IMG/VR virus record: IMGVR_UViG_3300037466_001599
Source: a virus
DNA: 43,984 nt
Direction: 5' to 3' (one strand)
The notes beneath the pieces are model-generated. The model was not told the origin of the DNA, did not search any database, and was given only the letters and a program-made list of their open reading frames with translations. Positions 1-43,984 of this stretch are shown here, one piece after another. Made by a program: the position numbers and the translations under genes. How positions within the stretch are numbered: the stretch's first letter is position 1; every line of letters begins with the position of its first letter.

Positions 1-127
1 GGAGCGACCTCGCCTCCTGCAAGCTCACCGTCACCCAGCAGTCGGACGCGCTCAAGGCCCAGAACGACGCCATCACCCAGCTCCAGACCGACGCAGAGCA
101 GAGAGCCAAGGCCGCCGACGAAGCCCT
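1..127. repeat. Terminal direct repeat, left copy (identical to 43858..43984); most likely a circular-assembly overlap
   Basis: Read directly: ggagcgacctcgcctcctgcaagctcacc...gccgacgaagccct occurs at both ends of the window, 127 nt, no mismatch seen. Confidence 0.9.
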
Positions 128-263
128 TCGTAAAGCCCAGCAGGACGCCAGGCGCTACAAGGACCGCGCCGAACAGATCGCCAGGGCCAAGCCGAAGTCG
201 GACGATCTCTGCAAGGCCGCCGACCAGCTCATCACCGAAACCCTGTCTGGAGAGCGCCAATGA
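1..263 (+). CDS. i-spanin (Rz-like), 3' portion. The ORF starts at 43695 and continues across the circular junction.
   Basis: Frame from ATG 43695 continues through the repeat to TGA 261-263. It has an N-terminal TM (LYASLAAAAVVLAVLAGLYMWG) and a coiled, charged periplasmic part. The stop overlaps the ATG of a lipoprotein ORF (ATGA). Confidence 0.6.
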   Translation, partial: SDLASCKLTVTQQSDALKAQNDAITQLQTDAEQRAKAADEALRKAQQDARRYKDRAEQIARAKPKSDDLCKAADQLITETLSGERQ

Positions 264-514
264 GAGTCGTGGTCATCCTCTCCGCTCTCCTGCTGGCCTC
301 CTGCGCCACCAAGGAACGGATCGTGGTTCAGAAGGTGAGCGTCCCTGTCGGCGTTCCCTGCAAGGTCAAGATCCCCGATGCGCCGCCCTATGCGGTCGAT
401 GACCTCGACCTCAACGCCAGCATCTTCGACAAGGCCAAGGCGCTGCTGGCCGAACGGGAACAGCGCAAGGCCCGCGAGGCCGAACTGGAGGCCGCCGCCC
501 GCTCGTGCAGCTAG
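260..514 (+). CDS. o-spanin (Rz1-like outer-membrane lipoprotein)
   Basis: Signal peptide with lipobox MRVVVILSALLLAS-C. Small, Pro-rich mature part. ATGA-coupled to the preceding Rz-like ORF. Confidence 0.7.
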   Translation: MRVVVILSALLLASCATKERIVVQKVSVPVGVPCKVKIPDAPPYAVDDLDLNASIFDKAKALLAEREQRKAREAELEAAARSCS

Positions 515-539
515 ACCATCCCATGTGCGTTATGCGCCC

Positions 540-797
540 ATGCTGCTCACGCTGACCGATCTCCAGGTTGAGATGCACGCTCGCGCCGGCGTCGAGGCGA
601 CGGGCATCCGGCTGACACGCGACGAGTTCGAGGAACTGAAGTACATGCGCGGCCGCCCACGCGATCCGCTGATCCAGGACGAGCGAGGCGGGAGGCCCGC
701 GACCGTCATGGGCCTGCCGGTGACGTGGGTGGAGAGGCCCGTGACGCCAAAGCTGTTGCCGCCACTGAAGCGCGCCCGGACTGATCGGCGCCGGTGA
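540..797 (+). CDS. hypothetical protein (85 aa)
   Basis: Internal ATG of ORF 378..797. High third-position GC and a protein-like composition. The upstream part of the ORF overlaps Rz1. Confidence 0.55.
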   Translation: MLLTLTDLQVEMHARAGVEATGIRLTRDEFEELKYMRGRPRDPLIQDERGGRPATVMGLPVTWVERPVTPKLLPPLKRARTDRRR

Positions 798-803
798 TGC
801 GCG

Positions 804-1091
804 CTAAGGCCGCCAGTCCTTCTTCCCCTCAAACGCCGCAATATCCCGAGCCTGAGTGAACGCCACGTCCTGCCGGATGGTGAGTGATCCTTCCTTGGCT
901 CCACAGGCCTTGCAGACCAGGCGCTCGGCGATTTCCTCCAGCGTCGCATCTGGCGCGAAGTCCTCGGCAAGCCTCGCCACATTCCAGCGGGCAGAGTGGC
1001 CATTGGCGCAGCAGAGGTGAACCGCCCAGCCGCGCTCAAGGCACTGGCCTATGGTCTTTCGGAGAGCTTCGTTTTCTAGGCGATAGGGCAT
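804..1091 (-). CDS. hypothetical Cys-containing protein (95 aa) next to attP
   Basis: ORF track. Plausible composition, with HLCCANGH...CKAC suggesting a metal-binding fold. Confidence 0.6.
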   Translation of the reverse strand: MPYRLENEALRKTIGQCLERGWAVHLCCANGHSARWNVARLAEDFAPDATLEEIAERLVCKACGAKEGSLTIRQDVAFTQARDIAAFEGKKDWRP

Positions 1092-1290
1092 GGGCCTGAC
1101 CGTCAGACTCCTGTGATCTTCCTAGGGGGCTTTCGACTGGCACGGAAAGCGAACAGTCTGACGGTTCGCAGCTTTTTCAAAGAGGGTTTACCGCCTCGTC
1201 GGCGATGAACCGCAAACCCAGGCGATTGAAAACACTAGCATATTCTCATTGCGATGGCGAGAAAGTCAGACGCCCGTCAGACTTCTGTCG
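1092..1290. promoter_or_regulatory. putative attP / recombinase arm-site region
   Basis: Non-coding gap directly 3' of int. CCGTCAGACT occurs at 1100-1109 and 1274-1283, inverted (AGTCTGACGG) at 1155-1164, and partially (GTCAGAC) at 1265-1271. The core site is not identifiable without the host sequence. Confidence 0.35.
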
Positions 1291-2443
1291 CCGCCTTGTT
1301 CACCAGACCGCGCTTGACCTGGGCGTTCCGGGCCACCGTCGTATCCCTTGGCAGATACGTGGTCAGGATGCTGCTGACCGATGTGAGCGCATGGCCCGTC
1401 ACTGCGGCGATCTCCGGGATCGTACAATCGTGGCGCGCGAGTTGGACGACGCAGGAGTGTCGGAGCCAGCGCAGCTTAAGGTGCCGGCCGCCCTTTGCGG
1501 TCACGGCAGACCGAACCCCGGCGAACACCTTCACCAGCCGCTCAGCGGTGTAGGCCTTTCCGGTGCTCTCGTCGCGGAACACAAACAGCTCTCCCTTGGC
1601 CATGGGATCGAGCAGGCCCCGCAGTTTCGGCGAAACGGGGATGGTGACTTCCGCGCCGGTCTTGGACTGCGGGAAGCTGAAGACCCCGCCGATGTACTCG
1701 GCGCCGGGCCGGAAGCTCCGCAGGTCCGTGACCCGCTGGCCGATCTCCCACTCCAGAAGAACCATGACCGCGATGCTCAGGCGGCCCATTGCCTCGGCTT
1801 CGGTCACGTACGCGTCGACATCGGCCTGTTCCCAGATCAGCGCCTTGCTCGGTGGCGCCTTGATGCGGATGGCCTGGCAGGGGTTGTCGGTCCGCCACCC
1901 TAGTGCGACGGCATGGCCCATGAGGATCCGCAACGCCTTCAGCGTGTGCTTTTTGGTCGACGCTCTCGCGCCGAACAGAGCCAGGAAGGCCTTGATGTCG
2001 GCCACGGTCAGGTGCGTCGGGTCGGGATGGCCGGCGGCCTCCGACCAGGCGTTGATATTTCGGATATAGGCCTCGTAGTGCTTGCGCGAGGCGGGCTTCA
2101 GGTCTCGCCACTCGTCGCCCGCCTGCCAGTGGCGGACCAGGGCCTTGATGCTGCGGGTCGGTTCGCGGACCACGCCCCGCCGGTCGAGCTGCAACTTCTC
2201 ATATAGCGCCGCCGCGTCGCGCTTGATGCGAGCGAGCTCGTCAGCGTCGCTGAGGTTGCCGGTGCGCTGGCCTTGGACGGGGAGCGGGATTGTCGCTGAC
2301 CAGCCGGACGGTCGCAGTCTCGGTGGGACTTCGAACAGCACGCGGTGCGTCCCGCCCGCGCGCGGGCGAAGCGTGACGAACCTGCCGAGATCGAGCTTGA
2401 CGGTAGGCATCGGGGTCGACGGACCAGACTGGCGGCGGAGCAT
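1277..2443 (-). CDS. int: tyrosine recombinase / phage integrase
   Basis: C-terminal catalytic signature LRWLRHSCVVQLAR (HxxR) and LTTYLPRD (catalytic Tyr), with upstream Arg-containing box I. The start is either 2443 or the internal ATG at 2410. Confidence 0.9.
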   Translation of the reverse strand: MLRRQSGPSTPMPTVKLDLGRFVTLRPRAGGTHRVLFEVPPRLRPSGWSATIPLPVQGQRTGNLSDADELARIKRDAAALYEKLQLDRRGVVREPTRSIKALVRHWQAGDEWRDLKPASRKHYEAYIRNINAWSEAAGHPDPTHLTVADIKAFLALFGARASTKKHTLKALRILMGHAVALGWRTDNPCQAIRIKAPPSKALIWEQADVDAYVTEAEAMGRLSIAVMVLLEWEIGQRVTDLRSFRPGAEYIGGVFSFPQSKTGAEVTIPVSPKLRGLLDPMAKGELFVFRDESTGKAYTAERLVKVFAGVRSAVTAKGGRHLKLRWLRHSCVVQLARHDCTIPEIAAVTGHALTSVSSILTTYLPRDTTVARNAQVKRGLVNKAATEV

Positions 2444-2639
2444 CCTTCACCATACCCAGGGCTTTGAGAACATCGTCACGGTCGAAAAGCGAGGAGCGGC
2501 CGTGATCGCATGGGGATAATTTCAGCGCGCCAGACTTGATCCGACGCCAGAGCGTGACAGCGCTGATCCGCGCCAAGCCGCAGACCTCGGCCGTGGTGAG
2601 GCGCGGCGGCAGGTTCGCGAAGTCCAGGGCCTCGCTCAT
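2241..2639 (-). CDS. xis: AlpA/MerR-type HTH excisionase-like protein
   Basis: MSEALDFANLPPRLTTAEVCGLARISAVTLWRRIKSGAL is a typical AlpA/Xis HTH. The start at 2639 overlaps the upstream stop (TGATG). The frame stays open to 2241, so it overlaps the int 5' end. Confidence 0.7.
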   Translation of the reverse strand: MSEALDFANLPPRLTTAEVCGLARISAVTLWRRIKSGALKLSPCDHGRSSLFDRDDVLKALGMVKDAPPPVWSVDPDAYRQARSRQVRHASPARGRDAPRAVRSPTETATVRLVSDNPAPRPRPAHRQPQRR

Positions 2640-3601
2640 CACTCCTCCCCCCTGGCGTGTGCTTCTGGGTCGGGTTTGAGGGCATCTTGGGCAAGATTGC
2701 CTGCACTCGGCTTCGCCTCGGACTGCGGGCCGTTGTTCTCCGCTGGAAGGTGGCGCTCTGGATTGACGTCCAGCCAGCGCCACAGCTCGCCCGGACGGCC
2801 TTCGATCGCCTCGCCGACGCTCCATTGGCCGTCGATGCAGCCGATGTCGTAGGTGGCCGTGCGCGTACACCACGTCAGCAGGTAGCGCTCGCCCCATCCG
2901 TCATAGGTGGGCTTCTCGTCGCCGAACCGCCGCCAGGGCGTGTCGCCGAGCGGGCGGCCATCGATTCCCGCCGAGCCCCGCCCCTCACTCTCCCGAAGGC
3001 CCGCCTCCGCTCCAGCAACGGACGCCGACCCTTCATGCGCTTGGGCGGCGCGGCGGGCGCGGTCGGCCTTGTCCTTGATGCAGCCCACCTGATCGCAGAC
3101 GTATTCGCCGCAAAGCTCATCGTATGGACAGGGGCCGTCGCCCATGCCGGATAGTTCGCCGCAATATTCCGCCAGCGCGACGGCATCCCACGCAGTCGGT
3201 CCCAACGCCCCCCTAACGGATTGGATGCGGGCCTCGGCGGCTTCGGCGCGTTCGGCCTGTCGGTTCCGTCCGGCCTCCAGAAGGCGGATCGTCTCGTCCC
3301 GACACTCCACGGCATCGGGGAAGCCGAGGCGTTCACCGAGCGGGATGGTGTCCCTGACCGGCTGCCCGTTCTCGCCTAAGGTGAAGCAGTGATCGATCTC
3401 AAGCCGCGCGTGGCAGCGATCCCGTTCTTGTTCCGCTTTCACCCTCGCGGCTTCGGACTCGCGGAGGGCGTTAACGATGGCGTCGAAGTCGTCAGCCGTG
3501 ACATGGCCCGGCGCCGCGCCGATCTTGTGCTTACGTCGCCACGCGGCTGACCGTTCAAACCGCCCAATCAGCTCTTCGTAGCGGCTCACGGCTTCGGTCA
3601 T
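2639..3601 (-). CDS. hypothetical protein (320 aa)
   Basis: ATG 3601 (MTEAVSRYEEL) is ATGA-coupled to the upstream small ORF. The longer 414-aa ORF-track version has an Arg/Pro-rich N-terminus that looks non-coding. Confidence 0.6.
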   Translation of the reverse strand: MTEAVSRYEELIGRFERSAAWRRKHKIGAAPGHVTADDFDAIVNALRESEAARVKAEQERDRCHARLEIDHCFTLGENGQPVRDTIPLGERLGFPDAVECRDETIRLLEAGRNRQAERAEAAEARIQSVRGALGPTAWDAVALAEYCGELSGMGDGPCPYDELCGEYVCDQVGCIKDKADRARRAAQAHEGSASVAGAEAGLRESEGRGSAGIDGRPLGDTPWRRFGDEKPTYDGWGERYLLTWCTRTATYDIGCIDGQWSVGEAIEGRPGELWRWLDVNPERHLPAENNGPQSEAKPSAGNLAQDALKPDPEAHARGEE

Positions 3602-3783
3602 GGGTGGATCTCCAAGAACCACACACATCCGACCATCACGGCGATCCAGAACAGGAACCACCAACCGTTCCGTTGCCGGTTGTAGAAGTAGCTGTTCCCG
3701 ATGTTCCGCGTGGCCCATTCGGCGTAGTTGTGGGTTGCGGCAAAGAGGGCGACGACGAACAGAAGAGCGAGGATCGGATTCAC
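3598..3783 (-). CDS. small membrane protein (61 aa, two hydrophobic segments)
   Basis: ILALLFVVALFAA and WWFLFWIAVMVGCVWFL segments. Coupled to both neighbours. Confidence 0.6.
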   Translation of the reverse strand: MNPILALLFVVALFAATHNYAEWATRNIGNSYFYNRQRNGWWFLFWIAVMVGCVWFLEIHP

Positions 3784-4121
3784 GACGGCTTATCCCCTTG
3801 GAGGAGAGAGGGTTCAGGAGTGCGCCCGGGGCCGTCCTCTTCTGACGACGGCGGCGACAAGTGTTCGCTGCGCTCCCTTGCAACTGGCTTGTGCGAGTTC
3901 TCGCGGATCAGGATGTGATCCCGCCTCCTGATGCACTCGATGAGAAGCTTCGCCGGGAAGTGCCATACGAAGCCGCACGCCCCGCAGACCTGGGTTGCCG
4001 ACGCAACGTCGTCGTTCGTGAGCGCAGCGTAGGTGTGCGCGCCAAGACGGCACCTCCAAGAGCGCTCGCGCCACGGAAGTTGAGTCCACCTCTCGACGGG
4101 GACGGTGATCGTGTAGCCCAT
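3780..4121 (-). CDS. hypothetical protein (113 aa) with CGACG motif
   Basis: ATG 4121 (MGYTITV) is preceded by GGAAGGGGG. The ORF-track start at 4178 lies inside the conserved leader. Confidence 0.55.
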   Translation of the reverse strand: MGYTITVPVERWTQLPWRERSWRCRLGAHTYAALTNDDVASATQVCGACGFVWHFPAKLLIECIRRRDHILIRENSHKPVARERSEHLSPPSSEEDGPGRTPEPSLLQGDKPS

Positions 4122-4176
4122 CACTCGCCCCCTTCCGACTGACTGTGAGGCGCCGTAGCAGCGCAGTCCGAAGGAC
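4122..4176 (-). promoter_or_regulatory. conserved 5' leader element, copy A (hairpin plus possible SD-sequestering stem)
   Basis: Minus strand GTCCTTCGGAC-N4-CTGCTACGGC-N-CCTCA-N-CAGTCGGA(A/G)GGGG is shared with 5525-5580. Confidence 0.4.
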
Positions 4177-4262
4177 AAGCGGCCGCATTCTCGGCAACGG
4201 AGGCCCTATATTCTTCTCTTTCCCCCCTCCCTTTAGAAGACTCATAGGCTTGAGAAGCGCGG

Positions 4263-4472
4263 CTATTCACCTTCCTTCTCCTTTAGGGCTTGGAGGCCGG
4301 CGTCCTCGGCTCTCTCCTTTTGCTCCAAGAACCAAGCGGTTACGCTACAGCCGAGGGGCGCGCCGGTTGCGTGAGCGTAGGCGTGCAAGGCGTTCATCAC
4401 GTCGTTGTAGCCTTCCCAATCCCCGATGCTTTGGCGGTAGGCCGCCATGTAGCGTTCGTTCTTCCCGCTCAT
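4263..4472 (-). CDS. hypothetical protein (69 aa)
   Basis: ATG 4472 is preceded by AAGGAGGAAGC. ATGA overlap with the upstream ORF. Confidence 0.6.
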   Translation of the reverse strand: MSGKNERYMAAYRQSIGDWEGYNDVMNALHAYAHATGAPLGCSVTAWFLEQKERAEDAGLQALKEKEGE

Positions 4473-4684
4473 GCTTCCTCCTTGGGGGGATTTGAGGAGG
4501 GCAGCGGCAAGATCACGACTTGGTTCGTTTTGGCGCACTCCTCACAGATGACGGCCCAATCTCCAACGTGATCAGGAAGAGGATGGCCCCACTGATCTAT
4601 CCGCCCGTCGTAATTCAAGTTGGCGTCGTAAAAGGCTTTGGCGTTGCAAAGGTCGCAGAGGCGATAGTCGGCGGCAGCCATCAC
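4469..4684 (-). CDS. small zinc-ribbon-like protein (71 aa)
   Basis: CDLC ... CEEC pairs. Coupled to neighbours. Confidence 0.65.
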   Translation of the reverse strand: MMAAADYRLCDLCNAKAFYDANLNYDGRIDQWGHPLPDHVGDWAVICEECAKTNQVVILPLPSSNPPKEEA

Positions 4685-5172
4685 TCACCCTCCGCAGAAG
4701 GCTCGGCGTCCGAAGTTGCAGGCGAAGCCGCGCATCCGGGTTGGCTCCGGGCGCTCCCCTCCTGAGGATGGGGAGCGGCGGGGAGGTTGAAAAGCCCGAC
4801 CGGTAATGGCATCCACCAGCGGCAATTGCTGGGCGCTGTCTCTTGCCGATCCTTCGTGCGGATGAAGCGGCCATCGGGCAGCGACGTGGCTTCAAAAGCC
4901 CAGTAGCCGTTGCTCAGGATGACGTCTGATCCATCCCTCGGAGCCGTCTCTATCGGCCTCCACCCGTCTCCCCCTCCTGATTGGGAGAGGAGTTCATCTT
5001 GAGCCGAACTTGCCTGCACGGCTTCGCCGGACTGAGGGTCAGAGGAAGTCGGAAGGGTGGCGCGCGCCGTCTCCCACGCCCACCGGACAACGCTCAGTCC
5101 GTGCTGATCGAGGGTGGCGGTTGGACCCTTGAGGTTGGTGTCAAGGATCGCAGCGGCGAGTGAGAGGTTCAT
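4681..5172 (-). CDS. hypothetical protein with GWRPIETAPRDG motif (163 aa)
   Basis: The W-x-PIETAP-x-DG motif is common in small phage early proteins (DUF551-like). ATGA coupling at both ends. Confidence 0.65.
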   Translation of the reverse strand: MNLSLAAAILDTNLKGPTATLDQHGLSVVRWAWETARATLPTSSDPQSGEAVQASSAQDELLSQSGGGDGWRPIETAPRDGSDVILSNGYWAFEATSLPDGRFIRTKDRQETAPSNCRWWMPLPVGLFNLPAAPHPQEGSARSQPGCAASPATSDAEPSAEGE

Positions 5173-5345
5173 GCGGCCCTCCGCAGCCGGGCGGCTCGGG
5201 ACCGGCCTCGGGCTTTCAGTTCGATGACGCGGCGTTCCTCACGCAGCGGGATCGTGGCTGCTAGAAGCGCCTCGATGCTCTCGACGCGTCGGCGTTCGTC
5301 GTCCGTCAGGAACTCTCGCCAGTCGGCCGACAGGGCCTCGCTCAT
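5169..5345 (-). CDS. hypothetical protein (58 aa)
   Basis: ATG 5345 (MSEALSADW) has GGAGG 6 nt upstream and an ATGA overlap with the upstream ORF. The ORF-track start at 5357 is an alternative. Confidence 0.55.
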   Translation of the reverse strand: MSEALSADWREFLTDDERRRVESIEALLAATIPLREERRVIELKARGRSRAARLRRAA

Positions 5346-5524
5346 TGCGGCCTCCACAGCACGTTGCCGTGCATGTCTTCGATGCGGATGGTTCCGGGGT
5401 TCAGAGCCGCGTGCTCGGCAAGCTGTTCGAAACCCTCGTCCTCGTAGGTGTTGACGACGTAGAAGCCACCCTCGCGAAAGAACACGGTCGGCCGCGTCGG
5501 CGGGTCAGTACGGCGAACGCTCAC
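5342..5524 (-). CDS. hypothetical protein (60 aa)
   Basis: GTG 5524 is preceded by GGAGGGG at about 8 nt. The ATG at 5548 (ORF track) has no SD and lies in the conserved leader. Confidence 0.5.
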   Translation of the reverse strand: MSVRRTDPPTRPTVFFREGGFYVVNTYEDEGFEQLAEHAALNPGTIRIEDMHGNVLWRPQ

Positions 5525-5580
5525 GGGCCGCGCCCCTCCGACTGGCATTGAGGGGCCGTAGCAGTCAGGTCCGAAGGACC
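5525..5580 (-). promoter_or_regulatory. conserved 5' leader element, copy B
   Basis: Paralogue of 4122-4176. CCCCTC could pair with the GAGGGG of the SD. Confidence 0.4.
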
Positions 5581-5623
5581 GACGCCGCTGGGTTGGCTCT
5601 GGGCGGAATCCCTTAGTTCCTCG

Positions 5624-6052
5624 CTATTCGGCATGGACGCCTCCCAGGAGGGAGAGGATGGAGTCGGCTAGATGCAACGCTTCCGGTCGGAACAGTTTTA
5701 GCCGGAAGGGCTCGGCAGTTCTCAGCTCCTTGGCAGCGCGTTGGAGAATGTCAGCAAGCCCCTCCCGGTCAGGGAGAAGAGGGGGGCGGCGGTTCCAGGC
5801 CCAAACAAGCGCGTGCTTCGTCCGGCGCCAGTCCCTATTGATCAAGCCCATCTGCATCGAGGCCCCGCACGCCTTACAGCCAGCCTCCGCGTAGTCCTTG
5901 CCGTTGGGGCGATGGGCGGCACTGCCTCCACAATGCGGACACGGCAGCAGCTCCCCCGTCCCTGCGTCCTCGGGGGTGTGGGGAGAGGAAACTTGGACTG
6001 TTCTTTCTGGATTGCCGGCTACCGCCCTTGCGGGTTTCTCGTTCGCGCTCAT
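5624..6052 (-). CDS. Lar-family restriction-alleviation-like protein with unusual N- and C-terminal extensions
   Basis: CPHCGG ... CKACG ... WAWNRR matches the Lar-family signature (CPFCGG..C..C..AWNRR). The ATG overlaps the tnpB stop (ATGA). Confidence 0.65.
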   Translation of the reverse strand: MSANEKPARAVAGNPERTVQVSSPHTPEDAGTGELLPCPHCGGSAAHRPNGKDYAEAGCKACGASMQMGLINRDWRRTKHALVWAWNRRPPLLPDREGLADILQRAAKELRTAEPFRLKLFRPEALHLADSILSLLGGVHAE

Positions 6053-7236
6053 TGCTGAAGCTCCAGAGTGGTTCCTGCTTCACCGGGCGCCGAAGCGACC
6101 TCCACAGGCATAGACGGCGTGCCTCGCCGCAGGATGTTGATGGCCGCGTTCGTATCGGCGTGGGCCTGGTGGCCGCAGGACCGACAGGAGAAGCGAACGC
6201 CCTCCCGGCTGTCCGCATCCACCACGCCGCACTCCGAGCACGTCCGGCTCGTGTCCTTCGGATCGACGGTCAGCAGGTAGCCGCCGCGATCCTCTAGCTT
6301 GTAGGCCAGCATCTGGGCGAACATGCCCCATCCCTGGTCGAGGATGGCGCGGTTGAGCCCAGCCTTCTGCCTGACGTTCCGGCCGGGGGCCTCAACGGTC
6401 CCTGCGGCCGACGCCGTCATGTTCCGCACCTTCAGATCTTCCAACACGACGACGCCGTGGCTCTTGGCGATCGACGTGCTGGTCTTGTGCAGGAAGTCCT
6501 TGCGGGCGGCGGAAACCCGCGCGTGTAGCCGGGCGACCCGGAGACGTGCCTTCCTGCGGTTGTTGGAACCCTTTTGCTTCCGGGCAAGGGCGCGCTGCGC
6601 CTTGGCTAGCGCCTGAGCAGCCTTCCGGCCCACGTTCGGGCCGACGATTAGTTCGCCGGTCGATAGAGCAGCGAAGACCGTTATGCCACGATCGATCCCG
6701 ACCGACGAAGGCGCAGCGGTTCCCGCTTCTGAATGGTCGGACAAGCACCAGATGCTGGCGTACCATGCGCCCGCTCGGCGGCTGATCGTGATGGAGCGCT
6801 GTTCTCCGACCAATGGCCTGTCCAGGCGCAACGCGATTTCGCCGATCTTTGGGAGTTTGAGCTTCCCGTTTCGGCGACTGGTCCTGCGGATCCGGAATTC
6901 ATTCCCCTTGAGCCGCAGGCTATCGTTGACGCCGCGCCTTCGCGGGCTGGGATAGCCGCCGCCGCGCCAAAAGGAACGGTAAGCGCCGTCCAGGTCGCGG
7001 AGCGCCTGGCCGAGTGAGGTCGCTGGAACGTCGTTGATCCAATCCACCTCGGCGCGGAGGATGGTAACCTCGCGGCTTTGGGTGATGTAGTTGAACGAGC
7101 GCCCACGTCGCCCGAACGTCCGGCGCTGCTCAAGCGCCAGATTGTAGACGTAGCGAACCGCGCCGACCCACGCTGAGAGCCGCGCCTCTTGCTCCGGTGT
7201 CGGATAGAGCCGATAGAGCCGCGCACGAACGGCCAT
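6049..7236 (-). CDS. tnpB: TnpB (IS200/IS605-family OrfB, RNA-guided RuvC nuclease)
   Basis: N-terminus RARLYRLYPTPEQ. RuvC-I GIDRG, RuvC-II VVLEDL, zinc finger CSECG...CRSCG, RuvC-III ADTNAAINI. ATG 7236 is preceded by GGGGAAGGAAG; the ORF-track start at 7269 is less likely. Confidence 0.9.
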   Translation of the reverse strand: MAVRARLYRLYPTPEQEARLSAWVGAVRYVYNLALEQRRTFGRRGRSFNYITQSREVTILRAEVDWINDVPATSLGQALRDLDGAYRSFWRGGGYPSPRRRGVNDSLRLKGNEFRIRRTSRRNGKLKLPKIGEIALRLDRPLVGEQRSITISRRAGAWYASIWCLSDHSEAGTAAPSSVGIDRGITVFAALSTGELIVGPNVGRKAAQALAKAQRALARKQKGSNNRRKARLRVARLHARVSAARKDFLHKTSTSIAKSHGVVVLEDLKVRNMTASAAGTVEAPGRNVRQKAGLNRAILDQGWGMFAQMLAYKLEDRGGYLLTVDPKDTSRTCSECGVVDADSREGVRFSCRSCGHQAHADTNAAINILRRGTPSMPVEVASAPGEAGTTLELQQ

Positions 7237-7265
7237 CTTCCTTCCCCTCTTCTCTGTTCTGGGGT

Positions 7266-8030
7266 TCATGCGGCCTCCGCGAGCATGTGCCCGATGACCT
7301 CAGCCATCGCGGGCGGGTTGCTGTCGCCTAGGGCCTCGATGCGCTCTCGACGCTCGTGAACCCCTTCGGAACGCCAAGCATCCATTCCGAAAGCGGGGAT
7401 GGTATCCGGGTCCCAATCACCTCGGGCAATTGCTGCCCTCTTGGCTCGCTCAATCGCTTGTGGGAGCGCAGCCCTGGCGACCGCCAGTCGCGACAGGCTG
7501 GTGCTGGCAACCACGTAGCGTCGGCGGCGAAGATACGGCGAACCAAGGTCGTGAGCGCCGAACTCAAAGACGGCGACGTGGCGGCCAGTTCGGCAAAGAT
7601 CGTTAGCGACTTGGGCTTCCCACGCCGAAGCTCCGGGGGGCTGCTCCACGACAAACCATTCTGCGCCGGCAGCGAGCCCGCACCGGAGCATGGCGGGCCA
7701 GAGGCTTTCTCCGGTCCGGTATCCGTGAATTGCAGCGGCAACGCTGGTTGCCTGGCAGGGCGGTCCTCCGAAGGCCACGTCCGCGGAGGGAGGACCATCG
7801 AACGTAAGTACGTCATCGTGGATCGGCACTCCCGGGAAGTTCTGGGCCAGACGCTCGCGGCGCCATGGATTGCTCTCACAGAGCGCGACGGTCCGATGTC
7901 CCGCCCGGTGCATCCCAAGGGCGTGACAGCCGACGCAGGAGAAGAGATCGAGCACGCGAAGCTGGCGCGCCGCAGAAGGCTCTGAGCCGCCAGCGCTTAC
8001 GATCTGGCTCCGGGATGAACTACTTCTCAT
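7266..8030 (-). CDS. DNA (cytosine-5) methyltransferase, compact form
   Basis: Motif I LDLFSCVGC, motif IV GGPPCQ, motif X-like GDSNPPAMAEVIG. The N-terminal 20 aa are encoded by the 47-bp repeat. Confidence 0.85.
   Translation of the reverse strand: MRSSSSRSQIVSAGGSEPSAARQLRVLDLFSCVGCHALGMHRAGHRTVALCESNPWRRERLAQNFPGVPIHDDVLTFDGPPSADVAFGGPPCQATSVAAAIHGYRTGESLWPAMLRCGLAAGAEWFVVEQPPGASAWEAQVANDLCRTGRHVAVFEFGAHDLGSPYLRRRRYVVASTSLSRLAVARAALPQAIERAKRAAIARGDWDPDTIPAFGMDAWRSEGVHERRERIEALGDSNPPAMAEVIGHMLAEAA
7971..8017. repeat. 47-bp inverted repeat, left copy
   Basis: cgcagaaggctctgagccgccagcgcttacgatctggctccgggatg is the exact reverse complement of 14145-14191. Confidence 0.9.
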
Positions 8031-8605
8031 CCCCGCCTCGTGTTCTCAAAGCCCCTGGACTTCAGAGGGGTTCGGGAGCCGTGATTCCGGTGGAAGCCGA
8101 ACCGCGCCTCAGCTTCAGATCGCGCCGCGCTGGCCTGTTCGACGGTGTCGAAGTAGCCGAGATGGTGGAGGCGGCCATCCACGCGGATGCGGGCCACATA
8201 TTGCTTGCGCCTGCCGTAGGCGTACTCGTTGACGCCGATCCGGCCCGTTGCGCTTTTGCGGGTTAACCTGCGGTTCTTCGCGTTCTCGGCGCTGGAGACA
8301 TCGCGGAGGTTTCCGATCCGATTGTCGTCGCGCCCCCCGTTGACGTGATCGATCTGTCCCTCAGGCCATTGGCCGTGGACGTACAGCCACGCGAGACGAT
8401 GCGCCGGATAAAGGTGGCCCAGGACCGCGATGGCGCGATAGCCTCTTGGGCCTACGGTCCCGGCGACTAGGCCTGGATATCGACCATTCCAGTTTCGCCA
8501 CTGGTTGTCGCGACCGAAGTGCGCCCTGCCACGCGTGCGCCAAGTAAAAACTCCGCTGTCTGGATCGTAGTCCAGCAGGTCGCGTAGCGTGCCCGCGTCT
8601 ATCAT
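8027..8605 (-). CDS. HNH (HNH_3-type) endonuclease with AP2-like DNA-binding domain; homing-endonuclease-like
   Basis: AHRLAWLYVHGQWPEGQIDHVNGGRDDNRIGNLR, then an AP2-like segment GVNEYAYGRRKQYVARIRVDGRLHHLGYFDTVEQA. ATG 8605 is ATGA-coupled. Confidence 0.8.
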   Translation of the reverse strand: MIDAGTLRDLLDYDPDSGVFTWRTRGRAHFGRDNQWRNWNGRYPGLVAGTVGPRGYRAIAVLGHLYPAHRLAWLYVHGQWPEGQIDHVNGGRDDNRIGNLRDVSSAENAKNRRLTRKSATGRIGVNEYAYGRRKQYVARIRVDGRLHHLGYFDTVEQASAARSEAEARFGFHRNHGSRTPLKSRGFENTRRG

Positions 8606-8973
8606 GGCCGATACCCCCACGGGTTCACATGAGCCGCGATCTTCCGGCCGGACTTGGGCTTGTGGAGCCCAAGGTGTTTGGCGCGGATCTTGTCGGCCTT
8701 GGCTCCGTCGCTGTTCTCGGCGCCCGTCTTCACGCGATGAGCGGGCCGCCACACGACGTGGATGTTCGTCTCGCGGTGCTCTCCGCCGTCCCGCAGGCGC
8801 TTGATGTGGTCGTAGTCGAACTCGCCTGGTCGTAGCTTCTTGCCGGTGATCCCGCACTTGCCGCCGCAGCGGTCGAAGATGCGCAGCTTCACGCGCTTGG
8901 GGATCTCCTGGTCGGGATGGTCGGCGACCCATTCCTCGACAGCGCGGCGGTTCTCTATGCGGATGAGGCTCAC
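8602..8973 (-). CDS. HNH endonuclease
   Basis: CGGKCG ... DYDHIKRLRDGGEHRETNIHVVWRPAH (CxxC, D-H, N, H). Confidence 0.8.
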   Translation of the reverse strand: MSLIRIENRRAVEEWVADHPDQEIPKRVKLRIFDRCGGKCGITGKKLRPGEFDYDHIKRLRDGGEHRETNIHVVWRPAHRVKTGAENSDGAKADKIRAKHLGLHKPKSGRKIAAHVNPWGYRP

Positions 8974-9416
8974 GCGGCCCGCCGGGAGGGGTTCTTGGCC
9001 GCCTCCCGGTCCCTGGCCGCGTCGTCAAAGTGTTCGATCGTCAGGCCTTCGCGGGCGCACCAGGCTAGGATGTACTCGATCAACTGGCTACATTCGCCCA
9101 CGGTCAGCTTTGACGTCCGCTGCCCGAGCGGGAACATGCCGTCGCCGTCCAACGTGGGGATGAACCGCGCTTCGCGGCCGATGGCATGCAGGAAGATGGC
9201 CTTGTAGACCTCCTTGTCAGCCTTCACGCCGTAGTGGACCGGGCGCTGCTTGATGATCTGGTCGATAAGGCCGTGGAGGGCGTCGTTCTGCTCGTCGCTG
9301 CGCTTGGAAGGGCGCAGCTCCAGCGTCCAGCCGCCCTTGCGCACGGCGCTTTCCACGCCCGCGTGGGCCTTGCCTGCGTTAGCCGGCGTCAGTCGGATGG
9401 TATGGCGCTCCATCAC
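8970..9416 (-). CDS. ninB: NinB/Orf-family recombination mediator
   Basis: RSDEQNDALHGLIDQI and PTLDGDGMFPLGQRTSKLTVGECSQLIEYILAW line up with lambda NinB RSLDQNRKLWACLGDV / PNLAGNGFVVIGQSTSRMRVGEFAELLELIQAF. Confidence 0.8.
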   Translation of the reverse strand: MMERHTIRLTPANAGKAHAGVESAVRKGGWTLELRPSKRSDEQNDALHGLIDQIIKQRPVHYGVKADKEVYKAIFLHAIGREARFIPTLDGDGMFPLGQRTSKLTVGECSQLIEYILAWCAREGLTIEHFDDAARDREAAKNPSRRAA

Positions 9417-10219
9417 GCAGCCACGTCACTTCCGCGCCGGGGAAGCTCCGAAGCACGGATGACACCCACCGCTCCGCGAAAGCCGGCATCGAGTTCGGCC
9501 TCCTGCTCGGCGACGTTGGCCTCGCCGTTCAGTTCCTCGCGGCGCTGTTCGATGCGCTGGCGAATGTCTGGGAGCCAGGCCGCCGGCAGGTGTCCGGTGT
9601 TGCGGTCGAAGTTCTTCTCCCAATGGTCCAGCTCGTTCGCCGTGGCGCGGTCGATGAAATTCTTGATCGACTCCCCAAGGCCCTGACGCTTCGCCTCGAA
9701 CGACGACAGCCGGTTGCTGCCGAGAGGTGGCTCGGGGTCGTAGTTGTCGTCGCCGCTGTCGGCCTTGGGCTCGTCGCTGTCGGCGTGAAGGTCGCCCTTG
9801 TGCCAGAGGTCCAGCGCGGCGCCGAAGCGCATGGCGGCATTGCGGAGCGCGTCGCCGATCGTCTCCTTCACGGCGTCGCCGCCCTGCTTGCCGTCCGGAT
9901 GGCCGAAGCCGTAGCGGGACACGCCGCAGACGGTGAGCTTGATCCACATGCCACCGGGCGCCACCGGAAGGCCGTTCCCGACCGGGTCCGCGACGGGCTC
10001 CCAAGTCCAGTGCGGGTCCACGTCCAGCAGGCGATCCGTCAAGGCCGCGTGACCGACGTAATCCAGATGGACGGCGGGCAGGCCGTGATAGCCGCCGCAC
10101 TCGGCGCACTTCCCTTTCGGCGAGTCCTTCTTGTAGGGCTTCGGAAGCTTGCTGATCTGATGGGCAGGGAAGGGCTCGCGCAGCTTGGCGAGCGGTTCAG
10201 TGTTGCTGGTTGTGGGCAT
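9413..10219 (-). CDS. Rad52/Sak-type single-strand annealing protein
   Basis: N-terminus LREPFPAHQISKLP...CAECGGYHG...HLDYVGHAALTDRLLDVDPHWTWEP resembles Rad52-like phage annealases. It sits next to NinB. Motif-level call only. Confidence 0.6.
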   Translation of the reverse strand: MPTTSNTEPLAKLREPFPAHQISKLPKPYKKDSPKGKCAECGGYHGLPAVHLDYVGHAALTDRLLDVDPHWTWEPVADPVGNGLPVAPGGMWIKLTVCGVSRYGFGHPDGKQGGDAVKETIGDALRNAAMRFGAALDLWHKGDLHADSDEPKADSGDDNYDPEPPLGSNRLSSFEAKRQGLGESIKNFIDRATANELDHWEKNFDRNTGHLPAAWLPDIRQRIEQRREELNGEANVAEQEAELDAGFRGAVGVIRASELPRRGSDVAA

Positions 10220-10391
10220 AGATCATGTCCTCAAGGCACATGGGGCAGACGATCATGTCGGCCGCGTCGTTGAAGTCGCTGGCGCTGCAGTCGCGTCCGC
10301 AGAGGTCGCAGGCCGCAGATGGCGTGGTCTCGCCAGCAGCGCGGGCTACGGGACCCGCGTCGTCGCACGGCTGGCTCTGGGCGGTCATCAA
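10197..10391 (-). CDS. small Cys-rich protein (64 aa)
   Basis: CDLCG...CPMC. ORF track. Confidence 0.5.
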   Translation of the reverse strand: MMTAQSQPCDDAGPVARAAGETTPSAACDLCGRDCSASDFNDAADMIVCPMCLEDMIYAHNQQH

Positions 10392-10576
10392 GCCGACCTC
10401 ACAAGCTGCAACCTGGGCCGATAGACAGGCTTTCGGGTGATGGTGGTTTCCACGACATGCAGGCCCTCGTGCTCGGCGTAGCGCTCACGAACCCAGGCCT
10501 TGGCCATGTCGAGATCCTGGAAGGTGCAGAGGGTCACGCCACGAGCGTTGACCGCCTCGTAGTCCACGCGGGTCAT
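10388..10576 (-). CDS. hypothetical protein (62 aa)
   Basis: ATG 10576 (MTRVDYEAV). The upstream part of the 97-aa ORF is Pro-rich and is better explained by the micro-ORF below. Confidence 0.5.
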   Translation of the reverse strand: MTRVDYEAVNARGVTLCTFQDLDMAKAWVRERYAEHEGLHVVETTITRKPVYRPRLQLVRSA

Positions 10577-10671
10577 CGGATCGTCCCCGTGAAGATTGCT
10601 ACGGCCAGGACAAAGAGGATCGTCCAGCCGAGCGAGTGGAGTTGCTGAAGGATGACGGGGAGGCGGCTCAT
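10573..10671 (-). CDS. candidate 32-aa membrane micro-protein
   Basis: MSRLPVILQQLHSLGWTILFVLAVAIFTGTIR. ATGA overlap with both the upstream stop (10668-10670) and the downstream start (10576). Below the ORF-track cutoff. Confidence 0.3.
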   Translation of the reverse strand: MSRLPVILQQLHSLGWTILFVLAVAIFTGTIR

Positions 10672-10907
10672 GCGGGCTCATCCTCGTTCAAAGACCGCTC
10701 CAGCATCTGCCGAAGGGTGGGTTCCGGGAGACGCCCGCCGAGCGCGTGAAGCTCTTTCAGCAGCGCTGCGATACGGGCGCAGTTGGAGAGCGTGCCTTCA
10801 TGGTAGAGCTTGCCTCTGATCCAGATGCGGCAGCCGTCGAGGCCGGGCGTCACGTCGATCAGCGGAACCGTGTCGAAGGTGATGATGTTGGAGGCGTCGT
10901 CAGCCAT
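10668..10907 (-). CDS. hypothetical protein (79 aa)
   Basis: ORF track, protein-like composition. Confidence 0.6.
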   Translation of the reverse strand: MADDASNIITFDTVPLIDVTPGLDGCRIWIRGKLYHEGTLSNCARIAALLKELHALGGRLPEPTLRQMLERSLNEDEPA

Positions 10908-11154
10908 GACGCAGCCCCACGTTCAGGAACCGGAAGGCCTTCGCGACCGACTTCAGGAGCAGCCAGGAGACGAGGCCGAAGACGCAGGAGCCCGCGAGGA
11001 TCACCGCCAATGCAGCCCAAGGCCCGTTCGCGTTCAGCCACGCGACGTAGGCGGCGAGGAGCGCGTCACGGTGAGCGTTCAGGCTTTCCGCGCGACTGAA
11101 GGCGAAGGCTTCCATCGCCACCCAGGCGAGGAGGGGGAGGAGGGCGCGTCTCAT
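10900..11154 (-). CDS. membrane protein (84 aa, 2-3 hydrophobic segments)
   Basis: LLPLLAWVAMEAFAF and WAALAVILAGSCVFGLVSWLLL. ATGA-coupled. Confidence 0.6.
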   Translation of the reverse strand: MRRALLPLLAWVAMEAFAFSRAESLNAHRDALLAAYVAWLNANGPWAALAVILAGSCVFGLVSWLLLKSVAKAFRFLNVGLRHG

Positions 11155-11483
11155 GACCGGCCCTCGGCTTTGGCGATGGCGGCGTCAGACAGGCGCTCAG
11201 CGTCGCTGATCTTGATGTACCAAGAGGTCGGGCCGAGCTGGACGCCGTTGACGAGGTTGAGCAACCCAGCCGCGCGCAGGACGCGCCATGTCTCAGTCAG
11301 GGCCTCAAGCAGATCAGGCGCGGCCGAGGCTAGGCGAGCGTTAGCCCAATGAGTTGCCTCTTCTTCGGGCTTCGGGTTGCTGATGGTGTAGATCGTCCAG
11401 CCGATCTCGCTGTTGACCACCTTCGGCTCGCCATAGGTCCACACCTCCCAAGGCCCCGGCGTGTGCTTCACGTCAGCCATCAC
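11151..11483 (-). CDS. hypothetical protein (110 aa) with HTPGPWEV...ANARLASAAPDLLEAL motif
   Basis: This motif pair recurs in small phage early proteins of unknown function. Confidence 0.65.
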   Translation of the reverse strand: MMADVKHTPGPWEVWTYGEPKVVNSEIGWTIYTISNPKPEEEATHWANARLASAAPDLLEALTETWRVLRAAGLLNLVNGVQLGPTSWYIKISDAERLSDAAIAKAEGRS

Positions 11484-11710
11484 GCCCGCTCCACCACGTT
11501 CAGCCGGTAAGCCTCCGAATGGTGGCTCGGGCTATGGATGAAGCCGTCCGGCGCATGGCCTTCCAGCGTGGCGATGAATCGGCCGCCTACGGTGACGGTC
11601 GTCGTCTCCCGCCAGGGGAGCATTCCTCCGATGCAGCCGACGCCATGGACGGCTTGCGCCTCCAGGATCGGCTTGGCGTGGTGTAGTTGGATGGAAGTGG
11701 CCGAGGCCAT
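11480..11710 (-). CDS. hypothetical protein; first gene of the leftward early operon
   Basis: ATG 11710 (MASATSIQ). The longer ORF-track form starts on TTG inside an operator. Confidence 0.5.
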   Translation of the reverse strand: MASATSIQLHHAKPILEAQAVHGVGCIGGMLPWRETTTVTVGGRFIATLEGHAPDGFIHSPSHHSEAYRLNVVERA

Positions 11711-11738
11711 CTGCGTGTTCCCGTGCTGTTGGGAACAA

Positions 11739-11789
11739 GTTCGCAAAAACCGAACGGCGCGTCAATAGGAAAGTTCGCACTATACGAAC
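11739..11789. promoter_or_regulatory. left operator pair (two GTTCG-N7-CGAAC palindromes)
   Basis: GTTCGcaaaaacCGAAC at 11739-11755 and GTTCGcactataCGAAC at 11773-11789, between the repressor gene's 3' end and the first leftward gene. Confidence 0.55.
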
Positions 11790-11854
11790 CATGGTTTTAG
11801 CCGCGTTCGATCTTACGCTAACCGCGCGACAGAATCGGTCGTAGGGAAGGGGAC

Positions 11855-12175
11855 TTAGCCGACCTTGGCGGCGGGCGGCGTGAAGGCGACGGGGCCGGCG
11901 AGGCGGGCGGCGCTCTCGCGCATCTCGCGGATCGCGTAGGCGTCGGCCGGCGCCATCAGCAGCTCATAAGGCGCGAGGTGCAGCCAGGCGGCGACCTCGT
12001 CAATCAGATCCTGGGTGTATCGCTGCTTGCCGGTGAAGAGGTCGCTGGCCTGGGCCTTGGACCATCCCAGCTTGTTCACCGCGTCCTTCTGGCGCACCCC
12101 GAGCCGTTCCGCCCACTCGGCCAGATACCAGTGGTGGGAGAGCTGACGCGGCGGCTTCGACTTACGGCGGGCCAT
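11855..12175 (-). CDS. CI-like HTH repressor (106 aa, no S24 peptidase domain)
   Basis: HTH LGVRQKDAVNKLGWSKAQASDLFTG. It sits between two operator clusters and is divergent from a Cro-like gene. Confidence 0.7.
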   Translation of the reverse strand: MARRKSKPPRQLSHHWYLAEWAERLGVRQKDAVNKLGWSKAQASDLFTGKQRYTQDLIDEVAAWLHLAPYELLMAPADAYAIREMRESAARLAGPVAFTPPAAKVG

Positions 12176-12208
12176 GTTCGGATTATCCGCCGAGGGCGCG
12201 GGATAGTC

Positions 12209-12260
12209 GTTCCGTAAAGACCGAACTTACGACTTGACCTGTCGTTCGGAATGTACGAAC
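12209..12260. promoter_or_regulatory. right operator pair / divergent promoter region
   Basis: GTTCGgaatgtaCGAAC at 12244-12260 (perfect) and GTTCCgtaaagacCGAAC at 12209-12226 (18 bp, imperfect). TTGACC at 12234-12239 could be a -35 for rightward transcription. GATAAT lies 6 nt before the repressor ATG on the minus strand. Confidence 0.5.
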
Positions 12261-12487
12261 TTCAGAGCATGAAGATCGCTACGTTCCGGAAGGATGTGCT
12301 GGACGTCTCCCAGGAGGAGTTCGCGCGCCTGGTCGGCCTGAGAAGCAAGAGCCGCGTGAGCGACATCGAGCGGGAGAACCGCTGCTCGCCGCGCGTCGCC
12401 CTCGCCATCGAGCGGCTTTCCAACGGAGCCATCAGTGCAGCGGAGATCAGCCCGGCGGTCGCTCTCGTGCGCGAACAGGCCGCCTAG
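12251..12487 (+). CDS. Cro/CI-type HTH regulator (Cro-like)
   Basis: SQEEFARLVGLRSKSRVSDIE HTH. The start could be the second ATG at 12269 (MKIATF), because ATG 12251 lies inside the operator. Confidence 0.7.
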   Translation: MYELQSMKIATFRKDVLDVSQEEFARLVGLRSKSRVSDIERENRCSPRVALAIERLSNGAISAAEISPAVALVREQAA

Positions 12488-12492
12488 ATGCG

Positions 12493-12687
12493 TCAGGTCT
12501 CGGGGGGCAACGAGGCGACGAGCAGCGGGATCATCGCCCGGATCATGTTCGCGGCCTCGTCCTGCGAAGCTTCGATGGCCCGCCGCTGCGCGGCCGGTCG
12601 CTGCGGCAGCAGAACCCGCACCGTCTCCTCGCTGGCCGCTATCGACGCCAGCTCCCGAATGAAGCGCTCGCCCCGTTTTCTCGGCAT
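12493..12687 (-). CDS. hypothetical protein (64 aa), or the 3' part of a frameshifted gene
   Basis: MPRKRGERFIRELASIAASEETVRVLLPQ... has high GC3 and natural composition. The overlapping + strand ORF 12488..12994 shares the third codon position and looks like its shadow. Confidence 0.45.
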   Translation of the reverse strand: MPRKRGERFIRELASIAASEETVRVLLPQRPAAQRRAIEASQDEAANMIRAMIPLLVASLPPET

Positions 12688-13000
12688 CGTCCTGACGAAC
12701 GCCGCTGCGCACATGCGCAACGCCGAGAACGTCGCGCTGGGCGCCGATAGAAACTGTACGCTTGACGCTGGTTCCACACCCACGCCTCCCCATAAGCATC
12801 CCCTGCTCATGAGCATGCGCGACCTTCGCGCGCGAGGCGAGTGGGTACTTCTCGGCAAGGTTGACGGCCGGAAACCGTCTGCTCTCGGCAACGGTTCCGT
12901 AACCCTCGGTAAGTTGGGCGGTTTTGTCGCGCCTCACCCTGCGGTTGTTGCAAACCTGCAATGTCGAGTTGCGATCCGTTCGGGGGCGGCATGACGCCAT
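12688..13000 (-). other. ambiguous coding segment; possible 5' part of a gene joined to 12493-12687 by a 1-nt frameshift
   Basis: ATG 13000 has GGGGG 5 nt upstream (MASCRPRTDRNSTLQVCNN...AEKYPLASRAKVAHAHEQG). The frame never closes until 12227 and degenerates into Gly/Arg-rich shadow after about 12680. An A4/G4 run (plus strand C4 12671-12674, T4 12676-12679) sits at the frame switch. Confidence 0.3.
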
Positions 13001-13010
13001 GACAGCCCCC

Positions 13011-13238
13011 TCAAGCTTCAATTCGCGCGCATGCCCCGTCGTCTCGATCCACACCGAGACGAGCGCGCGGGCGGGGGCCGGGGTCGATCTCTCCCCCGGT
13101 TCCCGCCAACCCACACCGCTCATTGTACCTGAGCGCGGCGCGCCACAGTGCAAACCGCGTCTCTACATCTTCGCACTCGACCAGGGCCTGCAAGCATCGG
13201 TCGCGTGCAATCCAAGCGTCAGTTCTGCGTCCCTCCAT
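13011..13238 (-). CDS. hypothetical protein (75 aa)
   Basis: ATG 13238 is preceded by GGAGGGACGGAC. Protein-like sequence DAWIARDRCLQALVECEDVETRFALWRAALRYNERCG. Confidence 0.6.
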   Translation of the reverse strand: MEGRRTDAWIARDRCLQALVECEDVETRFALWRAALRYNERCGLAGTGGEIDPGPRPRARLGVDRDDGACARIEA

Positions 13239-13267
13239 GTCCGTCCCTCCGACCTGAGGTCTCCAAC

Positions 13268-13762
13268 ATGACGGTGACCTACATGGAAGTTGACGGCTCC
13301 TTTGGGGAGAAATCCCCCCTATTCCGATTGGATAGGACGCGGGACGGATTGGCCTCCTACTGCGAGGCGAGATGGCCGGTTGGGCGCCGCAAGTCGGTGG
13401 CCAAGGAATGGGACCTGAGCGCGGACGAAGCGCGTTCGGTCTGCGAGGGCTCAGCCTCTCAGGCGACCCTCGACAAGGTGTGGCGGCATTCGCGCGGGGG
13501 TTGGGCGGTCCTCCTCCCGGTCATGGGGGCCGTGATCGGCCAGCCCATACACGAGTTCTTCCGCCAGCAGATCAAACAGGCCGCGCGGGAGCAGGAACTT
13601 GCCCAGGAACACGAACGGCTCGCGAGCGCCGCCTACCGGCGCCTGGCGCGCGGCGCTGATCGCACTGGCGATGACCGGAACACTGCTGCGCCAGCTCGGC
13701 AAGCCGGGAATGGCATTGGAACGCTGGGCGCTGAAGCGGCTCGGCATCTGGGAGGGGAATGA
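13268..13762 (+). CDS. hypothetical protein (164 aa)
   Basis: ATG 13268 (MTVTYMEVDG) after GAGGT. One hydrophobic segment, WAVLLPVMGAVIG. Confidence 0.65.
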   Translation: MTVTYMEVDGSFGEKSPLFRLDRTRDGLASYCEARWPVGRRKSVAKEWDLSADEARSVCEGSASQATLDKVWRHSRGGWAVLLPVMGAVIGQPIHEFFRQQIKQAAREQELAQEHERLASAAYRRLARGADRTGDDRNTAAPARQAGNGIGTLGAEAARHLGGE

Positions 13763-14053
13763 ATGAGCGCGATTGGGCCTGGGGATTGGGTTGAATGCGT
13801 GGAGCGCGAGTCCACATGGGGCGGCCTAGCTGGCGGCTGTGATCGGCTGCGCATTGGGGCGCTCTATCAAGTGCTTGAAGTAAAGCGCGGTCGCTATCCG
13901 GGAGTGCTGTTGGCCGAGGTGCGGTCAATTGGCTTCGGTGGCTTGTTCCACCCGAAGCACTTCCGCCCGATCTACCGGCCGAACGCCGACATCATCGAAC
14001 AACTGAAGCAACCCGCGCCTGAACAGGTGCGCGAGCTCATCACGGCTGACTAA
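13763..14053 (+). CDS. hypothetical protein (96 aa)
   Basis: ORF track. Starts immediately after the upstream stop. Confidence 0.65.
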   Translation: MSAIGPGDWVECVERESTWGGLAGGCDRLRIGALYQVLEVKRGRYPGVLLAEVRSIGFGGLFHPKHFRPIYRPNADIIEQLKQPAPEQVRELITAD

Positions 14054-14122
14054 CCGCCCACCCCACCCACAAGAGGCGGGGAAGCGGGATCGAGAGAACG
14101 GGATTCGAAAGGGGAGGGCGAT

Positions 14123-14380
14123 ATGCCTTCAGGAGTCATGGGTGCATCCCGGAGCCAGATCGTAAGCGCTGGCGGCTCAGAGCCTTCTGCGCTGGGCGAC
14201 CACCTTCACGCCTTGGCACGGCTGGCGCGCGAGTTCCGCGCTGACGCCGACCTGCGGGCGCGGCATCTGTCTTATGGCTACGTCGACGGCGAGATCAGGG
14301 ATCGGCGCCTCGACGCCTTGGCCGAGTTCGCCGAGGCGACATCTGCAATCTTCAACAGGTTTCGCGGGGAGGCCGAATGA
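14123..14380 (+). CDS. hypothetical protein (85 aa) whose N-terminus is encoded by the 47-bp repeat
   Basis: GGGGAGGG SD before the ATG. Residues SRSQIVSAGGSEPSA are identical to the N-terminus of the C5 methyltransferase. Confidence 0.55.
   Translation: MPSGVMGASRSQIVSAGGSEPSALGDHLHALARLAREFRADADLRARHLSYGYVDGEIRDRRLDALAEFAEATSAIFNRFRGEAE
14145..14191. repeat. 47-bp inverted repeat, right copy
   Basis: catcccggagccagatcgtaagcgctggcggctcagagccttctgcg is the exact reverse complement of 7971-8017. Confidence 0.9.
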
Positions 14381-14550
14381 TGATCGGCAAGCTCCGCAGG
14401 TACGTCATCCGCAAGCGCTTCCAGGCCATGGTCCGCACCTTCGATGAAGCCATCGAGGCCGCCCGCAAGGCCCATCAACCCACCCGTCACCTGATCCAGG
14501 CCAAGGCCGACTACGTGCGCGCTAGACTCGCCGGGGAGAAACCCGCGTGA
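14377..14550 (+). CDS. candidate small protein (57 aa)
   Basis: MMIGKLRRYVIRKRFQAMVRTFDEAIEAARKAH... fills the gap. ATGA overlap upstream and GTGA overlap with rusA. Below the ORF-track cutoff. Confidence 0.45.
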   Translation: MMIGKLRRYVIRKRFQAMVRTFDEAIEAARKAHQPTRHLIQAKADYVRARLAGEKPA

Positions 14551-14918
14551 GCGAGCATCCCAAGCCCGTCACCCTGACGCTGCCCTATCCGCCCTCGGCG
14601 AACCGCCTCTGGCGAGCCGTGAACGGCCGCAACATCAAGTCCCGCGAGTACCGGGACTGGATGACCGAAGCCTATGCGGCGGTGCTGCAGCAATACACCC
14701 GACCGCACCTTCCCGGAGACTACCGGATGACCATCAACGCCGACCGGCCAGACCGTCGCCGCAGGGACCTCGGGAACATCTTGAAAGCTGCCGAGGATGC
14801 CCTCGTTCACTGCGGGGTCGTCCAAGACGACAGCATGGCTCAGGGCATCACGCTCGAATGGTCGGGGTCTGAACCCGTCAAGCCCGCGCTGCTGCATATC
14901 TCCTTGGAGGCGGCATGA
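14547..14918 (+). CDS. rusA: RusA-family Holliday junction resolvase
   Basis: LPYPPSANRLW ... DRRRRDLGNILKAAEDALVHCGVVQDDS matches RusA signatures. Confidence 0.85.
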   Translation: MSEHPKPVTLTLPYPPSANRLWRAVNGRNIKSREYRDWMTEAYAAVLQQYTRPHLPGDYRMTINADRPDRRRRDLGNILKAAEDALVHCGVVQDDSMAQGITLEWSGSEPVKPALLHISLEAA

Positions 14919-15481
14919 GCGACCTGAGCCTCGGGGCGAACACCGGCGCCGGTAACTTCGCAACCGCCCGGCGCGGCGGCCTGGACGACCATGAGCGCCG
15001 GTTGATCGCCGAAAAGGCCGCGAAGGGCGTTCCGCTGAGCGCCATTGCCAAGATGATCGCGAGGCCCGTCGAGGAAGTGCGCCTCGTCGTTGGGAACGTG
15101 GCCCCGCGGGAGACATTCACACCGCCCTTGCCGGTCTGGCACCGCAAGGGTCGCGGCCTCAAGGCGATGCCGCGCGCCGCGCAGCTCGTCGTCATGGACG
15201 TGGCGGAGCGAAATGCGCTGACGGTGGAAATGCTGCTTAGCGACCGCCGCTATCGGGCCATCACGCACCCGCGTCAGGAGTGCTACGCGCTGCTCTATGC
15301 CACGGGCCGCTATTCCCTGCCCCTGATCGCCTCCTGGTTCGGCGTCGATCACACCACGGTCCTCCATGGGAGGAAGGCGTTCAGCAAGCGTCTGGAGAAC
15401 CCGAAGCCCGACGATCCGGAAAACGAGTCCATGCGCGAGTACTGGCGCTGGCTGAAACAACGCCAGAAGGCCGCCGCATGA
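14915..15481 (+). CDS. DNA-binding protein with DnaA C-terminal (domain IV)-like HTH
   Basis: RRYRAITHPRQECYALLYATGRYSLPLIASWFGVDHTTVLHG resembles the DnaA domain IV signature (R..R..amyL....t..Sl..IG..fG.rDHTTV.ha). The N-terminal half has a second HTH-like segment. Confidence 0.7.
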   Translation: MSDLSLGANTGAGNFATARRGGLDDHERRLIAEKAAKGVPLSAIAKMIARPVEEVRLVVGNVAPRETFTPPLPVWHRKGRGLKAMPRAAQLVVMDVAERNALTVEMLLSDRRYRAITHPRQECYALLYATGRYSLPLIASWFGVDHTTVLHGRKAFSKRLENPKPDDPENESMREYWRWLKQRQKAAA

Positions 15482-15723
15482 CCCTGGAGGATCGAGCCAA
15501 CCTCGCCGGCCAACTGACCAGCCACGCCTCGTTCTACCTCCTGGGCGCCACGGTCACGGAAGACCGCGCCGAGAAGCGTCGGCTGATCGCGCGGGCCTTC
15601 CGCTCATGGAGCCTGGCCGCCCGCCACATGAGCCTGCTCGAACGGCTCGCCCCCAACTGCGCCAAGGATGGCTACGACGAAGCCGCCAAGGTCCAGGAGA
15701 TTGTGGAGAGGCGGGCTGGATGA
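15478..15723 (+). CDS. hypothetical protein (81 aa)
   Basis: ATG 15478 is ATGA-coupled (MTLEDRANLAG). Confidence 0.55.
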   Translation: MTLEDRANLAGQLTSHASFYLLGATVTEDRAEKRRLIARAFRSWSLAARHMSLLERLAPNCAKDGYDEAAKVQEIVERRAG

Positions 15724-16466
15724 CCTACCGCGAGGAGATCATCGGCGACGCGACGCTGTACCTGGGCGATTGCAGAGACATCCTGCCGACGCTCGGCAAG
15801 GTCGATGCCGTGGTGACGGACCCGCCGTATGGGATCGACATTGCCGCCGGCGGGACCATCGGGGCCACTGGTCGTGGTCTGAACAGCAAGGCCAGTACCC
15901 GCCGGGCGAAGGACTACGGCGCGGCCGATTGGGACGCGGCCGGGATGTCCGCGGAGCAGTGGGCACTTATCAGCGCCGCCGCGCCCCTCTGGATCGTCTG
16001 GGGCGGAAACCACCTCGCCGATGTCATGGGCCGGTCGGCCGGCGTCTTGGTCTGGGACAAGAAATGCCAGAACGGCTGGGACGACACCTTCTCCGAGCTG
16101 GAGATCGCGTGGACGAACGCGCTGACCCGCGCCAAGGGCTTCCGCCATCTGTGGGCGGGGGCGATCCGCGCGAGCGAGCACACCGCGAATGTCCGCGAAC
16201 ACCCGACCCAGAAGCCCATCGCTCTGATGGAATGGTGTCTCGGCTTTATGCCAGGGGCGCGCACGATCTTGGACCCCTTCGCCGGTAGCGGCACCACGGG
16301 CGTCGCCTGCGTGCATAGCGGTCGTGCCTTCATCGGCTGCGAGATCAGCCCGGCCTACTTCGACATCGCCTGCCGTCGCATTGAGGAAGCCTACCGGCAA
16401 CCGCGCCTGTTCGATGAGCCCCCGCCCAAGCCCATCCAAGGCTCCATGTTCGGGGATGCGGCGTGA
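15720..16466 (+). CDS. beta-class DNA methyltransferase (N6-adenine or N4-cytosine; CcrM-like motif order)
   Basis: DPPYG (motif IV) precedes HPTQKP and ILDPFAGSGTTGVAC (motif I). ATG 15720 is ATGA-coupled. Confidence 0.9.
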   Translation: MTYREEIIGDATLYLGDCRDILPTLGKVDAVVTDPPYGIDIAAGGTIGATGRGLNSKASTRRAKDYGAADWDAAGMSAEQWALISAAAPLWIVWGGNHLADVMGRSAGVLVWDKKCQNGWDDTFSELEIAWTNALTRAKGFRHLWAGAIRASEHTANVREHPTQKPIALMEWCLGFMPGARTILDPFAGSGTTGVACVHSGRAFIGCEISPAYFDIACRRIEEAYRQPRLFDEPPPKPIQGSMFGDAA

Positions 16467-16720
16467 AGTTCGAGTACGACTTTATCCCGGCCTCTGTCCG
16501 CGATTGGGAGATGGTCAAGGCTGCGCTTCTCAACGAGACGGGCTGGACCTGTCACTACTGCGAGTGTCGGCTACGTTGGAGGCGGTCGAGCATCGACCAT
16601 CAGATCCCGCGCGTCCAGGGCGGGACGAACCACTACGCTAACCTCGTTATCTGCTGCCAGAGCTGCAACAGCCGCAAGGGCGGGCGAACAGTTGCGCAAT
16701 GGGAAGGCGAGGACGAATGA
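16463..16720 (+). CDS. HNH endonuclease
   Basis: CHYCE...IDHQIPRVQGGTNHYANLVICCQSCNSRKG. Confidence 0.8.
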   Translation: MKFEYDFIPASVRDWEMVKAALLNETGWTCHYCECRLRWRRSSIDHQIPRVQGGTNHYANLVICCQSCNSRKGGRTVAQWEGEDE

Positions 16721-17619
16721 GCGTCCAAGCACTGTCCTGCGCCATGGCTATCCGGGGCATCAGCGCCTCGGAAAAGCTGCTGCTGCTCGTACTGGCCAAC
16801 TTCGCGGACGAAGCTATGGGCTGCTGGCCTTCGCACAAGCGCCTGGCTGACGACACCGGCCTGACCCAGCGCACGGTGCTGACCCTGCTGAAAGCCCTGG
16901 AGGACAAGAAGCTCATCAGCCGGACCGAGCGCCTTCGCGCCGATGGATCGCGGACGACCGACAAGATCACCCTGCACTTCAGTGGGGAAATCATTTCCAC
17001 ACGTGGGGAAACCATTTCAGGGGGTGGGGAAATCGGCGACACGGGGGTGGGGAAACCAACAGCAGGGGGTGGGGAAATCATTTCACCCCTCACTACGTTT
17101 GAACCATCCACTGAACCATCAAAGGAACCGAAACGCGCAGACGCGCGCGACCTCGCCAAGAAGATTTGGGAATTTCAGCCCAAGATCGGCGACAAGCGCC
17201 GGTCAACCCAGCCCGACGTCAAGCGCGCCCTGGATGCCGCGATCAAGCGCGGCGGCGATCCCGAGGACATCCTGGCTCGGTGCCGTGGATATTACGCCCT
17301 CCCGGCCAGCAAAAAGAACGGCGGCGAGTTCGCCATGGGGGCCGAGCGGTTGCTGCAAGCCGACCGCTGGCGCGAGTTCGAGCCGATCGCGGCGGCGAAG
17401 GTGGTCAAGCTCGACCCGTTCCCCGACCCAGAGATACGCAACGCCGTCATCACCGCCAAGGGCGAAGCGTGGGCTGCATCCTGGCTGGACCCGTGTTCCT
17501 GGGAGCCTGAGCGCCGGGTGATCGTGCCCCGCAACGGCCTGGCCGCCCAGAAGCTGCGATCCGAGGTCATGCGTGTTCTGCAAGCCCGCCAAGCCACGAT
17601 ACAGGAGCTAGCCGCCTGA
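16717..17619 (+). CDS. replication initiator-like winged-helix protein
   Basis: N-terminal SASEKLLLLVLANFADE...WPSHKRLADDTGLTQRTVLTLLKALEDKKLI is typical of phage HTH replication proteins. Iterons lie inside the gene. ATG 16717 is ATGA-coupled. Confidence 0.65.
   Translation: MSVQALSCAMAIRGISASEKLLLLVLANFADEAMGCWPSHKRLADDTGLTQRTVLTLLKALEDKKLISRTERLRADGSRTTDKITLHFSGEIISTRGETISGGGEIGDTGVGKPTAGGGEIISPLTTFEPSTEPSKEPKRADARDLAKKIWEFQPKIGDKRRSTQPDVKRALDAAIKRGGDPEDILARCRGYYALPASKKNGGEFAMGAERLLQADRWREFEPIAAAKVVKLDPFPDPEIRNAVITAKGEAWAASWLDPCSWEPERRVIVPRNGLAAQKLRSEVMRVLQARQATIQELAA
16983..17079 (+). repeat. five iterons TGGGGAAAYC (putative ori) inside the initiator gene
   Basis: Copies start at 16983, 17004, 17025, 17048 and 17070 (spacing 21, 21, 23, 22 nt). 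They are translated as the GEIIS/GETIS/GEIGD repeats. Confidence 0.6.
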
Positions 17620-18221
17620 TGGCCCAAGAGCCCGATGACCTTGAGGAGCGCATCGAAGCCTACCTTGTCGGCGGCTGGGGTCGTGTCCCGCGTCGCGCTC
17701 GCCAAGGCGAATGCGAGTGGTACGCGATCCGTACGCTTGCCACGCGCGAGCACCACGCCGCTGCAGGCTTGGCCGAACGCGGCTTCACGACGTTCATCCC
17801 TATGGCGACTGAGTGGCGGGGCAGGCCGAGGGAGCGTGTGAACGAGCCTGTCCTGCCGGGCTACGTGTTCGTGCTCTGCGACCCCGAGGATTTCGCTGAG
17901 CTGCACGGCGTTGATGGCAATCTCGGTTTCGTCCGCTATCAGCGCGAGGATGGCGCCGCGTGGCCGAGGGCCTTCCCTCTGGACATGATCCTGGAGCTAC
18001 AGATTAGCGAGCGGTCGGGCGTTTTCGACAGCACGCGAACGATCCGCTATCGGTATCGTCCGCGCAAGGGCGAACAGGTGAAGATCACCGCCGGCCCCTA
18101 CTATGGCTTTGTCGCCAAGGTGCTCGCCACACCGCGCGGCGATCGGTGCAAGCTGCTGATCGAGTGCTTCGGGAGTCCGCGACACCGAACGGAAGATGTA
18201 GTGCACCTGACTGCGGCATAA
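17619..18221 (+). CDS. NusG/RfaH-family transcription (anti)termination factor paralogue
   Basis: NGN-like WYAIRTLATREHHAAAGLAERGFTTFIPM...PVLPGYVFV and KOW-like GEQVKITAGPYYGFVAKV. Confidence 0.8.
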   Translation: MAQEPDDLEERIEAYLVGGWGRVPRRARQGECEWYAIRTLATREHHAAAGLAERGFTTFIPMATEWRGRPRERVNEPVLPGYVFVLCDPEDFAELHGVDGNLGFVRYQREDGAAWPRAFPLDMILELQISERSGVFDSTRTIRYRYRPRKGEQVKITAGPYYGFVAKVLATPRGDRCKLLIECFGSPRHRTEDVVHLTAA

Positions 18222-18230
18222 TACCACCTA

Positions 18231-18259
18231 TTGACGCCACTCCGAAGCGTGGGTATATC
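18231..18259 (+). promoter_or_regulatory. putative sigma-70-type promoter for late transcription
   Basis: TTGACG (18231-18236), a 17-nt spacer, then TATATC (18254-18259). The -10 sits in the loop of a 9-bp inverted repeat, CGAAGCGTG 18243-18251 / CACGCTTCG 18271-18279. Confidence 0.5.
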
Positions 18260-18489
18260 TGGCCTAATGTCACGCTTCGCGTGGCGGGACGACTGGCTGT
18301 GGGCATTGCGCCCTCCGAACAGGAGCCCAGCGGGCAAGGCCAATCCCCGAGGGACCGGGCACGACGCCGGACCTCAAGTGCGAAGCCGTGACCGACTCAT
18401 TATGCCGCATCGCCCTCGGGCGAGCCGAGCCAGGCAAGCGGCCCCAGACAGCCCGCCCAGACACAACAGCACCTCACGCCTGACAGGCC

Positions 18490-18816
18490 TTGCGCAACGC
18501 GGTCTGCGAGCGGGCTACCTCTTCGGAGCTTTCGCATGTGTCCAGGAAGCGAACGCTCCCGTCCGTCCTGACATCGGTCCCGAAGGTCACGGCGACACCG
18601 TACCGGGTGAAGCGGGCCGGAAGGATCTGGAACGTCTGGAAGTTCGTCGGCTGGGGGAAGGGCGGATGGCTTCTGATTGAGAAGCTGAACGGACCTGACG
18701 ACGCGCTCCAGTTCATCCTGCGAAGGCATGGGCTGGAGGTTGAGGAGCCAGAGCCGATCAAGGTTCAGATGGTCGTGTACGGCTTTCCTATTTGGGATGC
18801 TTACGGGGGGATTTAG
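18490..18816 (+). CDS. possible hypothetical protein (start uncertain; GTG 18607 is an alternative)
   Basis: The C-terminal half WKFVGWGKGGWLLIEKLNGPDDALQFILRRHGLEVEEPEPIKVQMVVYGFPIWDAYGG is protein-like with fairly high GC3. No convincing SD. Confidence 0.35.
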   Translation: MRNAVCERATSSELSHVSRKRTLPSVLTSVPKVTATPYRVKRAGRIWNVWKFVGWGKGGWLLIEKLNGPDDALQFILRRHGLEVEEPEPIKVQMVVYGFPIWDAYGGI

Positions 18817-18891
18817 GGCCTCCCGGAGTTGCCCTGCGGCGACGGCTTCGCCGCTGCCACTGAGTGTCGGGCTATCTGAATTGGAGCGCTG

Positions 18892-19083
18892 ATGGGTCGA
18901 GTTCTCCGCCCAGTCTTCGGCAAGGTCTGTGAGGAGTGCGAGGAGCAAATCCCTCCCGCTCGCATCCGCAGTCACCCGCTCGCCCGGCGGTGCGTCGAGT
19001 GTCAGCGCGCGGTGGAGATCAAGAACATGCGTGCGCTTCAGGGCGCCGGCGACAATGACATCGTGATCCTGAGGCGAACCTGA
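18892..19083 (+). CDS. TraR/DksA-family C4 zinc-finger protein
   Basis: CEECEEQIPPARI...ARRCVECQ. Confidence 0.7.
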   Translation: MGRVLRPVFGKVCEECEEQIPPARIRSHPLARRCVECQRAVEIKNMRALQGAGDNDIVILRRT

Positions 19084-19271
19084 TGGCCGACTATCCGGAG
19101 GAGGCGGTGCGCATCGTCGCTCGCGCCTGTTACGAGGCGCAGTGGGAAGAGGGGTTTGATGACCTCAATCCCGCGGGCATCGAGTACGCGATGGCGATGC
19201 AGATCGGGCGAGCGGCGCTCGATGCAATGCGGTTGCTGGCAACGTGGCATCAGGCCGTCGCCGCCGCCTGA
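19083..19271 (+). CDS. hypothetical protein (62 aa)
   Basis: ORF track, TGATG coupling. Confidence 0.55.
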   Translation: MADYPEEAVRIVARACYEAQWEEGFDDLNPAGIEYAMAMQIGRAALDAMRLLATWHQAVAAA

Positions 19272-19306
19272 CACCACAGGTCGTTCGTCCTGCCCCGGGA
19301 GGGCCC

Positions 19307-19552
19307 ATGCCTTCCGACCCCTACATCAACACCATCACCTGTTCCCCCACCTGCGTCTCCATCACTCAGCAAGCTCCCATGTGCACCTGTGGCGCGCTGA
19401 ACAGATGGATCGCAGCTTACTCGGGCGACCCGATGCAAGAACACATCCACGTCCCCGCCGACTACGACGACCACATCCACCAGCCGGCATGGAACGAGCC
19501 GAGCCGGAACTCCGGAGGCCACTCCGATGCTCTACAACAAGAAGACCCCTGA
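19307..19552 (+). CDS. hypothetical protein (81 aa)
   Basis: ATG 19307 follows GGGAGGG. Confidence 0.5.
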   Translation: MPSDPYINTITCSPTCVSITQQAPMCTCGALNRWIAAYSGDPMQEHIHVPADYDDHIHQPAWNEPSRNSGGHSDALQQEDP

Positions 19553-19706
19553 GCAGCTAACCGGCGAGGAGCTGGACGAAGCCCAGGCCAGTTGCCTGCA
19601 AGGCATGCTCGACGCCCACGACCACTATAACATCAACAAGGCCGCGTTCCTCGAACTCCAGTGCGAACAGGAGCGACGGGAAGCCGGGGCGACGAAGGTC
19701 AACTGA
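19527..19706 (+). CDS. candidate small protein (59 aa)
   Basis: MLYNKKTPEQLTGEELDEAQ..., with GGAGG 9 nt upstream. The stop overlaps the TerS ATG. Below the ORF-track cutoff. Confidence 0.45.
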   Translation: MLYNKKTPEQLTGEELDEAQASCLQGMLDAHDHYNINKAAFLELQCEQERREAGATKVN

Positions 19707-20062
19707 TGGCGCGCCCGAGTGAGTACGACCCGGCTTTCTGCGAGGTAGCGGAGGAGACCCTGGCGAAGGGCTACAGCTTGGCGGTCCTGGCTGGCGAACT
19801 CAGCGTGACTCGCCAGACGGTGGACAACTGGCAGAACGCCCACGAAGAGTTTTTTGACGCCATAAAGCGGGGCAGGGCTCGCGGGGCCAAGGTCTGGGAA
19901 GACCGCCTCGGAAAGCTGGCGGACGAGAACGCCGGCAATGCGACGGCGATCATCTTCGGCCTGAAGAACCGCTTGGCGGAGGATTGGCGCGACAAGACCG
20001 AGACCGAGCATTCGGGTGACCTCACCGTGACCAAGATCACCCGCACCATTGTCGACCCTTGA
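19706..20062 (+). CDS. terminase small subunit
   Basis: MARPSEYDP...GYSLAVLAGELSVTRQTVDNWQNAHEEFFDAIKRG...FGLKNRLAEDWRDK is a typical HTH small-terminase pattern. It sits immediately upstream of TerL. Confidence 0.75.
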   Translation: MARPSEYDPAFCEVAEETLAKGYSLAVLAGELSVTRQTVDNWQNAHEEFFDAIKRGRARGAKVWEDRLGKLADENAGNATAIIFGLKNRLAEDWRDKTETEHSGDLTVTKITRTIVDP

Positions 20063-21341
20063 CATACCCACGGCGCGCGTCTTCCGGCCGCTCCTGGATC
20101 AGGCTCGATACAAGGCAGCCCACGGCGGGCGCGGTTCGGGCAAATCACACTTCTTCGCCGGCCTCATGGTCGAGCGGGCATATGCGGAGCCGGGTTTTCG
20201 CGGCGTCTGCATCCGTGAGGTCCAAAAGGACCTGAGCGAGAGCGCCAAACGGCTTTTGGAAGACAAGATCCAGGCGTTCGGCCTCGGGGCTCACTTCGAT
20301 TGCCAGCGGGCGCAGATCGTCACGCCCGGCGGCGGGGTGATCATCTTCGAGGGGATGCAGGACCACAACTCGGAAAGCATCAAGTCCCTGGAGGGCTTCG
20401 ATGTGGCCTGGGTCGAGGAAGCGCAGACGCTTTCGGCAACCTCGCTCGGGATGCTGCGCCCGACGATCCGCAAGGCCGGGTCCGAGCTGTGGTTCTCGTG
20501 GAACCCGACCCGTGAAACGGATGCGGTGGATCAGTTCTTCCGAGGCGCGGCCAGGACGCGGCGCGCGGCGCTGGTCGAGGCCAATTGGGCGGACAACCCG
20601 TGGTTTCCCGTTGAGCTGGAGGAGGAGCGCGTCGAGGATGCGGAGCTGCGCCCTGAGCAGTACGACCACATCTGGGGCGGGGGCTATCGCACCGTGACCG
20701 AGGGCGCGTACTACGCGGCGGCGCTCACGGCGGCGAAGAACCAACAGCGCATCGGCAACGTCACGCCAGACCCGCTGATGTCGGTTAGGGCGTTCTGGGA
20801 CATCGGCGGCACCGGCGCCAAGGCCGATGCGTGCGCCATCTGGATTGCTCAGTTCGTCGGCCGCGAGATTCGCGTGCTTGACTACTACGAGGCCAAGGGC
20901 CAGCCGCTCGCGACGCATGTGGCCTGGCTCCGCGAGCGCGGTTACGCCAAGGCGCTGTGCTTCCTGCCGCACGACGGGGCGACGAACGACAAGGTGTACG
21001 ACGTCTCGTACGAGAGCGCGCTGCGCGATGCGGAGTTCGCGGTCGAGGTCGTTCCGAACCAAGGCAAGGGCGCGGCGGCCAAGCGGATCGAAGAGACCCG
21101 GCGCCTGTTCCCGCGCATCTGGTTCAACGAGGCGACCACGGCGGCGGGACGCTCGGCCTTGGGCGCCTATCACGAGAAGAAGGACGAGGCGCGCAACATC
21201 GGCCTTGGTCCCGAGCACGATTGGGCCAGCCACGGCGCGGACGCCTTCGGCCTGATGTGCGTAGTCTACCAGGAACCGCGCGTGAAGACCGACGAAGGCC
21301 GATCACGGCCACAGCAACGAAGCTGGATGGGGAGGCGCTAG
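20049..21341 (+). CDS. terL: terminase large subunit (PBSX-like family)
   Basis: Walker A GGRGSGKS near the N-terminus. Size and position fit. TTG start. Confidence 0.9.
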   Translation: MSTLDIPTARVFRPLLDQARYKAAHGGRGSGKSHFFAGLMVERAYAEPGFRGVCIREVQKDLSESAKRLLEDKIQAFGLGAHFDCQRAQIVTPGGGVIIFEGMQDHNSESIKSLEGFDVAWVEEAQTLSATSLGMLRPTIRKAGSELWFSWNPTRETDAVDQFFRGAARTRRAALVEANWADNPWFPVELEEERVEDAELRPEQYDHIWGGGYRTVTEGAYYAAALTAAKNQQRIGNVTPDPLMSVRAFWDIGGTGAKADACAIWIAQFVGREIRVLDYYEAKGQPLATHVAWLRERGYAKALCFLPHDGATNDKVYDVSYESALRDAEFAVEVVPNQGKGAAAKRIEETRRLFPRIWFNEATTAAGRSALGAYHEKKDEARNIGLGPEHDWASHGADAFGLMCVVYQEPRVKTDEGRSRPQQRSWMGRR

Positions 21342-21342
21342 T

Positions 21343-23508
21343 TTGGCGAAGGCGACCTATCCGGTTCCCGATGGCTACGACGATTGGGACGCGTTCCTGC
21401 TGGAGGCCCGAGAGCGCTGGCAGCAGGACATCGACTATGACCGCGAGAACCGCGAGGCGGCGCAGGAGGATCTGAAGTTCTTCGCTGGCGAGCAATGGGA
21501 CGACGCCGACATCAAGGCGCGCACCGGCCTGCCGTGCCTGACGATCAACACCCTGCCGCAGTTCGTGGCCCAGGTGGTGGGCGACATCCGCATCAATCGC
21601 CCGGCGATCAAGGCCCGGCCTGCGGAGGACGCTGACCAGGACCTGGCCGACGTCCGCGAAGGCCTGATCCGCGCCATCGAGCACGACAGCAAGGCCCAGC
21701 AGGTCTATTCGGCCGCCGGCCAGTCGCAGGTCGCCTGCGGGATCGGCAACTTCCGCGTGGCGCTGGAGTACGCCGCCGCCGACGTGTTCAACCGCGACAT
21801 CCGCATCAAGTCGATTCCCAACCCTTTCGCCGTCGTCTGGGATTGCCAGCTCACCGAGCCGACCGGGCGCGATGCGGGGCATTGCTTCGTGGCCGACCTC
21901 GTGCCGCGCAAGGTGTTCGAGCAGCGCTATCCCGACAAGGCGCCATCAGACCTCGGCGCCGACCTGACCGACACGCTGGTGCGCACGCAGTGGATCAACG
22001 CCGACGTGGTGCGCGTCACCGAGTATTGGGTGATGAAGGACAAGCCGGCCGAGATCGCGATGCTGCAAGACGGCCGCGTGATCGAGCTGCAGCCCGACAC
22101 CCGCGAGCATTACCTGCCGATGGTGGTGCGCAATGCGTCGGGCGCGCCGATGGTGCGCAAGACCAGCAAGCGCGTCGCCTGCATGTACCTGATCACCGGC
22201 CATGACATCCTTGAGGAGCCGGTCGAGTACCCCATCAGCCGCATCCCGATCTTCCGGGTGCCGGGCTGGGAGGTGAACACCGGCGAGAAGACGGTTCGCT
22301 TCGGCCTGGTCCGCATGGCCCGGGACAGCCAGCGGCTGAAGAACTACTGGCGCTCTGTCGCGGCCGAGAAGCTGGCGCTGGCGCCGCGGCAACAATGGCT
22401 GATCAAGAAGACCCAGACCGGCGACAACGAGGACTTCCGCGACTCGGCCAACAACGGCGACACGGTGCTCGAATGGTCGGGACCGGAGAAGCCCGAGCGG
22501 CTTGACCCGCCGCCGGTCGAAGCGGCGCTGTTGCAGGAAGCCGCGCTCAACGCGCAGGACATGAAGGACGTGACGGGGCTGCATGACGCCAGCCTCGGGG
22601 CCAAGAGCAACGAGACGAGCGGCAAGGCGATCCTGGCCCGCCAGCGGGAAGGGGACGTCGCCTCCTACATCTACCACGACAACCTGAAAGCCGCGATCGC
22701 CGAGGGCGGCGAGGTGATCAACCAGCTGATCCCGATCACCTATGACACCTTGCGCACCATCCGGGTCCTGGGTGAAGACGAGACGCAGAAGGTCATGAAG
22801 GTCAATGACCCGAACGACCCGGAAAGCATCGACCTCGCCAAGGGCCGCTACGATATCGTGGTGGAGACCGGCCCCAGCTTCTCGACCAAGCGCGTCGAGG
22901 CCGCCGAGAGCATGCTGGAGTTCATCCAGGCCGTGCCGAACGCGGGCGCCGTGGCCGGCGACCTGATCGCCAAGGCTCAGGATTGGCCGATGGCGGATGA
23001 GATCGCGGAACGGCTGAAGAAGGCCTTGCCGCCCGGGTTCGCCGACGAAGACGACCCTGACAAGATGTCGCCCGAGCAGCAGCAGGCGAAGCAGCAGCAG
23101 GCCGAGATGGCCCAGCAGCAGCAGGCCTACCAGCAGGCGGGCATCGAGCTTGAACTGGCCGAGAAGCAGGCGAAGGTCCAGCTCAGCCATGCGCAGGCGG
23201 CGAAGATGATGGCAGAGGCGCAGAACGTCGGCGCACCCACCGGCACGCCGGAAAGCGACCTCGATGTGGCGTTGAAGCTGGCGCAGATCCGCAAGGCCGA
23301 AGCCGATGCGGTGAAGGCCGAGGCCGACGCCATGAAGGCGCAGGCGGAAGCCAGGCGCGCGGAGATCGGTATCACCGCCGACCACATCGACGTGCAGTCC
23401 GCGGCGATGGACCTGCAAGCCAAGCCCGCCGAACAGGCGCTGGCGCAGGCAACGACCGTGAAGGCGCTCAAGGAGCCGCCGAAGGTCCCGGCGAAGCCTA
23501 AGGGCTAG
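21343..23508 (+). CDS. portal protein, P22-type with long C-terminal helical barrel
   Basis: NREAAQEDLKFFAGEQW...LPCLTINTLPQFVAQVVGDIRINRPAIK. 721 aa. The Gln/Ala/Glu-rich helical C-terminus resembles the P22 gp1 barrel. TTG start after GGGGAGG. Confidence 0.9.
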   Translation: MAKATYPVPDGYDDWDAFLLEARERWQQDIDYDRENREAAQEDLKFFAGEQWDDADIKARTGLPCLTINTLPQFVAQVVGDIRINRPAIKARPAEDADQDLADVREGLIRAIEHDSKAQQVYSAAGQSQVACGIGNFRVALEYAAADVFNRDIRIKSIPNPFAVVWDCQLTEPTGRDAGHCFVADLVPRKVFEQRYPDKAPSDLGADLTDTLVRTQWINADVVRVTEYWVMKDKPAEIAMLQDGRVIELQPDTREHYLPMVVRNASGAPMVRKTSKRVACMYLITGHDILEEPVEYPISRIPIFRVPGWEVNTGEKTVRFGLVRMARDSQRLKNYWRSVAAEKLALAPRQQWLIKKTQTGDNEDFRDSANNGDTVLEWSGPEKPERLDPPPVEAALLQEAALNAQDMKDVTGLHDASLGAKSNETSGKAILARQREGDVASYIYHDNLKAAIAEGGEVINQLIPITYDTLRTIRVLGEDETQKVMKVNDPNDPESIDLAKGRYDIVVETGPSFSTKRVEAAESMLEFIQAVPNAGAVAGDLIAKAQDWPMADEIAERLKKALPPGFADEDDPDKMSPEQQQAKQQQAEMAQQQQAYQQAGIELELAEKQAKVQLSHAQAAKMMAEAQNVGAPTGTPESDLDVALKLAQIRKAEADAVKAEADAMKAQAEARRAEIGITADHIDVQSAAMDLQAKPAEQALAQATTVKALKEPPKVPAKPKG

Positions 23509-23693
23509 AACTTGATCGGCTTGGCGTAAGTGCCAGCCAAGCGCCAAGCATAAAGGATGCGGTCGGTGATCGAGCGCGGCCAGTGGTCGCCCATCGTGAA
23601 GATCACGTCCTGCCACCAGAGCTTAGCCATCTCTGGGTCTGGCGGCGGTTCAAGCCCTAGCCGGGCGACATATTGCTCAGGCGTCTCAACCAT
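23505..23693 (-). CDS. antisense small protein (62 aa) between portal and scaffold genes
   Basis: MVETPEQYVARLGLEPPPDPEMAKLWWQDVIFTMGDHWPRSITDRILYAWRLAGTYAKPIKF is protein-like with fairly high GC3. The rest of ORF 23505..24125 is shadow. Confidence 0.45.
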   Translation of the reverse strand: MVETPEQYVARLGLEPPPDPEMAKLWWQDVIFTMGDHWPRSITDRILYAWRLAGTYAKPIKF

Positions 23694-23771
23694 TCGCCGA
23701 GCATAGCACAATTCGCGCAGGGGTCTCGCTCCGCCCCTGGGTCCGCGCCAAGGAGCCTCGCGAAAGCGCAC

Positions 23772-24626
23772 ATGGACATCGACAACCAAGGCGCACCGGA
23801 AGGTGTGACCGAAGACACCGCCGCTGCCGCACTGGAAGCGACGGAGACCGACGAGACCCTTGCTCAGGGTGACGAGCAGTCCGGCGACGATGCAGCCGCC
23901 GCGACCGACGAACCGCAGGAGGGCCAACAGCCCAAGCGCCGCCAATCGGTCCAAGAACGCATCGACGAGAAGACCCGCCTTCAAAAGGAAGCCGAGCGCC
24001 GCGCCGAACAGGCCGAGCGCGACCGGGAGTACTGGCGAGAGCAGGCTCTTCGCAACCAGCAAGCCCCCTCGCGCCAGGATCAACAGGCCGAGGAGGCGGA
24101 GCCGAACCCGGAAGACTATGAGCACGGCACGCTAGATGTCCGCTTCATCACGGACCTCGCCACGTTCCGAGCCAACAAGGCATTCGAGGCTAGGCGTGCG
24201 GCCGAGGACCGAGATCGTGAGCGCTACTCGCGTGTCTCGGCGTTCAACCAAGCCGCCGAGGCGCTCGCGGAGAAAACTCCCGACTTCTATGAGGTCGTGG
24301 GCGAAGACTTCGGGCGCGTCGCCAGGGTTTGCACACAAGTCATGACCGATGCGCTCCTGTCCAGTGAGGCAGGACCGCAGCTCGGCTACCATCTCGCCAA
24401 GAACCCGTCTGAGGCGCGCCGCATCGCGGCTCTCCCTCCCCTCGCTCAGGCGATGGCCATCGGCGAACTCAAGCAGAAGCTGGCCTCGCCGCCGGCTCCG
24501 ACCCCGAAAACCGCCACCGACGCCCCGGCTCCGACGCCGCAGGTTCGAGGTGCCGGAGGCCGCTTCACCGTGGCCCCCGACACCGACGACTTCGCGGCGT
24601 TCGAGAAGCAGTACGGCAAGGCGTAG
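23772..24626 (+). CDS. scaffolding protein
   Basis: Acidic/helical, low-complexity, between portal and coat. ATG 23772 (MDIDNQG). Confidence 0.7.
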   Translation: MDIDNQGAPEGVTEDTAAAALEATETDETLAQGDEQSGDDAAAATDEPQEGQQPKRRQSVQERIDEKTRLQKEAERRAEQAERDREYWREQALRNQQAPSRQDQQAEEAEPNPEDYEHGTLDVRFITDLATFRANKAFEARRAAEDRDRERYSRVSAFNQAAEALAEKTPDFYEVVGEDFGRVARVCTQVMTDALLSSEAGPQLGYHLAKNPSEARRIAALPPLAQAMAIGELKQKLASPPAPTPKTATDAPAPTPQVRGAGGRFTVAPDTDDFAAFEKQYGKA

Positions 24627-24658
24627 GCGGCCCTCTCTCCTGAAAGGACCGGCCCGAA

Positions 24659-25942
24659 ATGGCCAACGCCATCCTCTCCCCGAAGGTGTATGCCAACACC
24701 TTCCTGAAGCTCCTGAAGAACAGCGTCGTTCTTCCCAAGCTGGTGGCCTCGGAATACCGCGACATCGTGGTCTCGCCGATCAGCAACACCGGCCAGAAGA
24801 ACGGCCGCACGGTCTACATCAAGCGCCCGCCCATGTTCACCGTCCGCGACGGCGCCGTGGCGAGCGTGCAGGACGTGACCGAAGGCGAAATCGCCGTGAC
24901 GATCGACAAGCAGAAGGGCGTCGATGTCGAGTTCACCTCCATGGAGGAGACCCTCGATGTCGACCGGCTGCTGAAGTCGAAGGTCATGCAGGCCAAGGCC
25001 TCGGCGCTCGCCAATCAGATCGACATGGATCTGCACGCCGAGACCAAGAAGTTCTACTCCTGGGTCGGCACGCCTGGCCAGGACATCAACTCCTACGCCG
25101 ACCTCACCAAGGGGCCGCAGCGTCTGGACGAGATGGCCGTGGAGCAGGACGGCCGCATCGGCCTGCTGCATCCCTCGGACGCCTGGGCCATGCTGGGCTC
25201 CCTGTCGGGCCTGACCGCCCAGACCAAGGAAGCCACCGACGCCCTGACCCGCGCCAAGCTGCCGATGCTCGGCAACATCGACTGGTACTCGACCCAGAAC
25301 GCCGGCACGGTCACGACCGGCACGCGCGACGGCAACGCCCTCGTGGACGGCGCCAGCCAGAACGTCACCTACGCCTCGGTGAAGGACGGCAACTGGACCC
25401 AGACGCTGAACATCGACAACGTCGGCAACGCCAAGACGGTGACCGCGGGCGAGGTGTTCACGATCGCCGACGTCTACGCGATCAACCCGCTGACCAAGGT
25501 GGCGCTGCCGTATCTTCAGCAGTTCACCGTGATCACGGGCGGGACTTCGGTGGCTACTGCGACCGGGGACAACCAGGATCTGGCGCTCACCATCAGCCCT
25601 CCGATCATCACCTCTGGCGCGTTCCAGACGGTCTCGGCGGCGCCGGCTGACAACGCCGCGATCCAGTGGATGGGCTCGGACACCGAGACGGACACGGACG
25701 CCACGACCTACAAGTACGGCACGATCTTCCGGCCCGAAGCGCTCGCGCTCGTGTCGGCTAAGCTGATCACGCCGTACTCGGGCGAGGCGGACTTCGCGAC
25801 CGACCCGGAAACCGGCCTGACCGTCCGCTACTGGCGGACCTCGGACGGCACGAACGACACGCACCTGCACCGCTTCGACGTGGTGTACGGCGTGAAGAAC
25901 GTGGACCCCCGCCGCGGCACCCGCATCAGCGGCACGGCCTGA
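24659..25942 (+). CDS. major capsid (coat) protein, P22 gp5-like
   Basis: 427 aa, position after the scaffold, N-terminus MANAILSPKVYANTFLKLLKNSVVLPKLV typical of this coat family. Followed by a terminator. Confidence 0.85.
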   Translation: MANAILSPKVYANTFLKLLKNSVVLPKLVASEYRDIVVSPISNTGQKNGRTVYIKRPPMFTVRDGAVASVQDVTEGEIAVTIDKQKGVDVEFTSMEETLDVDRLLKSKVMQAKASALANQIDMDLHAETKKFYSWVGTPGQDINSYADLTKGPQRLDEMAVEQDGRIGLLHPSDAWAMLGSLSGLTAQTKEATDALTRAKLPMLGNIDWYSTQNAGTVTTGTRDGNALVDGASQNVTYASVKDGNWTQTLNIDNVGNAKTVTAGEVFTIADVYAINPLTKVALPYLQQFTVITGGTSVATATGDNQDLALTISPPIITSGAFQTVSAAPADNAAIQWMGSDTETDTDATTYKYGTIFRPEALALVSAKLITPYSGEADFATDPETGLTVRYWRTSDGTNDTHLHRFDVVYGVKNVDPRRGTRISGTA

Positions 25943-25959
25943 CCCCTCCCTCCCCAACT

Positions 25960-25992
25960 GGCCGGGCCTTGACGGGTCCGGCCGTCTCTTTT
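25960..25992 (+). terminator. rho-independent terminator after the coat gene
   Basis: GGCCGGGCC-ttgacg-GGTCCGGCC stem (9 bp including one G-T pair) followed by gtctctttt. Confidence 0.55.
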
Positions 25993-26009
25993 CCTGAAAG
26001 GAGCAGCAC

Positions 26010-26246
26010 ATGGCTGCTGAAGTCCTGGGGCGTGACCCCGCGGCCGGCACCAAGCTCGGCCAAGCCACCTCGCACAAGATCGGCTTCTACGGCACTACGG
26101 CGATCAGCCAGCGCGCCGGCGCCGCCCAGGCCACCTCGCTCGTGGGCACCGCCTCCTCGGCGGATGTCACCACGGACCAGAAGGCAGCGCTGATCGAGGT
26201 GATGAACACCTTGCAGGCGCTGGGCCTCTGGAAGGGCTCGGCGTAA
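26010..26246 (+). CDS. hypothetical small virion-module protein (78 aa)
   Basis: ORF track. AAGGAG before the ATG. Confidence 0.6.
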   Translation: MAAEVLGRDPAAGTKLGQATSHKIGFYGTTAISQRAGAAQATSLVGTASSADVTTDQKAALIEVMNTLQALGLWKGSA

Positions 26247-26249
26247 CCC

Positions 26250-26753
26250 ATGCCGACGCTGCTCCACGCCGGATGCGGTGACACGCCGCGCCCGGCGTGG
26301 GCGGTCGGCTTCGATGAGGTGCGGCTGGATATCGACCGCCGCTGCAACCCCGACATCGTCGCCAACATCACCAGCCTGGGCGACATCGGGCCGTTCGACG
26401 CCCTCTATTCGAGCCACTGCCTCGAACACCTCTATCCGCATCAGGTCCCGGTCGCGCTCGCCGAGTTCCTGCGCGTGCTGAAGCCGGGCGGCAAGGCGCT
26501 GATCATCGTCCCTGACCTGGAGGACGTGCGGCCCACGGAGGAGGCGCTGTATCTCTCCGAGGCGGGTTGGATCTGCGGCCTCGACATGTACTACGGCAAG
26601 GCCTCGTTGGTCGCCGAAAACCCGTTCATGGCCCACCATTGCGGGTTCGTGGCCGAAACCCTGCGCGAGACGATGGAAGCCGCCGGCTTCATCGACTGCG
26701 TCGTGATGCGCGAGCCGGGCTTCAATCTCGTGGCGGTGGGCGCGCGGCCTTGA
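26250..26753 (+). CDS. class I SAM-dependent methyltransferase (substrate unknown)
   Basis: LHAGCGDTP (motif I-like), FDALYSSHCLEHL, LKPGGKALIIVP (Methyltransf_11-like post-I/II motifs). Confidence 0.75.
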   Translation: MPTLLHAGCGDTPRPAWAVGFDEVRLDIDRRCNPDIVANITSLGDIGPFDALYSSHCLEHLYPHQVPVALAEFLRVLKPGGKALIIVPDLEDVRPTEEALYLSEAGWICGLDMYYGKASLVAENPFMAHHCGFVAETLRETMEAAGFIDCVVMREPGFNLVAVGARP

Positions 26754-27439
26754 AGGTCGTCTTCTGCTGCCCGACCATCACGCGGCCCTATGACGCCTTC
26801 CTGGGGGCGATGGAAGCCAGCGTTCCGGCGCTGGATGCGGCTGGGATCGAACACAGCATCACCTTCGAGGTTGGCTCGGCCTACATCAGCCACGCCCGCG
26901 CCACGATGCTCCGCAAGGCGATGGACACCCAGCCCGACGCGGTTGTGTTCCTCGACCACGACCTGAGCTGGCGGCCCGAGGATCTGGTCAGGCTGATCGA
27001 GACGCCTGGCGAAGTCGTCGCCGGGACCTACCGCTTCAAGCAGGAGCCGGAAGAGTACATGGGGACCTGGCGCACCGACGCACAGGGCTACCCCGTCACC
27101 CGCGACGACGGCTGCATCCACGCCGAGTGGGTTCCGGCCGGCTTCCTCAAGATCACCGATGGCTGCCTTCACCAGATGATGGAGGCTTACCCGGAACTGA
27201 ACTACGGGCCGAAGTACCGGCCCAGCCACGACCTGTTCAACCACGGCGCCCACAAGGGCGTCTGGTACGGCGAGGACTACGCCTTTTCCCGTCGCTGGAA
27301 CGACCGCGGCGGGGAAATCTGGCTCATCCCCGACCTTGAGCTGACGCACCACGGCGCGGACGGCACGGCGTACCCCGGAAACCTGCACACCTACCTGCGC
27401 CGGCAGCCCGGCGGCGATCTCGCAGAGGCCGCTGAATGA
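26750..27439 (+). CDS. GT-A fold (family 2-like) glycosyltransferase
   Basis: VVFCCPTITRPY...ARATMLRKAM...DAVVFLDHDLSW (DxD)...EDYAFSRRW. TTG 26750 overlaps the upstream stop (TTGA). Confidence 0.65.
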   Translation: MKVVFCCPTITRPYDAFLGAMEASVPALDAAGIEHSITFEVGSAYISHARATMLRKAMDTQPDAVVFLDHDLSWRPEDLVRLIETPGEVVAGTYRFKQEPEEYMGTWRTDAQGYPVTRDDGCIHAEWVPAGFLKITDGCLHQMMEAYPELNYGPKYRPSHDLFNHGAHKGVWYGEDYAFSRRWNDRGGEIWLIPDLELTHHGADGTAYPGNLHTYLRRQPGGDLAEAAE

Positions 27440-28047
27440 GAACGCTCCGCAACATGATCAACCGCTCGCTGCGCCTCGCGGGCGGCAACGTCACCGAAGG
27501 CACGCCCGCGGCGAACGACTACGAGGCCAGCGTCGGCAAGGAGTCGGCCTGGGCGATGTACGCCGGGTTCATATCGCAAGGGATGTTCGGCCCGGTCGAA
27601 GACGTGCTGGTCGAGGCCGACTACACCGCCGAAGAGAACCAGCGGATCGTCAATATCTCCGACGCCGACGTGACGATCACGCTCCCGGCGACGATCACCG
27701 AGACGGTGGCGGGGAACGAGATCACCCGCCCCCCGGAAGACCGCGCGTTCGTGCTGGTCGCGGGGCCGGACCCGTTCATCTACATCTACGATGCCGATCA
27801 GGCCGATTGGGTCAGCATCTACGACCTGACGCTCGACAGCAACGCGCCGCTCTCGCAGCGTTACTACGGCGACCTCTGCACGCTGCTCGCCTACCAGCTT
27901 TGCAGCGATCTCCACCTCCCGCCGCCGGTCACGCTGATCCCGTACATCGAGCCGGCCCGTGCTGCGCTGCGCTCCAAGCGCCCGCGCCGCCAGGGGGCGG
28001 CTACGGCGGTCCTGCGCGGCCTCGCGCGACCCGGAAGGCTGTGCTGA
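27436..28047 (+). CDS. hypothetical virion protein (203 aa; occupies the gp4/head-completion position)
   Basis: Position and coupling only. Confidence 0.55.
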   Translation: MRTLRNMINRSLRLAGGNVTEGTPAANDYEASVGKESAWAMYAGFISQGMFGPVEDVLVEADYTAEENQRIVNISDADVTITLPATITETVAGNEITRPPEDRAFVLVAGPDPFIYIYDADQADWVSIYDLTLDSNAPLSQRYYGDLCTLLAYQLCSDLHLPPPVTLIPYIEPARAALRSKRPRRQGAATAVLRGLARPGRLC

Positions 28048-30245
28048 TGCCGGCTCGCACCGTCACTGCGAAGCCCGTGGGGGATAAGCCCGTGCGCGGA
28101 CCCAAGAAGAACCGGCCGCCGACGTCCGTCGACTCGACGCCTGACGCCTTCCTGTTCACGGCCAGGGCCGCCGCGGAGCTCTCCACCGCCTACGACTCCA
28201 ACACCATCACCGTTGCGGGGATCAACACCTCGGTCGCGGTCAGCGTCGCGGGCGGCCAGTACAGCAAGAACGGCGGGGCCTGGTCCTCGGCGGCCACCAC
28301 GGCGGTCCTGGGCGACACGTTCCAACTGCGCGTGACGTCCTCGGCGAGCTACTTCACCTCTGTCGTGGCGTCCCTGACCATCGGCGGGATCACCGGCCTG
28401 TTCGAGGTGGTGACGAAGGCGTTGCCGGCGCCCGATGTGACGCCCGACGCCTTCTCCTTCACGGCCGTCACCGATGCGACCCGATCGACGCAGTACACGT
28501 CGGGCAGCATCACGGTCGCCGGGATCACCGCAGGCGTCGAGGTCGCGGTGACGGTGGACGGCGGGACCTATGCGAAGAACGCGGGCTCCTACACGTCGCT
28601 CCCCGGTGTCGCCGTGCTGGGCGACACATTCACTGTTCGTCTGACCTCCTCCGGCGCCTATCAGACCGCGGCCTCGGCCCGCCTGACCATCGGCGGGGTG
28701 TCGGCGCTCTTTTCCGTCACCACGGAAGACGCCCCGGTAGCGCCGCCCACCGACGAGATCCTGGTCGGCTTCAAAACCCGCTGCGGCTACGGCGGCTATG
28801 CGATGAACTTGCCCCCCGGATCGACCATCACCGGCACCGATGCCGACAAGGTCTCGATCAACGCTTATGGCGAGCTGGTCCCGGCCGGGGTCTATGGCGC
28901 GGCCATGAATTGGGGAACGTGGGCCGCGGGTCAAAGCCGGTCGCTCACCTTCGCGGACGGCACGACGCGGACAGTTACCCTCGTTGCGAACACCGCCCAT
29001 GTGCGCGGCGATCCCCGCGATACGCAGTCGTCCAACCAGCTCACCACGGCGATCCGGCTTGCGGCCCGGGGCGACGACATCATCGGCCGCGACAGCCACT
29101 TCAACCCGAACGGCCTGGGCGGCGCGAGCCTGTGGCGCCAATCGGCCCCCACGGCGACGGGCTGGGCGGGCTCGGGGACGATCACGGTCAAGTCGGAGAA
29201 CCCCGACACCTCCACCGACGCCAACGGCAACCTCGTGAGGGGCGGGGGCTTCAAGATCGGCGCGATCACCATGAACGCGTCGTCGGACCTCGAATTTCCG
29301 ATCACCTTCGAGGACGTCACCTTCTACTCCAACTACAACGTCGCCGGCCGGGCGATCTTCCTGGGCTACTCGTCCGTAACGGTCGGATGGGGTGTCAACG
29401 CCACCCGCTGCCGCTTCGAGACCGGCCCCGACGTCGATGCCGTCAATTGGGAGAACGGCTTCAACAACCAGGGCGGCGCGGCGGTCGACTGCTACTTCAA
29501 GCGCTGCGAAGCCGGGGTGAACAGCGGCCGATCGGTCGGCGACGTGCAGACCAAGGTGTCGGGCTGCGTCTTCGAGGCGATCCAGACCGATGCCGTCCAC
29601 CTGACCGGCGAGAACTTCCTCGTCGAGGACAACTTCGGCTTCAACTGGGAAGTGCCGACCGGGGCGCACGCCGATGGCTTCCAGCACGGCGGCGCCAAGG
29701 TCAGGAACATCGCGGCGCTGGGAACCTGGCGGCGCAATATCTGGGTCCTGAACTCGGCCTCGTCCGGCCCGCAGGGCGATTTCTTCGGCGACACGGTGCA
29801 GCCCTATCGGGTCGCCGGCTGCACCGTGGAGAACGAGATCATCATCACCGGGGCCGCGAACGCCGTCTCGATGACCTACTACGACGGCGCGCTCGTGCGG
29901 AACTGCACGGTGCTGAAGCCCATCGGCTCGGCCGTGGTGGGGGCAACCGACGCCACAATCCGCATGGTGAGTTGCGGAACCTCCACCGTCGATAGCTGCG
30001 TGGCCAACGCCTACGCGCTGGGCGGCATGACCTCGACGGACAACGTGACCATCGATGACACGATGAGCGCCTACCAGACGGCGATGCCGGGGTATGTGGG
30101 CGGAACCGATCCGGGGTTCACGTCCCGGGCTGCGGTGATCGCTGCGGTGAAGCCCGCGAACCTCGCCGTCGCCTCGGGCGGGTTCAAGAAGCTCGACGGG
30201 ACCTATGCGGGGGCGCTCGACAATACCGGCGCCTACGTCACCTGA
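28047..30245 (+). CDS. tailspike-like protein: two tandem ~93-aa beta-sandwich-like repeats plus a right-handed beta-helix-like C-terminal region
   Basis: ATG 28047 (TGATG coupling). The repeats TPDAF.FTA...ITVAGI...LGDTF.(L/V)R.TSS..Y...LTIGG...F.V.T cover about 28137-28718. The C-terminal half has repetitive Asn/Gly/Val-rich rungs (CYFKRCEAGVNSG, VSGCVFEAIQTDAVHL). Confidence 0.65.
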   Translation: MPARTVTAKPVGDKPVRGPKKNRPPTSVDSTPDAFLFTARAAAELSTAYDSNTITVAGINTSVAVSVAGGQYSKNGGAWSSAATTAVLGDTFQLRVTSSASYFTSVVASLTIGGITGLFEVVTKALPAPDVTPDAFSFTAVTDATRSTQYTSGSITVAGITAGVEVAVTVDGGTYAKNAGSYTSLPGVAVLGDTFTVRLTSSGAYQTAASARLTIGGVSALFSVTTEDAPVAPPTDEILVGFKTRCGYGGYAMNLPPGSTITGTDADKVSINAYGELVPAGVYGAAMNWGTWAAGQSRSLTFADGTTRTVTLVANTAHVRGDPRDTQSSNQLTTAIRLAARGDDIIGRDSHFNPNGLGGASLWRQSAPTATGWAGSGTITVKSENPDTSTDANGNLVRGGGFKIGAITMNASSDLEFPITFEDVTFYSNYNVAGRAIFLGYSSVTVGWGVNATRCRFETGPDVDAVNWENGFNNQGGAAVDCYFKRCEAGVNSGRSVGDVQTKVSGCVFEAIQTDAVHLTGENFLVEDNFGFNWEVPTGAHADGFQHGGAKVRNIAALGTWRRNIWVLNSASSGPQGDFFGDTVQPYRVAGCTVENEIIITGAANAVSMTYYDGALVRNCTVLKPIGSAVVGATDATIRMVSCGTSTVDSCVANAYALGGMTSTDNVTIDDTMSAYQTAMPGYVGGTDPGFTSRAAVIAAVKPANLAVASGGFKKLDGTYAGALDNTGAYVT

Positions 30246-31756
30246 TGGCCCCGCGTCGCATCGAACTCCCCCTGATCGGGCCATCGAGCAAGGCCAGCTC
30301 GCCGGCCCAGCAGTCGGGACGAACCGTCAACCTCTACCCGGAGTTGGGCGACCCCGACGCCAAGGGGGTGATCGCGCTCAAGCATGTGCCGGGCTCGTTC
30401 CGCTGGGCCGACGCCTCGGCGATCATCACCGGCATCCCGTCCACCGCAGCCGTTCGCGGTATGCACGTGATGGGCAAGCGGGCCTTCTGCGTGATCCACA
30501 ACTACCTGCTGGAGATCACCAGCAACAACAGCTTCATCATCCTGGCGAGCCTTCAGAGCACCACGGGTCCGGTCGGGTTCTCCGCCAACAACAATAAACT
30601 AGTGGTTGGCGATGGCAAGTATTGGACGTATGATTTCACGACGTCGGCGCTTTCGGCGGTCCTGAACGAGGGTGAGGAACAGCTTCAAGGCTACTGGCCA
30701 GAGTGGATCGACGGCACGACGCTATATCCGATCCGCAACAGCGGGACCTATTACTACTCAAACATCGACGATGCAACGACGGTTCGCGGACTAGCGTTCC
30801 TCTCTGCCGAAGGGAACCCTGACAACATCCTTCGGATGCACGTCTGCAACCGCCAGATCATCATCATCGGCGAGAAGTCCACCGAGTGGCATTGGGACAC
30901 CGGGGACGCCGACAACCCCTTCCAGCGCATCTCGGGCGGCTTCGTCGAACATGGCTGCGTCGGAATGCGGGCGTCCTGCAAGTTCGACAACACCGTCGTC
31001 ATGGTGGGGCAGAACGAGGGCGGCGGGGGTCGGATTTTCCGGCTTCGCGGCGCCGGTGCAGCGCCAGAGATCATCTCGACCAAGGCGGTCGAAGACAAGA
31101 TGGTCAAGGCGCTGTTCAGCGAAGACGACCTGTCGCCCAGCATCACCATGTTCCCGTACGACGACGCGGGACACGCGTTCTTCCTGGTCAACACGCCCGA
31201 GGTCGCCCAGACCGTGAACAATCCCGCCCAGCCTTCGATGACGTGGGCGTATGACGCAGCAACCAACATGTGGCACGAGCGCGGGTTCACGAACCCGGCG
31301 ACCGGCCAGTTTGAGCGCATCCTAGGCGACCAGCACATCTATTGGCGCGGACGGCACTACACCGGCGCCTACAACGCCCCGCACATCTACGAGCAGTCCC
31401 TCGACTACTACCGGGAGAACACGCTCCCGCTGGTGAAGTTTCGGGAGAGCGCCGGCCCCCTCTGGCGCGGCGGCAAGACCTTCAAGGTGACGCAAGTCGG
31501 GATCGAGATGGAAGTGGGCGTGGGCCGTGACGGCGGCGTCCAGGGCTCCGAGCCGCTGATCATGCTGCAATACCGCTGGGGCTACGGCCCGTGGTCGAAC
31601 GAGATCACCCGCTCCATCGGCAAGATCGGCGAGGGCAAGACGCTGGTCCGGTTCGGCCCCTGCGGCTCGGGAACCGACTTCATGGTGCGCGTGCGTATTT
31701 CAGATCCCGTGAGAGTGACCCTGCTCCCGAGCTGGGTGGACATCGAGGAGAGCTAG
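30245..31756 (+). CDS. P22 gp10-like tail accessory / packaged-DNA stabilisation protein
   Basis: Recalled similarity to P22 gp10 along its length: NLYPE...LKHVPG; GEKSTEWHW.TGDA; C-terminus FMVRVRISDPVRVTLLPSWVDIEE versus GFKLRVITKSPVTLSGCQIRLE. Confidence 0.7.
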   Translation: MAPRRIELPLIGPSSKASSPAQQSGRTVNLYPELGDPDAKGVIALKHVPGSFRWADASAIITGIPSTAAVRGMHVMGKRAFCVIHNYLLEITSNNSFIILASLQSTTGPVGFSANNNKLVVGDGKYWTYDFTTSALSAVLNEGEEQLQGYWPEWIDGTTLYPIRNSGTYYYSNIDDATTVRGLAFLSAEGNPDNILRMHVCNRQIIIIGEKSTEWHWDTGDADNPFQRISGGFVEHGCVGMRASCKFDNTVVMVGQNEGGGGRIFRLRGAGAAPEIISTKAVEDKMVKALFSEDDLSPSITMFPYDDAGHAFFLVNTPEVAQTVNNPAQPSMTWAYDAATNMWHERGFTNPATGQFERILGDQHIYWRGRHYTGAYNAPHIYEQSLDYYRENTLPLVKFRESAGPLWRGGKTFKVTQVGIEMEVGVGRDGGVQGSEPLIMLQYRWGYGPWSNEITRSIGKIGEGKTLVRFGPCGSGTDFMVRVRISDPVRVTLLPSWVDIEES

Positions 31757-31757
31757 G

Positions 31758-32336
31758 ATGGGCTTGCTTTCGGGCCTTACCGATCACGTCGCGGGGTTCT
31801 TCGCGCACGGCGCTGAGAAGAAGCAGACGAAGAACGCACTGCGCGCCTACGACCGCGCGGATGCGGCGTCGCTCGGCGCTCGTGACGCCTCGGTGGGCTA
31901 CTATCAGCCGTTCCTCCAAGGCGGCACGCAGGCGTTCGGCAACGCGCTCGCCATGACGCAGCCGGGCTTCCAGTACTCGCCCTCCGATCCGTCGTATGGC
32001 TTCCGGCTGAACGAGGGCCTGAACGCCGTGCAGCGCTCTGCGGCGGCCGGCGGCGCGCTCCATTCTGGCGGCACGCTGAAGGCGCTCAACAACTACGCCC
32101 AGAACGTCGCCTCGACGCAATACCAGAACGACTTCAACAACCTCGCGACACTCGGCCGCTTTGGCCTGGAGGGCGCGCAGGGCTCGGCGCAGGCCCAAAG
32201 CGGCTACGCCGACAACCTACTGCGGAGCGCCTACGGTCGGTCGGGCATCTACAAAGACCGCGGCGAGGCAATCGCCAAGCAGTTCGCGGACGGGTCCAAT
32301 ATCGTCCAGGACCTCGGCAAGATTTTCGGGCTCTGA
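31758..32336 (+). CDS. hypothetical virion protein (192 aa)
   Basis: Position in the tail/ejection module. Confidence 0.6.
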   Translation: MGLLSGLTDHVAGFFAHGAEKKQTKNALRAYDRADAASLGARDASVGYYQPFLQGGTQAFGNALAMTQPGFQYSPSDPSYGFRLNEGLNAVQRSAAAGGALHSGGTLKALNNYAQNVASTQYQNDFNNLATLGRFGLEGAQGSAQAQSGYADNLLRSAYGRSGIYKDRGEAIAKQFADGSNIVQDLGKIFGL

Positions 32337-32338
32337 CC

Positions 32339-34036
32339 ATGGCAGACGCTTTCCTCGACACCCTGAACGCCTGGGACGAGCGCCGGCGCAAGCAGCAGGA
32401 AGATCAGGCGGCTGCGTCGAAGAACGCGCTCTATCGGCAGGCTGGCGCCATGATCGCCTCTGGCGACGCCACAGGCGGGCGCAACGCGCTCTACAGGGCG
32501 GGCGATTTCGCGATGGCCAACACGGTCGGGACGAACATCGAGGCCGACCGCAAGCGCCAGGCCGAAGCGCTGGACAAGTTCACCACTGGCGTCGGCCGTC
32601 TGCTGGACATGGGCGTTCCGGCCGATCAGGCATGGGCGCTGGGCGAGCGCGTGTCAGGTGACCTGGGCATCGATCCGGGGGCGCTCCAACGCAACCGCGA
32701 CGCCTACCTGTCCAACCCCAAGGGGTTCATCACCTTCTACAACGACGCGGCGAAGCGTGAGAAGGCCGAGTTCGCGAAGGCGAGCGATGGGTCCTATACC
32801 GCAGCCGACCCCTACACCGGTAAGCCGCTCTACCAGTATCAAGCGCCGACCGCCGACAAGTACGAGCAGTTCGACCCCGAGAAGGAAATCCGCCGCATTC
32901 CTGGGCGGCCGGGCTCCAGCGCCGCGCCGAACACCTTCGCGAACGGCGAGGGACCGAACGCGCGGCCGCCTCAAGGGAACACTTTCGCCAATGGCGAGGC
33001 GCCAAACGCTGACCAGACCGTCGCCGCCCTGACTGGCATGGGCGCCCGCGTGACCAGCGCAGCCCGTACGCCAGAGGAAAATGCCCGCGTCGGCGGGGTT
33101 CCCAACTCCTACCACCTCACCACGCGCGGCGGGGTCGCCCGCGATCTCGTGCCGCCGGCCGGCATGAGCATGGCGCAGTTCCATCAGGAGGTTCGCCGCC
33201 GTCTGCCCGCTGGATGGGAGGCTATCAACGAAGGCGACCACATCCACATCGAGCCGGGGCCGGGTGGCGGCCGAGTGGCGCAAGCTCCGTCACAACCAGG
33301 CGCGCCCGAACTCGTGCGCCCGGCCCGACCCAAGGCGGCGCAGTCCGAAAACGCCCCGTCGGGTTTCCGCTGGAAACCGGACGGTTCGCTTGAGCCTATC
33401 CCTGGCGGGCCTGCCGACACCATTTCGCAGGGCGGCAAGGTCACGGAGGGCGAGCGCACCGCTGGCTTCCTAGCATCGAGGCTTGCCGACTCGCTTCGCA
33501 ACCTGACGACGATTTCGCAGAGCGACCCTGGAGCCCGCAAGCCCGGCATCTTGGAGTCCGTGGCCAAGAGCGCGCCATTCGTGGGCGGGGAGGGCCAGGC
33601 GAACATCGTCCGCAGCTCCGACCGCCAACAGGTCATAGCCAACCAGCTTGACGTGCTGGACGCGGCGCTGACCCTCGGGACCGGAGCGGCTTATACGAAA
33701 GAGCAGCTCCGGAACTATCAGCAGGTCTACTTTCCAGGCCTCACCGACAAGCCCGAGACTGTCCGTGCCAAGGGCCAGAAGCTGATCGCGCTGCTGGAGG
33801 CCGCCAAGATCAAGGCGGGCCGCTCGGCTCCCCCTGCGCTAGACGAAGCGATTGCGGCGGCCAGGGCGCAAATCGCGGGGACTGCGGCGCCAGCCGTCCA
33901 GCCGCGCCAGCCGGCCCAGGCGCAATCGACGCGCGCTCAGGGCGGCATCCCCACGCTCTCCCCCCAGGAAGCCGCCAAGCTCCCCAAGGGCTCCAGGTTC
34001 CGCACCACTGACGGCAGGGTCCTTGTCCGGCAATGA
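32339..34036 (+). CDS. internal virion/ejection protein with M15-family (VanY-like) peptidoglycan peptidase domain
   Basis: ARVTSAARTPEENARVGGVPNSYHL...GGVARDL...EGDHIHIEP (H, D, H zinc ligand pattern of Peptidase_M15). Confidence 0.75.
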   Translation: MADAFLDTLNAWDERRRKQQEDQAAASKNALYRQAGAMIASGDATGGRNALYRAGDFAMANTVGTNIEADRKRQAEALDKFTTGVGRLLDMGVPADQAWALGERVSGDLGIDPGALQRNRDAYLSNPKGFITFYNDAAKREKAEFAKASDGSYTAADPYTGKPLYQYQAPTADKYEQFDPEKEIRRIPGRPGSSAAPNTFANGEGPNARPPQGNTFANGEAPNADQTVAALTGMGARVTSAARTPEENARVGGVPNSYHLTTRGGVARDLVPPAGMSMAQFHQEVRRRLPAGWEAINEGDHIHIEPGPGGGRVAQAPSQPGAPELVRPARPKAAQSENAPSGFRWKPDGSLEPIPGGPADTISQGGKVTEGERTAGFLASRLADSLRNLTTISQSDPGARKPGILESVAKSAPFVGGEGQANIVRSSDRQQVIANQLDVLDAALTLGTGAAYTKEQLRNYQQVYFPGLTDKPETVRAKGQKLIALLEAAKIKAGRSAPPALDEAIAAARAQIAGTAAPAVQPRQPAQAQSTRAQGGIPTLSPQEAAKLPKGSRFRTTDGRVLVRQ

Positions 34037-35514
34037 GCGATCCGTATGCAGGCATCGGCGTAGCGGCTGACGACGACCCCTATGCGGGGATCGGCGCGCC
34101 AGTGCAGCAGGCCGCGCCCCGCAAGCGTACCGCCACGGAGGCCGTCACCGGCTTCATGGCGAACGTCAACCGCGCGATCCCGTTGGCGGATGAAGCCGCC
34201 GCCGGAATTCAGGCGGGCGTCAATGTGCTGTCAGGCCGCGCGTCGGCCGCTCATCCCATCCAGGCCTTCAACAACGCGCTCGCCCAGCAGCGCGGCTATG
34301 AGGACACCTTCGACGCTGAGCATCCGAACGTCGCCGCGCTTGGCCGCGGGCTGGGCATGGCGGGCACGGTCGCGCTTCCGGGCGGACAGGCCGCAGCAGC
34401 GCCTAACGCGCTCGCGCGCGTGGCGCAAGGAACGGCGACCGCAGCCGGGACCGGCGCGGCCTATGCCATCGCCGACCGCGGCACGGCTCCCGAGCGTCTG
34501 AAAGCGGGCGTGGAAGCGGCGATCAACCCGCTGAATCTCGCCTTCGGCGCGCTTGGCGCCCGCGTGGGCGTAGCGCCCAAGGCCAAACCCGCCAAGCCGC
34601 CAAGCCTTTCCGAACTCACCACGGCGCGCAAGGCGGCCTACAAGGACGTGGAGCAATCCGGCCACAAGTTCAACGCGCAAGCGTTCGGCGGCATGGTGGA
34701 CGACCTTCGCGCCCAGCTCGCCAAGGAGCAGTTCGACCCCGACTTCCACCCGACCGTGCAGACGATGTTGGCGCGGCTGGACGCGAAGGTGAAGCAGGGC
34801 TATGCGCCGACCCTCGCCGAACTCGACAACCTGCGCAAGTTCGTCAGCAAGAACGTGGCCGGCGTGGGGGACAAGAACACTCGCAGGCTCGGCGGCGTTA
34901 TCATGCGCGGCATTGACGGGCTGATCGACAGCGAGGGCGCCGCGGCGGAAATCGTCGGCAAGGCCCGCGACCTCTACAAGCGCGAAAGCAAGGTGTCGGC
35001 GGTCACCGAGGCTGTGCAGAAGGGGCGCAAGGCGGCGGCGAAGTCCGGCTCGGGCGCGAACGTCGACAACGCCATCCGCCAAAAGCTCGACAAGGTTCTT
35101 GAGAAGACCCAGAACCTGACCTCCGACGAGCGCGCCGCCCTGGAAAGCATCGTCTATGGCGGGCCGGTCCAAAACACCGCCCGGGCGGTTGGCAAGATGT
35201 CGCCGCTATCGGGCGGGCTGTCGGGCATGCTCAACACGCTGGCGGCGCACGCGACGGGCGGCGCGAGCCTCGCCTTCAGCGTCCCGGCTTCGGTGGCGAA
35301 GGTGGGGGCCGACGCCGCGACCAAGACCAAGGTCAGGAACCTGATCGATCTTATGGCGGCCGGCGGCTCGCGCGAGCAGCTTCTCGCCGCACAGAAGACC
35401 GCCCAGCAGATCGACGGTCCCGCCGGTCAGGCGCTCCGCAAGCTCATCGCAGCCCGCATCAGCCGAGTTGGCGGCGTCGCGAGCGGCGCACCCAGCGCCA
35501 GCCCCGCACGATAG
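34033..35514 (+). CDS. internal virion/ejection protein (493 aa, Ala-rich)
   Basis: Position and composition. Tandem DPYAGIG at the N-terminus. Confidence 0.6.
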   Translation: MSDPYAGIGVAADDDPYAGIGAPVQQAAPRKRTATEAVTGFMANVNRAIPLADEAAAGIQAGVNVLSGRASAAHPIQAFNNALAQQRGYEDTFDAEHPNVAALGRGLGMAGTVALPGGQAAAAPNALARVAQGTATAAGTGAAYAIADRGTAPERLKAGVEAAINPLNLAFGALGARVGVAPKAKPAKPPSLSELTTARKAAYKDVEQSGHKFNAQAFGGMVDDLRAQLAKEQFDPDFHPTVQTMLARLDAKVKQGYAPTLAELDNLRKFVSKNVAGVGDKNTRRLGGVIMRGIDGLIDSEGAAAEIVGKARDLYKRESKVSAVTEAVQKGRKAAAKSGSGANVDNAIRQKLDKVLEKTQNLTSDERAALESIVYGGPVQNTARAVGKMSPLSGGLSGMLNTLAAHATGGASLAFSVPASVAKVGADAATKTKVRNLIDLMAAGGSREQLLAAQKTAQQIDGPAGQALRKLIAARISRVGGVASGAPSASPAR

Positions 35515-35623
35515 CCACCCACAGAATGAAGAAGCCGGGAACCCACGCGCTCTCTGCGTAGAGCCGGTCGAACTCGTCTTCCTCTTCCACACCCCCTGAT
35601 TAGCACAACGCGGAGCCGAACGC

Positions 35624-36286
35624 ATGGCCCTTGCGAAGCTCGACCTGCGCGACATTGATTGGGACCTCGACGGGTTCCTCAATGCCGGCGGCAAGCTCCA
35701 CACCTACGCCGCGGGAACCACGACCGAACAGGCGACCTATGCCGACGCGGACGGGACGGCGAACACCAACCCTGTGGTCTTCGACAGCTCGGGTCAGTTT
35801 CACCTCTGGCTGACCAAGGGCCTCGCCTACAAGCTCGTCTGGACCGACGCCGATAACGTTCCGATGTACTCGGAAGACAACGTTGTCATCGCCGACGACG
35901 CGGCGGCCAACGTCGGCAAGTACCTGCTGCATGGGTCGTACTTCTCAAGCGGCCCACCCTCAGCGTCCCAGCCGCTCGACGGCGACGACTTCACCGTTGC
36001 GGTCACGTTCCCGATCAACTTCGCCGGGGCCTTCGGCAGCGTCCTGACCGCGGGTCGGCCCACCGCCTCCTTCGCCATCGACGTGCGCCGCAACGCGACC
36101 GCCGTGGATACCGGCGAGAGCGTCGGGACCATCACCATCGCGACGGACGGGACCTTCACCTTCGCGACAGCCCTCGGGGCAGAAGTGGCGCTGGAGATCG
36201 GAGACGACATCACCTTCTGGGCGCCCGCCAGCACCGACGACACCGCCAACAGCTTCAAGTTCACCCTGATCGGGGACCTGGCATGA
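35624..36286 (+). CDS. tail fibre/adaptor protein
   Basis: N-terminus GGKLHTYAAGTTTEQATYADADGTANTNPVVFDSSGQF resembles conserved fibre N-terminal domains. Confidence 0.6.
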   Translation: MALAKLDLRDIDWDLDGFLNAGGKLHTYAAGTTTEQATYADADGTANTNPVVFDSSGQFHLWLTKGLAYKLVWTDADNVPMYSEDNVVIADDAAANVGKYLLHGSYFSSGPPSASQPLDGDDFTVAVTFPINFAGAFGSVLTAGRPTASFAIDVRRNATAVDTGESVGTITIATDGTFTFATALGAEVALEIGDDITFWAPASTDDTANSFKFTLIGDLA

Positions 36287-37269
36287 GCTACCTGTTCCTC
36301 GGCGGGGCCTCGATGTCGCGGTTCTCGCCGCTCGATTCCAACGCCTTCGAGAGCACCGACGCGTCGGGCTTCCAGTCCGACATCGGCGCGTTCGCGATCA
36401 AGATCGCATCGGCGCATTCCGGCGTCGAGAGCGAGCATTGGGCGGAGGCGGCCGACCTCTGGATTCACGCCTGCCACTACAACGACAACACGGACGGGTT
36501 CTTCTCCACCGCCGACTGCATCGAGATCGTTTCCGAGGCTGGCGTCACCCTGGCGCGCTGCCGGCCGGTCTACACCTCCTCGGGGGTGTTCAATTACAAA
36601 TGGTGGACGCTGCAAGGCGGCGTCGAGACCGTGGTCGGCACCGCCACCGGCACGACCGGCGCGGTGCGGACGCTCGACGTCAACTTGGTCGGCAACACGG
36701 CCTCCGGAAGCCTGGCCTTCTACATCAACGGGACGCAGTTGCTGTCCGTCTCGGGCCTGAACCATTCAGGGTTTACCGGCGGGGCCTATGTGCGGCTGGG
36801 CGGCTCGGCGTCCTCGGGCTCTCCGCGCGCCTACTGGAGCGAAGTGGCCGCGGCGTCGCACTCGCTCATCGGCAAGCGGTTCGAGACGCGCCGGCCCACC
36901 GGCAACAGCGCGGCGAACCTCGGCTACGGCGCGGGCGACTATTCCACCGTGGACGATATCACCTACTCCGATGTGGACGGCATCACGTCCGCCTCGGCGA
37001 ACGAGGTCCGCACCTTCACCTATGACGCCACGAACGCGAACGGCTGGGCGATAGACGCTGTAGGTCCGTCCGACCGCGTGAAGGCCGGCGCCACCGGGCC
37101 GCAGAACGAGCAGAAGGCGCTTCGCATCGGCTCCACCAACTACTTCAGCAGCACCAAGGCGCTGACGCCGGGCTACAGCCCCAAGGGCGGCATCTGGGAG
37201 ACCGACCCCTCCACGTCCGCCGCCTGGGCGGACCTACCCGACGAGTTCGGGGCGAAGTCGATCACATGA
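36283..37269 (+). CDS. hypothetical tail-associated protein (328 aa)
   Basis: ATGA-coupled, position. Confidence 0.6.
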   Translation: MSYLFLGGASMSRFSPLDSNAFESTDASGFQSDIGAFAIKIASAHSGVESEHWAEAADLWIHACHYNDNTDGFFSTADCIEIVSEAGVTLARCRPVYTSSGVFNYKWWTLQGGVETVVGTATGTTGAVRTLDVNLVGNTASGSLAFYINGTQLLSVSGLNHSGFTGGAYVRLGGSASSGSPRAYWSEVAAASHSLIGKRFETRRPTGNSAANLGYGAGDYSTVDDITYSDVDGITSASANEVRTFTYDATNANGWAIDAVGPSDRVKAGATGPQNEQKALRIGSTNYFSSTKALTPGYSPKGGIWETDPSTSAAWADLPDEFGAKSIT

Positions 37270-37442
37270 GCGCCGACGTCACCAAGATCGATCTGGTCGT
37301 GGGCTGGGGCAACCAGGAAGACGACGCGATCCACATCTCCAAGCTGGACATCGTGATCGCTTGGGACCCGACCGGAACCGCGCCAGCGCGGCGCCAGCGC
37401 CCGAAGGTCCGCGCCCAGATCATCTATCCGGTGGAGGACTAG
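37266..37442 (+). CDS. candidate small protein (58 aa)
   Basis: MSADVTKIDLVVGWGNQEDDAIHISKLDIVIAWDP... fills the gap. ATGA-coupled upstream, and the next ORF starts directly after its stop. Confidence 0.45.
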   Translation: MSADVTKIDLVVGWGNQEDDAIHISKLDIVIAWDPTGTAPARRQRPKVRAQIIYPVED

Positions 37443-37796
37443 GTGGCGACCTCCATCTACTACCCCCGCGACGCCTTCTCCGCGGCCGGGGTCAATCAGG
37501 CGGGCTTGGACTTCCTGGAGCGTCTGAAGACCCTCGTCGCCGCGCTGGAGGCCGCCTCGCCAGGCACGGACGATGATGGCGAGCCCATTGACCTCAGCGA
37601 TATCTTAGCCCGCCTGGCGGCGGTGGAAACCCTGGCCGCGCTCGCCAAGCAGATCGCCGAGGAAGCCCCGCTCTGGATCAGGCCGCAACTCACCGTGGCC
37701 CAAATCCTCGCCATCACCGACGACGCCCTGAAGGTCCCGAGCGGGGACTGGTTCTTCACGCCCGCCGGGGATCGCCTCCTGATGCCGAGCGCCTGA
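37443..37796 (+). CDS. hypothetical protein (117 aa)
   Basis: ORF track (GTG start). Confidence 0.55.
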   Translation: MATSIYYPRDAFSAAGVNQAGLDFLERLKTLVAALEAASPGTDDDGEPIDLSDILARLAAVETLAALAKQIAEEAPLWIRPQLTVAQILAITDDALKVPSGDWFFTPAGDRLLMPSA

Positions 37797-37797
37797 C

Positions 37798-38136
37798 ATG
37801 ACCGTATTGCTAAAGAACCTCTACACCGGGCACATCACCACATCCACGACGCCGCTCTACACGGCCCCCGACACGGCGTCGGCGCGGATCATGGGCGCAA
37901 CGCTCTGGAACGCCTCGACGGACCAGGAGCAGTACTCGTTCTGGCGCGTGACGGGCGGCTCGCCCAGCGACGCCAACGTGCTGGCCGAAAACCACCTGAT
38001 CGCCGCCAGCGACAATCTCACCGTGGACGTGCTGAGCGAGTTGGTGCTGGAGCCCGGCCAGGCGCTCTACGCCAAGGCCTCCAGCGACTCGGTCCTCACG
38101 CTCGCCCTGAGCGGCATCGAACAGACGGTTTCCTGA
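37798..38136 (+). CDS. hypothetical protein (112 aa)
   Basis: ORF track. Confidence 0.6.
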
Positions 38137-38137
38137 C

Positions 38138-39319
38138 ATGCCCAAACTCGCAGACATGGCGGCGGCCGGTGCGCTGTCGGACACCGACAAGTGGTACGTC
38201 GAGCAGGGTGGGGCCGAGAAGCAGGCCGACCCGACGCTGATCGCGGATTACGTCATCGCCTACGACGCCGAGTTGAGCGCTATCGCCGGCCTGACGTCAG
38301 CCGCTGACAGGGGCATCTACTTCACCGGCTCCGGTACGGCCTCGCTGTTCACGTTCACCAGCTTCGCACGCTCCCTGGTGGACGATGCCGACGCGGCGGC
38401 CGCACGCACAACGCTTGGCTTGGCGACCGTCGCTTCCACCGGCAGCGCGGCCGACCTCACCGGCAACCTGAGCGTCAACCGCCTGAACAGCGGCACGAGC
38501 GCCAGCGCTACGACCTTCTGGCGTGGCGACGGGACCTGGGCCACCCCATCGGGGGCGACCCTAGCCGATGGCGACTATGGCGATATCACCGCCAGCTCGT
38601 CAGGTACGGTCCTGAGCGTCGATAACGACGCTGTGAGCGACGCCAAGCTGCGGAACTCGGCAGCGCTCAGCGTCATCGGGCGCTCGGCCAACTCCACGGG
38701 CGATCCGGCGGATATCGCGGCGGGAAGCGATGGGGACGTCCTGCGTCGGTCAGGAACGACCCTCGGCTTCGGGACGGTCGCCACCGCCGGCATCGCCAAC
38801 TCGGCCGTCACGCTCGCCAAGATCGCCAACGCGTCGGCCAACTCGCGGCTCCTGGGCTCGGGCTCTGGCGGCTCCGGTGCGGCCTACACCGAACTCACGG
38901 TCGGCACGGGGCTGACCATGGGGGCGTCGTCCCTCAGCGTCGATCAGACCGCGCTCAAGCCCAAGGAAGCTATCGGTATCGCCTGTTCGGACGAGACGAC
39001 GGCGATCACGACCGGGACCGCCAAGGCGACGTTCCGCATGCCCTACGCCTTCACCCTGTCCGAAGTGCGGGCTTCCGTAACGACGGCTCCCACGGGCTCA
39101 ACGATCATCATCGACATAAACGAGGGTGGCACGACGATCCTCTCCACCAAGCTCAGCATCGACGCCTCGGAGAAGACCTCGACCACGGCGGCGAGCGCGG
39201 CGGTGATCTCGGATAGCTCGCTGGCCGACGACGCGGAAATGACCATCGACTTCGATCAGGTCGGATCCACCATCGCGGGCGCTGGCGTCAAGGTCTGGCT
39301 GATCGGGACGCGGACGTGA
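38138..39319 (+). CDS. tail fibre protein
   Basis: [21 protein letters not shown] and [11 protein letters not shown] are classic phage fibre motifs. Ser/Thr/Ala/Gly-rich. Confidence 0.7.
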
Positions 39320-40581
39320 GCTTCATCCTCAATCCGTATCGGTATGGCTCGGGTGTCGCGCCGTCCGACGCGCCCGGCGCGCTCGTCTACTTGTCGGCCG
39401 ACAGCACCACCAGCCCGATCCCGTTCGACGGCGAAGTCTATGACACCGGGAATTGGCACAGCGGAACCAATCCCAGCCGCTTGACCATGCCCTCGACAGT
39501 CACTGTCGCTCGTGTGATCGCCAATCAGCAGCAGTCCTCGGGCACGCCGCAATCGGCCGCCCACCAACTGAACGGCAGTCCCTTTCGGGGCCGCGGTCAG
39601 GCGCGCACCCTGTTTTCGGGCAACGAGCGGGTGAACCTGTGCTCGGCGCTGATACCCGTCGCGACGAGCGACTATTTCGAGACGGCGACCGGCGTCACGA
39701 CTTCGGTCGGCGCGATCAACACCTGGTTCGCCGCCGAGAAGGTCGCATCGACCCTCAAACGCGCCTTGGTCTACCGCTCCTCGACGCTTGTGCTCTCAAG
39801 CGGCGTCAACACCACCTTGGGCTTCGACAGCGAGGTCTACGACACCGACGCTTTCCATGACACGGTGACGAACAACTCGCGCCTGACGGTTCCGAGCGGC
39901 GTCTCTCTGGTCCGCATCCTTCTGAACGTCGAGACGGGCAACGCGGGCGGCCAGGCGGTCATCAACTGCACGAAGAACGGGGCGGCCTTCGCTGGCGGGT
40001 TCGCGCGTGACATCGAAGTCGGCGCCACGAGCAACTACCTCAACGGCGTTTCGGCGCCTATCGAGGTGGCGGCGGGCGATTTCTTCGAGGCGCAAATCCA
40101 GACCAGCGGCGCCGCCACCGTGCAGGCGGACGAGTCTACCTGGTTCGCCATCGAGGAAGTGCCTTCGACGTACAAGCGCTGCCTCGCCGTCCGAACCGGC
40201 ACGCAGGCGATCAGCGCCAACACGCCCACCGCCATCACCTGGACCGGGACCGACATCTACGATGCGGACGGGATGCACGATCCGGCGAGCAATTCCGACC
40301 GTATCACCGTGCCGTCGGGCGTCACCGAGGCGCGGGCGTCCTTCAATATCCAGGGACCAAGTTCCGCCGCTAGCGTGTCGGGTTGGGTGACGCTGAACGG
40401 GAACCAATACTACGGCGCCCCCGACGCCGGGACGGACACCACGGCCTCCGACAGCATCGGCGGCATCGGCGCCTGGGTGCCGGTCTCGTCGGGTGACATC
40501 TTCCGGTGCGTCATCAACGCCACCGTTGGCCTAACCCTAGGGGCGAATAACCAGCTGTGGTTCTGTGTGGAGTGCCGCTAG
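39316..40581 (+). CDS. distal fibre/receptor-binding candidate made of three tandem ~130-aa repeats
   Basis: Three repeats share FD.EVYDT..(W/F)H....N.SRLT(V/M)PS.V and end in TWFA(A/I)E(K/E)V / LWFCVEC. Confidence 0.6.
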
Positions 40582-40745
40582 CAGACGTATCCGCAGGCCT
40601 GCCAAGCGACCCACGCGGCCTTCACGTCTTCCCCGAACAGCGCCGCCAGCGACCAAGCGACGATGAAGACGCACAGCAGGATCGCCAGATACTGAACCTT
40701 CGCCTCTTTCGGCAGGTTCGCGATGTTGCGCAGGGCCTGTTTCAT
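40578..40745 (-). CDS. antisense small membrane protein (55 aa)
   Basis: MKQALRNIANLPKEAKVQYLAILLCVFIVAWSLAALFGEDV... has one TM, with AGGA upstream of ATG 40745. Confidence 0.5.
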   Translation of the reverse strand: MKQALRNIANLPKEAKVQYLAILLCVFIVAWSLAALFGEDVKAAWVAWQACGYVC

Positions 40746-40802
40746 CGGCCCGCATCCTAAGCACGTACCGGCACAGCTGAACACCCCAGGGAGCCTCGCC
40801 CC

Positions 40803-41069
40803 ATGTCAAACCGCCCCACGGTGGCGAGCGCCTTGGCGCGCGCTGACGAAGCGCATCTCAAGCTGGACGGTCACGAGAGGCTTTGCGCCGAGCGCTACAA
40901 GAACCTCGATGAGAAGATGGACGCGGTGACGGGCGCCATCAAATCCCACCAGAAGATCGCGTGGGGGATCGTGGTGGCGCTCGTGGGCTGGATGGCGGTC
41001 CAGCTCTGGAACGGCCAAGTGACGCACCCGGCGAACCCGCCGGCCGCTGTCATCGGGACCGGCCCTTGA
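40803..41069 (+). CDS. holin-like single-TM protein
   Basis: TM segment IAWGIVVALVGWMAVQLW. It sits directly upstream of, and is TTGA-coupled to, the endolysin. Confidence 0.5.
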   Translation: MSNRPTVASALARADEAHLKLDGHERLCAERYKNLDEKMDAVTGAIKSHQKIAWGIVVALVGWMAVQLWNGQVTHPANPPAAVIGTGP

Positions 41070-41542
41070 GCAAGCGCGCCGTCGCCACCGTCGCGGCCAC
41101 GCTCGCCGCCGCTGGAGCCGCCGTAGGGCTGATCGCCACATCGGAAGGCTATGTGCCCGTGGGCTACCGAGATCCGGCGCCCGGGGCCTTTGAAACCATC
41201 TGCTGGGGCCATATGCAGCCGGGCGTCCTCGGCAAGCGCTACACCGAAGAACAGTGTGTCCAGCTCCTCGCGCAAGACGCCGTGAAGCATGGGCTTGAGA
41301 TCGCCCCCTGCCTGCCGGCCGAACTGCCGCAGGACACCCGCGCGGCCTTCATCAGCTTCGCCTTCAATATCGGAAGCGCGCGGTTCTGCTCATCTGGCGT
41401 GTCCTCCAAGGCAAGGGCCGGGGACCTGGCTGGAGCCTGCGCGGACCTCTCCAAGTGGGTGTTCGCCGGCAAGGTGAAGCTGCCGGGCCTCGTGACACGT
41501 AGGGCCGCCGAAAGGGCCCTCTGCGAAAAGGGCCTCGGTTGA
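41066..41542 (+). CDS. GH24 lysozyme with N-terminal SAR (signal-arrest-release) domain
   Basis: The weakly hydrophobic Ala/Gly-rich N-terminus AVATVAATLAAAGAAVGLIA is followed by SEGYVPVGYRDPAPGAFETICWGH (Glu-Asp-Thr catalytic pattern). Confidence 0.85.
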   Translation: MSKRAVATVAATLAAAGAAVGLIATSEGYVPVGYRDPAPGAFETICWGHMQPGVLGKRYTEEQCVQLLAQDAVKHGLEIAPCLPAELPQDTRAAFISFAFNIGSARFCSSGVSSKARAGDLAGACADLSKWVFAGKVKLPGLVTRRAAERALCEKGLG

Positions 41543-41685
41543 CCCCCGACGAGGCGGAAGCCCTCCAGCGGAAGTACAGCACCCGCCGCAAGCGCTGGGC
41601 GCGCCAGATCGGCATCCCGGTCGAAGGCGACATCGAAGAACCCGACCCGGGCGTCATCGACGCCGTTGATGAGACGGAGGGCTGA
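41539..41685 (+). CDS. candidate small acidic protein (48 aa)
   Basis: The TTG start overlaps the endolysin stop, and its own stop overlaps the next ATG. Below the ORF-track cutoff. Confidence 0.35.
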   Translation: MTPDEAEALQRKYSTRRKRWARQIGIPVEGDIEEPDPGVIDAVDETEG

Positions 41686-42770
41686 TGGGTACGCCCCGGC
41701 TGCGCCTTGAACTGGCGCAAGAGACCGTCGCCCGCGTCGAGGCTGAGCTGCGCGCCGGCTGTGTGCCGCAGAACGCGGGACAGGGCAAATCCGCGGTGGA
41801 AGCCGCCGCCGAGAAGGCGGTCGTGGACGGTTTCGCCCAGACCCGGAGCGGCTTTTCCAACCGCCTGCGGGTGGCGGCCGATCTCTACGGCCTGAGGCCC
41901 GACGAAACGCTCTACAGGCCCGCCCGCCATCAACAGCCGGTCCCGAGCGTCGCCCTGCGCGAGGCATTGCCGCCCGATCCTGAGCTCGCGATCCCGACCG
42001 GAGAGCCGACACAGGTTCTGGTCATCCCCGACCGGCACAACGACCCGCGCCAGCCGCACCGCCTGGCCTGCACGACCTGGATCGCCCGGCTAGGCTCTGA
42101 ACGCCGCCCGCCCGTCGTCATCGACCTGGGCGATGCGATCACGGTGGATTCCTGCTCCCGCCATGACCGCAACGAGACGCTGAAGGGGCGGCTCAAGCCA
42201 TCCATCAAGGCCGACCTCGACAACCACGCGGAAAGCCTGCTGGCCTTCGAGAAGGGCAGGGCGCCCGGCTGGAAGCCCAAGAAGATCAAGACCCGCGGCA
42301 ACCACGAACAGCGCCTCTGGTCCTTCGAGAACGAGCACCCGGAGAACGAGGGCTCACACACCCACACCTATTCCGAACAGCTCCTGCAGTTCGGCTGGCG
42401 CGAGCGAGACTTCGGCGAGTTCGCTTATGTCGATGGCGTGGCGTTCTCACACGCGCCGATCAACGGCCTGGGCCGCACCATGGGCGGCAAGACCGCGACG
42501 CACCGGGCCGGCGGGATGCTGAGCTGTTCGCTTGTGCACGGCCATACGCATTCGTTGCAGATCTTCAATGACCACAAGATGGGGCCGCAGGAGCGCATCA
42601 CGGTCATTCAGGCCGGGTGCGCGATGCCCTGGGGCGAGTACGAGCACTACGCCACCGCGGGGCCGGGCGGCTGGTGGTGGGGCGTGCTCATGCTGACCGT
42701 CTGGGGCGGTCAGATCGTGGATTTCGAGGCGATCTCGATGCTGAGGCTGCGGGACCGCTACTCGGACTAA
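41685..42770 (+). CDS. calcineurin-like metallophosphoesterase with ~110-aa N-terminal extension
   Basis: VIPDRHND (DxH), IDLGDAI (GD), TRGNHEQR (GNHE), VHGHTH (GHxH). Confidence 0.8.
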   Translation: MGTPRLRLELAQETVARVEAELRAGCVPQNAGQGKSAVEAAAEKAVVDGFAQTRSGFSNRLRVAADLYGLRPDETLYRPARHQQPVPSVALREALPPDPELAIPTGEPTQVLVIPDRHNDPRQPHRLACTTWIARLGSERRPPVVIDLGDAITVDSCSRHDRNETLKGRLKPSIKADLDNHAESLLAFEKGRAPGWKPKKIKTRGNHEQRLWSFENEHPENEGSHTHTYSEQLLQFGWRERDFGEFAYVDGVAFSHAPINGLGRTMGGKTATHRAGGMLSCSLVHGHTHSLQIFNDHKMGPQERITVIQAGCAMPWGEYEHYATAGPGGWWWGVLMLTVWGGQIVDFEAISMLRLRDRYSD

Positions 42771-42791
42771 CCCCAACACACCGGAGGCTCA

Positions 42792-42926
42792 ATGTGGGTT
42801 CTCTCCTTCCTTGGCGAGGGCGTGATCGTCGGCGTCCTGGTGTCGTGGTGTGTCTGGCGGTTGCCTCCGCTGCTCTCACGTCTTGCGCGTGGTCGGGAAA
42901 GCTCCAGCTCTCCTATCCGCAAGTGA
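42792..42926 (+). CDS. candidate 44-aa membrane micro-protein
   Basis: GGAGG 5 nt before the ATG. MWVLSFLGEGVIVGVLVSWCVW, then a basic tail. Confidence 0.45.
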   Translation: MWVLSFLGEGVIVGVLVSWCVWRLPPLLSRLARGRESSSSPIRK

Positions 42927-43008
42927 GCGTGAAAGCTCGTCCGGTGAGCCAGGGGGCAGGGTGGGGGCCTTGGCTCTACGGCGGGTGCCGTGTGTGTGAG
43001 CGCAAGAC

Positions 43009-43152
43009 GTGAGCCCGCAGTTGTTCGTGGCGGCGATGTTCGGCGGCTTCGTTGCGATCGTGCTGTTTGCGCTGCTGTTGGCCGCTGGCGTCGTGCTGGC
43101 TATCCGGGGGGTTTGGGCGCTTCTGCTGCGGTGGGTGACGGGGCAGATGTGA
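43009..43152 (+). CDS. candidate 47-aa membrane micro-protein
   Basis: GTG start. LFVAAMFGGFVAIVLFALLLAAGVVLAI. Very high GC3. The opposing 62-aa ORF is an obvious shadow. Confidence 0.4.
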   Translation: MSPQLFVAAMFGGFVAIVLFALLLAAGVVLAIRGVWALLLRWVTGQM

Positions 43153-43396
43153 GGGCATCCTCACTCGTCACGACGCGAAGTCCGCGAAGCAACTCCGGGC
43201 TCTCAGCGCTCTCATAGGAGATGCGCCAGTCCGTGGAGCCTTCCTGGGAAGTCGATTCGTCAAGATCGAAGGCGGTATCGAGCACGGTTCGCAACCCATC
43301 GTGCGGCACGAACCATCCGGTTGACGGATAGAACTTCGCCAGGAGCACCCGGACGCCCAGGCGCTCGTTGATCAGCCACATGCGGTTGTTGGCCAT
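43100..43396 (-). CDS. hypothetical protein (98 aa)
   Basis: ATG 43396 (MANNRMWLINERLG) with GGAG upstream, 5 nt after the upstream stop. Confidence 0.55.
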   Translation of the reverse strand: MANNRMWLINERLGVRVLLAKFYPSTGWFVPHDGLRTVLDTAFDLDESTSQEGSTDWRISYESAESPELLRGLRVVTSEDALTSAPSPTAAEAPKPPG

Positions 43397-43400
43397 GGCG

Positions 43401-43646
43401 TCACTCCGGGTCCAGGGCCGCGCGATAGGCCGAGGCCCGTTCGACATCGCCGAGGCTCTCAGCGATCTGGATCAGCGGCGCCATCAATTCATTGAATGAA
43501 AGCTTCTCCTGCCCGTAGGCCGGGCACCGTTCGGGATATTTCCCGTTCTCGCAGTAGCCGATGCACCAGCACTCGCCTGGTTGTCCAACGCTCGCGCGCA
43601 CCTCAGCGATCCGTCGAGCCACGCTGGCCGCTTTTGTCTCTGACAT
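43401..43646 (-). CDS. hypothetical Cys-containing protein (81 aa)
   Basis: ORF track. CWCIGYCENGKYPERC. Confidence 0.6.
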   Translation of the reverse strand: MSETKAASVARRIAEVRASVGQPGECWCIGYCENGKYPERCPAYGQEKLSFNELMAPLIQIAESLGDVERASAYRAALDPE

Positions 43647-43694
43647 GGCGTCAGACTAGCATCTTCCCCGTTGATTCAAAACAGGTTTTCGCCT

Positions 43695-43984
43695 ATGCTG
43701 AAGGCAATCCTCGGGTGGTTCTCGCCCGTCAAGCTGTACGCCAGCCTCGCGGCGGCTGCGGTCGTGCTCGCGGTCCTCGCCGGGCTCTACATGTGGGGCC
43801 GAAACGCCGGCCGCGAGGCCGAGGCCAAGCGATCCGCCCCGGTGATCGCAGAGCTTCGGAGCGACCTCGCCTCCTGCAAGCTCACCGTCACCCAGCAGTC
43901 GGACGCGCTCAAGGCCCAGAACGACGCCATCACCCAGCTCCAGACCGACGCAGAGCAGAGAGCCAAGGCCGCCGACGAAGCCCT
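43695..43984 (+). CDS. i-spanin (Rz-like), 5' portion; runs off the window end and continues at 128..263
   Basis: ATG 43695, N-terminal TM, frame continuous through the terminal repeat. Confidence 0.6.
   Translation, partial: MLKAILGWFSPVKLYASLAAAAVVLAVLAGLYMWGRNAGREAEAKRSAPVIAELRSDLASCKLTVTQQSDALKAQNDAITQLQTDAEQRAKAADEA
43858..43984. repeat. Terminal direct repeat, right copy
   Basis: Identical to 1..127. Confidence 0.9.

What the first reader, a model, noticed from the sequence alone, without database searches (positions are those of the whole stretch)
5624..8030. Intact TnpB with no tnpA and no free space for transposon ends, locked between a C5-methyltransferase gene and a Lar-like gene
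**Seen in the sequence**
- The TnpB ORF has all RuvC residues (GIDRG, LEDL, ADTNAA) and both CxxC pairs, so it looks catalytically competent.
- No Y1 or serine TnpA is present anywhere in the genome.
- Only 29 nt separate the methyltransferase stop (7266) from the best tnpB start (7236).
- The tnpB stop overlaps the ATG of the Lar-like ORF (ATGA at 6049-6052).
- A canonical IS200/IS605-type element needs a left end upstream. It also needs an omega-RNA scaffold plus right end running about 100-200 nt beyond the tnpB 3' end. Here that space is annotated as the Lar N-terminus.
- Codons 8-23 of the Lar ORF (5984-6031) have much lower third-position GC than the rest of the gene.
- From what I recall of the family, Lar proteins start only a few residues before CPxCGG. 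Here 36 residues precede it.
- Two low-GC purine/pyrimidine patches flank tnpB (5975-6012 and 7237-7262). They share CTGTTCT..GG.

**Inference**
- Either an IS1341-like element inserted precisely into an anti-restriction locus and its right end/omega-RNA is read through as a Lar N-terminal extension.
- Or the phage has fixed TnpB as an RNA-guided nuclease, for example for homing or for attacking competing phage or host DNA.
- Methylase, RNA-guided nuclease and restriction-alleviation genes as neighbours in one operon is unusual.
Basis: partly seen in the sequence, partly recalled or inferred. Interest (0 to 1): 0.75.

Follow-up and report, generated by a model that had tools for sequence, protein, structure and literature searches.

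The report
Phage tnpB–guide RNA module, no left end
A P22-like phage carries an intact RNA-guided nuclease gene (tnpB) with its guide-RNA scaffold but without the transposon's left end or transposase; the module's right end supplies the start codon of the next gene, and related phages carry the same kind of stripped-down module, which suggests a selfish or competitive nuclease rather than a dead insertion.

Summary
A 395-aa TnpB gene (6049-7236, minus strand) has an intact RuvC triad and zinc finger. It sits 29 nt after a C5-methylase stop, and its TGA overlaps the ATG of a Lar-domain ORF. The window is a complete P22-like phage with no TnpA.

New findings:
1. A covariance model built from canonical tnpA-linked relatives hits 6146-6015 (52.9 bits, E~1e-11). 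Covariation is strong, so the omega-RNA scaffold is retained.
2. The scaffold ends at 6015. The next 20 nt (the predicted guide) match the first codons of the Lar-domain gene in a tnpB-less sister phage (L160), which independently confirms the right-end boundary.
3. No left end exists. Homology to L160 runs through the methylase stop, RBS and ATG-GCC, up to tnpB codon 2.
4. Lar residues 1-~13 are encoded by the scaffold. The Lar zinc ribbon is under strong purifying selection.
5. Ten distinct phage contexts carry such operon-embedded tnpB copies with no left end; TnpB dN/dS in seven of them is 0.22-0.30.

Best reading: an immobilised IS200/IS605-derived tnpB–omega-RNA module maintained in phages, probably as a free-standing RNA-guided homing or competition nuclease. 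That activity is inferred, not shown. The TAM is unknown. I rate it a new variant of a known kind.

The parts
7266..8030 (-). Short C5 cytosine DNA methyltransferase (254 aa), the upstream neighbour; not part of the element
   Evidence: PF00145 5.9e-12, profile positions 2-163; TIGR00675. Its 3' end and stop lie in a junction conserved in L160, so the tnpB module did not truncate it.
7231..7274 (-). Conserved phage junction (MTase stop TGA, RBS GGAAGGAAG, ATG-GCC). It provides tnpB's RBS and first two codons and marks the left limit of the window-specific DNA. No left end is present.
   Evidence: 95% identical to L160 4392-4435, where it precedes an unrelated gene. No LE-like sequence anywhere in the window.
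6049..7236 (-). tnpB, 395 aa, RNA-guided endonuclease with an intact RuvC D182/E266/D361 triad and a CxxC...CxxC zinc finger. An alternative upstream ATG at 7269 overlaps the MTase stop.
   Evidence: dN/dS is 0.22-0.30 against six other phage copies.
6015..6146 (-). Omega-RNA scaffold (at least its 3' 132 nt). It overlaps the last 32 tnpB codons, the stop, and Lar codons 1-13. The loop GGCA (~6120) pairs with the tail AGCC (6017-6020), and the scaffold ends ...GGUAGCCGG at 6015.
   Evidence: Covariance model R1, built from 12 canonical relatives, hits at 52.9 bits, E 6e-12 to 2e-11, covering the full model. In the 21-sequence alignment 93% of cells are paired, 18/23 pairs have double changes, and 0/500 shuffles reach this.
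5995..6014 (-). Predicted guide segment of the omega-RNA (CAAUCCAGAAAGAACAGUCC; the first 16 nt are 5999-6014). It equals the DNA flanking the right end and also encodes Lar codons ~13-19.
   Evidence: It lies immediately 3' of the scaffold end. It is homologous to L160 5447-5467, the first codons of the 307-aa Lar-domain ORF: alignment score 32 against a shuffle maximum of 27. It is unique in the window.
5624..6052 (-). Lar-domain ORF (142 aa). Residues 1-~13 are encoded by the scaffold, ~13-20 by the guide/flank, and from residue ~22 (SPHTPED...) it is homologous to the C-terminal part of L160's 307-aa protein. The Lar zinc ribbon is residues 34-89 (5786-5953).
   Evidence: PF14354 2.4e-09. 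blastn 5561-5988 = L160 6005-6417 at 86%. 6 synonymous versus 1 non-synonymous change over 75 codons, dN/dS 0.05. There is no other ATG/GTG/TTG in frame before the zinc ribbon.

Best explanation
The locus is an IS200/IS605-derived tnpB plus omega-RNA module that has no left end and no partner transposase. It is fixed as an ordinary co-directional gene in the early operon of a P22-like phage.

Shown: the nuclease is intact and under purifying selection. The omega-RNA scaffold is conserved with compensatory changes and ends at 6015. The 16-20 nt that follow (the guide) are the flanking DNA, which corresponds to the first codons of the Lar-domain gene in a tnpB-less sister phage. The scaffold's 3' part doubles as the first ~13 codons of the downstream Lar-domain gene, whose start codon overlaps the tnpB stop.

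Inferred: TnpB is translated from the operon mRNA, processes the 3' part of its own transcript into omega-RNA, and cuts DNA that carries a TAM followed by the guide-matching sequence. That would be the tnpB-less allele in co-infecting or resident related phages. Recombinational repair from the tnpB-bearing genome then copies the module (RNA-guided 'intronless' or non-restorative homing), or the cut simply disables a competitor. The phage's own copy would be spared because the scaffold replaces the TAM. The left end and the TnpA-binding right-end hairpin, needed only for transposition, have been lost or eroded.
For: - TnpB identity and catalytic residues.
- Purifying selection across seven phage copies, dN/dS 0.22-0.30 at dS~1.
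- Canonical relatives at 50-57% identity carry a Y1 tnpA or a left end, and their right end stops at ...GGAKGUCAG followed by unrelated flanks.
- The covariance model built from them hits the window at 6146-6015 and all nine other phage copies at 39-70 bits.
- Covariation is strong: 93% paired, 18/23 pairs with double changes, 0/500 shuffles, slid controls ~40%. The pseudoknot-like pair switches from A-U to G-C in the phage clade (GGCA/UGCC in L370, L250, L373).
- The right-end boundary is independently confirmed by homology of the flank to L160 5447-5467.
- The left limit is the L160-conserved junction up to tnpB codon 2, and no LE-like sequence is found.
- No TnpA in the complete phage genome.
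- Ten different phage contexts have the upstream ORF overlapping tnpB or within 29 nt.
- The right-end terminal hairpin is 8 bp in canonical elements but only 3-4 bp in the phage clade.
- L160 carries a site identical to the first 14 nt of the guide.
- The concept of non-restorative homing into phages or plasmids exists in the literature only as theory plus one plasmid experiment (PMC13565253).
Against: - No expression, processing or cleavage data.
- The TAM is undetermined: flanks of canonical left ends give no single motif, and the bases 5' of the L160 site (CCACUCU) cannot be judged.
- L160 differs from the guide by a 1-nt indel after position 14 and one mismatch, and it is the only related target found.
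- L160 is not a simple empty site. About 1 kb of other genes and the N-terminal domain of the Lar-fusion gene also differ.
- The window's pseudoknot tail has one mismatch (AGCC versus the clade's UGCC).
- The single-sequence fold is not unusually stable, z=+1.07.
- The covariation alignment was fitted to the model.
- The phage copies are not one exclusive clade: L375 groups with canonical L168/L169 at 90% bootstrap, and the nine-copy split has only 74% support.
Confidence: 0.55

Rival explanations
1. Dead passenger. An IS200/IS605 element once inserted near the 5' end of the Lar-domain gene, later deletions removed its left end, and tnpB now rides along without any activity that matters to the phage or to itself.
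For: The guide is simply the flanking sequence, as in any IS. The left end is missing, so the element is immobile. The window's pseudoknot has a mismatch. The fold is not thermodynamically unusual. tnpB genes are common phage passengers, with 531 phage records holding homologues.
Against: dN/dS is 0.22-0.30 over dS~1 among phage copies, with the catalytic triad and zinc finger invariant. The scaffold is maintained with compensatory changes. Ten separate phage contexts all lack a left end and are tightly packed in size-constrained genomes. The sequence is identical in at least five samples.
Confidence: 0.2
2. Still a mobile IS1341-type element. A cryptic or very short left end exists, and a host-encoded TnpA mobilises the tnpB unit in trans between slots of phage genomes.
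For: Related tnpB copies occupy different slots in related phages. Canonical relatives with Y1 TnpA exist in the same protein family, so host TnpAs may be available.
Against: In the window, homology to the tnpB-less phage continues to tnpB codon 2, leaving zero bases for a left end. An nhmmer profile of the canonical left end finds nothing in any phage locus, E>=0.4. The right-end hairpin that TnpA would bind is reduced to 3-4 bp. Upstream ORFs overlap the tnpB start in most contexts.
Confidence: 0.08
3. Domesticated effector working with its neighbours. TnpB plus omega-RNA has been recruited for a phage function such as RNA-guided repression (TldR-like), host DNA attack, or anti-restriction together with the methylase and Lar.
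For: Phage-encoded TnpB derivatives with host-directed guides are known (TldR; bioRxiv 10.1101/2023.11.30.569447, PMC13418256). Here the neighbours are a methylase and a Lar-domain gene, and L370 has the same neighbours.
Against: The RuvC triad is intact, unlike TldR. The guide equals the adjacent flank rather than a host gene. Guides differ between copies. Only 2 of 10 contexts have MTase/Lar neighbours, and the order differs between them.
Confidence: 0.07

Closest known systems
IS200/IS605-family tnpB with omega-RNA (reRNA), e.g. ISDra2 TnpB (PDB 8H1J, 8EXA), and tnpB-only IS1341-type elements
   Same: Same protein architecture (HTH_OrfB, OrfB_IS605, zinc-ribbon TNB) with an intact RuvC. An omega-RNA scaffold overlaps the tnpB 3' end and extends past the stop. 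The guide equals the DNA flanking the right end.
   Different: No left end, no TnpA in the replicon, and a shortened right-end terminal hairpin. The RBS and first two codons are borrowed from a phage junction. The right end is translated as the N-terminus of the next gene.
Free-standing homing endonuclease genes of phages (e.g. T4 SegF, Mob, HNH) that act by intronless homing or localized marker exclusion
   Same: A nuclease gene wedged between conserved phage genes with no mobile-element ends. It is found in varying slots in related phages, and its predicted target is the allele lacking the gene (concept from PMC13565253). An HNH_3 gene lies two genes upstream in the same region.
   Different: Target recognition would be by a guide RNA rather than by protein. 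Homing itself is not demonstrated here.
TldR (TnpB-like nuclease-dead repressors) encoded by temperate phages
   Same: A TnpB-derived gene with an adjacent guide RNA, lacking transposon ends, fixed in temperate phage genomes (papers found).
   Different: TldRs have lost RuvC catalysis and carry guides against host promoters. Here catalysis-competent residues are conserved, and the guide is the local flank.

Membership tests
TnpB (RNA-guided endonuclease, IS200/IS605-type) | HTH_OrfB + OrfB_IS605 (RuvC) + zinc-ribbon TNB domain architecture, above curated cut-offs | tested here: met
   PF12323, PF01385 and PF07282 are all above gathering scores. NF040570 scores 290 bits against a cut-off of 100.
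TnpB (RNA-guided endonuclease, IS200/IS605-type) | RuvC catalytic D-E-D triad and CxxC...CxxC present | tested here: met
   D182, E266, D361 and C333/336/351/354 are invariant in A3. Alignment to solved TnpB structures.
TnpB (RNA-guided endonuclease, IS200/IS605-type) | Cognate omega-RNA scaffold overlapping the tnpB 3' end, followed by a guide | tested here: met
   CM R1 hit at 6146-6015, 52.9 bits. Covariation. The flank homologous to L160 starts at 6014. RNA expression was not testable.
TnpB (RNA-guided endonuclease, IS200/IS605-type) | TAM-dependent, guide-dependent DNA cleavage | not testable with these tools
   Needs biochemistry or a plasmid-interference assay. The TAM could not be inferred.
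IS200/IS605 insertion sequence (autonomous or IS1341-type non-autonomous) | Left end with subterminal hairpin upstream of the genes | tested here: not met
   Homology to tnpB-less L160 continues to tnpB codon 2. LE pattern and profile searches are negative, while canonical relatives show a clear left end.
IS200/IS605 insertion sequence (autonomous or IS1341-type non-autonomous) | Right end with a TnpA-recognised hairpin and a defined boundary | tested here: inconclusive
   The boundary is defined at 6015|6014, but the terminal hairpin is reduced from 8 bp to 3-4 bp.
IS200/IS605 insertion sequence (autonomous or IS1341-type non-autonomous) | Y1 (or IS607 serine) TnpA in the element or replicon | tested here: not met
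   tblastn best E is 0.075. No Y1_Tnp or resolvase family among 35 ORFs.
TldR (nuclease-dead TnpB-derived repressor) | Loss of RuvC catalytic residues / C-terminal truncation | tested here: not met
   The triad and zinc finger are intact and invariant.
Lar restriction-alleviation family (downstream ORF) | Lar zinc-ribbon domain above the curated cut-off | tested here: met
   PF14354 scores 37.7 bits against a cut-off of 28.6. TIGR03655 scores 37.5 against 39.6, just below cut-off. Anti-restriction function was not tested.
Free-standing phage homing endonuclease (functional class) | Cleaves the allele lacking the gene and is copied in by recombination; biased inheritance in mixed infection | not testable with these tools
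   Only circumstantial: a target-like site in L160 and varying slots across phages.

The most novel reading that the evidence does not exclude
These phages carry a natural lineage of free-standing, RNA-guided homing endonucleases: tnpB plus omega-RNA that spreads between related phage genomes by guide-directed cleavage of tnpB-less alleles and recombinational copying. No transposase or transposon ends are involved. The right end has been co-opted to supply a coupled start codon, so the insertion is not polar on the downstream gene.
Probability: 0.35. Interest if true: 0.8.

Novelty: new variant of a known kind. Interest (0 to 1): 0.6.

Why it matters
TnpB is the ancestor of Cas12, and its known natural role is to keep a transposon in place after TnpA excision. 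This case is different. A catalytically intact TnpB, with its guide-RNA scaffold conserved, recurs in phage operons with no left end and no transposase. If it is active, it would be a natural example of RNA-guided 'intronless' homing or inter-phage warfare, a role so far only proposed in theory (PMC13565253). It would also represent an intermediate between selfish transposon nuclease and domesticated effector. The locus gives a defined, testable system: a scaffold at 6146-6015, a 20-nt guide, and a sister phage with a near-matching site. It also shows an unusual dual use of sequence, where the scaffold's 3' end is translated as the N-terminus of a selected downstream protein.

Tried and rejected
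- **Rfam scan** of 5000-8500 at E<=10 gave no relevant family.
- **Megablast** of 4000-10000 against GenBank phages gave no match.
- **Genome contigs and viral scans with single-protein patterns** returned only relatives at <=44% identity.
- **The search for homologous proteins with the Lar ORF** returned nothing, not even the query itself, so it is uninformative.
- **Junction and Lar-start DNA patterns** in viral contigs found only L160's own contig.
- **The 15-mer GGTGAAGCAGGAACC scan** gave mostly random hits and no close relatives.
- **A scaffold remnant in L160 upstream of the target-like site** was considered and rejected as chance: global score 25 against a shuffle mean of 24, local p~0.014.
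- **L370 flanks as an empty-site comparator** showed no homology to the window or L160.
- **TAM inference from canonical left-end flanks** gave no consistent motif.
- **Guide-pattern scan of IMG/VR** returned only unrelated low-GC phages besides L160.
- **Single-sequence MFE** is not informative, z=+1.07.
- **The P0018 (Phenylobacterium) context** is not on record.
- **A single exclusive phage clade** is rejected, because L375 groups with canonical L168/L169.
Full report
**1. The observation**

The minus strand of 5624-8030 carries three tightly packed ORFs.
- A 254-aa C5-methyltransferase at 7266-8030 (PF00145).
- A TnpB gene at 6049-7269. Its likely start is ATG 7236, behind a GGAAGGAAG ribosome-binding site, giving 395 aa as in the public gene call P0001.
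- A 142-aa ORF at 5624-6052 whose residues 34-89 match the Lar zinc-ribbon family (PF14354).

The gap between the methylase stop and ATG 7236 is 29 nt. The tnpB TGA overlaps the ATG of the Lar ORF (ATGA).

TnpB matches NF040570 (guided_TnpB) at 2.9e-86 and the ISDra2 TnpB structures 8H1J/8EXA at 4.6e-43. D182, E266, D361 and the four zinc-finger cysteines are invariant in a 30-member alignment.

The window is a complete, circularly permuted P22-like phage genome with P22 portal and coat proteins, terminase, NinB, RusA and lysozyme. None of its 35 larger ORFs hits a Y1 or serine transposase family. tblastn with four Y1 TnpAs taken from relatives finds nothing.

The low GC3 of Lar codons 8-23 is real: 0.38 against 0.74. 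The claimed similarity of the two low-GC patches is at chance level. The factual part of the finding is therefore confirmed.

**2. A tnpB-less sister phage defines what is foreign**

IMG/VR contig L160 is a related phage without tnpB. BLAST shows a mosaic relationship in which short, nearly identical junction sequences of 30-66 nt (stop, RBS, start) flank non-homologous genes.
- Upstream, window 7231-7274 is 95% identical to L160 4392-4435. This stretch holds the methylase stop, the RBS and ATG-GCC. Similarity ends exactly after tnpB codon 2.
- Downstream, window 5561-5988 is 86% identical to L160 6005-6417. This is the C-terminal Lar-domain part of a 307-aa L160 protein.

The window-specific DNA is thus tnpB from codon 3 plus about 60 nt beyond its stop. 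Nothing upstream could serve as a left end.

**3. Canonical relatives give the omega-RNA and the right-end boundary**

A search of 5.8 billion proteins found thousands of homologues. Relatives at 50-57% identity from metagenomes (L168-L179, L246) are classical IS200/IS605 elements.
- Several have a divergent Y1 tnpA with the HxH motif and the SPSYFAASCGG tyrosine motif.
- They have a recognisable left end: GCCCGCAAGC, then a stem, GTTCAGG, then the return stem.
- In all of them conservation continues past the tnpB stop through two hairpins and stops abruptly at ...GGAKGUCAG. Unrelated DNA follows. The near-identical elements L174 and L246 have different flanks at that point.

RNAalifold on twelve 150-nt scaffolds predicts an 8-bp terminal hairpin. 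It also predicts a long-range pairing of a hairpin loop (GACA) with UGUC two bases before the boundary.

A covariance model built from this alignment (R1) hits the window once, at 6146-6015 on the minus strand. The score is 52.9 bits, E is 6e-12 to 2e-11, and the whole model is covered. It also hits every phage-borne copy examined, at 39-70 bits.

On the 21-sequence model alignment:
- 93% of cells are paired.
- 18 of 23 pairs show changes on both sides.
- No shuffle out of 500 reaches the observed values.
- Sliding the partners drops pairing to about 40%.

The long-range pair co-varies between groups. It is GACA/UGUC or AACA/UGUU in canonical elements. In phage copies it is GGCA/UGCC (L370, L250, L373), GGUA/UGCC (L375) and GGCU/AGUC (L248). 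The window has GGCA/AGCC, which is three of four pairs.

Caveats: the alignment was fitted to the model, and the single-sequence fold is not unusually stable, z = +1.07. No Rfam family matched.

**4. Independent confirmation of the boundary, and the guide**

The model places the scaffold end at 6015 (...GGUAGCCGG). The next bases, CAATCCAGAAAGAACAGTCCA (6014-5994), align with L160 5447-5467 (CAATCCAGAAAGAAACAGCCA). The score is 32, against a maximum of 27 in 200 shuffles (mean 19.2, SD 1.7). That L160 sequence forms codons 6-12 of the 307-aa Lar-domain ORF, so the match is syntenic.

Two independent lines therefore agree that the right end lies at 6015|6014. Under the established TnpB model, the 16-20 nt that follow would be the guide.

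The guide occurs only once in the window. In IMG/VR the only related match is L160 itself. L160 matches the first 14 guide positions, then has a 1-nt insertion and one mismatch.

**5. Consequence for the Lar gene**

Relative to L160, the window's Lar-domain gene lacks the N-terminal ~170 codons, which have no Pfam family. The window also lacks about 1 kb holding a Dam-like methylase and small ORFs.

The retained zinc-ribbon part is under strong purifying selection between the two phages: 6 synonymous against 1 non-synonymous change in 75 codons, dN/dS about 0.05. It is therefore presumably expressed.

The only ATG, GTG or TTG in frame upstream of the zinc ribbon is the ATG at 6052, which overlaps the tnpB stop. 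So Lar residues 1-~13 are encoded by the omega-RNA scaffold and residues ~13-20 by the guide/flank.

In L370 and L371 an ATG overlapping the tnpB stop also opens an ORF through the scaffold. In L166 a GTG at the same place is in frame with the next gene. I regard this coupling as a lead, not a result.

**6. The stripped-down state recurs**

I examined contexts for ten different phage-borne members at 61-74% identity: the window, L166, L248, L249, L250, L370, L371, L373, L374 and L375.
- All are co-directional with phage early genes. NinB, Ead/Ea22, HNH and integrase genes lie nearby.
- In each, the upstream ORF overlaps the tnpB start or lies within 29 nt.
- None has a tnpA.
- A profile of the canonical left end finds nothing in the eight tested: L166, L248-L250, L370, L371, the window and L160.
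- In 7 of 10 the next ORF abuts or overlaps the tnpB stop.
- P0001's contigs from five or more samples are 100% identical. P0023's 18 contigs are all one phage context, not multiple genomic copies.

The slots differ between phages. Only the window and L370 have methylase and Lar neighbours, and in L370 tnpB follows the Lar-domain gene. This argues against a functional methylase-TnpB-Lar unit.

TnpB dN/dS among seven of these copies is 0.22-0.30 at dS of about 1.

The right-end terminal hairpin is similar to the left-end hairpin in canonical elements, and is presumably the TnpA-binding element. It is 8 bp there but only 3-4 bp in the phage copies.

In a neighbour-joining tree, nine of the ten phage copies fall on one side of a split (74% bootstrap). 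L375 groups with canonical L168/L169 (90%). Loss of the left end and phage embedding may therefore have happened more than once.

**7. Interpretation**

Shown: this is an IS200/IS605-derived tnpB-omega-RNA module with a defined right end, no left end and no transposase. It is embedded in a phage operon, is under purifying selection, and has a right end that doubles as the 5' coding region of the next gene.

Inferred, from the established biology of TnpB (Karvelis 2021, PMC8612924; self-processing of the mRNA into omega-RNA, PMC10278001; homing role, PMC10690162): TnpB made from the operon transcript binds the 3' part of its own mRNA and can cut DNA with a TAM followed by the guide-matching sequence.

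Cleavage followed by recombinational repair from the tnpB-bearing genome would copy the module. That would be an RNA-guided version of the intronless homing and marker exclusion known for free-standing phage homing endonucleases.

A 2026 review treats such 'non-restorative homing' into phages or plasmids as a theoretical possibility with one plasmid experiment (PMC13565253). The held literature has no description of a catalytically intact phage TnpB lineage without a left end.

The 30-66-nt conserved junctions are of a length that phage single-strand-annealing recombinases are known to use. That is my own knowledge and was not tested here.

**8. Rivals**

- A dead passenger (confidence about 0.2). 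Disfavoured by selection on both protein and RNA and by recurrence.
- Trans-mobilisation by a host TnpA through a cryptic left end (about 0.08). Disfavoured by zero available bases and negative left-end searches.
- A TldR-like or neighbour-linked domesticated function (about 0.07). Disfavoured by intact catalytic residues, a guide that equals the local flank, and variable neighbours.

**9. Limits**

- No RNA, protein or cleavage data.
- TAM unknown.
- Only one tnpB-less comparator, and it is not a simple empty site.
- The window's pseudoknot has one mismatch.
- Covariation was counted on a model-fitted alignment.
- Only 10 of thousands of homologues were sampled for context.

**10. Verdict**

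The second alternative is the best current explanation but is unproven.

This is a new variant of a known kind (TnpB/omega-RNA). Interest is 0.6, because it offers a concrete natural candidate for transposase-independent, RNA-guided homing in phages.

Noticed in passing
window 8026-8077, 7231-7274, 4932-4997, 4738-4780, 4469-4502, 4267-4298 (vs L160): Near-identical 30-66-nt junction sequences (stop + RBS + start) are shared with phage L160 while the genes between them are non-homologous. This looks like module exchange at conserved gene boundaries. The RBS-ATGGCC junction occurs twice in the window (7250-7231 and ~4220-4200), and the L160 gene that follows its methylase sits at window 4220-4131.
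   Followed up: partly
window 8027-~8605 (-), within the ORF listed as 8027-9028: An HNH_3 endonuclease gene (PF13392, 2.1e-15) lies directly upstream of the methylase, so two different nuclease genes of selfish-element type sit within 3 kb.
   Followed up: no
window 1-514 and 43635-43984: Both window ends map to adjacent or overlapping positions of L160 (11391-10878 and 11615-11265). This suggests the window is a circularly permuted, essentially complete P22-like genome.
   Followed up: no
L370 4046-4065: In L370 the predicted guide contains a perfect Shine-Dalgarno plus ATG (GGAGGAGAAGTGATG) of the downstream gene, so that copy sits immediately upstream of a gene start.
   Followed up: no
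L248 4316-4418, L249 5510-5591, L250 4601-4654: In these three phage copies the tnpB reading frame continues about 17-35 codons past the model-predicted scaffold end. Either the usual stop was lost, or the scaffold end is misplaced there.
   Followed up: no
window 5529-5579 and 4126-4176: An internal 51-nt direct repeat (80% identity) lies in two intergenic or gene-boundary regions of the early operon.
   Followed up: no
window 5624-5760 vs L160 6220-6354: The C-terminal ~45 codons of the Lar-domain protein are far more diverged (dN/dS ~0.57, dS ~1) than the zinc ribbon. The last 15 codons are again nearly identical, which suggests a small internal mosaic patch.
   Followed up: partly
L160 4513-5241: L160 carries a 242-aa ORF with a DPPY-type motif (FIDPPYGDKG), probably an N6-adenine methyltransferase, in the place where the window has tnpB. 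It has no Pfam hit at E<=0.001.
   Followed up: no
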